Below, in pieces: positions 1 to 64,000 of a DNA stretch of 64,000 nt. The translations under genes and the position numbers were made by a program. The notes under the pieces are model-generated. The model saw nothing but the letters and a program-made list of their open reading frames with translations, was not told the origin of the DNA and did no database searches. The stretch covers positions 335,296,001 to 335,360,000 of the forward strand of contig OZ024741.1 of NCBI GenBank assembly GCA_964016885.1, in the 5' to 3' direction. Position 1 is the first letter of the stretch. Each line of letters opens with the position of its first letter. Origin of the DNA: Eledone cirrhosa (lineage: Eukaryota).

Positions 1-161
1 GAACATAACTTAACAAAGGTACTTATATAAGATTACAATGGAAGGGTTTTAGATAAATATAAACATTTAAAAATAGTTTTGCTTCATAGAACTAAGGGCA
101 GTTTCAGGCAATTTGGTGTCATGGGCTAAAATACTGGGAAAATTACAATAACCCTTGTTAC

Positions 162-271
162 TAGCTCATTCTAGAATTTCATAAAAGATTTTTCTTATGC
201 TTCCCTCCATTTATTGCAATAAATGGAGAGAAGCATAAGAAAAGTCTTTTATGAAATTCTAGAATGAGCTA
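162..271. repeat. 110-bp spacer-less palindrome
   Basis: tagctcattctagaatttcataaaaga...ccatttattg|caataaatgg...tcttttatgaaattctagaatgagcta; centre 216/217, 2 mismatched pairs. Confidence 0.9.
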
Positions 272-1635
272 TAAAAAGATTACAGTGGCTGTCATGTTAC
301 TTATTTAACAACTTAATAGTTATAGTGGTTTCTTCTGTTCCTGCACTAAACCATTTTGTTAGGTGGTGCAGTGCAGAACTACCGTTGACTGAGTAAATAA
401 ATTGACTAAATAACTAACACTGGTTTTCTTGACCATAAACAAATGAAAGTCAAAGGCAACTTTTTTTCTCTTTTTTTTTTTCGTTATTTTTTGAAAATAA
501 TAAAAATAAAAAAAAAATTAGCAGGATTAGAAAATTCAAAGACTTGAAAGTGAAACAAAAAATTAGCAATTATAATCATAATAATGTTCAGCATAAAGTC
601 TAACATATAAATTCAATTGTTTACATAAAGGAAACCTTCATTTGTATTCACTGCTCTATAACACTAGCATAACACAAGGCTTTAAATAAAATAATTAAAT
701 AAAATATGATAAATTATGATAAAATGTTATAAAATAAAATAAATTGTAATAAAATAAAATAAAATACAATAAAATGTAGTACAATGAAATGAAATGAAAT
801 AAAATAAAAAGCCATGTTTTCACACAATAAACCAAGAAACTGTAGTGAAATGAAAAGAATGTATTATTTAGAACCTATTGCTTACTGTGCCACTATGCTT
901 CATTTCATGACAAACGCCAGGAGGAAAAATGAAGGTTGTGATGCTTGCAGGAAGTAGCATGGTGGTTGTAACTCTATGGCTGGTTTACTCTGCTTTGTTC
1001 TTACTTAAGAAAAACGTAAAAAAAAAAATAAAAAAAATAACCATTGTTCTTCATAAGCAATTTGTTTCATTTCATTTCAATATATTGTAGTGGGCTGGTT
1101 CCTTCTCAAAAATAATTCTTTTCTTACTCCAGATATCATTGTTCTCAGAATAGTTTCCATTTTCTCTTGTCCTTTAAATATTCTCGAACCTTTAATACAA
1201 TATCTCCTCTGTAAAATTCTATTCCTCAAATCCTGTATATTTCTACTCTCATTTGAAATATTTATCTTATATATTTTCTTTGTTTAAATACTTACATTTT
1301 CCTCTTTCATAAAATGTGAGATTGCTTCTATAAATCTTTTGTTGGGGTTTTGCAATTCTTCATTGTACTATGATTATGTTTTCAGCACAGATAAAACAGG
1401 AAAAATATCAGCAGATTGGAATAATATAATTTTTTTTCTCTTTTGTTGACAAGTTTAATATATTTCACTCTTCAACTAAGATGGCATTATTCAGTCCATT
1501 ACTAGTTTAAATAATAACTACTGCATGATCCATTGTTTTACAACTGGAATAATTAATAGCATTCTGTTTCATCACGTTTCTTCACACACACATAAAAATA
1601 TAATGCATATGTGCATACAAATATATATATTCTGA

Positions 1636-1687
<52 letters not shown>

Positions 1688-2249
1688 TGTTATCTCACCC
1701 CCTCCCTCTCTCTCCACAAATATAAGATAAATCGGTTCAGAGTTATGAATCAGAATTTCTCGTATCTTGCTGTAGAACATTACTGCCAAATTGTCGTTTT
1801 GATAAATGTAATGTATTCACTTCATTTTCTTATCGTCTCTCTATGCTTCTTGATCCATTTACTTATCCGTATTTATATTGCCCATTTAAGTTAAATGTTC
1901 ATTTAACTTTTCATAATTAAGGTCGAATCTGTAAGTCCTTTATATAAAAATAAGCTTCTCGTTGACTTTCCCATTTCCCTCCCTCCCCCCGCCACCATTA
2001 CTATTTGGTCCAATCATAATTCAGTGGCTTATAATATGTTTCTCTTACCAATCTCTTTCACAAAACCACTGCTTCGGCTATTACTTCTTAAGTTTAGACC
2101 TGGTTGCTTTCCAATATGCTAGATGGACTGCTGAATTTGGAGAGTCTGAAGAATCTGAACACTCAATGACAATGTCAAAGATAAAGATAAATTCACCTCC
2201 TGTTGCTGGACAAGAATGCAAGGACTCCTCTTTATTTCAGACATGGATG

Positions 2250-5200
2250 GCTAACATAACCCCCATCTCCCTCACCCCTCCCTGCGCCTCCAACCCATCC
2301 CTTCCACCCACCCAATGAAATCCAAAACTTCAAAGTTGGTACCATGAATGTAGGCACTTTAAAAGGTCACTCAAATGAGATTGTAGAGATGCTTGAATGT
2401 AAGGAAGTTGATGTTTGCTGTGTTCAAGAGACTAGGTGGAGGGGTGGATCTGCTAGATTCATTGTGGGTAAAAAACGATGCTATAAACTTTTCTGGGTGG
2501 GAAATGACAATGGGCTGGGTGGAGTAGGAATTATGTTAGCTGAAAAATGGGTAGATAAGGTAATTGCCGAAAATAGAGTGAACAACAGAATAATTAAAAT
2601 AAGACTAGTTCTAAATAGAACTACTGTGACAATAATATCCGCTTATGCACTCCAATCTGGACTACCTGGCATTATAAAAGACAGATCTATGAGTCGTTAA
2701 TGCTCACTACCTCCCAAATAACCGACAGTGACTACATAATTATTGCTGGCGACCTAAATGGTCATGTTGGATAACATTGTGGCGGCTATGACGGAATCCA
2801 TGGAGGCTATGGGTTTGGTACTAGAAATGATGAAGGCTTCAGAATCCTGGAATTCTGTGACACTAATAACCTAACTATCTGTAACACAAACTTCAAAGAA
2901 CGAGACAATTACATGATCACCTATAGACGTACTCGACAACAGGGGAGGACTACCCTGAGGAGAAGAATATGGAATTTAAAGGACCCCCACCCCCAGTAAC
3001 AAATTTAAAAGCATATCACTTGATGCTTTTGACAGCAAGGAAGAACAATTAGAGATGTACAATATAGAGGAACAGTTGGAATTCCTGAAAGTTAACCTGT
3101 TGAAAGCGACAGATGAAATCTGTGGCTGGAGCAGACCTATAGGAAGGAGGAGAGTAACTTGGTGGTGGAACACTAAGGTGGAAGAGTCAATCAAGGCCAA
3201 AAAGCAGGCTTGGAAAGCATGGCGGGATGGGGGAAGTAGAGAACACTATCAAGTGGCCAGAAGCGAAGCTAGGAGACAAGTGTACCTTGCAAGAAGGGAA
3301 GCAGAGGAAAGAAAGTTCAAGCATGTTCTATAACACGAGGACCAAAAATGTGAGGCTTTCAGGATTGCAAGACAATGTGTCAAGGAAAACCGTGATATTG
3401 TCGGGGAGAAGTGTGTCCGTAAGGATGATGGTGTAGTTGCTATCACTGATGCTGATAAGAGGAGAATAAAGGGGAAAAAGATAGTCTGCCCCAAATCGAT
3501 CCAATAGAGGGACCAGCAGTGCAAGTTAAAAGTAGTATAATAAGTAAGGCAGCTGGGCCTTCGGGGATAGTTTCTGTAATGCCCACCTGGATAGTAAACC
3601 AAGTAATACAGAATGGGATCATACCAAATGACTGGTGTAGCAGCATCATCATTAACTGCTACAAGGGTAAAGGAGATGCTCTAGATAGAGGAAAATACAG
3701 AGGCATTAAATTAGTTGACCAGGTCATGAAGGTCACAGAAAGAGTTATAGCGCAACTAATCAGAGAGTGTATTGATCTAGATGAAAGGTAGTTTGGGTTT
3801 GTGTCAGGTAAAAGTATGACAGACGCTCTTTTCCTTGTACGACAACTATAGGAGAAGTACCTAGCTAAAAGTAAACCCCTCTACTTAGCTTTTGTTGACT
3901 TGGAGAAAGCCTTTGACAGAGTCTCCCGCTCCATTATTTTGTGGGTTGTTAGAAAACTAGGTGTTGATGAATGGCTTGTGAGAGCTATACAAGCCATGTA
4001 TAAAGAAACAGTCAGCAAGGTTAGAATTAACAATTAATATAGTGAAGAATTTAGTGTAAAAGTTGGTGTTCATCAAGACTGTCCTTAGCCCCTCCTATTT
4101 ATTATTGCCCTTCAGACTATAACAGAGGAGTTCAAAACCAACTGCCTATGGGAAATTTTATATGCTGATGATCTAACTCTCATAGCTGAATCGATGGATG
4201 AACTAGAGAAGAAATTCCAAACATGGAAGCATTGCCTAGAATCAAAAGGCCTTAAAGTTAACTTTTCTAAGACTAAAGTTCTAGTATGTAGAAAGGAAAT
4301 TAGGGCACAGGTCCCCGCTGGGAAATGGCTATGCTCAGTGTGTAGGAAAGGAGTAGGCAGAAATTCCATTTTATGTCCCAGATGCAAACTATGGGAACAT
4401 AAAAGATGTAGTGGGATCACAGGTAAGCTATCTAAGGACGTAGATTTTATATGTGGACGATGCTCAAGGGCAATATGTAGCAAAAGCCCACAGGATACTA
4501 GCTCCTTCTATTGCCCAGATGATTCTATAGAAATAGTGGACACCTTCCATTACCTGGGTGACAAGATCAGCATTGGTGAAGGGTGCTCTGAAAGTACAGT
4601 AGCCAGAGTCAGAACGGGATAGAAAAAGTTCAGAGAGCTTATACCACTATTGGCCACTAAAGGTTTCTCTCTAAAAATGAAAGGCAGATTGTATGATGCA
4701 TGCATACGAACAGCAATGTTACATGGCAGTGAGATATGGGAATTGTGTGCAGAGGATCTACGCAGACTGGAGAGGAACGAAGCATGCATGCTCCGTTGGA
4801 TGTGTAATAGTAATATACGTGAACGGCAAAGCATATACGAACTGAGGGAGAAATTAGGAATAAGAGGGATCAGATGCTGTTTACTCGAGAGAAGACTACG
4901 TTGGTATGGTCACGTGATGCGCATAAAAGATGACAGCTGTATAAAAAAGTGCAGGGCGATCAAAATTGATGGAAGTTACGGAGTAGGTAGACCCAGAAAA
5001 ACCTGTGACGATTTGATAAATTCCGACCTTACACACTTACACCTCTCTAAGACAATATCACTGGACTGAGATCTTTGGCGCTATGCAGTAATACAGAAGA
5101 CCTGCCTTGCCTATGTACATAGCAAAAGCTAAAGTCAGTAGGCACCTCTTAACCTATTATACAACCCTATCCCACTACCCCTACTCCACCCCCTCACTCT

Positions 5201-5530
5201 CACCAACACCACCCTCTCTCTGTAAAGTTATGTCGGTACCACAACATCCAGTCCAAAATAAATGAGGATGTGTAGGTGTCACAACAAAAAACACACATTC
5301 CACGCTGTAATGTGGTTGTGTAGGTAACACGGTAAAAAGCTCCCAGCCCACACTGTAAACGTACGTGGTTGGTGTTAGGAAAGGCATCCAGCCGTAGAAA
5401 ACCTGCCAAACAGTCCCATACGAGCAAGACATGGTGTCCAGACCAATCTTGCCTCAAGTGGGACAATTCCCATCTAAACCCATGCTAGCGTGGAAGATAG
5501 ATGTTAAACGATGATGATGATGATGATGAT
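2250..5530 (+). mobile_element. RTE-clade LINE, near full-length, degraded (APE endonuclease, RT, PHD finger, 3' UTR, (GAT)n tail)
   Basis: ORF fragments VGTMNVGTLKG...VCCVQETRW (APE), YRGIKLVDQVMKVTERVI, DLEKAFDRV, LYADDL, RLRWYGHV..GRPRKT; many stops, frameshifts and internal deletions; ends gatgttaaac(gat)n. 5' boundary approximate. Confidence 0.9.
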
Positions 5531-5547
5531 ATATATATATATATATA

Positions 5548-5608
5548 CCGTCTAAACCCACGCTAGTGTGGAAGATAGATGTTAAACGATGTTGATGATG
5601 ATGATGAT
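5548..5608 (+). mobile_element. Extra RTE 3'-terminal fragment directly downstream of the previous copy
   Basis: ccgtctaaacccacgctagtgtggaagatagatgttaaacgat(gat)n repeats 5469-5530. Confidence 0.8.
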
Positions 5609-5624
5609 ATATATGTATTTATAT

Positions 5625-5697
<73 letters not shown>

Positions 5698-6511
5698 AGT
5701 GGAAGTTTAGTAAAATCAAAGCTTTGGCTGTGGCCCAGCTTACGACCTACAATTAAGAATGAGCAGCAAAGCACTCAATAAGGTTGTAGGCCTTAGAGTA
5801 ATAACATATGTTTAGACAGCTTGACAAATTGAAAATTGCGGCAGGTAGACCTAGCCACACAATGTCAAAAACAACGAAAAAACTAATCAAGTTAGCCAAC
5901 TGACCTGGACATATCGAACAATATTTTGGAATACGTCTGATAGGTTTCTATGAATCTGAAATCATCCATCCAACTTACGTAATATATAAGCCTGTGATAT
6001 TCCATGAACAGTGGATTCACGTCATCAACAGGAAATTTCATTCTATGCCTCAAGCCGGTGTGGAATGTAACGCCGAACTGCTACCGTTGGCAGCCCTCAG
6101 TGTTTCACTGTCACGTGTTATTTCCAACAAGGGAAGTAACTCCCGGTTTTTGGCGGGCAAATATACATATATATGTATATATATGTGTGTATATATATAT
6201 ATATATGTGTATATATATACATATGTATATATATGTATATATATATATATATTGCTCACTATAAAAGCTTCACGGCACAGGCATTGCTTTATATCTGGAG
6301 ATCTCTCTGCACTTGTCATCACATGGTACCATGGACCCAGCACTATGTGTCAGTAATTGTCGTGTTTGTAAGTGTAGTGTTTGTACCAGAGTTTTCAAGC
6401 CGGTGGCTGGACTGAAAAGTCACACTTGTTCAGCGCATCAGTAGGGGTTCTCCTACATGGATATAAAATAGTGGCCGTACTCGAAAACGAGTTGGCAGCC
6501 ACCATATATAT

Positions 6512-6572
<61 letters not shown>

Positions 6573-6807
6573 TAGATAGATAGATAGATATATTTCTTTA
6601 TTTACCATAAAGGCATAAAAAGAAGGGACAAATACAAAGGGGGAGTTTACATAAAACCGAGTAAAAAGGGTATAAAATGAAAATAATCGAAAACAACCAC
6701 AAAAGGGAGGGGACGTGATGGGGGTTGCACACACCCCCGAAAAAGTGTGCAATCCTTTTCCCGGGGAGCACATGGAGAAGGTTCTCCCCTCTCCTTCACT
6801 TCTTTAC

Positions 6808-9800
6808 TCACAGGATGGTATACAGAGAAAGCCCATTTACACGAGCCATTCTCGCCACTATCACCCACCTTTCATAAAACTGCCTGTGGCCAAGCACCTC
6901 TCTCTCCATTCTTATCCTTCTTGCGAAGTGATATTGGAAGAAGTAGACCAGACTATGGCCAGGGAGGAAGTTGCCTGACCTCAGACCTTTCAATCGTGTC
7001 CACCAAACAACCTCTTTCAACATGGCTATTACGCACAGAAAAACCGCCTTTGCTTCTTTTGTGAAGAGGGGAGGCGGCTTGATTGTCATCACTCACTCGG
7101 CGGTCAATCGAATCGGCGCCACTCGTGACAGCAGTCATTCGGCGTAGCCCCACAGATCAGCCTCGCCCGGACATTGCACCAATGCGTGTGCAACGGTTTC
7201 TTCATGACGCACGCATCTAGGGCAAATCTTTTTCGAGGGATCCCTGCCCGGGCGCCCGTGTCTGTAGAGCCTCTCACGAACGGGTAGAGCCCCCCGGTAG
7301 CACTGCCAGGCTAGTGACTTCTGGAAGTTGTCCATTGGTCCCGGGCTGAAAGTCCTACCGAACAGGCTGGCCAGTTTGTCCTCTTCCATGTCCAGCGACT
7401 CTCCAAGGGTGTCATTACCCCTGCTAGCCACCAGCCCTCTATAGAATGATGAGGTGGATTCTCCACCGATGGCCGGGCCCGCTTGCCAGAGAGCCCTGAG
7501 CGCCTGGGCACACTCAGTGTGCCAGTCTCCCAGTTTTCCGGATCTTTGCTTGACCCAGGACTGCAGCTCGGTGAGCGAGACGAGTCTCGGAAAGGCTCGT
7601 TTCACGAACGGAGCCCACACCGGTTGACCAGTGAGGAATACCTGTAGGTGCCGTAGCCTTAATGCGTGCCTACGCATCATCAACCACGGCATCCCCAGCC
7701 CTCCTTTCGAAGGTTGTTGGCAGCAGATGGATCTTCTCACCATAGGAGGGCGTTTCTTCCAAAGAAATTGGAAGAGCATGCGTTCCATGGTGGTGAGTGT
7801 TTCCTTACGGCAAGGCACGACAGTCAGGCGGTAGTAAGTGACGGAGCTATGTAAATGTTCGCCACCTCCGCCCGACCATTTAGGGACAGTTTACACTTGG
7901 CCCATTTCTGGGTTAGTGCAAACACCTTGTTCGTAACCTCGTCCCAGTTCTTTTCCACCTGGAGGTCCGGTCCAAACCAGACCCCAAGCAACTTCACCGG
8001 GCCCTCCGTCCAGTGTCCGACGACACCGTCGGGAGGCATCAGTCTGCCTCTCCACATTCCGAGTTGCAGCCCGATGGATTTTTCCCGGTTCAGTTTCGCT
8101 CCTGACAACCTTTCGTAATCCTCCAGTAAAGTACCGATCGCCTCGATCTCCGAGTCGGTCGATACCATTACTGTTACGTCATCGGCGTAGGCCGACACAG
8201 CTTTGCTCAATCCTGGTTCCAGGGGGATACCCTGCAACAACTCCAACTTCCTCAGTAAAGGCTCGAGAGTCAATACGTACAGAAGGGAGGAGAGGGGGCA
8301 CCCTTGTCGAATGGATCGTGTGATTTCGAACGGCTTCGAAAGGTAGCCGTTCACCTTGATCCTAGAACAGATGTGGTTGCTATGTAAGGCAGTGATCCAG
8401 CCTCTGAAAACAGGACCAAACCCAGCCGCCGCTAGCACCGCATCCAGGTAACCGTGGTCGACCCTATCGAATGCCTTAGACTGATCCAAGTTGATCAGGG
8501 CCCCACCGAAGCCGGGTTTGTTGCCAACTCTCTCTATGATGTATCACATGAGGTGGAGGTTATCGTGAATGGACCTGGATGGGATAGCACATGTCTGCGC
8601 ATCTCCACCCAGGCCACCCACGACAAGCGCCAACCTCTTTGCTAACACCTTGGCCAAAATCTTTAACTCTGTGTTTAGCAGGGTTATGGGCCGAAAATTA
8701 TTTATACTATCCCCTTGTTCTCGTCCTTCCTCACCAGCGAGACTACGCCCTTGGCTACAGAACAAGGAATACTCCCGTTTTGCTGCCAATTGCAGTAGAC
8801 CGCTTCGAGGAGTTCGGAGAAGAAGACCGGCATTGCCAAATAAAGTTCGTAAGGTATACCATCGAGACCTGGAGATTTGCGTCTGCTGCATTGGCTCAGC
8901 GCATCCCTAATCTCATTAGCCGAGATTGGTCCCTCGCAGGACTCTGCCTCTTCGCTCGAGAGACGCGGCAGGCCGTCGAGGTATGGACTGAAATCCACGT
9001 CCCCGCCCGGACCCTCGCCTCCCCCGAATAATCGGGCAAAGTGCCTTTGAAAGGCCTCGCACATCTGCTTAGGCTCCCGGATTACCCGCCCATCCTCGTC
9101 TTGCAAAGACCGGATGGTGGATCGATTTCCACTCTTAGCTTCTGTCACGCGGGCCCAGCCAACGGCTTTGGCCCCCTCATTACCTAGAGCACGTATTTTA
9201 CTTCGAATGACGCAGCCTTCGTGCTTTGCATTGAAAAACTGGCTCAAGGCCGTCCTCGATGCCAGCGCTCTGGCCACATCTTCGCTCTTGATTGCCTCTT
9301 CTAATTTACCTGTTAATTCTTTCTCGTTTCTATTCCTATCGGCAGCTAACATCTTGCTATAACTTATTGATTCTGTTCTAATCTCTCTTCTGAGAGATGC
9401 CCACCATCGGTTGTTGACGATTGCACCCGTTAACCTTTCCTTAACTAATCTGCTAATCCTGTTTCTGTAAATCTCTTTTGCCGGTAAAGACAAATTAAGT
9501 TTCCAGTAACCGGGACCCTGTTTATGTGTTTTCTCAAGATTGACTAAGCAGGTCACTAATTTGTGATCCGTATAGCCAACCGTGAGCATTTCTGGACAGC
9601 TTAATATGTCCCTATCCTTACTTCTAACTAAGAATCTATCTAAGTACGATCTAGATTGACCACTGGGGTTCGTCCAAGTCCAGGTTGGCACAGTTGGAAA
9701 ATCTAGTCGATATCTATCGACCAAGTTAAAACGGTCGAGTAACCCCTTGAGGCTGTTACACCCCCTTCTATTGGGACATGCTCCTGCATAGTCCCAACGT

Positions 9801-10240
9801 GCATCTAGGATGTCATTCCAATCCCCCGCTAGAAGCAGGGAACGCGACGTTCCCAGAAAAGTCTCCAGACGCTGGAAGAAGTTGGGTCGTTCAGCTCCGA
9901 AAGGGGAGTAGACGGCAACCAGTCTCAAGGCCGCACCTTCACTACTGTCAACGTCTAGCACCAACAAACGACCGTCCGGGTCCGAGTGAACAACCTGTAC
10001 GGCGAGACCCAGGTGTTTTTCCAGCAGTACGACAACCCCACCCCCACCTCCAGGTTGACAGAGAGATGCATGCACCTCAAAGTCATCTAAGGTAGGGGCC
10101 AGCTGCCGCACGACGCTGATCCGAGTCTCACAGATAACCATTACATTTATACCACGTGACCTGAGGTCATTTAGAAACTTTGCTTGCTTCCAAGAGCCTA
10201 GGCCACGTGCATTCAAACATCCTACTCTTAACACATCCAT
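6808..10240 (-). pseudogene. Tx1 ORF2 (APE endonuclease - reverse transcriptase - zinc finger), disrupted
   Basis: GCLNARGL, ICETR, LAGDWN, SYLDRF, TDHK (APE); NFRPITLLNTELKIL, DQSKAFDRVDH, RQGCPLS, AYADDV (RT); CPRC..ETVAHALVQC. Frameshifts near 8712 and 7843; in-frame TGA at about 8544, 7135 and 7093. Confidence 0.9.
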
Positions 10241-12164
10241 GTGGGCGGAAAAGCCAAAGGAGAGTATAGAGACCTACCTTTCTGCTTCCCGGGAACGGGT
10301 CGCACGACTTCCATGGGGTCGAGGGTGTTGGGTGAAGGGGTGTCTTGTGGTGGTGTGGGGTCGTCAGTGTGTGGTGGGGTTGGGGTGTTTGGAATTGTGT
10401 TGGGGAGGGGAAGGGGAGGGGGAAAGCTTTTTAGTAGGACGCGGTTTATGGGTTTGACAGAGGGTGGTCCTATGTCCTCCTTAAAATCCTTTTTTAGTTT
10501 TTGGTAGAGGTTTATTGGGATCTTTATTAATTTTAAATGTGGGTAGTTTTCTGAAGAAACAAAGTTTACACCTTCGGTTTGTACCGAAGGGTTATTGTTT
10601 ATGAGTTCATTTAATTTATTATTGTTTCTGTTGATGTAAGTATAGTGTAATGTCTTTTTTTCGGATGGTGTGAGTGTTTCGAAGAGGGGAGGGGCAGGTT
10701 TGGTTTTGTTTGTTGCTGGAGGGGTGTTTTGTGTTTTGTTGGATTGTATTGACATTTGGGTAGGGGTTGTTTGGCCTTGTGTGTTTTGCACATGTTTTCT
10801 TTTTTTCCTTTTAATCTGTCTGAAGGACTCCGTTCTTCCTCCGAATTCGTTGGGTTATCTTCAGTGTTGGAGGGAAGAGGTATGTTTGCTGGTAATCTTT
10901 CTGTGTTGGTTTTCTTTGTGGGAGAGATGGATGTCACTATGTTAAACTGTGTTGTGTGTTGTGGCTGCGGTGGTTGTGTTGTTTTATTGAGTGAGGGGTT
11001 GGGTGGGACTGTGTTTTGTTTTTGGGTAATGTGTTGTGGTGGTGGTGTAGTTTTACTGAGGGACGGGTTGGGTGGGACTGAGTTTTGTTGTTTGTTTATC
11101 TGTTGTGGTGGTGGTGGAGCTGGTGTTGGTAGCAGGGTTTTCTTTTTGTTGAGTTGGGGACAAGCCGCCTTCAGGTGCCCTCTGCCTTCACAGATATGAC
11201 AGGACGGCCTTCTCCCCTCCACGCTAATGTTTATATACCCGTGGCCCTCTAATAGGATTCTGTCGGGTATTTGGGCAATGTGTTCAGGCTTCATTTGCAC
11301 TACAAGTTCTATACCTGTTCCACTGAACGCATTGCCTGTGGTTTTCCCAATGGAAATCACGTTGTCATTCGCTGGATCGATGAAGCCAGCTATGAGCCAG
11401 CAGTAGTCCACATCTGGCATCATCGCATCCAGCCATATGCGCTGAGTTCTTTTACCCATATAAGATGGATAAAAGGTAAAATTTGTCGAACGAATCGGTG
11501 ACAAAGCATATTTTTTTTGCCGCCGATTCGTTCTTCATAATAATCGCTAGGCTTCCATACAGTCTGTCTCTTCTTATGAAAGTGGTTTCATTAAGTACTT
11601 CTGTAAGTACTGCTTTGATTTCTGTTTGTGTTGGTTGTTGAGGTTTTTTAGAAATGTTGTTGATGGTGCGGAAAACGATCGTCCGACTTTCAATGTCTTT
11701 GGTGAGTTCTTGAGGCATTTTTACCGATAAAATACCATTTTCCCCTTGAGTTATGTATTGTTTTGCATTTTTAATTCTTTGTGCCACATCTGAAATATTT
11801 TCAGGTATATATGTCAAAAATTTCTTTGTTGTTTGTGCAAAGGAAATATTATTGGTGTTGACTTTGTCGTCTGCTTTGCTTTCTGTTATGATGTTGTTTT
11901 CAAATGTTATTTTTGTGTTTGTTGTGTCTCCGTTTGTGGTATTAATATTGTCATGCAATTATTCAAATTTTTTTTTGTTTTTGGAATCAATGTCCAGATT
12001 TGTGTTTTCGTCATTTTTCTCCGCACATTCATCTGTTTTTATTTTATTTTTTCTTTCCTTCTCTATGACGTTAGTTGGGAAGGAGGGGGGGGGACTAAAG
12101 CGTGCGAGCTTACAACTCTTACCGCTGTCCCCCCACCACTATTTTCGTTAGCTTCGTTTAACAT
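10228..12164 (-). pseudogene. Tx1 ORF1 (gag-like nucleic-acid-binding protein with zinc knuckle), frameshifted
   Basis: Overlapping ORF pieces 11452-11958, 10611-11504 and 10228-10791; CHICEGRGHLKAAC knuckle; Pro/Thr/Asn-rich tail; likely ATG near 12164; breaks at homopolymer runs. Confidence 0.75.
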
Positions 12165-12371
12165 TTCTGTCAGACGATTGAATTTTTATGCCACAAAATT
12201 TTTAAAAACAGGTTTTTCACCCTGGGAGGGTCGAAGATGAGCTGACCCACCGTCTGACAGTTCAGACGGGGGGTCAAGCTACACAATACTATCAAAATTA
12301 AAATTGAACTTACAAAACTTCTGCGCAAAGTGAATTACATCTACGCTGTAGAACAGACGACAGCTAGATTT

Positions 12372-12403
<32 letters not shown>

Positions 12404-12454
12404 TTAGATATATAACACATAACACACCTACATATATATATGTATATATATATC

Positions 12455-12521
<67 letters not shown>

Positions 12522-12522
<1 letters not shown>

Positions 12523-13463
12523 GCGGGATCTCAGGAAGCTTAACTACGAATGTAGGCTTCACATGTAGCAGCTGTGCTGGGACAGCAAGCAGCAAACAGC
12601 CACAGGAAACAAGTACCACCAATCTCTGGGAGGGCTCTGTAGAGACAGTAGACAGCTTCTGCTACCTAGGTGACCGAATTAGCAGCGGAGGTGGGTGTTC
12701 AGAAAGAACAATAAGTAGGGTAAGAATGGGATGGAAGAAGTTCAGGGAGCTACTGCCACTGCTAGCTGCAAAAGGCTTTTCCCTCAAAATGAAAGGCCGA
12801 CTGTATGATGCGTGTATACGAACAGCAATGTAACATGGTAATGAGACCTGGGCGCTGTCTGTGGAAGACTTGCCTAGATTAGAAAGAAATGAAGCTTGCA
12901 TACTCCGATGGATGTGTAATAGTAATATTCGCGAACGGCAAAGCATAAATGAATTGAGAGAGAGGCTGATCATAAGAGGGATCAAATGGTGTGTGCAGGA
13001 GAGGTGGTTGCATTGGTATGGACATGTGATGCGTATGAAGGATGACAGCTGCATAAAAAGGTGCAGAGCACTAGAAGTCGATGGAAACCGTGGAGTGGGG
13101 AGACCCAAGAAGACCTGGGATGAGGTGATAAAAGCCGACCTTACCCAATTACACCTCTCTAAGGGGATGACACACGACCGTGACCTCTGGCGTCACGCAG
13201 TAATACAGAAGACCCGACCCCCCACAGGTACAAACGAAGCTGAAGCATATAGACAATATGCCCCCACACCCTCCCACTGCAAAGTGGTCGTGGAGGTGCC
13301 ACGGCTAAAAAGCACCCAGCCCACTCTGTAAAGTGGACTTGTAGGCTGCACAAATAAAAACAAAAAAGCAACCAGCACTCACTGTAAATGAAGTTGATGT
13401 TAGGAATGGCATCCAGCTAACCCATGCTAGCATGGAAAAACAGACGTAAAATGGTGATGATGA
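12522..13463 (+). mobile_element. 5'-truncated RTE LINE
   Basis: FCYLGDRISSGGGC, LHWYGHVMRM, GRPKKTW; nearly identical to 25739-26754; (gat)n tail. Confidence 0.9.
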
Positions 13464-13754
13464 TATGTGTGTGTGTGTGTATATGTGTTTCATATATTCA
13501 CTAGTAATTCTTTATTTTATTTTCTATTACATTCTATACTTTACATCATATGTGTGTGTATATTATATTATACTTTACATATATTATTAAACACAAAATA
13601 TAGGCACCTAAAGTAATCTGTGCATATATGTGCCTTGGTGTGCTTATGTGTATCTATTTACACTCATGTTTACCTAAAAAATTGATGTCTCAAAACATTG
13701 TGCATATAGCAGCAAAATACCTAATAAAAACATGTCTTCATATTCATTGTTATT

Positions 13755-13828
<74 letters not shown>

Positions 13829-13844
13829 AGAGACAGAGAGAGAG

Positions 13845-14315
13845 TAAGGGGTCAACAGAACAGGGATGTGCGGATCACACCATGGTCTGTCGGTTGTGAA
13901 GCAGATAAAAGGAAGCACTCAACGACCTGTATAAGTGGTACAAGACAGAGCATTATATATTAATAAAAGATCAGAGGCCATATTCAGTTGATTCAGGTTT
14001 ATTTAAAACTCTGTTATACATATTTCACTGAGGACTATCAATTATAATAGCCATGTACAGGGGCTGGCCATCAAAGAAAGAACACCACGCGTTTGGCCGG
14101 CCCCCTGTATCATGAAAAGAAAATCTTTTGGGGGGGAAATTATTGGATTTTTCCAAATTTATAACTTTCTTAGGAACTTTCAATGTTTTTTTAGGTTTTG
14201 CTGTCTGAAGAGCTCAGGCTATCTTATTTGATATCCCTCAGTGAAATATGTATAACAGAGATTTAAATAAACCTGAATCAAATGAATATGGCCTCCAATC
14301 TTTTATTGATATATA
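13845..14315. mobile_element. Tailed fold-back element in microsatellite (Penelope-like pseudo-LTR pair)
   Basis: Inverted arms 13954-14052 / 14217-14315 plus inner IR 14052-14070 / 14094-14114; unpaired tail 13845-13953; hammerhead-like core and AATAAA in the right arm; flanked by (GA)n and (TA)n. Confidence 0.65.
14201..14258 (+). ncRNA. Candidate type I hammerhead ribozyme
   Basis: ctgt-CTGAAGA-gctcagg...cctcagt-GAAA-tatgta-TA-acag; stem I ctgt/acag, imperfect stem II, short self-complementary stem III. Confidence 0.5.
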
Positions 14316-14502
14316 TATATGTATATATACATATATATATATATAGAGAGAGAGAGAGAAAGTGGAATTGGAAATAGCACAGAAAATATATTTAAGGTTC
14401 CGCTTTTCGTTTTCATTCTTTGATTCATCAAAGTGACATTATTATATATATATTATATATATAAAACCCCTGTTTTGTATAGAACCTTATTCCCTTTTCA
14501 AA

Positions 14503-14534
<32 letters not shown>

Positions 14535-14713
14535 TGTTACATATATATACATATGTTGCATATATGTATAAAATAAATGTTGAGAGATGTTACACAATCA
14601 TATTTATTGGATCATACGTATTTCAGTGACACCAATCATTATATATATGATATAATAAAATAAATACCACTAAAGTACTGATGTTGATTTATGCATATAT
14701 ATATATATATATA

Positions 14714-15682
14714 TCATCATCATAACTTAATGTCTATCTTCCATGTTAGCATCAGTTAAACGGGTTTGTCCCACTTGAGGCAAGTTTGGTCGGGTGAACA
14801 TGTCTCACTCAACTGTTTCTGGCTTGATGTCCTTCCTAATGCCAACCACATTTACAGTGTGTACTGGGTGCTTTTTACCGTATCTCCTACACAACCACTT
14901 TACATAATGAACTGGGTGGTTTTTGCCATGACACCTACACAACCACTTTTGTGTGGGCTGGATGTTCTGTGGTACCACCATAACTTTACAGAGAAAGGGT
15001 GGTGTGGGCGGAAGTGGGAAGATAGAGTATGAGGCGGAGGGTGGGTATACATTGAGTTAAGAGGTGCCTACTGTCTGTAGGTTTACGTTCATACGTAAGG
15101 GAAGGTGGGTTTTCTGTATTACTGCATTGTGCCAAAGATCTTGATCCTGTGATATTGTCTTTGAGAGGTGCAAGTGTGCAAGGTCAGTTTTTATTACCTC
15201 ATCCCAGGTTTTTCTGGGTCTACCTACTCCATAGATTCCATCAATTTTGATCGCCCTGCACTTTTTTATACAGCTGTCATCCTTCATACGCATCACATGA
15301 CCATACCAACGTAATCTCTTCTCAAGTAAACTGCATCTAATCCCTCTTATGCCTAATTTCTCACTTAGTTCATTTACGTTTTGTCATTCGTGTATATTAT
15401 TATTATACATCCATCAGAGCATGCATGCCTCATTCCTTTCCAATCTGTGCAAATCCTCTGCATACATTGCCCAGGTCTCACTGCCATGTAACATTGGTGT
15501 TCATATACAAGCATCATACAATCTGCCTTTCATTTTTAGAGAGAAACCTTTTGTGGCCAACAGCGGTATTAGCTCTCTGAACTTTTTACATCCTGTTTTA
15601 ACTATCTACTGTACACTCAGTACACCCTCCTCCACTATTAATTTTGTCACCCAGATAACGGAAAGTGTCTACTATTTCTATA
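14714..15682 (-). mobile_element. 5'-truncated RTE LINE
   Basis: Minus-strand MMRMKDDSCIKKC..GRPRKTWDEVIK; (cat)n at the left end; same subfamily as 2250-5530. Confidence 0.9.
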
Positions 15683-15741
15683 GAACCAGTGAGTTGGAAT
15701 TTGGTCGGAGCATCGCTATTAGCTTTCTCCGTTTGTGTATT

Positions 15742-15770
<29 letters not shown>

Positions 15771-15773
<3 letters not shown>

Positions 15774-15963
15774 GGAACCAGTAAGACCCCGACAGCTGAG
15801 CTCAAGCCATTTCGACGGCTAATTCAGTCCAGAATTAGCCGTCGAAACGGCTTGAGCTCAGCTGTCGGGGTCTTACTGGTTCCTATTACCCACTCTACTA
15901 CCTCAAGTATTGAGTACTTTGGTGCGTTATGGTCCACCTGGTTCCTTACCACACTTCCTTCGT
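15771..15963 (+). mobile_element. Tailed hairpin element, family A, copy 1
   Basis: Hairpin 15771-15886 (about 57-bp arms) + 77-nt tail, within (TA)n; homologues at 48389 and 63626. Confidence 0.8.
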
Positions 15964-16533
15964 TATATATATATATATATATATATATACATTTGTTTGC
16001 ATAAATCGACCTCAGTAATTTACTGGTAATTACTTTATTATATTACATATAATAAAATGTTCTTCTTAGAAATGGCACCATGTCACCTTAATTGTGACAG
16101 ATGGGCAGATTTGACAAACCTCATAACATTTTTGTTCTCATAGAATTCAGGAAACAAATCAAAATGCTGCCCTTGATTTGAACTGTATTCTTCCTCCATA
16201 TAGATCACTTTTGACCAATAAGTTGGGGGACATATTTTAAACCAATAGTAACATTTTCATATTAGTATTTAACAAATTTACAATATTTTTGGTTTTGGCA
16301 TAATCAAAATAATGGTTTTGTGTACAATTTGGCAGAGAAAACGATATTTTATTTCTTGCATTCTGTTTCTTTTTTATTTTAAATCTCTTGCCAAAAATTA
16401 TATTTTCAGTATATTATGTTGGCAGCAGCTCCAAAGTTTTGGGAATTTTGTTTTTAATGACCAACCAGTGAAACAGTATATTTTTGAATAAATAAATTCA
16501 CTTTTTTCTTTTTTCATTTATCAATGTTGACAG

Positions 16534-16696
16534 ACTACAAGTCCTCAGCAAGCAACCAGAAAATCTTTTGGAAGAAGTGATAAAGAGACTTCACTAAATC
16601 CGCCTTATCGCTATAGTGAGATGACTTCAATGTCGTATACTGAAAGCGGAACTGGCTGGAACAAAGCAGATGAGGGACACTGTAAGCTACTACCAG
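16534..16696 (+). CDS. Penultimate (cytoplasmic) exon of an upstream protocadherin paralogue
   Basis: Pyrimidine tract + cag acceptor (16533); open phase-0 frame TTSPQQATRKSFGRSDKETSLNPPYRYSEMTSMSYTESGTGWNKADEGHCKLLP; donor ag|gtataa at 16697 (alternative gtaagc at 16682), both phase 1; motif resembles the DSGxGWS tail motif I recall from cephalopod protocadherins. Confidence 0.7.
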
Positions 16697-16840
16697 GTAT
16701 AAATTATCTCCCTTTTTTCTTCTTCTTTCTTATTCCATATAAACAGACAAATGAATAGTTTTATGAGAAAAGCCAACAAGGAAAAACCATATGAGAGAAC
16801 AATACAATAATGATATATCCAATCCAGAGCCATCCCCCTC

Positions 16841-17065
16841 CTGTTAGAGGAACCCCTCTCTGGTTGACATCTACCATTGGTCATGTCTTCAGAGGTGTAA
16901 CCATACTCATCACACGTGGCCAATTGCAGATTGGTGAGGCTATTTAACACATAGTTGGCGTGAATGGCCATTGACTCAGATAGTTCATCCACCCTTTATA
17001 GATTAATAACTATTATCTAATTACTATGATCCATGTTTTGTTTAGTTCACCAACAATTGCTACAT
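16841..17065. repeat. Unclassified dispersed repeat, copy 1
   Basis: Homologous to 21953-22182 (catagttgg.gtgaatggccattgactc...taataactattatctaattactatgatcca). Confidence 0.75.
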
Positions 17066-17341
17066 TACTCAAAACGTCTAAACACTTTATTTTGTTAATA
17101 GAATACATAGAAATATACACAAATTAATAAATGAGCAACTTCATGAATGAATGACTATAAAATAATTAGAAAAAACCCACAAGTGTTTAAAACAGAAAAG
17201 GAAGGGAAAAGCAAGGGCTCTAGAACCACCTATATAGATTGTGTTTCTTATTAGTTTCTCTTTAATTTCCATTATGAGCCAAATCAACTTTCGGAATAAA
17301 AGGATGGCCATTGATATTGTGTGGCTAAGACAAACTTATGC

Positions 17342-17830
17342 ATCATCATCATCATCATCATCATCGTTTAATGTCCATTTCCACGCTAGCATGGGCCAGA
17401 AATGCTGTCCCACTGTGAGACAGCTAGGTCGGAGGACCGTAGTTAGCTCTCACAGAACTGATTTTGGCTTAGTTTCTACAGCTGGATGCCCTCCTAATGC
17501 CAACCACATTTACAATGTATACTGAATGCTTTTTGTCATGATACCTATACAACCACTTTACAGTGTGGACTGGGAACTTTTTGTTGTGTCACCAGCACAA
17601 CCACTTTACATTGTGGGCTAGCTGCTTTTTGTCATGATAATCTACACAACCACATTACAGTGTACACTGGGTGCATTTTGCCGTGGCTCCTGGATGCCCA
17701 CTTTATGGTGTGAATTGGGGACTTGGATGGGTGATGTATGGGAAATATGCATATGGGAAGGCAGATTGTCTGTATTACTACATAGCACCAGAGATCATGG
17801 TCCTGTGTCATCGCCTTTGAGAGATGCAAT
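17342..17830 (-). mobile_element. RTE 3'-end remnant
   Basis: (cat)n, RTE 3' UTR repeats, HLSKAMTQDHDLW..VIQ on the minus strand. Confidence 0.75.
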
Positions 17831-18200
17831 TGTCAACCATAACTTCATTTAAAACATAACTTAGAACACTTTTCACGATTTCCAGTGTTGAAAAATACCA
17901 AGATGGTATCCTGCTCCAATATAGTTTCCCCAACTCTTATATTGATGAAGGGATTTCATCCTGAAATATTAAGGGTTAATTAAAAACTTCCAATGCAACA
18001 TTTCTACAACTTTGTTATCATCATTTTAAACATTTAATATCCTATTTCCATTGCTGTAGTCAACCCATGCTAGTATGGAAGATAGATGTTAATCAATGAT
18101 AATGATGATGTAGCCCTCAAATAAAACACACTTTTTTACTACACTTTCTTCATTGCTTCATGCAAAATATAACACCCTCTTGTCTTTTCATTTATTTCAG

Positions 18201-18484
18201 GTCATACATATTGCCAACCTGAAAAGTTCAAGAATACAGGTAGGAAATCATTACCACAGACAAACAACAGATCACAGGATATAAACACATTGACCAGGTC
18301 ATCATACCAGGCCAATATTAATCAGAACACACCTTGCAAAGATGTTATTGATCTAAAGTCAACACCAGTGCATAGCAGTTATCCTAATATTCCAACAGAA
18401 CCATGGAACATGCCATCACAGAACAGTTTTACCACTTACACCAAACCACTCCCTGCAATACCGAAACTAACAAACATTAGCTGA
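18201..18484 (+). CDS. Terminal coding exon of an upstream protocadherin paralogue
   Basis: tcttttcatttatttcag acceptor (18200); phase-1 open frame (G)HTYCQPEKFKNTGRK...PWNMPSQNSFTTYTKPLPAIPKLTNIS*; phase matches the 16696 donor; PWNxPxxNSF..KPLPAxP resembles cephalopod protocadherin C-termini as I recall them. Confidence 0.7.
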
Positions 18485-18855
18485 TCTAGTTCTTCATATA
18501 AATGGTATTTTCACTAAAAGTAAAAATCAAAAGACAAGATGAAAAGCAACAATACAACATGAACTGCATAAGAAAGATAATCAGTTTTGATATTTCTAGT
18601 AAAAGTTAAAGTTGAGTAATCCACGATACCAAACCCTGAACTATTTCAAGCTCTCAAAAATTCCTTTGATATATATATATATAGCAAATCATATTTGTGT
18701 AGATATGTCTATTATATATATACAAACACACATATTTATATATATGGTTATAAGTGGTACATATTTATTAGAATTTCTTTTCCTTATATATATAAATAAA
18801 ATATATATATATATATATGTACATATATATTCATATATATATGGATATATATATC

Positions 18856-18943
<88 letters not shown>

Positions 18944-19444
18944 AGCCTTTATAGAAAAGACTTAGTGGAGAGAGAACAGAACCTAATAACATTATATACA
19001 GACAGACATAGAAAACCAGTGGATATTGTGATATTGTGCTTGATTGCTCAACCTTACAGTGTCTTTAACAGCAACTGTGAGTTCTTGTTACTAATGGCAA
19101 TGTCTGCTATAGCTTCTTTCTTCGTTTCTAACCATGCATACATTCTACAGACACACAGGTATATTTATACACATTTCCCTATGTATGCATTATAAATGCA
19201 AATTTGAGCATTTATTTGTCTGCTAGAATAAAAATATACAACTACTTACTATGTATACACACACACATGTATAATTAATTATATGTATGTGCACAGACAC
19301 ACATGCACATATGCATATACTTATATACATATATGCATGCATAGGCATGTGTGTATACATATATACAGTATGTGCATTTTTTTGTATGTATATATATATA
19401 TATATATACATACATACATACAAAAAAAACACATATATATGTAT

Positions 19445-19480
<36 letters not shown>

Positions 19481-20545
19481 TTACACACTCATGTGTATAT
19501 TATGTACCAGTCTTGTGGAGTGGACTTTGCTGAAGAGGGTTGGGTTGGTGAATGATAAGAATGTGCTAACATTGCTCTGTTACTGATTAATTCATGTCAG
19601 GCAGGGTATATACCCAAGTTGATGTACAGTGAGCATACACTCAAGTTGATGGATGTTTAGAGTGGACACTCAAGCTTGAAAGTAAGTCTTGACTTTTTGT
19701 GTGAGCTTATTAACATATGTCTTCTTACATCTACTAATGCCTACTCTACACACAGGCACTCACACACACACTCATATATACATCTACTCACACTTCTTAT
19801 AGAATTATATGCATACTGTTATATACATAAAAGCTAACACTTTTGTTTCTGTATTTCCAATGAAATACTTTGTATTTTAATTAATTATTCAAGAATTTGG
19901 GGAGGATTTACTAGAATTATAATTTCATTAAGTTGGTATTTGTAACCTAACAAAATGTTTTTAATATAAAATTATGTTGAACATTTTAAATTTAAGTAGG
20001 AACACTTTAAAATTGGTGTTTTTTTTTGGGGGGGGGGGGGGGGGATTTTTCATAGAAGCAGAGGTGGCTTGTTATTTAGATAAGGATTAAAGATAACAGA
20101 TTTTAAGTTTAGCAAAAGTTGTAAGCAGAAAAGCTGTCAAAACATATCAGACTGGGGTGGACAAAACATATAGTTTATATAGAGGTTAGAATAATTCCAA
20201 AACGTCTAATCTATGGAGAATCGTTCTGAGAAATGACCCCATTACAAACAGAAGTTAAGATACAAAGGCCTCCTTAAAATTTGTTCTGGAAAATAAAGGA
20301 ATTATTCATGTAGATAGGTTTTTTTTATAGGTAGGGAAGGTAATTGATAGGAAAAAAAGGCAGAACAAACTTTATTCAGTGTGTCCCAAGCCTTGTGAAG
20401 GGAATCACATGAAACAATCAAAATTGAAATGAGACACAATGGAAGGAAACTTCATAGGTATTAATGATTTCACCTGATGTTCAACTTGTAACTAAGTTTG
20501 TCTCTTTAACAAACCAAACTAAGCTAGTAATAGATCATTGTGAAT

Positions 20546-20640
20546 GTACTTGGCTTAGGGATTAGAGAATTGGATTCACAATCTTGTGGTTGTGAGTTCA
20601 ATTCCTGGACTGTGCAAGACACTTTATTTCACATTGCACT
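20546..20640 (+). mobile_element. tRNA-derived SINE family 2 (CORE-like), fragment
   Basis: tggcttaggg A-box, gagttcaattcc B-box, caagacactttatttcacattgc. Confidence 0.65.
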
Positions 20641-21952
20641 TTCTGCCAGGAATTGCAACCAGTAGATAGCATCAGGATTGGAAAGACTAATGGAAACAAT
20701 GGAACTTATCAAATTCTACCTCGCTTGGTAAGTCAATGAGGTCTGGGATCTTGTCACTCATTTTTTTTTTTTAAAGTAGATAATTGCTACCTGAAAATAC
20801 ATATGTTTGTAAATCATGTAAAAAAACGTCTTTCATTTAGTGTCTCTATATTATAACCAATTATCATAATCATGCATTGCCTTTAACTGAGAAGAGACAT
20901 GTCTGAAATAGCTGTGATAAAGCAGCAAATCATCAGCTGGGTTAAAAAGTCATCTTCAATTTACAGCTAAATAACAATCAATGATTATTCTTACTAATCA
21001 GTTAACTTCTATCACATGGGTACATGTATCTATAGTATATATATATGTGTGTGTGTGTGTGGACAGGTGTTTAGATTGAAAGTACCATATGTGTATGTGA
21101 ATATGTGTGGGCTGATACATTTTAAACTCTTTTAATAATAATAATTATAGACATTTCCAAGAAATGCGGCAATTTCGACAGCCTTAAACTTGCTGTTGCT
21201 TCTGATCTCTACCAATGGATGTCGATCATGTGACACTAAATATTGTGCTCCCCCCCCCTCTTCCTCCTCTCCCTCCTTCTTCATTTTATTGTTATAAGCA
21301 GTCATTGTGTAAAATTCACTCTGGTTCGGGTTAATTGCCCCTAACTTTTAGAATGAATAAGTGGTCACTTAAAGATGTAAGGAAATAACCTTATTAGCTT
21401 TTTTTAATCCATTTCAACCAAAGGAAATTATAAAGTCTCTTTATATATATATACATATATTTTTTTCCTGTCTTTCTTTAATTACAAATTTCCAGTTCAT
21501 TGTGTGATAGTTACAATTCATCAATATTTCTTATCAGTGTTTTTAAAAATATTGATTTTTTTTTTTTCTTTTGCTAAATATTGTGTGGTTGCCATGAAAA
21601 TATATAAATTCTTTCTTTTGACAAATTTAAGTCAATAATAAAGAGAAAATTTTATTGTACAAAAGAAAAAAATATTTGAATATATACAATAAATCATATT
21701 TTTTCATTACAGTGTTATATTTTTACCTCCTATTTCTCAATATATTTCTATACATATTTCACCTTTGTTACTTTACGTTATATTAACCTGCCAAGAATCT
21801 ATCTAAATTTTAAAACTATATATTTTTTTTTTAATTATTAACTTTTACCTTCTTTTTATATATTCTGTCTAATGATATCATTATTAACTTCAAACTTATA
21901 CAGCTGAGCAATTTATCGGTAATTCTTATGTATTATAGACTAATTCTCACTT

Positions 21953-22182
21953 CTGTTAGAGAAGCCCCTCCCTGGTTGACCTCCACCACTGGTCATCCCT
22001 TTAGGTATGTAGTCGTACTCACAATGCTTAGCAATTGCAGGTTGGGGTGTCTATTTAACCCATAGTTGGTGTGAATGGCCATTGACTCTGAGGAGTTCGT
22101 CCACCCTTTTATAGACTAATAACTATTATCTAATTACTATGATCCATTGTTTTTTTGTTTTGTTCACCAACAATTGCTACAT
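21953..22182. repeat. Unclassified dispersed repeat, copy 2
   Basis: Homologous to 16841-17065. Confidence 0.75.
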
Positions 22183-22444
22183 ATATTGCTACTTATTAGT
22201 TTCTTTTTAATCTCCATTACCAGCCAAACCAACTTTCAGAATCAATTGAAACTTCTAAAGCATTTTTTTTTTCCTCTCAGAATTCTACTCTTCTCAATTA
22301 CTTCGTAACTTCTATTCTTTTTCATCTTCCTTCCCACTTAGTCAATTTTTGTTTCTTTAGTAGATTGTTAATTTGGCTTAATTTGTCTCATCTGTGCTCC
22401 TTCTCGCTGCATATATTCCATGGATTTCCAGGCTTCCATGGATT

Positions 22445-22622
22445 AGCAGTATCGGTAGAGGGTCGGACCCCATGCTTTGACGCAAAGAGTTACAGCCCTT
22501 TCCATTCTGAGTTCAAATCCCGCCGAGGTTAACTTTGCCTTTCATCCTTACGGGGTCGATAAAATAAAGTACCAGTAATACACTGGGTAATTGCCTTGTG
22601 CCAAAAGAAGAAACAATTATAC
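22445..22622 (+). mobile_element. tRNA-derived SINE family 1
   Basis: gcagtatcggtagag A-box, gagttcaaatccc B-box, core gttaactttgcctttcatccttacggggtcgataaaataaagtaccag, tail gaaacaattat. Confidence 0.85.
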
Positions 22623-23118
22623 TAACAATTCTAATAAAGAGCATTTACTTAATTCTGTTAACCATTTTCATTTCCACGATTCTAATGAAAGAAATGGTCT
22701 ATTATTTTCAAATACATTTGAATTTAATCATGAATTTGGAGGGATTTAATAATATAACTAACTCTCTTGTTACTAAGTTGGTGTTTAGAGCATAATGTAA
22801 ATGTTCTTACATAAAATTAAGATGAAAGATGTTTTGGTAAATATGAATAATTTAACCTTTTCATTACCATATTTCCAACAACAGGAACTGTCTATTATTT
22901 TCAAATACTTCTGAAAATAATCAAGAATTTGAAGGGATTTAGTAATATAACTAACTTTCTCATTAATAAGTTGGGGTTTAGTGTATAACTAAATTGAATT
23001 AAGATGGAGAGGTTTTGATGAATATATTTCTTATAACAAGCATTGCCTAAAGTTTTTGAACAACTTTGAAAATAATCAAGAATTTGAAGGGATTTTAGTG
23101 ACAGGTATTTTCTCATTT

Positions 23119-23330
23119 ATAACTATTTTGATACAAACCTGGCCAAAACAGCTCCTTGGTCTGAAATAGAGCTAACTATTTCAAAGAGTTCCTGTTTAAA
23201 TTAAAATGTTCCAATAGTAATTCATATAAGAGCCATATGTTAGTAATAAAATAATTAATAACTTTAAAAATTCTATTAATTAATAGAAACAGAGTGTATT
23301 TCATTAGAAATAAGGTGACAAAAGGGTTAA
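23119..23330. mobile_element. piggyBac-type MITE (degraded)
   Basis: Ends aaagggTTAA; reverse-complement homologue of 27036-27270. Confidence 0.6.
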
Positions 23331-23512
23331 GCTGGTATTCAGAGAATAACTTAAAAAGACTTCTTATATACATTTCAATAGAAGATTTTTAGTTGGATAT
23401 AAACATTTAAAACTAAACAACTTTGTATTGCAGAACCAGGGGCAAATTTAGATGGTTTGATATCAAAATATTTAAAAAGCCAGTGATGATGGGAAATGTA
23501 AAGATATTGGCA

Positions 23513-23893
23513 TAGGAAGGTAGGCTGAAAAGTTCATTGGTTGATCATGAAGAAGTGATCATAAAGTTGTGAAATCATGCGTGCATTAATTTCAACTCTT
23601 CTTTTTAATAATGATCTCTAGTATAGACACAAGACCAGTAATTTGCGGGGAGGGGAAAGTTGTTTAAATCGACCCCAGTACGTTATTAGTGCTTTATTTA
23701 ATCAACCCCGTAAGGATGAAAGGCAAAGTTAACCTCGGCGGGATTTGAACTCAGACCATAAAGCACCATGCTGCAAAGCATGGTGTCCGACTCTCTACCA
23801 ATACTGTCAAATGGCATTGTTTCTTGTTAGTGACAATGTGGAAAAATAAACCTCATTTGGTCATTCCTATGAGCTTTTCAGCTGACCCTCATA
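23513..23893. mobile_element. Tc1/mariner-type MITE interrupted by a SINE family 1 copy (about 23613-23812, minus strand)
   Basis: TIR ggctgaaaagttcat / atgagcttttcagctgaccctcata; TA ends; homologues at 26754 and 37873. Confidence 0.7.
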
Positions 23894-23940
23894 TATATAT
23901 GTGTGTGTGTAGAAGTTTGTATTTATATATATATATATAT

Positions 23941-24200
23941 AATTGGTGTGGGATGCTTAAAGCGTCCGTATGTGGTAGGCCGTTTGAGCACTCAATGCTC
24001 TTACAGAGCAGAGTATAATATCACATAAGAAACGGAGAATCAGTGGTGCAACAAATAAAATTTATGAGACATATTACAATCGTTTCTCTGGCGACCAGCT
24101 CGAAGCACAATCGATGCAATGATCGAACCTGACTCTGAAATTGCAAGATCCTCAGATACATCGCGATTCTTTAAAGCAGAGTTTTAAAATGTCCAGTTAC
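23941..24200 (-). mobile_element. Solo Penelope-like pseudo-LTR fragment with hammerhead-like motif, in (TA)n
   Basis: Minus strand atgtat-CTGAGGA-tct...aga-GAAA-cgattg-TA-atatgt (24161 to 24069) followed by a tail running into (TA)n. Confidence 0.55.
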
Positions 24201-24204
24201 ATAT

Positions 24205-24335
24205 ATCTTAGTGGTTAGAGCATTGGCCTTGCAATCGAAAGGTTGTGAGTTCAATTATCAGACCGGGTGATGTGTTGTTTCCTTGAGCAAGACACTTTAT
24301 TTCACATTGCTCCAGTTTACTCAGCTGTAGAAATG
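24205..24335 (+). mobile_element. tRNA-derived SINE family 2 (CORE-like)
   Basis: cttagtggttagagc, gagttcaatt, ccttgagcaagacactttatttcacattgctccagtttactcagctg. Confidence 0.8.
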
Positions 24336-24493
24336 AGATGATAGGGACTGGGGTCCCTATCATTCCTCTGCAAAGTGGTCGTGGAGGTGCCACAGCAAAA
24401 AAGCACCCAGCACTCACTGTAAATGAGGTTGGTGTTAGGAAGGGCATCCAACTGTAGTAATCAAGCCAGAATCAGTTCCCATCCCACCTTTGC

Positions 24494-26754
24494 ATGCAGG
24501 GAAAAGCAAAAGAGAGGGGGGAAGCAGAGGATAGAAAATTCAAGCATGTTTTGCAATGTGAGGACCAGAAACAGGAGGTGTTCAAGATTGCGAGGCAGTG
24601 TGTCAGAGAGAATTGTGATGTCATTGGAGAGAAGTGTATCCGGAATGATAAAGGTGAGCTTGCCCTCACAAGTGCTGAGAAGAAAGATGCATGGAAGAGC
24701 CATTATGATAGATTACTAAATGAGGAGAATGCATGGGAAGAGGAGACCCTACCCCAAGTAGACCCTATAGAGGGGCCAGCAGTACAAGTCAGCAGCAGCG
24801 TAGTAAGTAAGACAATCAAAGATATGAAGATGGGGAAGGCAACCGGTCCATCGGGTATAGCTGCCGAGATGCTGAAGGCATCTGGGTCTGTAGGTCACAC
24901 TATAACCACATGTATTGTTAACCAGGTAATACTAGAAGGTGTCATACCAAAAGATTGGTGCAGTAGCATCATTGTCAACTGCTACAAAGGTAAAGGTGAT
25001 GCACTAGATAGAGGAAACTATAGAGGTATAAAGCTGATGGACCAGGTCATGAAAGTAACAGAAAGAGTTATAGCACAGTTGATTAGGGACCGGGTGAAAA
25101 TAGATGAGCTGCAATTTGGGTTTGTACCAGGAAGAGGCACCACCGATGCCCTCTTCCTTGTGAGGCAGTTACAGGAAAAGTACCTAGCTAAAAGTAAGCC
25201 ACTCTACCTGGTATTCATCAATCTCGAGAAAGCCTTTGACAGAGTTCCACGTGCTGTAATCTGGTGGGCTCTTAGAAAACTAGGAGTAGATGAATGGCTT
25301 GTGAAAGCTGTACAAGCCATGTATAGGGGCGCAGTCAGCAAAGTTAGGATTAGCAATGAGTATAGCGAGGAATTTAACGTACAGGTTGGGGTCTACCAGG
25401 GCTCTGTTCTTAGCCCTCTCCTGTTCATCATAGTCCTGCAGGCAATAATGGAGGAGTTTAAGACTGGATGCCCATGGGAACTCCTGTATGCTGATGACCT
25501 TGCACTTATAGCTGAATCTATGGTAGAACTAGAGAAGAAATTCCAAACTTGGAAGCAGGGACTAGAAAGAAAGGGTCTCAAAACCAACATGACAAAGACT
25601 AAGGTCCTTGTAAGTAGACGAGAAAACAGAACCCAGATCCCCTCAGGGAAATGGCCTTGTTCAGTATGTAGGAAAGGTGTAGGTAGGAACTCCATTCTCT
25701 GTCCCAAATACAAACAATGGGTACACAAGAGATGTAGAGGGATCTCAGGAAGCTTAATTAAGAATGTAGGCTTCACATGCAGCTGCTGTGCTGGGACAGC
25801 AAGTACCAAACAGCCACAGGAAATAAGTACCACCAATCTCTGGGAGGGCTCTGTAGAAACAGGAGACAGCTTCTGCTACCTAGGTGACCGAATTAGCAGC
25901 GAAGGTCGGTGTTCAGAAAGTACAATAAATAGGGTAAGAACGGGATGGAAGAAGTTCAGGGAACTACTGCCACTGCTAGCTGCAAAAGGCTTCTCCCTCA
26001 AAATGAAAGGCAGACTGTATGATGCGTGTATCCAAACAGCAATGTTACATGGTAGTGAGACCTGGGCGCTGAAGGTGGAAGACTTACGTAGATTAGAAAG
26101 AAACGAAGCCTGTGCTCCGATGGATGTATAATAGTAATATACGCCAACGACAAAGCATAAATGAATTGAGAGAGAAAGACTGAGCATAAGAGGAATCAAA
26201 TGCTGTGTGCAGGAGAGGCGGTTGTGTTGGTATGGACATGTGATGCGTATGAAGGATGACAGCTGCATAAAAAGGTGCAGAGCACTAGAAGTCAATGGAA
26301 ACCGCGGAGTGAGGAAACCCAAGAAGACCTGGGATGAGGTGATAAAAGCCGACCTTACCCAATTACACCTCTCAAAGGCCCACACACGACCGTGACCTCT
26401 GGTGTCACGCAGTAATACAGAGTACCCGACCTCCCATGGGTACAAGCTGAAGCATATAGACAATATGCCCCCACACCCTCCCACTTCAAGGTGGTCGTGG
26501 AGGTGCCACGGCAAAAAAGCACCCAGCCCACACTGTAAAGTGGACGTGTAGGTGCCACGGAAAAAGCACCCAGCACTCACTGTAAATGAGGTTGGTGTTA
26601 GGAAGGGCATCCAGCTGTAGAAATCAAGCCAAATCAGTTCCTGTATGAGCAAGGCATGGTCAGCCGACCAGACACTGCCCACAACAGGACATCCCGTCTA
26701 ACCCATGCTAGCATGGAAAAACGGACGTAAAATGGTGATGATGATGATGATGAT
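24494..26754 (+). mobile_element. RTE LINE, 5'-truncated, with 545-aa open RT + PHD frame
   Basis: YRGIKLMDQVMKV, QFGFVPGRGTTDA, LEKAFDRVP, QGSVLSP, LYADDL (25487), PHD-like Cys/His cluster; frameshift near 26110; (gat)n tail. Preceded by an RTE 3'-UTR piece at 24366-24480. Confidence 0.95.
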
Positions 26755-26959
26755 ATGAGGGTCGACAGAATGAAAAGTTCATAGGCTGGCTATGAAAGAG
26801 TGATGCTAGAGTTGTGAAATATAGCATGCATTCATTTCAGATCTTCTTATTAATATAACTGCATTGTTACTTTTCAGGAACCTTTGAACAACAAATCTGA
26901 TTTGGTCATTCCATGAGCGTATCTTAGTCAGCCTCAGAATTTTTCAGCTGACACTCGTA
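26754..26959. mobile_element. Tc1/mariner-type MITE
   Basis: tatgagggtc..tgaaaagttcataggctg / cagcctcagaatttttcagctgacactcgta. Confidence 0.7.
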
Positions 26960-27035
26960 GTAACAAATAAACCATCCCCAGGAACCTCATAATGCCTGTT
27001 AAACCAATAGAACCGCTTTTTTGTTTCTCATTTGT

Positions 27036-27270
27036 TTAACTCTTTATTCACCATATTTGTTTATGAAATACCCTCTATTTCAATTAATGAAGAAATTTTA
27101 AGGATTTACTAAAATTATTAATATTTTCATTACTAAGATAGTAACTTAATATGTGGTTCTTATATAAAATTATGATGGAAAATTTACATATAAATAGAAC
27201 ATTTAAAATAGGTGGCTATATTTCATAGAATCAGAGCTATGTTTGGCCAGGTTTGTATCTAAAGGGTTAA
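27036..27270. mobile_element. piggyBac-type MITE
   Basis: TTAActcttta ... taaagggTTAA termini. Confidence 0.7.
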
Positions 27271-28091
27271 TTTCAGTTGTTATCATTTTAACAAAGAAAT
27301 TATGCATCTAATTGCATTAAAAAAATCCCCTACAAAAAAAAAAAAACACAGATCAAAAACCAAAAGTAAAATTATAACAATGTCTGAATTTCTATAATCT
27401 TTGAATATAAAATTAGTTTCTTAATTACAAAACATAATTGCTTGATAAAAAACACATTATTAACCCGATTATGGATTGTCAGATGTAATTCGCTTTCATT
27501 GTTCTGCTTATGTCTTTAAAATACTGGTTGGTACCTAACAGAGATGCACACAAAGAACTCACCACCACCACCAGCTGAAGATTATATGAAGACTATCATT
27601 AACTTAGACATAACAACATTTTAGCAAATTACAAGATAATTACTTCATTTGGGTGGAGGAAATGGTGGTGGGCTTTAGATGTAAAAACACAAAGATTATT
27701 TTAATAAACTATAAAAAAGAAATAGAAAAAAATATTAAAAAAAGCAAGCATGACTAGATTTTTCTGAAATCAATATGTTTGCTTGTAACTATGTCTAAAA
27801 TTATCAGTAGTTAGAGCTTACATTAGTCAAAGAGATATATTTATAAACATAGTAATGACCGGTGATGACTATCATTAGATTAAAATAGAATAAATATATT
27901 TTAATAAAACTGCCTATAGCTGCCAGGACTTCTAAGTTCAAAATACTAGCTGTATTTAGTTGTTTCATAATGCAATGTTGATCTCGCTGTCGTTTTTGAT
28001 GACAAGTGTTCCAATTGTTCAAACAATAGAACAGCCTGCTCATGAAATTAACATATAAGTGACTGAGCATTCCGTAGATGTGCCCCTTTAA

Positions 28092-28299
28092 CTGTATATA
28101 CTCGAATATAAGTCAATCCAAACATTAGCCAACCCTCTCTATTTTATATCTGAGAAATGGGCAAAAATCCAACCCCCATTTATTAGCTGAGGCAGCTAAT
28201 CAACATATTGTTTAAATGGTATATATAAGCAACCTGCCCGCCATTTTACCATCGATGTTTTGGTCACTTATTTCTTGGCTTATATTCAAGTGTATACAG
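28092..28299. mobile_element. Tc1/mariner superfamily (pogo/Tc2-like) MITE
   Basis: TIR ctgtatatactcgaatataag / cttatattcaagtgtatacag followed by TA. Confidence 0.7.
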
Positions 28300-28301
28300 T
28301 A

Positions 28302-28470
28302 GTTCTCAAGGAAATTCAGCATGACTCAGTTTGTGACAAGGTTGGCCCTTTGAATTACAGATACAGTACATTTTTGCCAGCTGTCCAGACTGGAGCAACA
28401 TGAAATAAAGTGGCTTGCTCAATGACATAACACACCACCAAGAAGGGAACTCACAACCTTACAACCATGA
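28302..28470 (-). mobile_element. SINE family 2, minus strand
   Basis: actggagcaacatgaaataaagtggcttgctcaa...gaactcacaacctt is the reverse complement of the family 2 core. Confidence 0.7.
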
Positions 28471-28533
28471 AGACTTGTAGTAGAGTTGAATCTATTATAC
28501 TGGGTTGACAAGAACTCAAAATGTTGCCTTTGG

Positions 28534-29009
28534 CCAAACACTGCTAACAATATCATATTTTAATTTACGTATGTTTCACCCTTAATATTAAAAGCTCAAT
28601 ATTAGGAATCTTCAGAATTAAATAACATGTAACTACCTTAAACACAACATTTCGTCCAAAATATATATCTTATCTGGGCAATGAAAATTTTAATATTTAT
28701 ACTGAATTTATCGTGCAAAAAAGATATATTGCTTATAACTTTGATTATAATATTCACATAATGCATGCCTATTTGAGTGCCCAAGTGAACAATTTTAGTA
28801 ATTATAAAGTGGTAAGTACTATTTCTTAGTATCATGCTGCACTTTTTTAAATGTAAACAAAATTGCCCTGGTATGATATATTTTGAGGCGAAATGTTGTG
28901 TTTAAGTTAGTTACATCTTATTTAATTCTGAACATTCCTAATATTGAGCTTTTAATATTAAAGATGAAACGTACGTAAATTAAAATATGATATAGTTAGC
29001 AGTGTTTGG
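28534..29009. repeat. Fold-back / MITE with about 135-bp terminal inverted repeats
   Basis: ccaaacactgctaac...aaaatatatatc (28534-28668) vs gatatattttg...gttagcagtgtttgg (28875-29009). Confidence 0.85.
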
Positions 29010-29324
29010 TTTTATTTTTCAAAGTATATATATATATATATATAGCTGTCATTTCCTTATAAAAATTTTAAATAAAACTGATAATATTTGAGTGAATTGA
29101 AACAAAATTTAGTGTTCAGTTATTTGATTAATAAATGCCAGAACATGGTCTAAATGGAATTTATTATAACTGAAAATATATTTCTAAGTTGGAGCCTGGC
29201 TGGCTTTCTATAACTAATTACATTATAACTAATTCCAATATCCTAATATTGCACTTAACACCTGTTTTTTTTTAAAGAATATAATGTTTTAAAAATAACA
29301 TTTAAAACATACTAAAATTTGACA

Positions 29325-29515
29325 TTTCAAGTGCAGCAATTTGGAGGGAAGGAGAAAGCCGATAAAATCAATCTTAGTGTGTTGCTGGTACTTTATTTTA
29401 TCAACTCCATAAGAATGAAAGGTAAAGCTAATGTCACCAGGATTTGAACTCAAGATAAAGGGCTGTAACTATATGCTGCAAAGCATGTTGTCCGACACTC
29501 TACCAATACTGCCAA
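29325..29515 (-). mobile_element. SINE family 1, diverged
   Basis: ctggtactttattttatcaactccataagaatgaaagg...ggatttgaactca...tccgacactctaccaatactgcc. Confidence 0.75.
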
Positions 29516-29558
29516 AAGCATTATAAAATAATAGTTCAGGTATATTTTTCAGTTATTT

Positions 29559-30010
29559 ATCATCATCATCATCACTGTTTAGCAATTATTTCCATGCTTA
29601 TATACGTTAGATGAGCTGTCACATGCTGAGGGTTTGGTTGGTTTCTACAGATGGATACCCTTCCTAATGCCAACCACTTTACAGTGTGTACTAGGAGAAT
29701 TTTATCATTACTCTGACACTACCACCTCATATGGGAGACTGGGGGATTTTTATTGTGGTATCAGTACTGCTACTGTTCCAGTAGCAGTACTTGTTGTCAT
29801 TGCTCCCGAACTACAACATTACAGAGTGGACTAGCTGCTTTTCGTCATGACTCTAGTACTACCACCTCATAGAATGGACCAGGACCTTCTTGTCATAGCA
29901 CCAGCACTACTACCATATAGTGCAAACTGTGTGCTTTTCATTGTGGCATGAGCACTACCACTTTACAGGGTGGACTGGGTGCTTATCATGACACCGGCAC
30001 TACCTTATTA
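29559..30010 (-). mobile_element. RTE 3'-UTR remnant with an expanded ~45-bp tandem unit
   Basis: (cat)n, cttcctaatgccaaccactttacagtgtgtact, then repeated actacca...gactgg units. Confidence 0.6.
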
Positions 30011-32466
30011 CAATGCTAGTGTACTCAGTGTGTTGGAATAGAGAAGCATTCATGTGAGTGGTAGGAAGCAGTGTAAAAACAATTTTAAAGAAACATATGA
30101 ATTGAAATTACAGTGAAAATATATCTAGTTTATATCAATGTTGTTTCTTAGAATTCAAAATATATTAAAAGAAGTATGGCTAATTAGTGGCAAAATGAAA
30201 TAGCTTATTAAAAAATATATGCTGCTTTGAAAATAGCTAAAAAAGATTGTTTTAATAGCCAGCACCAAAAATAAAAAAAAATAAATAAAGACTGTGTCTC
30301 ACCAAAAGAGAACACAGCAAGTCTTTCATACTGAAGTACATTTCAAACTTGCAATTATATTGTCATAGTACCTTTTATAGACGGCAATAAATTGGTGTAT
30401 TAAAATTTTAGTGCGTATCATAAATGAAATTTTAAGATCGAAGATAAAGTAAATTGTAAACTTCTGTTGCATATGAAATACCTTTGTTGACGTTTTAGTC
30501 TGAAGCTCACCATTATATACTACTATATGTAAAAATATTTAAATAATAAATTGCATATAATTTGCTTTATTCCAATGTTCGAAATAAAAACATGAATTAC
30601 ATCAATTATTTTTGGTAGGAAGGACATGAATAAAGCAAAGAATATTCATAGGATTACTACACATGGCACTTTTCTTATTTCATATTATTTTCTTTTGCGG
30701 TGGTGTGTTTCAACTAAGTTCTCTCTTTCCATCTTCCTTTCTTTTCTTTAACTCTCTTTCGTTTTATTGCAGTTCAGCTCATACCTTCATCAATAATAGC
30801 TTTCAAATAACATTTTCAAACCAAATTCTTTATGTTGGTTTCAGTAGATGTTATGTGTTTCTTCTCTGTCTTACACAGTTCTTCTTACCTCCTGGTCTTT
30901 CTTTAATGAATTCACTTTCTTATCACAAGACAGACAATATTCCATTATTGATTTTTAAAATGACCATTGGATTCCTTTTAGTGTAGTTATTTCTCCATTT
31001 TTCTTTGGTAACTGTCACTGGCAACAATATTCTAATTTGGGTCTTACGAGGGATTTGAATAGAGTAATCATGTTGTCGTAAACATTGAATCTATGATATA
31101 TCATCTGATATAGCTCCTTTGAGAATATTCTTTGAATATCTTCTTTTCATTCCATATCTTCAGAGTTAACCACTCCTAAATTCCTGGCTTACATCTTCCC
31201 GATTTCTCTTCCAAACAAAGCTACTATAATGTTCATTTCTTTTTCTTCCATATAGCCTAAAAACACTGTTTATCTCAAACTACTATGATTCTTTCTTACA
31301 CACAATTCTCCTAAATTACCATTCTCCTTCATTGTTTTGTTGAAGGTAAACTATAACAAAGTTTACGAAAGCTTTCTTAATTATCCTGGAATTGACAAGG
31401 GAAGAAAAATACATAAATAAATAGGAAAATAAATAAGCACAACTATACAACTATTCTTAAAATTTTTTGGAATATTAATCTAACAAGATTTTGTATTGAA
31501 TTCATTATTTGAACCACCCCCACCCATTCCTCTCAAACAAAAAAACCTACCCACTAAAAAAAAAAAAACATAATAAGAATCCTTCTAGGATTATTCTCTG
31601 AATAAATTCTGTTCTAACTACAATTTTAATCCTCTCATGTCAACTGAGCAAAATATGATCCATCTATTTTTTTTATTCCATCGAAGAGCAAGTGGTATTC
31701 CCCATCATTAAGCAATCTACTATTTTAAACAGATTTTCTCTCCTAAATAAGCTATCTATCAAAACTTCATCAACCACATTGACATCTTTAATCTTTTAAA
31801 TTATTAGATGCTGTTTTTGTTTATAGTTTTTTCTGGATAAATTTGATCACAATCATAAGAAGGAAATTTAGCTTCATTTATTTTCAAACCTTTTATTTTA
31901 TTTTTAGCTGTCTATTTTGGTTTACTTTAAATTATTTTTTCAGTAGTTATTTTTTTTTATTGTTTATTTTTTAGTTGTTGTCTATTATATTCATGTTGGC
32001 TATGAAGAGCTAAAAATTTGACCTGAAGAAAAATGAGTATTCCTAATTAAGTTACAGATTTGTTTCGCTCTTAAACAGGCAAAGGAAATATAGAAAGATC
32101 ATAATCATTATTGGCATCTCATGGTGTCAAGGATTTCACTCCACTGAAATTAACCATGTCCTCTAATGGGGTTGTATAAACCTGTTTTGTTTTTTGTTTT
32201 TTCACCTAATAGCACACTTAAAATAAAGACATGGGAATTGAGACACAGCTGGGTCTAAGAGTCCTTGTTTCCAGTCTGCTTCCTTCTAATGACATCTTTT
32301 TAATCTATAATCATAGCATCCATAAATTTAATATTCATCTAGTTAAAATGATGAATGGTTAGATTAATTCATTTATTCATTGGTAGACCAATAAAATGAA
32401 TAACAAAAGATTTCAAGTAAACGAAAGACTTCAACAATTCCTGCAAGGAAGAGTTATTTTAACCAT

Positions 32467-32667
32467 TTAACCCTTTAGCATTTTCACGGTAAAGGCTTTA
32501 TCTCACATAATTACCTCACATACTATCAAATCTTTGAGATTTTGATATTATTCATTTTGAGAACAATACCTTAAAATCAGTTTGAGCAGCTGGTTGCAGC
32601 CAGTTTAAACAGAAAGAGGTGAGAGAATTCTGGCCAGATACAGCTGGTTTAAATGTTAAAAGGTTAA
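32467..32667. mobile_element. piggyBac-type MITE
   Basis: TTAAccctttagcattt ... aaatgttaaaaggTTAA; inverted homologue at 46476-46697. Confidence 0.8.
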
Positions 32668-34496
32668 AATGACACTTCCATCCAATAATTATTAGAGTAA
32701 TAATAGTTATTGAAGGCACATGGCTTAGTGGTTAGAGTTTTGGGCTTGCAATCAATAGATTGTGAGTTTGATTCTCGGACTAGGTGATGTGTTGTGTCCT
32801 TTAACAATAATTTTCTTTCTAAATTTTTATCTGAAAACTTACTGAATCTTTTGGCAGAAATATGTTGTTGTTATTATTGTCGTTCTTGTCTATTAACATT
32901 GTTATGTCACTGAAGCTGGTATTATCATTCATAACATCCAGCTATATAGAAACCAAGCATATAAACAAAACAGAGCATACGAGCAAGACATAGTCCCATG
33001 ATTATTCTAGCCTCAATATGAGTTGGTCCGATTAACATGTGCAAGCATGGAAAATAGTCATTAAACAGTGATGATGATGATTGTCCCATGTTTTTGTTGT
33101 TGACTGTTAAGATTTCATAGGATTTTCTTTCTTTTCTATTTTTTTTTCTTTTAGCTTCTCTGTGACATTCTAGGTTAGATGACCTCTGACAAATAGTGAT
33201 GCCATTACACTTATTCTGCAAATAATAAGTTATATTAGTCTGCATGTAATTTTATTTTTCTGTTTTAGGGAATTTTAAAATTAATGTTTTTAGTGTATAA
33301 TTCCTTCTCCCAAACTACATTACAACATCTGAGTCATACTCCTTTTTCAGCTTAAACAGAAACATAGGGACAGTATGAAAAAAAATTACGTTTTATTCAT
33401 TGAAAATATCTTTCAGTGTTTAAGATATTCACTTGGGATTCTCCCATATTTTCATTTCATATCTTATTTTGACATACCTCAGGTTGTATATTATGAAAAT
33501 GTTAACTAACTAGACTCTGGTTTAAGCTTTTTTCCATTACAATTAAGTCTACTTATTTTTCAGTTATTAGCCCAAAGTAAATTTGCTGTTTTCTATTCAA
33601 TCCTTTATGTTGACTCACTTTAGGGTTTCAGGGATGTAGTTTTATATTTAGATTATTATTTTGCAAAACTTTATTTAAGAAACATGGTTTACACATTAGT
33701 TGCCAATAGCTATACATACATAAATATCAAACAGTTATTCTTCAGCTTTGTTTAGAAAGTTGTCAAAGAAAGATTTCACTTAGAAATTTGTCTTTGTCAT
33801 ATTTTTTTATGCCCATTTCTTTCTTCCTTTTTCTTTTTAGATATTTCCTCGTCTGTTTGTCTTCTTCTTGCTTTTTATCTCTCTCTCTCTATATATATAT
33901 ATATATCTTCTTTGTCACCATAACACTAGGATGATGATAATGGTGATAATGATAATGGTGATAATGATGGTGATGGTGATGATTTTCCAAGTTGGTTTAA
34001 GTTGTGCAACACACCAAATCTTCAATATTTTTTAGCCTTCATTCAGTCTGTTTCAAGCATTCAAGTCAGATTCCCAGGTTGAGGATACATTCTTCACTTT
34101 CACAGACTATTAGTCTCAGAGGTACTTAGAAAAATAAAGGGTCATAGGTGCTGCTCAGAGTCAGATTGATTAAGTTCTTATGAGGTCCTAAGAACATAAA
34201 TGATTAGGGTGTCTTCCTCCTCTCCCCCATGTATAAGTCTGCAAAAAAAGAAATTTTTTTAGAATGACGAATACATTTAATTTGAATATAACAGTGTCCC
34301 ACTTCCCTGAATATAATAGTGTCACACTTCCCTTGATGCTCTAAACGTGCAGTTGTTTTGCTTATTGGCTAATCCAGTATTGCTATCCAGTATGGCAGTA
34401 CTGTGCTACCTTATAGGAGTAAGTAACCAAACACTAACTACAGCAGAACCCATGGTTGAATTAAATACCTCTGATGCTCTAAACACTGAAAAAATA

Positions 34497-34665
34497 ATTG
34501 TTTCTACTTTAGGCACAAGGCCAGCAATTACCCAGTGCATCACTGGTACTTTCTTTTATTGACCCTGTAAGGATGAAAGGCAAAGTCAACCTCGGCGGGA
34601 TTTGAACTCAGATCATAAAGGGACGTAACTATGCTGGAAAGCATGGCGTCCGACCCTCTACCAAA
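34497..34665 (-). mobile_element. SINE family 1
   Basis: attgtttctactttaggcacaagg...ggatttgaactcag...ccgaccctctacc. Confidence 0.85.
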
Positions 34666-35596
34666 ATAATAATGCCTACTCAGGACCAAATTTAGACCTT
34701 TGGGTGGGGGGGATCAGTTCAGATTTGGTAGGCTCCTCATATAATACACATACATAAACATACATACATACATACTTACATACATACTCACATACACATA
34801 AAAAGGAAGAGAGAGAAGGGGACCCGTTTGGAGAAGGGAGGTCTGTAACTGCCCATATATAAAGTCTGCAAAAAAAAATAGGTTTTTCAAATGACAAATA
34901 CATTTAATTTTTCATCATAAGCATGTGTCTATTCTGCTTAATAGATAATCTACTGTCGGTGCTACTTCCCTTCTTGACTGAAAGACAAAAAAGAAGAAAT
35001 GAGTCATGCCTAGATTTACTCAAGAGACTATTATTGTTTCAAAGAAGTAACCAATAACGCTATATTGACCAATTACGATATAAAAAATAAATACATAACA
35101 CACTTGATAGAATACGATTATTGTATTATATGTTCTCTACTCTTTGTTTAACTACTTAAGTTTAGTAATCAATGACCCGATAATTAGCAGTCTATAACGA
35201 TATCTATTGTCACTTATTTGCATCATGGCACATTTACCTATTAGTAGCCATCTAGATTCTACTTCACTTTTCTTTCATCTTACCTGAGAACAGTGAGTCT
35301 GTCTGTTCAGGTATTATAATATAGATTTTCAATAATTTCAACCAGGATATATATATATATATATATATATAAATTTTGAAATTCTTATTTTAACTTGATT
35401 ATTATGTATGCACATATCCATATAAATATATATATATGTGTGAGTGTATGAATGTGTGTATTCCAGCAAGGAAAGCAGAGACTAAATGATGATATATATA
35501 TATACAAATACACACACACAGACACATATATGTATGTATATGTATGTATATACATGTGATGTGTTGTTTCCTTGAGAAAGACACTTTATTTCACAA

Positions 35597-35790
35597 TGCC
35601 AGTTGAAGGAAGACGTGGTAGAGGTAGACCACGAAAAACATGGGCGGAGGTGGTGAGAACAGACCTCAGATCATTGAAGCTCACGGTGGATATGACAAGG
35701 GACCGTGACGAGTGGAGAGATGCTGTGCTGAATAAGACCCGTCCCACCCTTGCAAGCAGGGAAAAGCGGACGTAAAATGATGATGATGAT
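35597..35790 (+). mobile_element. 3' end of a different RTE subfamily
   Basis: VEGRRGRGRPRKTWAEVVRTDL..DRDEWR; ggacgtaaaat(gat)n tail. Confidence 0.8.
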
Positions 35791-36014
35791 ATATATATAT
35801 ATATATAAGCTTAGCTAGAGATGGAAAAGTAGTTCTTAAATATTTTTAATACCTTACACATATTTTGAGAGTAATATATTTTTCTTCTGACAAAAAACAT
35901 ATAAACACTTTGAGCTAATAATTCTGAAACTGTTTGACAATTACATACTATCATATATAATTCTCCACATACATTTAAGTTATATACTTTTTACCTTTGC
36001 TATATGGCGGAGTC

Positions 36015-36272
36015 ATGACAAAAAAGCACCCAGTCCACACTGTGAAGTGGTCGAGTAGGCACCACGTTAAAAAAGCACCCAGTACTCACTGTGAATGAGG
36101 TTGGTGTTAGGAAGGGCATCCAGCTGTAGAAATCAAGCCAAAATCAGTTTCTGTATGAGCAAGACATGGTCCCCTGACCTGGCATTGCTCACAATAGGAC
36201 AACCCATCTAACCCATGCTAGCATGGAAGACTGGACGTAAACCGGTGATGATAATGATGATGATGATGATGA
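36015..36272 (+). mobile_element. RTE 3' UTR fragment
   Basis: Matches 26510-26754; (gat)n tail. Confidence 0.8.
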
Positions 36273-37872
36273 TATATATATATATATGTGTGTGTGTGTG
36301 TATACTGAATATTATGAAAATAGAGATAGATACATTTATATATATTTAGAAGAATGTTGTCAAAATATGTTTCAGATAAATCCAAGTTGGTGGAGGGTAT
36401 ATAATGCATTATTACTAGAATATTACAATACAATTGACAAACTTGAAATTTATTAGACATATATTGGTTGTCTGTCAACTATACACACACACAAACACAC
36501 ACATACACACACACATACACACACACACTCTCTCTCTCACCCTAGTGCTGGTGATTTACAAAATAAAAGCACCCGGTACATGCTATAAAGTAGTTGATAT
36601 TAAGAAGGACATCCAGCCATAGAAAGCTTGCCAAACAAGGGGTTAGGTGGTCCCTTCAATTTATATCAAAACACACATCTTCTCTGCACTTGATATGACT
36701 ATATGTAAGCAGGACACAGACATTTAGCCATGCATCATTACTGACTTAGTCTATGTAGATCTGTCCAATCCTTGCTAGCAGGGAAAGCAAATGTTAAATG
36801 ATTATGATGATGATGGTATTGATAATATGCATGCCCACATTCTAATGACAGAAACCAGTGAAAGAAAGAAATTAAATATGTGCTATGAGAAAATTCTGTC
36901 CTATCTTCATGATTTTATTCAGTGCAAGAGTACATATCTGTGGGCTTCACAATACTGACAGCCATATCCTGTCAACAAACCTGCTCATTCAATACAGCTC
37001 CTCTAAGGTTTCTTGTCAAAAGAAAGGTATTTTGATAATTTCCCAAGCTCCCTACTCACTAGAAAGGGTGCCTTCTGAATTGTTTGACATTAAGTCGACT
37101 GTGTCAGGGGAGTTGTGAGCAGTTTTGGAAGAAGAAGCATTCAATACCAGTTTTGAGTAGTGGAAAGAGCCTACTTCAAAAAGGGGTTAACAAATGAAGT
37201 CTACCAACTATGTAATTTTTTTTCACAGCCTCAGGTCAGATACTTTTTCAACAGATCTGATATACTTTAGTAAATTTCCATTTACCAAGGTAGATTTTTT
37301 TTTCCCCTTTTATTTTCATTCTTTTATATTTTATATCCTAACCATTTTGCCACAATTTCATAACATCACTATACTGAAGCCACTGGTGTAGATTTTATGT
37401 TTTCTCTGTACTACAATAAAAGGAAATTTGTAAGCAAGTTAATAGAATACTGATGTAACAGACAAAGAGACTTCTGTATCTATTCTATCATAGCTTCTCT
37501 GCCTTGTCTATGAAAAGGACACTTAATTCTCAATGGCCTACACCACTTAACTGTAAACAGTTATTACAATAGTGAGGTACCATTCACTGTTGTAGGCAAT
37601 CATTATGCTGCAAGCACCAGTGAATAATTGAAGATAGTTTCATTGACTTACTGAACTGAGTTTCAATTTGAATTCTTATTTGGATCTAGGTGAGACACTA
37701 GGAAACCTCTCCTGTGTTCCATCATGTGTTTAAACCATTGTGAAAGCAAAGCAAAGCCTTCAGTGGTGATGCAGTATATTTTAGATTGTGGCTCTGTCTG
37801 TTTAGCCCTTAGTCAGCTCACTTGAGTGAATTTGTGATCTAAAATCTTCCAGCTAAAACCAACTTATTATAG

Positions 37873-38070
37873 TATGATGATTGGCTGAAGAATTCATAGG
37901 CTGACCAATGTACTCTCAAGGACTGACCAAAAGAAGTTTATTTTTCAACATATTCTCTTGAAAGAAAAAATAGTTATTAATAAGAAGAGTTGAAATTAAT
38001 GTATGCAAGGTTTCACGGCACTAGCATCACTGTCATAGTCAGCCTTTGAACTTTTCATCTTACTCTTGTA
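37873..38070. mobile_element. Tc1/mariner-type MITE
   Basis: ggctgaagaattcataggctgac / gtcagcctttgaacttttca; inverted homologue of 26754-26959. Confidence 0.7.
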
Positions 38071-38386
38071 TATCTAGAACAAAACTGCATTATCTAATGT
38101 ATCATTCTTCTTTTCAAATAGTATGATGTGGTTTGTAGAAGATTTGGCTGTTATTTCTAATGCTTCAAGCAACTATACAGAAGTTCTCTTGTTTCTTCTT
38201 TTAAGATAGGGTATATACATGGCAGCAAATTGGTTAACATTAGAAAGTGCCTTCACCTATAGAAACTATGCCAAAATGAAGCATTGAACAAGATGTCGTC
38301 TTCTTACCTACCTCGTGTGTTCCAGAACAACCAATCCGTTGCAGTATGGAAAACAGACTTAAAATGATGAGGGTATATATATATAT

Positions 38387-38930
38387 ATGATTTTCTTTTG
38401 GTCGTTTTGGAAGCCTCAACAATGCAGATGGGTAAATCTCCAGGTAACAGAATCCGGTGGTGAAGAGAGAGATGTAAGGGAATGTAGAATGAGATGTATA
38501 GTGTGTAGAGGAACGTAGGAAAAAGCGTAAAAAATAAAAATAATAACACGAGATAGAGTTACCTTGGGAGAGATTTAATTGTCCCTATATTTCGAATTCC
38601 CATCAATCAACTGGGGGAGTTTTCCAGTGGAGGAAAGTTATCTGCTGGAGAGGAGCAGTATGTGGCCTCTGCTGTCCGCGATTTGTGTTACACACAAAAA
38701 TACAGTTTTATTTTTTACGTTCTTTCCTACGTTCCTCTACACACTATTCATCTCATTCTACATTCCCTTACATCTCTCTCTTCACCACCGGATTCTGTTA
38801 CCCAGAGATTTACCCATCTGCATTGTTGAGGCTTCCAAAACGACCAAAAAAAAATCTTATTATTCCACAATGCTTCAAGCAAACTTCAATACTCTCTTAT
38901 ATATCTTCAATACTCAATATATACCTTCAA
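38387..38930 (+). mobile_element. Tailed fold-back element in (TA)n
   Basis: About 150-bp inverted arms 38387-38539 / 38706-38856, ~165-bp spacer, unpaired tail 38857-38930, TA runs on both sides. Confidence 0.75.
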
Positions 38931-39447
38931 TATATATATATATATAAAGTGAGAGAGAGAGAGCTGTAGCTTCTGATGGAGACATAAGGGTTCTGCAGTG
39001 AAATATGACATGTCTTAGGGACACCTATGTCTCAATCAGTTACAGCCTCCACTCTCTCTCTATATATATAAATCTGGTGTAGCCCAACCTCTCTTCACAT
39101 CTGAACACAGCTGATTTTTTTCCATAGAAGGAGAGTAAGAGAGAGACAGAGAAAGAGGAAGTGAACAGGGATATAGGGGAAGAATTGACCCCACCACTGG
39201 ATGCTAAACCTCAAAAGGATGAAATCAAAGTTAAACTCAGAGTGCAAAGACCTGGAACAAATACTGCAAAGCATTCTATTCTGTCATATATAAATACTTG
39301 CATATATATATATATATACACTCATACACACACACATATATATACATATGTATATCTGTGTATATGCGGAAAGTAATCATAAAAAAACACAACAAACGAT
39401 GAAGTACAATGAAGATATATATTAGTTTAATGCTTCATAAATATACT

Positions 39448-39484
<37 letters not shown>

Positions 39485-39993
39485 ATATATTGTTATATTT
39501 AAAAAAATATTGTCTACAAACAAAGATGCTAACTTTTCAATCTCTAATAAAGTATCATATATAAAAAGAGAAAAAAAACAAAAAACACAAAAGAAAACAC
39601 TAACCTACAACAAATCTTTTATAGCCAAATAACAGTTCATTCTTTCATGTCTTTTTTTTTTATATACATATATATATTGTTATCTTCTTTCAGTAAGTAA
39701 CATGTTAATTCTTGGCAGAGTCACTCTTCATAGCTATTCACACCAATTGAAGGAGGCGCTAGCTGCTTTAGAAGAATGATTCTTTTGATTATTGTCAGCT
39801 TTCTTTACTTTTTGCATTTGTTCTTTCAAATGCCTGCATCTTTCTTCTGACAAACAACTGGAGTAGAACCAATATTTAGCACATCATAATTTCTGCATCG
39901 TTTGTTCAGTCACACTAACCCCTGACAACACTTTTTTTTTGTACATTGCTTTTGTTATTTGTAGGTTTTTTTCTTCTTTTTATGTATATGTGT

Positions 39994-40025
<32 letters not shown>

Positions 40026-40042
40026 GTATATATGTATATATG

Positions 40043-40074
<32 letters not shown>

Positions 40075-40481
40075 AGTGTGTGTGTTTGGTTCCTTTTTAC
40101 TTTGGTGATCTTTACATGTCATTGATTCAATGCCATGCGATGCATACATATCTATGTCGACAATATCTTCATGGCATTTGTGTTGAATCAAATAAAATAT
40201 CTGCCATATTTACAGGCTAGTTGCCCTACTTTACCTGGTCATGCATTGCTCTTGTTGGTTTTTATGGTTTTTTGCTTCTATTCTATAACCAAATAATTCT
40301 TCACAACAGTTCTTCTAACATTCTCTGCTTACTCACTTCTATCCCTTCTCCACCTCACCTCCCCTCATATATATATATATATATATACATATATATGTAT
40401 ACTCTCTCTCTATATATATATATAGACATATATATATTATGATATTTACATATATATACACACATATATTTACATATGTAC

Positions 40482-40522
<41 letters not shown>

Positions 40523-40529
40523 CATACAT

Positions 40530-40604
<75 letters not shown>

Positions 40605-41139
40605 TAGATATATATGTATGTATATATGTATGTATGTATGTATGTATTTCAGCATGCCTCAGAAAATGTTTTTGTTCAATTTTATAAACATTACACTGAT
40701 AGCATTTCTTCATAGTAATTCTTGTGTAGCTCAGTGGGATATCTCAATATTTGTCCGAAACACTGAGATATATGTCAGATATGTCAGATATCTTGCTACA
40801 TTTGGCTCATCAAACAAGAGCAAGAAATCTGGCGGGTTTGCGTGGAAAGAAAATATGCAGACTAAAAGTCATTTCTTTTGACAGTTTGCATCAAAGATTG
40901 CACCAGCCAAATATGATCAATATACATGCTATTCAAAACTAAGCAGCTTTTCAAAGTTTCCAATAAATCGGTTTCCTCTATCAGTTATCTTCTTAAAATA
41001 GAGCCTGTCCTTGATGGTGTTGTCATTTCCAGAAGGCTTGGATAGATGGGCAGTGATTTTTTCAGACAACAACACTGATACATTTTTACAAGTGTTTGTC
41101 TCTATTTCTAAATAGCCAACTAACCAACAAACTATTATA

Positions 41140-41870
41140 ACACTTACATACAATCCTGCTGTCTACTGAGTGCATCTTATTATAACACCAGCACTAGAGA
41201 GGTTTCTTTTCTTTGACACAACAGATGAAACTTCCCAACCTTTTGTTTAGCAAGTTTTCTATAACTCTATACCCTTCCTATCACCAACCACTTTACAGAG
41301 TGTACTGGGTGCATTTATCATGCAGATCATCAAAACTAGAGAAGTTGTTATGTCTTTGACACAAGAAGGCTTAGGTAGGTTGACAGTATTTTGTAACTGT
41401 TTGTCTTTATTTTTAAATATACAACCAACCAAACAACTAATTAGGCAACAGATTTTCCCTTCCTCTTTTTACTTAACATCATTTACATTAATTTTTATAT
41501 TTCATGCCATTGATATTATCGTTCCTCACTTCCTGCCTTAATTATGTGTGGACAGTTTTGCAGTCATCATCATTATCATTTAATATCCATTTTCCCTGAT
41601 AGCAAAGGTTGTATGGATCTTCACAGCAGGGATATTGACCACTCAGATGAACCAGGTTTCTGCATATCACTTACATACAATCCTGCTGTCTGCTGAATGC
41701 ATTTTATTGTGGCACTAGCACAACTGATCAATTGTTCCAAGCCTTTGTTTAGCAAGTTTTCTATAGCTCTATACACTTCCTATTACCAGCTACTTTACAG
41801 AATGTACTGGGTGTGTTTCTCATGTAGATCACCAAAACCAGGGAAGTTGTTATGTCTCTGACACAACTGA
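41140..41870 (-). repeat. Local duplication of an RTE-3'UTR-like remnant (about 41140-41365 and 41668-41866)
   Basis: cacttacatacaatcctgctgtct..., tttgtttagcaagttttctata..., gaagttgttatgtct.tgacacaa each occur twice. Confidence 0.7.
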
Positions 41871-42973
41871 AGATTCCTTTTAACTCTTTATGTGATTCTT
41901 AAATTCCTATTTTCAGAACTGGACCTAATTAGCTAAATGTTTCATAGTATAATTTTTGCGGATCTATCCCATGATTCAGTTGTAAATGCAAGTTAGTTCC
42001 AAACCAACTTGAATATCAAAACTTTTAAAAGCCAACAAACAAAGCAGCTTAACAATAAAAATCCAGGTTATTTATTCTGTAGAGCAGAGGTTTCTGATAG
42101 TAAAGAAACAGTTAATTCCTGTCTATCAACTTCTCACTCCTTTTTTTGTTTTATTTGTTTTAACTTAAGCTTCAGATTAATTTTAAGGATTGGAAATATT
42201 GATCTATCTTGAGCTCTTTCTTCTCTTTTCTGATTAAGCTATGGGGAAAAATATTAGGAGATCTTATTTGAAAATTGGGAAGGAATTTCTTTTTGTTTCA
42301 CAACTTTCTAACCTCTAAATTGGTTTTGTGTATTTTTATAGCCACTGTAAAGACAAATGATTTAAAACTCTGAAACAAATCCAGGAAAGAGAGATTAATG
42401 CTTGATTCAGGCTGGATGATGTGGGGAAGGAATGTGAATGAAAAGTCCATGAGATAGAGTGAGAGAAAGAATGGGAGAGAGAGGGGAGAGAGAGAAAGAT
42501 GGGTTGGGAGATAGAAGATAATTCTAAATAGAGAATTATTCTAAGAATTGGGTTCTTGTCTATTTTCCCCTTTTTATAATCTATTTTCATTTTGTATTAA
42601 TTTTGTTCCTCTTAAAACTACTACATTAGATACATTTTTTTTTTTTTTTGTATTTTCCATGTCTATGATGGTTTGTTGAAATACTCTGTATGTATGAAGG
42701 CTGTTGAAACGGATCATTATTATTTGATCACGAAAATTAAATAACATTTATTTAATTATGGAATTTAATCTAATAGTATGCGAGATCCTATAGCAAATTT
42801 AGTGAAATATTAATTGTAACTGTAATGCAACACTTGCTTCAAGCAATGTAATAATTGAGTAGGAGCAGAAAATAAATATATATACATAAATAAATAAATA
42901 AATAAGTATATATATACACATATATATAAAAAATATGTATATGTATGTAAAATATATATATGTATAAAATATG

Positions 42974-43040
<67 letters not shown>

Positions 43041-43346
43041 TATATATTATATGTATATATAACAAACATGAAGATAGAATGATTTCTATGTGAAGGTTTT
43101 TGTATACACTTCATTTAATTATATTGAAAGCATTCTGTTGCAGCAGTGGTTTATATTTCAATTAATTAGTAGATATTCTTAATATAAAGCAATCTTTTAA
43201 TTATGAGAAGAAAAATATTTCAATAATTTGCAAAAATTGATCTATATTAAAAATAATAAAAATAATAAAAACAAAACAAACAAAAAATAAAACAAAATAA
43301 AACACACAAACAACAAGAACGACGATGAAGTCGATGATGATGATGG

Positions 43347-43427
43347 TAATAATAATAATAACAATAATAATAATAACAATAATAATAATAACAATAATAA
43401 TAATAACAATAATAATAATAATAATAA
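43347..43427. repeat. (AAT)n microsatellite with 15-bp higher-order unit (aat)4aac
   Basis: Direct reading. Confidence 0.85.
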
Positions 43428-43920
43428 TTTCAATGCAAAAATGTAATGAAATAAAAAAATTGAAATAAAATGAATTAATGAGATTGGATCAATAAACAAC
43501 TAAATAAATATAAATAAATTTAAAAAAATAAATTATAAAAAATAAATAAATAAAATAAATGAATAAATAAATGAATGTGGAGGAAAAATAATCAATATTT
43601 TTTAATAATGAACTGTTTATTTAAAAATCCAACAATCACTCGGAATTTATACGCTGTATAAATAATTAAAGTGGAAAAGTAAATACAAGAGAAGGAAATT
43701 AAGAGTTGGAAATGTGACGAAGCTTCTAACATACATCTTGTTTCTTTCTTTCTCCTTCAGAGTAAAGATTTTAGGCAAACATACAAACTCACATACATAC
43801 ATGCACATATATATATATATATGTGTGTCTGTGTGCACATACATACACATATATACAGTCAGACACATATGCATATATACAGTTACATGCAAGAAAACAT
43901 AAACAAACACACACACACAT

Positions 43921-43961
<41 letters not shown>

Positions 43962-45964
43962 TACACATGTAAATATATATACATTTGCATATACATACAA
44001 TTATCCAGAGTCAGATACATATACACATACACAATCACATGCAAGTATATGTACACAATTTTACTCAGATGCACACACACACATATATATATATAAATAT
44101 ACATGTGCATGCACACATACACACACATAGAAATATCTATACAAGTGCCTGCATGCACACGCACACACACATTTATATATATATATACAATCAGTTGCAT
44201 GTACACATATACAATCATACTTTAGTGCATACACACAAGTGCACACACACACACAATTCGAGACAAGTCCACACACATATATACACAAACAACATTGCAA
44301 CTGTGAGAAGAGTGCAGATGTGCAAGAACGCTTGTGTGTGCCCATTCACACATACATGTACACATATATTTACATACACACATGCTCACACACACATACA
44401 TATATATTTTTATACATTTGCATGCACAAACACTGTTATATTTACATACATACTTTAACATATGCATATTTGCATAATTTTTACACACGCATGCATCTAC
44501 ACACATTTGTAGATAATTACGCATACACATTATCATCATCATCATCTTTAACATCTACCCGCCATGTTAGCCCACACATTCATAACTGTACAAATACACA
44601 CAGATATACGCACTGTAACACATATTGGATGAACACATACACACAAACATATTTTCACACTCACAAAACTGCACATATATGAAACCATATATACAAGTAC
44701 ATACACATACAAATAATAAATTTTTTTTAAAAATCCCAGTATTATTCCTCTGAAAATGTAATAAGACACTTTACAAGAACTATTTACTCATACCAAATTA
44801 TGGTTAAAATTTCCCCTGGTTTCTTCTTGGCTCTTTACTTTACCCAAAATATGGTTAAAATTTTCCTTGTTTTTTTTCCTTCATTTGCTTTACATGAAAT
44901 ACTTTTGAAAATTTCTCTTGCAGCTTCAAGTTTACCACATTTTGAATATTATGTTCTATCCACCAATAGAACACCTTTTCTACCCTTTAGACAATGCAAA
45001 GTGTGGAATAAATTGGGGAATTAGAATGTTGAATAGAATGCTTTATGATATTTGTTCCATTTCTTTTTGCTCAGATCTCAAATCTCGTTGAGGCTAACTT
45101 TTCTTTTCATCCTTCCTAGGTTAATAAATGAAGTGCCAGTTGAGTACTGGAGTAGTTTGTTCTATATCTTCTCACTTTATTGGTTTGCCATGCTCAGAGC
45201 TCAAGTCTCACCGAGGTCAACTTTGTCTTTCATCTTTTTGAGGTGAATAAAGTACCAGTCATGTACTGGTGTTGATTCTTCTTCTATATCTCTTTCTCAC
45301 TTTGTTGGTTTTTGGTGCTCAGTGTTAAAATCTCACTAAGGTTAATTTTGTTTTTCATCCTTTTGGGGTAAATAAAGTACCAGTCAAGTACTGGCATCAA
45401 TTCTGTCTGTCTTTCTTTCTGACTTCATCATATTCATTTCCTAACTCTCTCTGAAAGATATCAGTTGTATTTAGACCTGGAGAGGTATGGGTCCTATCAG
45501 GAGTCCAAGGTCCATGGGCCATGCATTCATCCAAATAGTAATAGTTTGTAAAACATTACTACAAAGCTACTCATTGTTCAAGAAGCAAGCATTTTACTGC
45601 TACTTTCAAACAAAAACTAATTCCCAGTAGATTAGGACATTTGAAGGTCAAATGTAGCCAAAGCTCACAAAAAGCGATGGTCTCTCTCCCAGTTATCCTC
45701 CACTGATTTACGGGTGAATACTCAGAGTATGCCCATTCACTCAGACCATGTTTGCCACTCTCACCTACCTTTTAACAAACTGCTACTTTATTTTATCAAC
45801 CTCGGAAGATTGATGGGTAAAGTTGATCTCGAATAATAATAATAACAATAATAATAATAATGGGGTTAATTTCTTTTATTTGATACAAGGACATTGGATG
45901 AAGGAGATATTAGAAAGATAAGTTGCAACATGAAGTTGGGGGTTTTACATAGAAATGAGAAAAG

Positions 45965-46467
45965 AATATAAAAATAATAATTGTTTCTACTTTTGACACA
46001 AGGCCAGCTATTACCCCAGTGTATTACTGGTACTTTATTTTATCGACTCCGTAAGGATGAAAGGCAAAGTTAACCTCGGCGGGATTTGAACTCAGAATGG
46101 CAAGGGCCATAACTCAATGCATCAAAGCATGGCGTCCGACCCTCTACCGATACTGCCAATTCACCGCCCTATAATATAAAAATAATAATTGTTTCTACTT
46201 TAGGCACAAGGCCAGCAATTACCCAGTGCATTACTGATACTTTATTTTATCGACCCCATAAGGATGAAAGCCAAAGTCAACCTCGGCAGGATTTGAACTC
46301 AGATCGTAAAGGGATGTAACTATGCTGGAAAGCATGGCGTCCGACCCACCAATGATGCTGATAATGATAATTGTTTCTACTTTTGTCACAAGGCCAGCAA
46401 TGATCCTAGTGTATTACTGGTACTTTATTTTATCGCCCTCGTAAGGATCAAAGGCAAAGTTAACCTC
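45965..46467 (-). mobile_element. Three head-to-tail SINE family 1 copies
   Basis: Units start ttgtttctact at 45981, 46189 and 46371; aatataaaaataataa duplicated at 45965 and 46173. Confidence 0.85.
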
Positions 46468-46475
46468 AATGATGG

Positions 46476-46697
46476 TTAACCCTTTAGCATTTAAGCTGGC
46501 CATATCCGTCCAGAATTCTTTCACCTCTTTCTGTTCAAACTGGCGATAACTGGCTGCTTATACTGATGTTAAGGTATTGTTCTCAAAATAAATAACATCA
46601 AAATCTTATAGGTTCTATGAGATAATTATGTGAGATAAAGCCTTTACCACGAAAATACAATAGTATATATAGAGTAATGAAAATGCTAAGGGGTTAA
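46476..46697. mobile_element. piggyBac-type MITE
   Basis: TTAAccctttagcattt ... aaatgctaaggggTTAA. Confidence 0.85.
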
Positions 46698-46979
46698 AGA
46701 AACCCTTGGTATTGTACTTTTATGACATACATTTATTTATTGGTGTAAATGTTTGTTGGAAATAGTAAAGCTCACTTTTCCTTGTTTGAGATTGTTAAAC
46801 ATGTTGTCAGTTGGAGAAGTTAAGGCTTTTTATTTCTCATCCATGTGACTTGGAAACTGTTCTGCTATTGGCTAAAGCAGCAGCAGCCAACATCATCATC
46901 ATCATCATCATAGACAAATAATAAACACCACTTTGATAGGACTGCAGACCTGTGTGTGTGTGTGTCTTTTATTTACACA

Positions 46980-47595
46980 CACACCATCACCGCCATCACA
47001 AACACCACCACCATCACCACTACAACCAACACCACAACAATCTGTACAACTTCAACCAACAGCACAACTACAAGAACAATAACCATCACCACTACCACCC
47101 ATACAACTTCCACTACTACTACTGCCATCACCACCACACCATCATCATCACCCATCTACTTACAACCACAATCATTTACAACCATTGTTATAGTTACCAC
47201 TACCATCACTACCACCTAAAATCACTATGACCACTCAGTCACCACTACCACTACCACCACCTATAACCACTACAATCACCACCACCACCATCTATTACCA
47301 CTATGGCCACTGCTGCCCACACCACCACCTACCACCACCACTTTAACAACTACAGTGATCACCACTACAGTCAACACCACCATTACTACCACCACCACAA
47401 CCATCACCACCACCACTACCACCACCACCACTACAACCACTACCACCACCACTACCACCACCACCACCACCCCTACCACCACTACAACCACTACCACCAT
47501 GGACCTAACCAAGCTGAGTAACATCAGCACTGACAGCAGCAGCAGCAGAGCAGCAACAGCAGCAGTAGAAACAAGCGCAGCAGCAGCAGCAGTAG
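46980..47595. repeat. Degenerate (ACC/ACT)n then (CAG)n low-complexity tract
   Basis: Direct reading. Confidence 0.9.
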
Positions 47596-47807
47596 TCAGT
47601 GTACTAGAGAGAACTCTACAACAGGATACACACATTTCTCATCTAACAACGACACATAACATAACATAGGCGGATTTATTGACACATGTAAGTAGCTTCT
47701 TTTCACTTTTCTTCTTTCTCTTCTTTTTACTTCTCTTAAGAATTTCTTTTTGTCAGTCATCTGGGTATACATAAATATATATACATATATATATACATAT
47801 ATATATT

Positions 47808-47842
<35 letters not shown>

Positions 47843-47847
<5 letters not shown>

Positions 47848-48210
47848 TTAAGCCAAAATCTCAATTTGGGGGTATATAAGCTAGACTGACTAAAATAAGT
47901 AAATTTTACTCACAAAAAGTATTTTTTGAAAATAACTTTTAATTTATATATATGTATATATATATATTCATTTTATTAAGGCTAAATAGAAAGTCTTGTT
48001 ACTCTGGAGTTTCGCCTGTTTATCATAGGGTCATCACACAAGAACTCTTAGAACTATTTAGCCTTAATAAAATGAATATTAAAAAACTATATATATATAT
48101 GTTAAATTTAAGCCAAAATCTTGTTTTGGGGAGATATAAGGTACTAGACTGACTAAAACAAGTCAATTTTACTCATAACTCTTTTTAAAAAATAACTTTT
48201 TAATTAATAT
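47843..48210. repeat. Direct duplication of ~105 bp (47843-47950, 48103-48210)
   Basis: taagccaaaatct...tagactgactaaaa.aagt.aattttactca...aaaataactttt occurs twice. Confidence 0.75.
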
Positions 48211-48339
48211 ATATACATATATATATATTTGGGAAATGAGATCTTTAATATATCTCATAAAAAATAATACAACCAGTTATCCACACAATACAATATAGTT
48301 AGCACTCCAAACGTTTAATTGGGAATATACACATATATT

Positions 48340-48388
<49 letters not shown>

Positions 48389-48393
<5 letters not shown>

Positions 48394-48593
48394 AACGAGT
48401 AGGACCCTGACGGCTGAGCTCAAGCCGTTTCGACGGCTAATTCTGGACAGAATTCTGGACAGAATTAGCCGTCGAAACGGCTTGAGCTCAGCTGTCGGGG
48501 TCCTACTCGTTCCTATTACCCACTCTACTACCCTAAGTATTAAGTACTTTGGTGCGTTATGGTCCATCTGGTTCCTTACCACATTTCCTTCGT
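48389..48593 (+). mobile_element. Tailed hairpin element, family A, copy 2
   Basis: Hairpin 48389-48516 with a 12-bp duplicated centre (aattctggacag x2) + tail, within (TA)n. Confidence 0.8.
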
Positions 48594-49776
48594 TATATAT
48601 ATATATATATATTTCCCATTCCACCTGATTTGGGGTTCTTTGTTTGTTATTTGGTGGGGAAAGGATATTATTTAGTTGGATATTTGTTTTGCTATGTATA
48701 TTTTTTTTTATTTCAGTTTATTTTAAGCTACCTAATCTCTTTTTTTTTTCTTTTTTCTTTCTTGTCTTTTTAAAATTTCTTGTTTTGTTTTTTTTTAAAT
48801 TAACAAACTATTAAGATATAGGTGAATTTTATAACTTTCTATGAAAATAGGGTTTAGATAAATTTTAATAAATATAAATGATAATACAATTAATGGACAT
48901 AAATACAATTAGAAGAAGATTCAGGTGATTCAAATATTTTTTAGAAAACTTTAATTCATCTGATGCAGTAGTTTTCAACCTTTTCAATATTAAAGATCCT
49001 GTTTAGTTAAATGAATTCCCTGCCCCCAACTCACTGATCCCAGACTTTTGAAATATTGCTCTACTCAACAAGCTTGTAGAATTCCAGCATCACTTTTGTG
49101 GATTTCTGCTAGAGGCCTGTGAACCACAGATTGGTGTTAAGTGTTTAGTTCTTCAAACACATCCACAGATATTCAAAAACCTTGGGCACATCATCACGTC
49201 AGTGATGTATCCTAGAGTCAGTGGGTACTTCAGGTGTTTACAACATACACCCTCATCCAGGTGATGCATCTGAAGAAGTTTACTAAACCTTAGACTGTGT
49301 CTGGGTGGCACACTACTGTCCTTAAATGTGGCTTGATGTGTATATCAACAGCCGGACTAAAGTGTCATTTAAGGTATAACTATAAAAAATTGAGCTGTGA
49401 AGACTGTTGGCACCTCATACGGTGATATATGACAGGAGAGTCTGTCATATATATATATCATCATCATTTCTATGTCAAATTTTTGATGCTGGCATGGGTC
49501 AGATAAGACTTCTTGAGGCATTGTTTTATATGTATATATATGTGTGTGTCCATGTTTACATTTGTGTCCGTGCCTGCGTTCATATCCTGTAACTTAACAG
49601 TTCAACAAAAAGAGATCATTGAAATAAGCACCAGACTTAAAAAACAAAAGCACTGGGGTTGATATAAAATTGAACAGATCAAGCTGGTCAAATGGTCAAA
49701 TGACGGAGAAGTGTGAAAGAATATTAGGATATTACCCTCAACACAAGTATTTAGGTTCATCTTATTATACGTAGAA

Positions 49777-50110
49777 GCACATTGATTGCCTATTGGTTAG
49801 GGTGTTGGATTTGCAATCATAATGTTGTGGGTTTAATTCCTGGACTGGGTTGTGTGTTGTGTTCTTTAGCAAAACACTTCATTCCATGTATACTCAGCTA
49901 AAAATAAAGCTGAGGGTTTAACCCTGTGATGGAAAGGCATTCTGTGTAGGGTCCAGGGAGTCTTGTAATCTCAGTTGCTTCACACCACAGAAACCGGGAT
50001 GAATACTGGGCTCAAGACAAACTTTAACCCTACGATGGACTGACATCCTGTCCAGGGAGTAGTCTTGTGCTCTCAGTTGCTTAATGCCACAGGAACAGAC
50101 ATAAGCATCA
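49777..50110 (+). mobile_element. SINE family 2 with duplicated 3' part
   Basis: ttggttagggtg..gtttaattcctggac..agcaaaacacttcattccatg; taaccct.tgatgga...gtcttgt..tctcagttgctt occurs twice. Confidence 0.65.
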
Positions 50111-50170
50111 ATCTGACTTTAGACTTTTTTTTATGACTATTGTAACAAATTTTAACAAAATATAACAGTT

Positions 50171-50853
50171 AATAAGAGATAATTGTTTCTACTTTTTGGC
50201 ACAAGGTCAGCAATGACCCAATGCATTACTGGTACTTTATTTTATCGACCCCGTAAGGATGAAAGGCAAAGTTAACCTCGGCGGGATTTGAACTCAGAAT
50301 GGCAAGGGCCATAAATAAGAGATAATTGTTTCTACTTTTTGGCACAAGGTCAGCAATTACCCAGTGCATTACTGGTACTTTATTTTATCGAGCCCGTAAG
50401 GATGAAAGGCAAAGTTAACCTCATCGGGATTTGAACTCAGTTCATAAAGGGAGGTGTTAAGAGATAATTGTTTCTACTTTAGGCACAAGGCCAGCAATAA
50501 CTCAGTGCATTACTGATACTTTATTTTATTGAGCCCGTAAGGATGAAAGGCAAAGTTAACCTTGGCGGGATTTGAACTCAGATCGTAAAGGGACGTAACT
50601 ATGTTGGAAAGCATGGCATCCGACCCTCTACCGATACTGCCAATCCTCCGAGGTGTTAAGAGATAATTGTTTCTACGTTAGGCACAAGGCCAGCAATTAC
50701 CCAGTGCATTACTGGTACTTTATTTTATCGACCCCGTAAGGATGAAAGGCAAAGTTAACCTTGGCGGGATTTGAACTCAGAATGGCAAGGGCCGTAACTC
50801 TATACGTCAAAGCATGGCATCCGACCCTCTACCGATACTGCCAAAGAGATAAT
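50171..50853 (-). mobile_element. Four stacked SINE family 1 copies separated by target-site duplications
   Basis: aagagataat at five positions (50174, 50317, 50459, 50658, 50844) delimits four differently truncated copies of two subtypes. Confidence 0.9.
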
Positions 50854-51208
50854 GTTACTGATACAGGGTACAAGTTAACATTTCTAAATAGGAGGAAATA
50901 TATCTTAACAAGATATACTTTTGATTTTTTATTTGGGAGTGTGCTACTTCTTCAACCTTAACTCTTTCCTTCCTTCCTTCTCATTTATTTATGTTTTTTT
51001 TTTATATTTTACCTGCCTCCTGCCTTTTCTTTTTACTTCTTCATTATTTCCTTGTTTTTTTTTCTTTTTTGTTAAGTTTCATTTTTTTTTCTTTCTGATT
51101 CTCTTTCATTTTCCTATTTATCTATCTATTTTTCAGCCTGTCTATTTATTTATCCATCTATCTATATTATAATGCCAAAAACTATGAGCACAACAAATGA
51201 GAATAAAA

Positions 51209-51243
<35 letters not shown>

Positions 51244-51290
51244 CATATATATATATATATATACACACACATACACACACACACACATAT

Positions 51291-51337
<47 letters not shown>

Positions 51338-51564
51338 TATATATATTGCAGTTCAAACCCACGAAATACTAGACTTTTTTAGAGGAGGCCTTTACTCACC
51401 TTGTCATAGCTACATCACTTGGTTGTGAGAGTTTTCTTGGGGGCTACAGGTGTCACCCATTACTCCATCTCCCCTAGTAGTTTACTGGTGTTGGTCCAGG
51501 GCTGGTTATTTATCCGGCAGTTGCTCACTTATATCGCAACTAGCCATCATATCCTTTAGCTGTA

Positions 51565-52670
51565 TTGTCAGCCACCACCTGTGACTTGTTCTCTAGCAGA
51601 ACAGATCCACTAAAGGCATATAACCGTGTTCCTTGGGACTCGCTGTGGAAGGTTCTGCAAGAGTATGTGATCGATGGTCAGCTTTTTGCTGTCCTCATGT
51701 TTCTATACGAATGCCCATGTATTTCTGTTCATATAAATGGTGCTAAATTGAAACCATTCAATGTGGGAGTTAGACTCCGTCAAGGGTGTGTACCGTCACC
51801 TTTCCTGTTCATTATTTACATGAACAGGATTGCCATGCTCAGCCGAGTTGGAAGTGATATCATGACTGGTGTGTGTAAAATCAGTCGGCTGGAAATTGAA
51901 GACGACATGGTGTTACTTAACTCAACAGAAGGTGATCTCCAGCTTGCACTCGATAGGTTTGATGCCTAGTGCTGCATGGCTGACTGGAATGAAAATCTGT
52001 GCTGTGAAAACTGAGGAAGGCTGCACACTGCACTCTGCATGTGAATCGATCTCCACTGAAGCATGTAGAGAAGTTCAAGTATCTCAGGGCCATGTTCATG
52101 AGTAATGTAAGACGGGGGCTGAATTAATTGCAGGAATTGCAGGAGCTGGTGCAGTAATGCACCAGTTTCATCATTCAGTAATCAGAAGAAGGGAGGTAGG
52201 CTTAAAAGTCAAACTTGCTATCATCAATTTGGTATTTGTACCAATCCTTAGCTATGGTCATCAACCTTGGATAATGACTGAAAGAATATGATTGCAAATC
52301 CAAGTTGCCGAAATGGGGGTTCCTCCGATGGATCTTTGGAATTACATTAGTCGATAGAGTGCGCAACTTGGTGATCAGAGATTCACTTCAGGTAGAGCTG
52401 CTAATTCTCCAAATTGAGATATCACAGCTCCGATACTATGAGCATGTCATTAAATGTCTCAGGAAAGAATCACTGGACAGAATTTACGGGTAAAACCAAC
52501 TGGCAGGAGACCCAGGGGTAGACCCCAAGCAAGATGGTTGGATAACATCCATGAGCTTGGCTCTTAGGGATCAGCCAAATCAGTTGGAGATTGTTGCTTC
52601 TGACAGGACCCACTGGACGGAGTGTTTGAGGACTCTAACCCCAGGACCTTATCATGAATAAGTGGCCAAA
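51565..52670 (+). mobile_element. Old degraded RTE-like LINE (different family)
   Basis: KAYNRVPWDSLW, RLRQGCVPSPFLFIIYM, EDDMVLL, later SQLRYYEHV and a GRRPRGRP-like tail. Confidence 0.75.
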
Positions 52671-52688
52671 GAAGATATGTATATATGC

Positions 52689-52722
<34 letters not shown>

Positions 52723-52903
52723 TAATAAAAACAATGAATAAAAACAAAGAAACAGTTCCTTATATTAAAAAATTGATCATTTTACGATCGTTTCTAGGAT
52801 ACGTGTGTGTTGGTATATATATCATATAGATCTATGTAAAAATTTTACAAACTATCAGAGGAAATATACATACCTACACATATATATGCTGTCTTCAGAA
52901 ATA

Positions 52904-53009
<106 letters not shown>

Positions 53010-53238
53010 GCCTGTGTTGTTGTTTTTTACTTTCCCATATATATATAATATATACGTATGTATATACATACATAATATACTTTTCTTACTAGTTTCTTTC
53101 TTATTTTTTTCATATCTTTCTGTCCTTCATTCATTTTTTCTCCTTCTTTTTATCACTCTTTCTTTCCTTTTATTCTTTCTATATTCATTTCATTATACTT
53201 TCATTCTTCTCTCTCTCTCCTTCATCTGTACTTTCTTT

Positions 53239-53281
<43 letters not shown>

Positions 53282-53665
53282 ACTGAATGTATTTTCTTTC
53301 TTTATTTCATTCATGTATTTACACTTTCTCACACATTCTTCAATGTTTTAATTCATTCACAAATACTTTCCTTACACTCTCACACTCACTCTTTCTCACA
53401 TGCTCTTTCTCTTTCTCTCTCTCTCACTCTCTCTCTCTCTCTCTCTCTCTCTCATGTTCTCTCACTTTTTCTCTCAATTTCTGTTATATTTTTACAATAT
53501 ATATTGCAGTATTTGACAAGGTGTATGTGTGTATGCATTATTACATATATGTATACACATATGTGTGGATGCATCTGTGTGTGTGAGGTTGTATATATAT
53601 ATATATGTGTGTGTGAGGTTGTATGTATATATATATGTGTGTGTGTGTGTATGTGTGCATGTGTG

Positions 53666-53785
53666 TGTAATTATAAGGAGGCTTCTTTTTTTTAATGATG
53701 AAATACTTTAAAATGAAGTAAAAGATAATCTTTAAAATATAAGAATCATCAGAGAATTCTTATAATTTTTCATATATATATATAT

Positions 53786-53838
<53 letters not shown>

Positions 53839-53954
53839 GTGGTGCTGACACCGAGGAGACCACTAATCATGGAAGTACTCAATGCATGAGGAGATGCAGA
53901 GTAGGCATAGAGATATGTAAAATTTTGATCGTGGCACCACAGTCAGGATTTTAC

Positions 53955-54030
<76 letters not shown>

Positions 54031-54133
54031 AATTATAAGAATTCTCTAATGATTCTTATATTTTAAAGATTATGTTTTACTTCATTTTAAAGGATTTCAT
54101 CATTAAAACAAAAGAATCCTCATTATAATTACA
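53666..54133. repeat. Large inverted repeat including mirrored microsatellites, with a nested tailed hairpin (53835-53962)
   Basis: Arms 53666-53771 / 54027-54133; (TA)n(GA)n left, (TC)n(TA)n right; inner hairpin 53909-53962. Confidence 0.8.
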
Positions 54134-54564
54134 ACAATTATAATTACACACACACACTCACATATATGTATATATATATATATAGATAGATAGATAGATA
54201 GATAGATATATTATATATAAGAATTGAAGGTGCATGGTGTAGGAAATAGGGTGCTGGGTTGACAATTGTATACCACATTGTCATTGAGCATGACACTCTA
54301 TTTCATGGTGTTTCTGTTCTCTCAGCTGGTAAAATTAAGTTGTTCTTTCATATGAAGGAGTCAGCTTTGTAACTCATTGATTGTGCCATGTGGGATCTCC
54401 CTGAGAAGTAAGCAGATGTCCGTGAAATGCACAGCCACATACATATTAATTGGTTAATTTTGCACTCAGGCAGCTTGAATCTGTTGGAGTACTTATAGAA
54501 AATGACAGAGGTCCAACGAGATATATATATAGATAGATAGATAGATATAGATATATATAGATAG

Positions 54565-54596
<32 letters not shown>

Positions 54597-54741
54597 GTCT
54601 ATGTGCATACACACTCACACAAATATATATATATATATTTATATGTGTGTGTATATTTATGTATATGCAAACATAGATATTATGTATATAATATATATAT
54701 ATGTGTTTGTGTGTGTGTCTATATTTATATATATATATATA

Positions 54742-55014
54742 AATGAAGTATTTCCGTCGGAAAGGTACAGGCAAAAAGAGTGCTCTATGTAGGCTACAGA
54801 GCTTATTAGTTATGTAATAAACAACATAAGATAATTATTTCATTTACCAGTGGTTTCTTGAAGGCAGATGTTATATCGGTCTTCATGGTGTTTTAATAAA
54901 AACACCATGTTATTTATTCATTCTCACGACTGAAGACAGATATAACATCTGCCTTCAAGAAACCACTGGTAAATGAAATAATTATCTTATGTTGTTTATT
55001 ACATAAATAAATAA
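54742..55014 (-). mobile_element. Tailed fold-back element in (TA)n
   Basis: Tail 54742-54802; near-perfect ~83-bp arms 54803-54885 / 54931-55014; CTGAAGA...GAAA-ccactgg-TA in the right arm. Confidence 0.75.
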
Positions 55015-55159
55015 AATATATATATATATAATTAAATTTAAAAGATACATAGAGAGAAAGAGCCATATATGTTTAGAAAAGAACCGTATTTTGTACATAT
55101 ACATAAAGCATATATATATATATATATAATTATTTTTTTTTCATTCAAAATGAAATGAA

Positions 55160-55219
<60 letters not shown>

Positions 55220-55450
55220 AAAAAGTACATACTTTAAGATAAAAAAAGTTTCAATTTTCCTTATGGTGACCATTTCATGATTTGTAAAACGAACATCCAC
55301 TGGGCTTTTCTGCTGAGAAACATATATATAATGCATATTATATATGTTATGATTCTTTAAAGGAAGTATATATATACATATATACATATATACATATATA
55401 TGCATCTTATGTGTATATATATATGTAACCATATGTGTATATATGTACCT

Positions 55451-56055
<605 letters not shown>

Positions 56056-56065
56056 TATATATATA

Positions 56066-56225
56066 TATATTATAAAGAGTCAGGGCCTGATGGTTGAGCT
56101 CTTGCCATTTCAACAGTTAGTTCCAGACTCTCTGGAACTAGCTGTTGAAATAGCAAGAGCTCAGCCGTTAGGCCCCAACTCTTTATAATATAGCCATACT
56201 CTACTATCCCAAACTGGTACTATTC
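56066..56225 (+). mobile_element. Tailed hairpin element, family B (relative of family A)
   Basis: Hairpin 56066-56192 (loop ctc) + tail; right arm gaactagctgttgaaatagcaagagctcagccgt aligns with family A gaattagccgtcgaaacggcttgagctcagctgt; shared actctacta in the tail. Confidence 0.75.
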
Positions 56226-56821
56226 ATATATGAATATATAATGCACATGCACATTTATATATACACACACACACACACTTATGTGTGTGTGTATATATAT
56301 GTATATATATGTGTGTGTGTATATACATGTATATATATGTGTGTGTGTATGAATATATGTATGCATATATGTATATGTGTATATGATTGTTTATATTCTG
56401 GAGTTTTGTTAAAATCTTTATACATATTATTCTTGTTCTGATTCTCAGCTTTGGTTTCTCCCCCCCCCCTCTCTCTCTGTCTTTATATATATATATGTGT
56501 GTGTGCGTGTGTGTGTGTGTGTGTAAGTCCCAGGTTCAATCAGGGGTAACCACAGTTGTTAAGGTACTCAATACCCTAGTAGAATTCTTTTGAATGAAAC
56601 AGTCCTCCTGTTATAGAAACTATTTCTATATTGAACTTCTTATATATGTATATAATATATGTATATATACACACACGTATTTACATATACATATATGTAT
56701 ATAAGTAAACACACACACGCACACGCGCACACATACACACACACACACATATATATATACATATACATGCATATGTGTATATAAGTACACACACACACAT
56801 ATGTATATGTATGCATGTATG

Positions 56822-56860
<39 letters not shown>

Positions 56861-58509
56861 TTTTTGTTTCCTCATTTTCTCTATTTTCACTTACCTTGAT
56901 GTATCACCAATACCATAATTTACCTTCTAATGCTGTTCTCTGTTCTAAACAGGTTTTCTCATAGTCATAGCTCAATTTTTCTATTCATATAAATAATCCA
57001 GTGTTGTTGTTCTATTCAACCATCTCCCTTTAATCCCCTTCATCCCTTTTGTTATCAGAATACACATAACAAACTTTGCCAGTGATTGTTCTGTATTAGA
57101 GATTATAAGATACAAGATAACAAAAAAAAAAATAGAGCAATTTTCAATACAGAATTAAGTTATTTTGTCATTGCTGTTCGATATATAATTATATCTATCA
57201 CATTTGAGAAGCCATTGGAATAAAGACTGCACTTTTGCAGTATGCAAAATTAACATGCATTGTTTTTAGGCTTTAGATTTGTCTTTGTTTTTCAGGGGTT
57301 TTTTTCTTACATTTTTGTTTCTTTTCTTTGAAGTATAAGAAACATATATAGTTTGTTCTGTATTTCTCAAGCTGCAAAATGCAGAACTAAGAACTAAATC
57401 ATCTTAATTCATTTGTTAGCTGTATTGAATATTATTATAATTCAATAACCTTTTCTATATAGCAAATATGATCTTATTTTATTATTATTGGAGTCAGTAG
57501 TAAATGTTTGGAAAATATTGCTGCAATGTTCAATTATTTACAATTGAAAATATTTTCTGCTGATAAGACTGCAGATTAAATATTCCTAACTTATTTACTG
57601 AAAGAATTTCTTTTTTTTTTCCGATCGCTTGATAACATTTTTTTTCTATTTTTTTTTAATATATATATTTTTTCCTGCATTTTATTTACATTTTTTTTTC
57701 TCTTTCTTTCTAACAACTTGCCTGCTAGACCTATGTTTGAATCTAATAAAACGATATTATCATAGGAACCTTAAATACTTTTTACTTCAACAATGTCTTA
57801 TCTTTCCTATCTGCAGCAAAACTAATTCAACATATTGCCCATTCCTTCTGTATAAAACTCTTTGCAAGTCTTTTGAATCTCCAATAATCTTCCTATAAAG
57901 TAATTTAACATTCAGTGTTATCCCCCTTTGAACTCTCTAAGCTAATTAGTGTTCTTCAAACTTAAAGAATGTTTATCATTTCAAAAAGTATTGTAGTCTT
58001 ATCTTATCTTCTTTTTGTTTGTCTTTGGGCTTTATTTTGATTTTCATGTTTATATCAAATAATCCTGGCCAGGAAAATGTTCCAACATTGATATTCTAAA
58101 CAACTATTCTTAATTCACTTAGTAGTTTTCTTATTTATTTATTTATTTATCATTTATGTATATTTATTTATTTATCTGTTATTTTTATGTATGTTTTCTT
58201 TTTTCTTTTTTCTTCCTTCATTACAACAAATGTTTTCATGCCATATAGCTTTCTTCCTCTTTGATCCTGGTTTTAGCTAGATCTTAATATTTCTATTTAG
58301 AACCAATAAACACTCAGTTCTTTCGTTCTCTTTCTATGTCTATATATGAGTCAGCGAATTTTAATCAATCGCAACGATATAATTGCTTGATATTTACATT
58401 CTGTTATAAATAACTTCTATTTCTCCTCTTATCTAAATTGGAAAAGTCTTTGTTCCAAATTTATGGCTTATGCTAAAAAAAAAACAATATCTTTGAGATA
58501 TGAGCACTT

Positions 58510-58597
<88 letters not shown>

Positions 58598-59235
58598 GCA
58601 TGTATGTATATATATCATATATTTATTGTGCAGTCTGCAAATTTGGTTAATTGAAATAGCTTGGAATATCTCATGATATTTACTTATACAAAAATGTCTT
58701 TTTATCATTTTATTAAATGGTGATATTTGACCTTATAACTGCTGTAAAGAAAAGTACCATAAAAAGGGTGAGGGTTCCTTTATTGATAATATATAAAAGC
58801 CAATTTAAATTGATATAGCGGATTTTTTTTCCTTTTATTTCTAACTCCAGGAAATAATTTTACAGAATATCATTTCTATTTGTTAATTCAAGAAGTAAAT
58901 AATTAAATATGTTATTTTCCTTCCATAGATCAAAAAGATCATAACTTCTAACCTTAGAGCTAAGAAAATTTAATCAGAGATAGAAAGAGAGAGGAATAAA
59001 AGAATTGGGAAAGAATGAGAGAGTGGCTGATATGGAGATAATGACTGACTGAGACAGAAAGAGAGAAAGATATATATATATAATGAGAGAGATAGAGAGA
59101 AGGAGGAGAGCAAGAGAGGGGATTATATATTTTCATGGTCTAAAGTATTATTTGTTTATTTCAGAATTTGTCGGCAGTTTTCTGAATGTATTTATTAAAA
59201 CGATAAAATATTTATGGCCTAAATCAGAGAGAAAA

Positions 59236-61641
59236 ATGTTGCTGATTGTCATTAAAATCTTGCTTTTTCTGCAAACCTGCTATTGTGTTGACTTTATCTA
59301 TTATGTGAAAGAAGGAATGGGTGCTTCTACTTACCTGGGAGATATCAGTGTTGACACTCACATGATGGACAGCATTCCTGTGGAGGACTATAAGTCAATT
59401 AGCTTCAGTCAATTACAGAAGGAATTGACAGACATTTCACCATTGTTCAATGTTACAAAATCTGGGAAACTTTATACTGCACAGACTCTAGATGCTGAGT
59501 CTCTCTGTAAATATAATACCGAGTGTTTCCGAATGGTTGACATTGCTGTTCGGAGAAGAAAATCTTTTGTGAAAATACTTGAAATAAAAGTAATAATAGA
59601 AGACGTTAATGAACATTCACCAGAGTTTCCTAATAAAACTATTAGAATTCAGTTTTCTGAGAGAGATGGAAGAGGTTCTAGTATATCTTTACCAAATGCT
59701 GTCGATAAAGATGTCAGTGTTTTAAATTCCCAGATTATTTACCATTTGATAAAAAAACAAGAAGAACCCTTCAAACTTGACGTCTCAAAACGAGTGGATG
59801 GTTCTTATTCTCTGAGAATCACTTTGGAAAATAAATTAGATAGAGAAATGCAAGATACATACCATTTGAAAGTGGTTGCGAAAGACGGTGGCACTCCATC
59901 AAAGAAATGTGTCTTGGATGTTGAAATAAGAGTCTCAGATGTCAACGATAGTCCGCCTGTGTTCTCACAAAATGTCTACAATGTTACAGTGAATAAGAGG
60001 CAGAGAAATACACCAATCATTACATTATCTGCAACTGATCTTGATTCTGGTACAAATGGGAATATATCTTACTACTTCAGTTCAAAAACAACTGATATTG
60101 CGAAATCATATTTCAAATTGAATAGTAGAAATGGACAGATCTATCAACATGAAAACTTCAATCCGGAGAAGAAGCAGACATATAAGTTGTTTATTGAGGC
60201 TAAAGATGGAGGAAAACCTCCTCTGAGTTCTATTGCTATGGTGTTAGTAAATGTTATTAACCAACAAAATAACGCTCCGGTTATAGACGTCAATTTTTCA
60301 GAATTAACTGGAAACACAGCAACTATTTCTGAAGCAATGGAAGTTGGCAGCTTCATTGCATATGTGAAAGTTGTTGACAATGATATTGGTTTGAATGGAC
60401 AAGTGACATGTGACCTCCAGCATAATAAGTTCACACTTCAGAGTCTTGGTCAGAAGAGGTACAAAGTATCAGTTAAAAAAGCAGTTGATCGGGAGACTGA
60501 AAGCCAAATTAATTTTACCATTGCATGTAAAGACAAAGGTTTTCCATCTCTAAAAACTGAAAGAAAGTTCTCTATCCAAGTGATGGATATTAATGATGTA
60601 CAGCCACAATTTACAAAAGACGTATATAAGTTTTTGACTTATGAAAATGAGAAACCAAATTTTCCTGTTGGATTCATAAATGCTACTGACCCAGATTTAG
60701 GATCTGGAGGATATTTAACCTTTTCTCTTCTCACTCAAATAAACCAAGATTTACCGTTCAAGATTTCCAACCTTGGTTTTATTACTACAACACGATCTTT
60801 GGACCATGAACAACAAGATGTTTTTAAATTTAGAGTTTTAGTTAAAGATAATGGAACTCCTCCACTCAGTAACACAGCAGATGTTATTATAGAAGTATTA
60901 GACGAAAATGACAATCCACCATATTTTACTTTTCCTAGTGTTAACCCCTTTAGTCTGGATGTCTACTATAACCCACAAAGCAAAAATGACATAACTGTAT
61001 TGAGAGCTTCAGATAGAGATAACCGTCAAAATGCTTTTCTTAAGTATGAAATAGCAGAAGGTAATAGCCGGCAGTTGTTTGCAGTTAACCCTTACACAGG
61101 AGTTTTATCTTTTTCTCGAACAGTTTATCAAAATGATGCTGGCTTATATAATCTGGAGTTCATTGTGAAAGACAGTGGAGCTCCAGTTCTGACTGCAAAA
61201 ACCACATTATCTATGACTTTAACTGTTAGTAACAAAACATCAACCAAGATGACAGCAGTACAATTTCAATCAAATGATAAAATACACATCAATTTATTCA
61301 TCATAATCATTGTGGCAGCTGTGACAGTATCAGTTTTACTGGTTGTTTCCATTACTGTGTGTATTGTGAGGAGAAACAACCAACAGAAAACTCATTATAA
61401 ATGTGGAATAGATCCTTCAAAAAAAATGGGGGACAAAGGAAGCCTTTCGGGGTATTCTTGTGCAAAACAAGTTTCTTCCAAACATGAGAGTCCCGATGTA
61501 TTATTAAGTATAGAAAAAGGTGAAGACCCTCATCTTATATGGCCCAGAGATAATTTATCAACAAGGCATCCTTTATGCTACGATGGCAAAGATACACCAA
61601 TTGAGATACATTGTGACACTCTTTCAAGTGGAATTCATCAG
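59236..61641 (+). CDS. Pcdh: Protocadherin, large first coding exon: signal peptide, 6 cadherin (EC) repeats, TM helix, start of cytoplasmic tail; continues beyond the window
   Basis: MLLIVIKILLFLQTCYC signal peptide; C-X5-C in EC1; DVNEHSPEF, LDRE, AKDGG, DVNDSPPVF, DINDVQPQF, LDHE, DENDNPPYF; TM INLFIIIIVAAVTVSVLLVVSITVCIV; acceptor tttgtttatttcag (59164); donor cag|gtgaga (61642, phase 0). Symbol is family-level only. Confidence 0.93.
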
Positions 61642-62216
61642 GTGAGAAATAATTTTCTTCTGTTTTGAAACTAATAATAATGAAATAATTCTTGTTCTTC
61701 CATCTTTGACATTTTAAACTCTTATTAATATTTTTTTTTTTACTATCATTGTTTTTTTTTTGAAAACTGTGTTATGTATTAATATAATAGATTATATTGA
61801 TTCATTTTATATATTGCACCAACAAGATTACAGTTTCTATCAATCTACATCATTTCAATTTTTAAAAAGCCACTGTTAAAAAGGGAGGGAAGTCATTGCT
61901 TGACAAGATCCAAGACCTAATTCACTTACCGAATGGGCTGGGGCAGAACTCGTCAAATGGGACCTTGTTTCCATTGATCTTTCCATTGCTGATACTACCT
62001 AACAGTTGCAATTCCTGGCAGAAAGAGCAACAGGGAAAATAAAGTATCTTGCTCAAGGATATAACACATTGCCTGATCCAGGAATCAAACTGACAACCTC
62101 ATGATTGAGAATCTAATTCTCTAGCCACATGTATAGTCAATCTAAATATTTAGTGGGGTTTACTCATCTGGTTTTAAACTTTTCAATAGTCGAATTTAGT
62201 AAATTTAGTGTGAAAC

Positions 62217-62480
62217 CACATGGCCCAATGGTTAGGATGCTTGACGTATAATCATGATGTCATTGGTTCAATTCCTGGACAAGGTGCTGTGTTGTGTTCT
62301 TGAGCAAAACACTTTATTTCACATTGCTCCAATACACTTAGCTGAGAGTGAGTACCAACAATAGCTGGGGGGAGTTAATCCTGCAAATGACCAATATCCT
62401 GTCCAAGGAGAGTCTTGTATGCTCAGTCACTTAATGCCAAAGAAACTGGGGATAAGCACTAGCCTGATTAGCCTTCAGCT
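62217..62480 (+). mobile_element. SINE family 2 (an oppositely oriented copy lies at about 62010-62130)
   Basis: tggcccaatggttagg, ggttcaattcctggac, ttgagcaaaacactttatttcacattgctcca. Confidence 0.75.
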
Positions 62481-62614
62481 TTGAACAGTTTTTAACTAAT
62501 AATAGTCAAATGTAGTAAAATGAATAATAAGCCAGGTTTTACCAATTGGCCTCATTCTTTATCAGAAAAATATTATTATTCTCATTAATGACAATATATT
62601 TGGTATAAGAGAAA

Positions 62615-62948
62615 TATGAGGTTCAAATTAAGCCTAAATCACCCATCCTATTTCATACTTACATTTAATACTTAACATTTAATACTTATAATATATATGG
62701 TTTAAGACAACAAGTATGAGGTTCAAATTAAGCCTAAATCTCCCATCCTATTTCATATTTACACTTAATACCTATAATATTTATGGTTTAAGACAAGTAT
62801 GAGGTTCAAATTAAGCTTAAATTTTCCATCCTATTTTACAGTTACATTTAATAGTTATAATATATATGGTTTAAGACAACTAGTATGAGGTTCAAATTAA
62901 GCCTAGATTTCCCATCCTATTTTAGAGTTATGTTTAATACTTATAATA
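62615..62948. repeat. Intronic minisatellite, 4 units of ~83-100 bp
   Basis: tatgaggttcaaattaagc.ta.at..cccatcctattt at 62615, 62715, 62798 and 62884. Confidence 0.9.
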
Positions 62949-63582
62949 GAAATACAAATGATTTGACAGATCTTGAATAACCTATGCAATTATTTGTTTT
63001 ATTAATTCATTATTGCATATTTGTTTACTTTTCGGTAATCTATAAATGTAGCTTTCTTTAACATACTAGAGGCAGTCCCTGCTTTTCTGAAATATTGCAA
63101 CAAAAGTTGACTTTTTTTATTTTTGTAAATTATCAGTCAATCTCAATCTAGCTTTATTTCATATATTACAGTTAATGTAATCCCCTATTTTCTATATATT
63201 GCAGTCAAAGAGGGCCCCCTTATTTCACATATACTGCATATAATGTGGCCCCCTATTTCACATATAATGCAGTTAATCTCTTTTTCCTTTTGACAATTCT
63301 TCAGACTAAACTAAATCACATTAGTATATTGTAAGTAGTATACATCTAATCTCACACACAGCAAACAATTTAACTCTATTGGAATATAATGCTAGCAGTA
63401 TCCCCATCTGGCTTTATCAGGTATACTGCTGAAGCTAGATAAAAACTGTACAGAACCACATTGTATGGTATATGTATATATGTAGAGAGAGAGAGAGAAG
63501 GAACCTGGACAAAGTCTATTGAGCTTTTTTATTAAGAAGCACAAAAATTAAACATATTTAATATGTTTTGATACCTTATATT

Positions 63583-63625
<43 letters not shown>

Positions 63626-63630
<5 letters not shown>

Positions 63631-63799
63631 AACAAGTATGACAGAGCTCAAGCCGTTTCGACGGCTAATTCTGCATCCAGTATTAGCTGTCGAAACGGCT
63701 TGAGCTCTGCCGTCGGGGTCATACTTGTTCCTATTACCCTAAGTATTGATTACTTTGGTGCGTTATGGTCCATCTGGTTCCTTACCACATTTCCTTCAT
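63626..63799 (+). mobile_element. Tailed hairpin element, family A, copy 3
   Basis: Hairpin 63626-63734 (10-bp deletion in the left arm) + tail, within (TA)n. Confidence 0.8.
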
Positions 63800-64000
63800 T
63801 ATATATATATATATATATATTTGTTCCTTGGTGTTAGTTAATCCGTTGTTGGTTTTACCTCAAGAGGTAACTAGCCAAAATTGCCTGAGCTCATGGTCGA
63901 TCCTCTACTTTCACTAATATACCCTCTCTGCATCATACTATGTATTGAGTACTTCTCTGATTTGTGGTTTTCTTGGTCCCTGTACTGCAGATTATTAATA

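What the first reader, a model, noticed from the sequence alone, without database searches (positions are those of the whole stretch)
15771..15963. Family A tailed hairpins: the two arms co-vary perfectly between copies
Seen: three copies (15771, 48389, 63626), each (TA)n + ~57-bp hairpin + 65-77-nt tail + (TA)n. Left/right arms read ggaacCagtaAgac / gtcTtactGgttcc, ggaacGagtaGgac / gtcCtactCgttcc and ggaacAagtaTgac / gtcAtactTgttcc. Two positions each take three different Watson-Crick pairs, and copy 3 has a third compensated pair (Agagctc/gagctcT). Inference: one arm is re-copied from the other at mobilisation (fold-back synthesis) or homogenised afterwards, or pairing is strongly selected. 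The fold point is nearly fixed, so the ~190-bp unit behaves as a discrete non-autonomous, TA-targeting element. This is the best candidate for an undescribed system here.
Basis: partly seen in the sequence, partly recalled or inferred. Interest (0 to 1): 0.75.

Follow-up and report, generated by a model that had tools for sequence, protein, structure and literature searches.

The report
Penelope stubs joined at RNA start
These hairpins are short, very abundant insertions of a Penelope-like jumping gene into TA repeats, and their arms match likely because both cut DNA ends copied the same RNA up to its likely capped start and were then joined, which is a known kind of element but a testable clue to how such elements copy themselves.

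Summary
The three hairpins and their matching arm variants are real, but they are not a new self-contained element. A tail 22-mer has 27,567 genome matches. Long copies continue into a 719-aa RT + C-terminal GIY-YIG ORF with the motifs of Hydra-clade Penelope-like elements. The three 'co-varying' variants are subfamily alleles also carried by long copies. Arms agree at those sites in 58/60, 61/63 and 62/64 copies, yet other changes hit one arm only (63 cells against 4). The fold point is not inherited: 36 distinct junctions in 44 copies, with either arm reaching further (18 against 17). That fits two target-primed cDNAs, not fold-back. Inner ends pile up at an initiator-like A, preceded by a G absent from long copies (3,253 G against 650 A; 226 against 618 one base upstream). 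This likely marks a copied 5' cap. No RNA data were available. The scan reached the same reading before on other DNA of this genome.

The parts
15749..15773 (.). (TA)n target, left side; its last bases are shared with the TAT that follows the inner priming site
15774..15825 (-). Copy 1 short (left) arm: inverted copy of element positions -80 to -131 (0 = last base of the tail); inferred cDNA primed at the inner site
15822..15825 (.). Copy 1 junction: 4-nt microhomology shared by both arms
   Evidence: w1: left end -131, right end -141, overlap 4
15822..15963 (+). Copy 1 tailed (right) arm: element positions -141 to 0, sense to the ORF of long copies
15826..15826 (+). A at -137 in an initiator-like word; inferred main RNA 5' end (many other copies carry an extra G in front of it)
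15836..15870 (+). 3' half only of a predicted type I hammerhead (stem II 3' strand, GAA, stem III, predicted cut after 15866, stem I 3' strand); the 5' half exists only in long copies
15884..15963 (+). 80-nt one-sided tail = distance between the two fixed element ends; in tandem parents it runs on into the ORF
15892..15915 (+). Predicted 4+4-bp bulged hairpin starting 9 nt behind the inner end; a twin starts 7 nt behind the outer end in parents only
   Evidence: folded on L082; the first hairpin alone is not better than shuffles, z -0.4; the twin z -2.5
15964..15989 (.). (TA)n target, right side
48392..48593 (+). Copy 2 (second subfamily): arms end at -136 and -134 with a 10-nt duplicated filler; 80-nt tail
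63629..63799 (+). Copy 3 (third subfamily): 9-nt deletion in the left arm, 12-nt deletion in the tail
56075..56221 (+). Older copy of a sister family with the same layout and a G before the same initiator-like word

Best explanation
The tailed hairpins are minimal insertions of a Penelope-like retrotransposon that carries the motifs of the Hydra clade, and each likely forms when both ends of a cut (TA)n target prime reverse transcription on the element's RNA at two fixed sites 80 nt apart, both copies likely run off the likely capped RNA start, and the two new ends are joined head to head. Shown: the hairpin sequence is the pseudo-LTR/5' leader of a 3.5-kb RT + GIY-YIG element; two fixed outer ends, each followed by TAT in the parent; a new junction at most insertions; either arm may be the longer; inner ends pile up at -131 to -141; an extra G at -138. 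Inferred: nicking by the element's endonuclease, priming through TAT microhomology, one RNA (or sister RNAs of one source locus) serving both arms, the extra G being the copied cap, and end joining by host repair. Because the priming sites lie only 57 and 137 nt behind the RNA start, the shortest product is the commonest; long copies would arise when priming uses the same sites in the downstream repeat of a tandem transcript. The stubs lack the sequence upstream of the start, the 5' half of the hammerhead and the second bulged hairpin, so they are probably dead ends. Confidence: Penelope-like origin about 0.97; twin priming about 0.8; whole chain including the capped start about 0.65.
For: Parent: open frame L082:3879-6236 reads through the window's arm and tail into a 719-aa protein from ATG 4080 with RWR, DKT, YRDD, CxCx5C, VIY..YIG, CxxC and CxH, matching section 11 of PMC8557442; tandem arrays with a 3.53-3.54 kb period and 349 tail-into-ORF matches. 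Two fixed ends: the inverted arm ends at -77 (with TAT) in 72 of 80 copies with an adjacent inverted arm, of 103 examined (counted); 22 of 22 long loci show probe 1-60 or 1-62 inverted at the other end (loci picked as long or inverted copies, not by their ends). New junctions: 36 of 44 distinct; 1-4 nt microhomology in 20, blunt in 10, filler in 14; short arm further 18, tailed arm further 17, equal 9. Same template: concordance 58/60, 61/63, 62/64 against 0.50, 0.52, 0.38 by chance; in 10 long insertions parsed of 13 given, the own partner arm is the best match in 7, tied in 1, beaten narrowly in 2. RNA start: tailed arms end at -144..-128 in 60 of 103; 27 of 27 long templates have T or C at -138; 9 of 13 arms ending exactly at -137 have a G in front; genome-wide G 3,253 against A 650 at -138, but G 226 against A 618 at -139; 16 of 30 inspected G are not explained by the partner arm (by eye); 7 head-to-head G/G pairs among the first 100 hits, 6 with at most 2 nt between; copies that start at this boundary and run into the ORF (L244, L245, L246 of 30). 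Sister family: G in 7 of 22 short and 0 of 8 long copies. Precedent: a purified PLE protein nicks and extends both strands and starts at two internal RNA sites that define the tail (PMC11167929); an extra G marks the cap at full-length L1 junctions (PMC11702581); Penelope has an initiator-bearing promoter in its pseudo-LTR (PMC2377424).
Against: No RNA data, so the start site and cap are inferred from DNA alone. 30 parsed arms match the template further, to -138..-143; some of this is microhomology, but it requires further starts (for example A at -141) or another cause. 14 of 30 inspected G could come from the partner arm, and about 4 of the 7 sister-family G are ambiguous. The TATA-like word 29 nt upstream is changed in two subfamilies and absent in the sister family. 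In vitro, PAc primed without homology to the target, whereas here both ends precede TAT. The tail is 80 nt against 30-40 nt in print. 23 of 103 copies have no adjacent inverted arm (some are long copies with a distant one) and a few are mixed or rearranged (L004, L016, L141). Pfam and PDB sequence searches found nothing for the ORF, and no tree with named Hydra proteins was built.
Confidence: 0.65

Rival explanations
1. Twin priming as above, but the boundary is not a transcription start: the RT stalls at, or the RNA is processed in, the extended loop II of the hammerhead (or at the AG that resembles a 3' splice site), and the G is a cap-independent terminal addition.
For: The boundary lies in predicted loop II; ends spread over -131..-141; the sequence before -135 is pyrimidine-rich + AG in both families; PLE leaders often hold introns.
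Against: The G is specific to one position; G/G pairs meet with 0-2 nt between them, so no upstream exon is copied; loop II differs between the two families while the initiator-like word is kept; long cDNAs pass through the same structure.
Confidence: 0.18
2. Fold-back (snap-back): one cDNA primed at the tail end folds on itself and is extended on its own strand, giving the second arm.
For: Explains arm identity directly; short inverted words sit at the commonest junction; snap-back after full-length cDNA is documented for R2 (PMC11371274).
Against: The short arm holds inner sequence missing from the tailed arm in 18 of 44 copies and by 600 nt in L141; short arms also carry the extra G; the fixed stop at -80 before TAT needs a separate cause.
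Confidence: 0.1
3. Self-priming on an antisense template creates the head-to-head palindrome (proposal in PMC3846280 for rotifer PLEs).
For: Published interpretation of junction palindromes in PLEs (passages).
Against: The boundary and extra G fit the 5' end of a sense RNA that runs into the ORF; both outer ends are fixed sense-strand sites.
Confidence: 0.04
4. A discrete non-autonomous hairpin element (MITE-, SINE- or retrozyme-like) is copied as a unit, with arms kept alike by conversion or selection for pairing.
For: Very high copy number; a few junctions recur 2-3 times.
Against: 39 of 47 centres are distinct and most recurring ones carry 1-4 nt of microhomology; private changes are one-armed 63 to 4; the variants are alleles of long copies; the hammerhead is incomplete in the stubs.
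Confidence: 0.03

Closest known systems
Hydra clade of C-terminal EN+ Penelope-like elements (Craig et al. 2021, PMC8557442; outline, passages, sections 6, 11, 15, supplement part 2 of 59), including Hydra-1_Obim
   Same: Single ORF with RT then GIY-YIG; RW[K/R], DKT, CxCx5C, CxxC and CxH motifs; (TA)n target; type I hammerhead near the end; one listed family (Penelope-13_HM) has a 5'-truncated inverted copy.
   Different: Unit about 3.5 kb (listed ones mostly under 3 kb); hammerhead core mostly U3-A8 with a loop II of about 35 nt, while every listed Hydra hammerhead has the C3-G8 core and a short loop; the sequence differs from the hammerhead listed for Hydra-1_Obim, so this is another family; the paper does not describe ultra-short hairpin copies in the parts read.
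Insertion architecture of EN+ PLEs: pseudo-LTRs, inverted 5'-truncated copy, one-sided tail (PMC8557442 section 6; PMC3846280 passages; PMC2377424 passages)
   Same: Head-to-head inverted copy, one-sided tail, partial tandems, promoter in the pseudo-LTR.
   Different: Tail 80 nt instead of 30-40; most copies are reduced to the stretch between RNA start and priming sites; the published suggestion was antisense self-priming.
Poseidon_Ac in vitro mechanism (Frangieh et al. 2024, PMC11167929; parts 1-2 of 4 read)
   Same: Both strands nicked and extended in AT-rich DNA; two internal RT starts whose distance is the tail; hammerhead cleavage not needed.
   Different: Other clade; no target homology at the start sites in vitro, TAT microhomology here; run-off at the cap and joining of two cDNAs were not described in the parts read.
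L1 twin priming and cap-derived extra G (PMC11702581, passages)
   Same: Second target end primes internally on the RNA; inversion junctions with microhomology; extra G at full-length 5' ends.
   Different: In L1 the two segments are adjacent and barely overlap; here both arms copy the same stretch, giving a near-perfect palindrome, and both priming sites are fixed.
U3-A8 hammerhead variant of Schistosoma Cercyon PLEs (Cervera and de la Pena 2014, PMC4209133; parts 1-2 of 4 read)
   Same: Same core covariation, long helix II, extra base after A9, palindromic loop III.
   Different: Here helix III is 6 bp and loop II is long; one subfamily has C3 opposite A8; activity untested.
Animal non-LTR retrozymes (bioRxiv 10.64898/2026.07.22.740005; part 1 of 5 read)
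   Same: Short non-coding PLE-derived repeats with hammerhead sequence.
   Different: Retrozymes are head-to-tail units with a whole ribozyme in each; these stubs are head-to-head, carry half a ribozyme and have individual junctions.

Membership tests
EN+ Penelope-like elements | Single ORF with RT and GIY-YIG endonuclease | tested here: met
   719-aa ORF, YRDD at 348, VIY 591 / YIG 606. 2,054 homologues at E<=1e-10, top hit carries PF01541 GIY-YIG; Atlas neighbours carry GIY-YIG and RVT_1. Pfam and PDB searches of the protein itself were empty.
EN+ Penelope-like elements | Tandem or partial-tandem arrangement giving pseudo-LTRs | tested here: met
   L082, L086; arrays with 3.53-3.54 kb period.
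EN+ Penelope-like elements | Inverted 5'-truncated copy and one-sided tail | tested here: met
   80 of 103 copies with an adjacent inverted arm, 72 ending at -77; 22 of 22 long loci. Tail 80 nt, longer than the 30-40 nt in print.
EN+ Penelope-like elements | RT groups with PLE/telomerase RTs in a tree | not tested
   No named reference proteins were held as sequences; no tree built.
Hydra clade | RWK motif and DKT in place of DKG | tested here: met
   RWR at 37, DKT at 117; RW[KR] in 114 and DKT in 112 of 120 listed homologues.
Hydra clade | CxCx5C linker instead of Cx2-5CxxC; CxxC and CxH around the catalytic E and N | tested here: met
   CxCx5C at 572, no Cx2-5CxxC, CxxC at 670, CxH at 698.
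Hydra clade | [quoted passage not shown] | tested here: met
   Only one cysteine between VIY and YIG, read.
Hydra clade | (TA)n target | tested here: met
   TA run behind the tail in 99 of 103.
Hydra clade | Canonical hammerhead in the pseudo-LTR | tested here: inconclusive
   Free fold gives the three-way junction with unpaired core but z -0.25; Rfam finds nothing; core U3-A8 in 36, C3/A8 in 12, other in 4 of 52 long-arm reads (some loci overlap). Long copies of the sister family mostly show the canonical core at the same place. Cleavage untested.
Hydra clade | Length generally under 3 kb | tested here: not met
   Unit about 3.54 kb; the paper gives this as a tendency and lists one 3,045-bp entry that includes an inverted copy.
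MITE / non-autonomous DNA transposon | Fixed internal sequence between terminal inverted repeats, copied as a unit | tested here: not met
   39 distinct centres in 47; parent encodes an RT.
Non-LTR retrozyme | Head-to-tail units each with a whole type I hammerhead | tested here: not met
   Stubs are head-to-head and hold only the 3' half.

The most novel reading that the evidence does not exclude
For this clade the commonest transposition product is a cap run-off palindrome: one RNP primes both target ends on one RNA at two hairpin-marked sites in the 5' leader and copies both to the m7G cap. This would explain the inverted repeat, the tail and the huge excess of tiny copies in Penelope-like elements, show that the template is the capped sense mRNA, and let transcription starts be read from genome sequence alone.
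Probability: 0.55. Interest if true: 0.65.

Novelty: new member of a known kind. Interest (0 to 1): 0.48.

Why it matters
How Penelope-like elements make their inverted repeats and tails is called an open question in PMC8557442 (section 15), and PMC11167929 leaves the steps after priming unvalidated. This family offers tens of thousands of natural products with three sharp coordinates (two priming ends, one run-off end) and a position-specific extra G, so the twin-priming-to-cap model can be tested with one CAGE library and one in vitro assay. In practice such stubs will be mis-filed as MITEs or hairpin RNA genes, and their apparent covariation is a copying artefact, not evidence of RNA structure. 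My searches found no paper holding 'Penelope-like elements' + 'twin priming' or 'Penelope' + 'non-templated G' + 'cap'; the library lacks most subscription papers.

Tried and rejected
Rfam: no hit in the window at gathering score and no hammerhead in L082:3600-4100 at E<=10. Pfam and PDB sequences: no hit for the ORF. Naiad and Neptune were considered first and rejected: the endonuclease is C-terminal and the linker is CxCx5C, not Cx2-5CxxC. Hammerhead cleavage as the source of the short copies: only 4 of 103 tailed arms end at -100..-93, no more per base than the 17 at -127..-101. A spliced or trans-spliced leader as source of the G: no shared sequence upstream of the G in 30 loci. Selection on arm pairing or later conversion: private changes are one-armed. 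A genome-wide count of matched and mismatched arm pairs was not obtained; concordance rests on the first 100 listed places on contig C1 plus the 3 window copies, all but copy 1 of the window selected by an exact tail 22-mer and so biased to young copies. L024 was dropped (spurious left-arm alignment; kept). My strict hammerhead scan of the window gave only two AT-rich chance hits. The initiator consensus TCAGT/TCAKTY is recalled; one search supports only the pyrimidine-purine start and G at +24, +28, +29 (this element has G at +24 and +29, T at +28). Only 1 of 59 parts of the Craig supplement was read, so a listing of this family elsewhere, or in Repbase, cannot be excluded.

Full report
Coordinates. 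Element positions are counted from the last base of the tail (0 = L082:3986 = window 15963). L082 is a natural copy from the own genome, a 3.0-Gb animal assembly.

1. Observation. The three copies are where and as described: (TA)n, hairpin of 110, 122 and 103 nt, tail of 80, 80 and 68 nt, (TA)n. The matched arm variants are there. The pairing is not perfect: one broken pair in copy 1, two in copy 2, a 9-nt deletion in the left arm of copy 3.

2. The family. A 22-mer of the tail has 27,567 exact matches and the reversed control none; a 19-mer about 60 nt upstream of the hairpin centre has 4,974. I took the first 100 listed places plus the 3 window copies. 80 of 103 have an adjacent inverted arm and 72 of these end at the same outer point (counted). 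99 of 103 have a TA run behind the tail. Nine tailed arms run far upstream.

3. The parent. Long copies carry an ORF in the sense of the tailed arm. In L082 a 786-codon open frame starts inside the arm and tail, with a 719-aa protein from ATG 4080. It has RWR, DKT, YRDD, CxCx5C, VIY..YIG, CxxC and CxH, and no Cx2-5CxxC. These are the marks of the Hydra clade of Penelope-like elements in PMC8557442 section 11. Pfam and PDB gave no hit; 2,054 mostly unnamed homologues were found, and 112-114 of the 120 listed share RW[KR], DKT and the cysteine linker. Tandem arrays have a period of 3.53-3.54 kb, and 349 places read from the tail into the ORF. All 22 long loci show the same asymmetry as the stubs, a tailed end and an inverted end about 80 nt shorter. 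Both ends are followed by TAT in the parent, which can pair with a (TA)n target. The hammerhead listed for Hydra-1_Obim is different, so this is another family. No tree was built, so clade membership rests on motifs.

4. What the co-variation is. The alleles of copies 1, 2 and 3 all occur in long copies. In the parent they lie in an internal loop of predicted stem I, where they have no partner. In the stubs the two arms agree at the diagnostic sites in 58/60, 61/63 and 62/64 copies against 0.50, 0.52 and 0.38 expected (permutation test: 91 shared cells against a maximum of 48 in 2,000). At all other sites the arms differ in 63 cells and share a variant in 4. So both arms are copied from one template at insertion and then decay separately. 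Long insertions agree: own-arm identity 0.94-1.00, best match in 7 of 10, tied in 1, beaten narrowly in 2 young copies.

5. The junction. Centres are distinct in 39 of 47 copies. Of 44 junctions parsed on both sides, 36 are distinct; 20 have 1-4 nt of microhomology, 10 are blunt, 14 have filler. The short arm reaches further inwards in 18, the tailed arm in 17, equal in 9. Fold-back from the tailed strand cannot give the first class without later deletion, and fold-back from the short strand cannot give the tail. Two separately primed cDNAs explain both, and a purified PLE protein does nick and extend both strands from two internal RNA sites whose distance is the tail (PMC11167929).

6. Why the arms stop where they do. 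Tailed arms end at -144..-128 in 60 of 103 copies. The A at -137 sits in a pyrimidine-A-GT word (the TCAGT/TTAGT initiator consensus is recalled). All 27 long templates have T or C at -138, yet 9 of 13 arms ending at -137 have a G there. Genome-wide the G form has 3,253 matches and the A form 650; one base upstream the ratio reverses, 226 to 618. By eye 16 of 30 G are not explained by the partner arm and 14 are ambiguous. Seven of the first 100 hits form head-to-head G/G pairs, six with 0-2 nt between, which excludes a copied upstream exon. An extra G is the accepted sign of a copied cap at L1 junctions (PMC11702581). Three of 30 ORF-continuing copies begin at this boundary (L152). A sister family, found from window 56075 (394 matches), has a different loop II but the same word, with G in 7 of 22 short and 0 of 8 long copies, about 4 of the 7 ambiguous. 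Against: 30 arms match the template to -138..-143, the TATA-like word is not conserved, and no RNA data exist for a direct test.

7. Hammerhead and bulged hairpins. Long copies fold into a type I hammerhead shape with unpaired core (z -0.25; Rfam silent). The core is U3-A8 in 36 of 52 long-arm reads and C3/A8 in 12; U3-A8 is a known PLE variant (PMC4209133). The stubs hold only the 3' half. There is no pile-up of ends at the predicted cut (4 of 103), and the subfamily with the mismatched core still spread, so cleavage seems not to be needed, as in vitro. Two similar 4+4-bp bulged hairpins are predicted 9 and 7 nt behind the two ends; this lead came from earlier scan notes and I checked only position and fold, in one family.

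8. Mechanism. Shown: parent, two fixed ends, new junctions, arm symmetry, boundary, extra G. Inferred: double nick in (TA)n, priming at both TAT sites of the 5' leader, run-off at the cap, trimming of a few bases, end joining. The stubs lack upstream promoter sequence and the second hairpin and are probably dead.

9. Novelty. A new family of a known clade with a known architecture; the run-off-to-cap reading was not found in three literature searches. Earlier scan notes on other DNA of this genome reached Hydra origin and twin priming (seen after my own reading was entered) and the capped start (seen after my counts); they are not independent evidence. Papers seen: PMC8557442 (outline, passages, sections 6, 11, 15, supplement search and part 2 of 59), PMC11167929 and PMC4209133 (parts 1-2 of 4), bioRxiv 10.64898/2026.07.22.740005 (part 1 of 5), PMC3846280, PMC11702581, PMC11371274, PMC8384218 and PMC2377424 (passages).

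Verdict: observation partly confirmed; a known kind of element; interest 0.48 for the testable mechanism.

Noticed in passing
window 56075-56221: Older hairpin of a sister family; its long copies mostly have a canonical hammerhead core and a TCAGT word at the same boundary.
   Followed up: partly
window 54806-55010: Another (TA)n-flanked fold-back repeat with a hammerhead-like core on its right arm; probably a further Penelope-like family.
   Followed up: no
window 154-278, 13962-14307, 28534-29009, 38389-38856, 47967-48076, 53678-54121: Further local inverted repeats with arms of 23-150 nt, several beside TA runs; hammerhead-like cores in 13962-14307 and near 28534-29009.
   Followed up: no
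L004 (G000:C1:491520-494541): Left arm starts in loop II next to TA, runs about 800 nt upstream, folds back about 130 nt and joins a tailed arm at -138: a third priming point or a template jump.
   Followed up: no
L152 and L245/L246: Copies that start at the boundary, run into the ORF and then jump to a second copy starting at the boundary again, as if the RT jumped between RNAs.
   Followed up: partly
L185, L189, L192, L195, L200, L212: Junctions filled with runs of A between the two arms.
   Followed up: no
L021/L022, L023/L024, L027, L214: Stubs of this and related families nest in each other's TA flanks, sometimes back to back.
   Followed up: no
L024 (G000:C1:5866406-5869427): A tailed arm from -124 is joined to the 3' part of a different element with a similar endonuclease frame.
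   Followed up: no
G000:C1:91476610-91487256 and C1:437200354-437210966: Four-unit tandem arrays with 3.53-3.54 kb period; candidate source loci.
   Followed up: no
L032:5530-9132: A 45-bp tandem repeat of 3.6 kb that is open in several frames.
   Followed up: no
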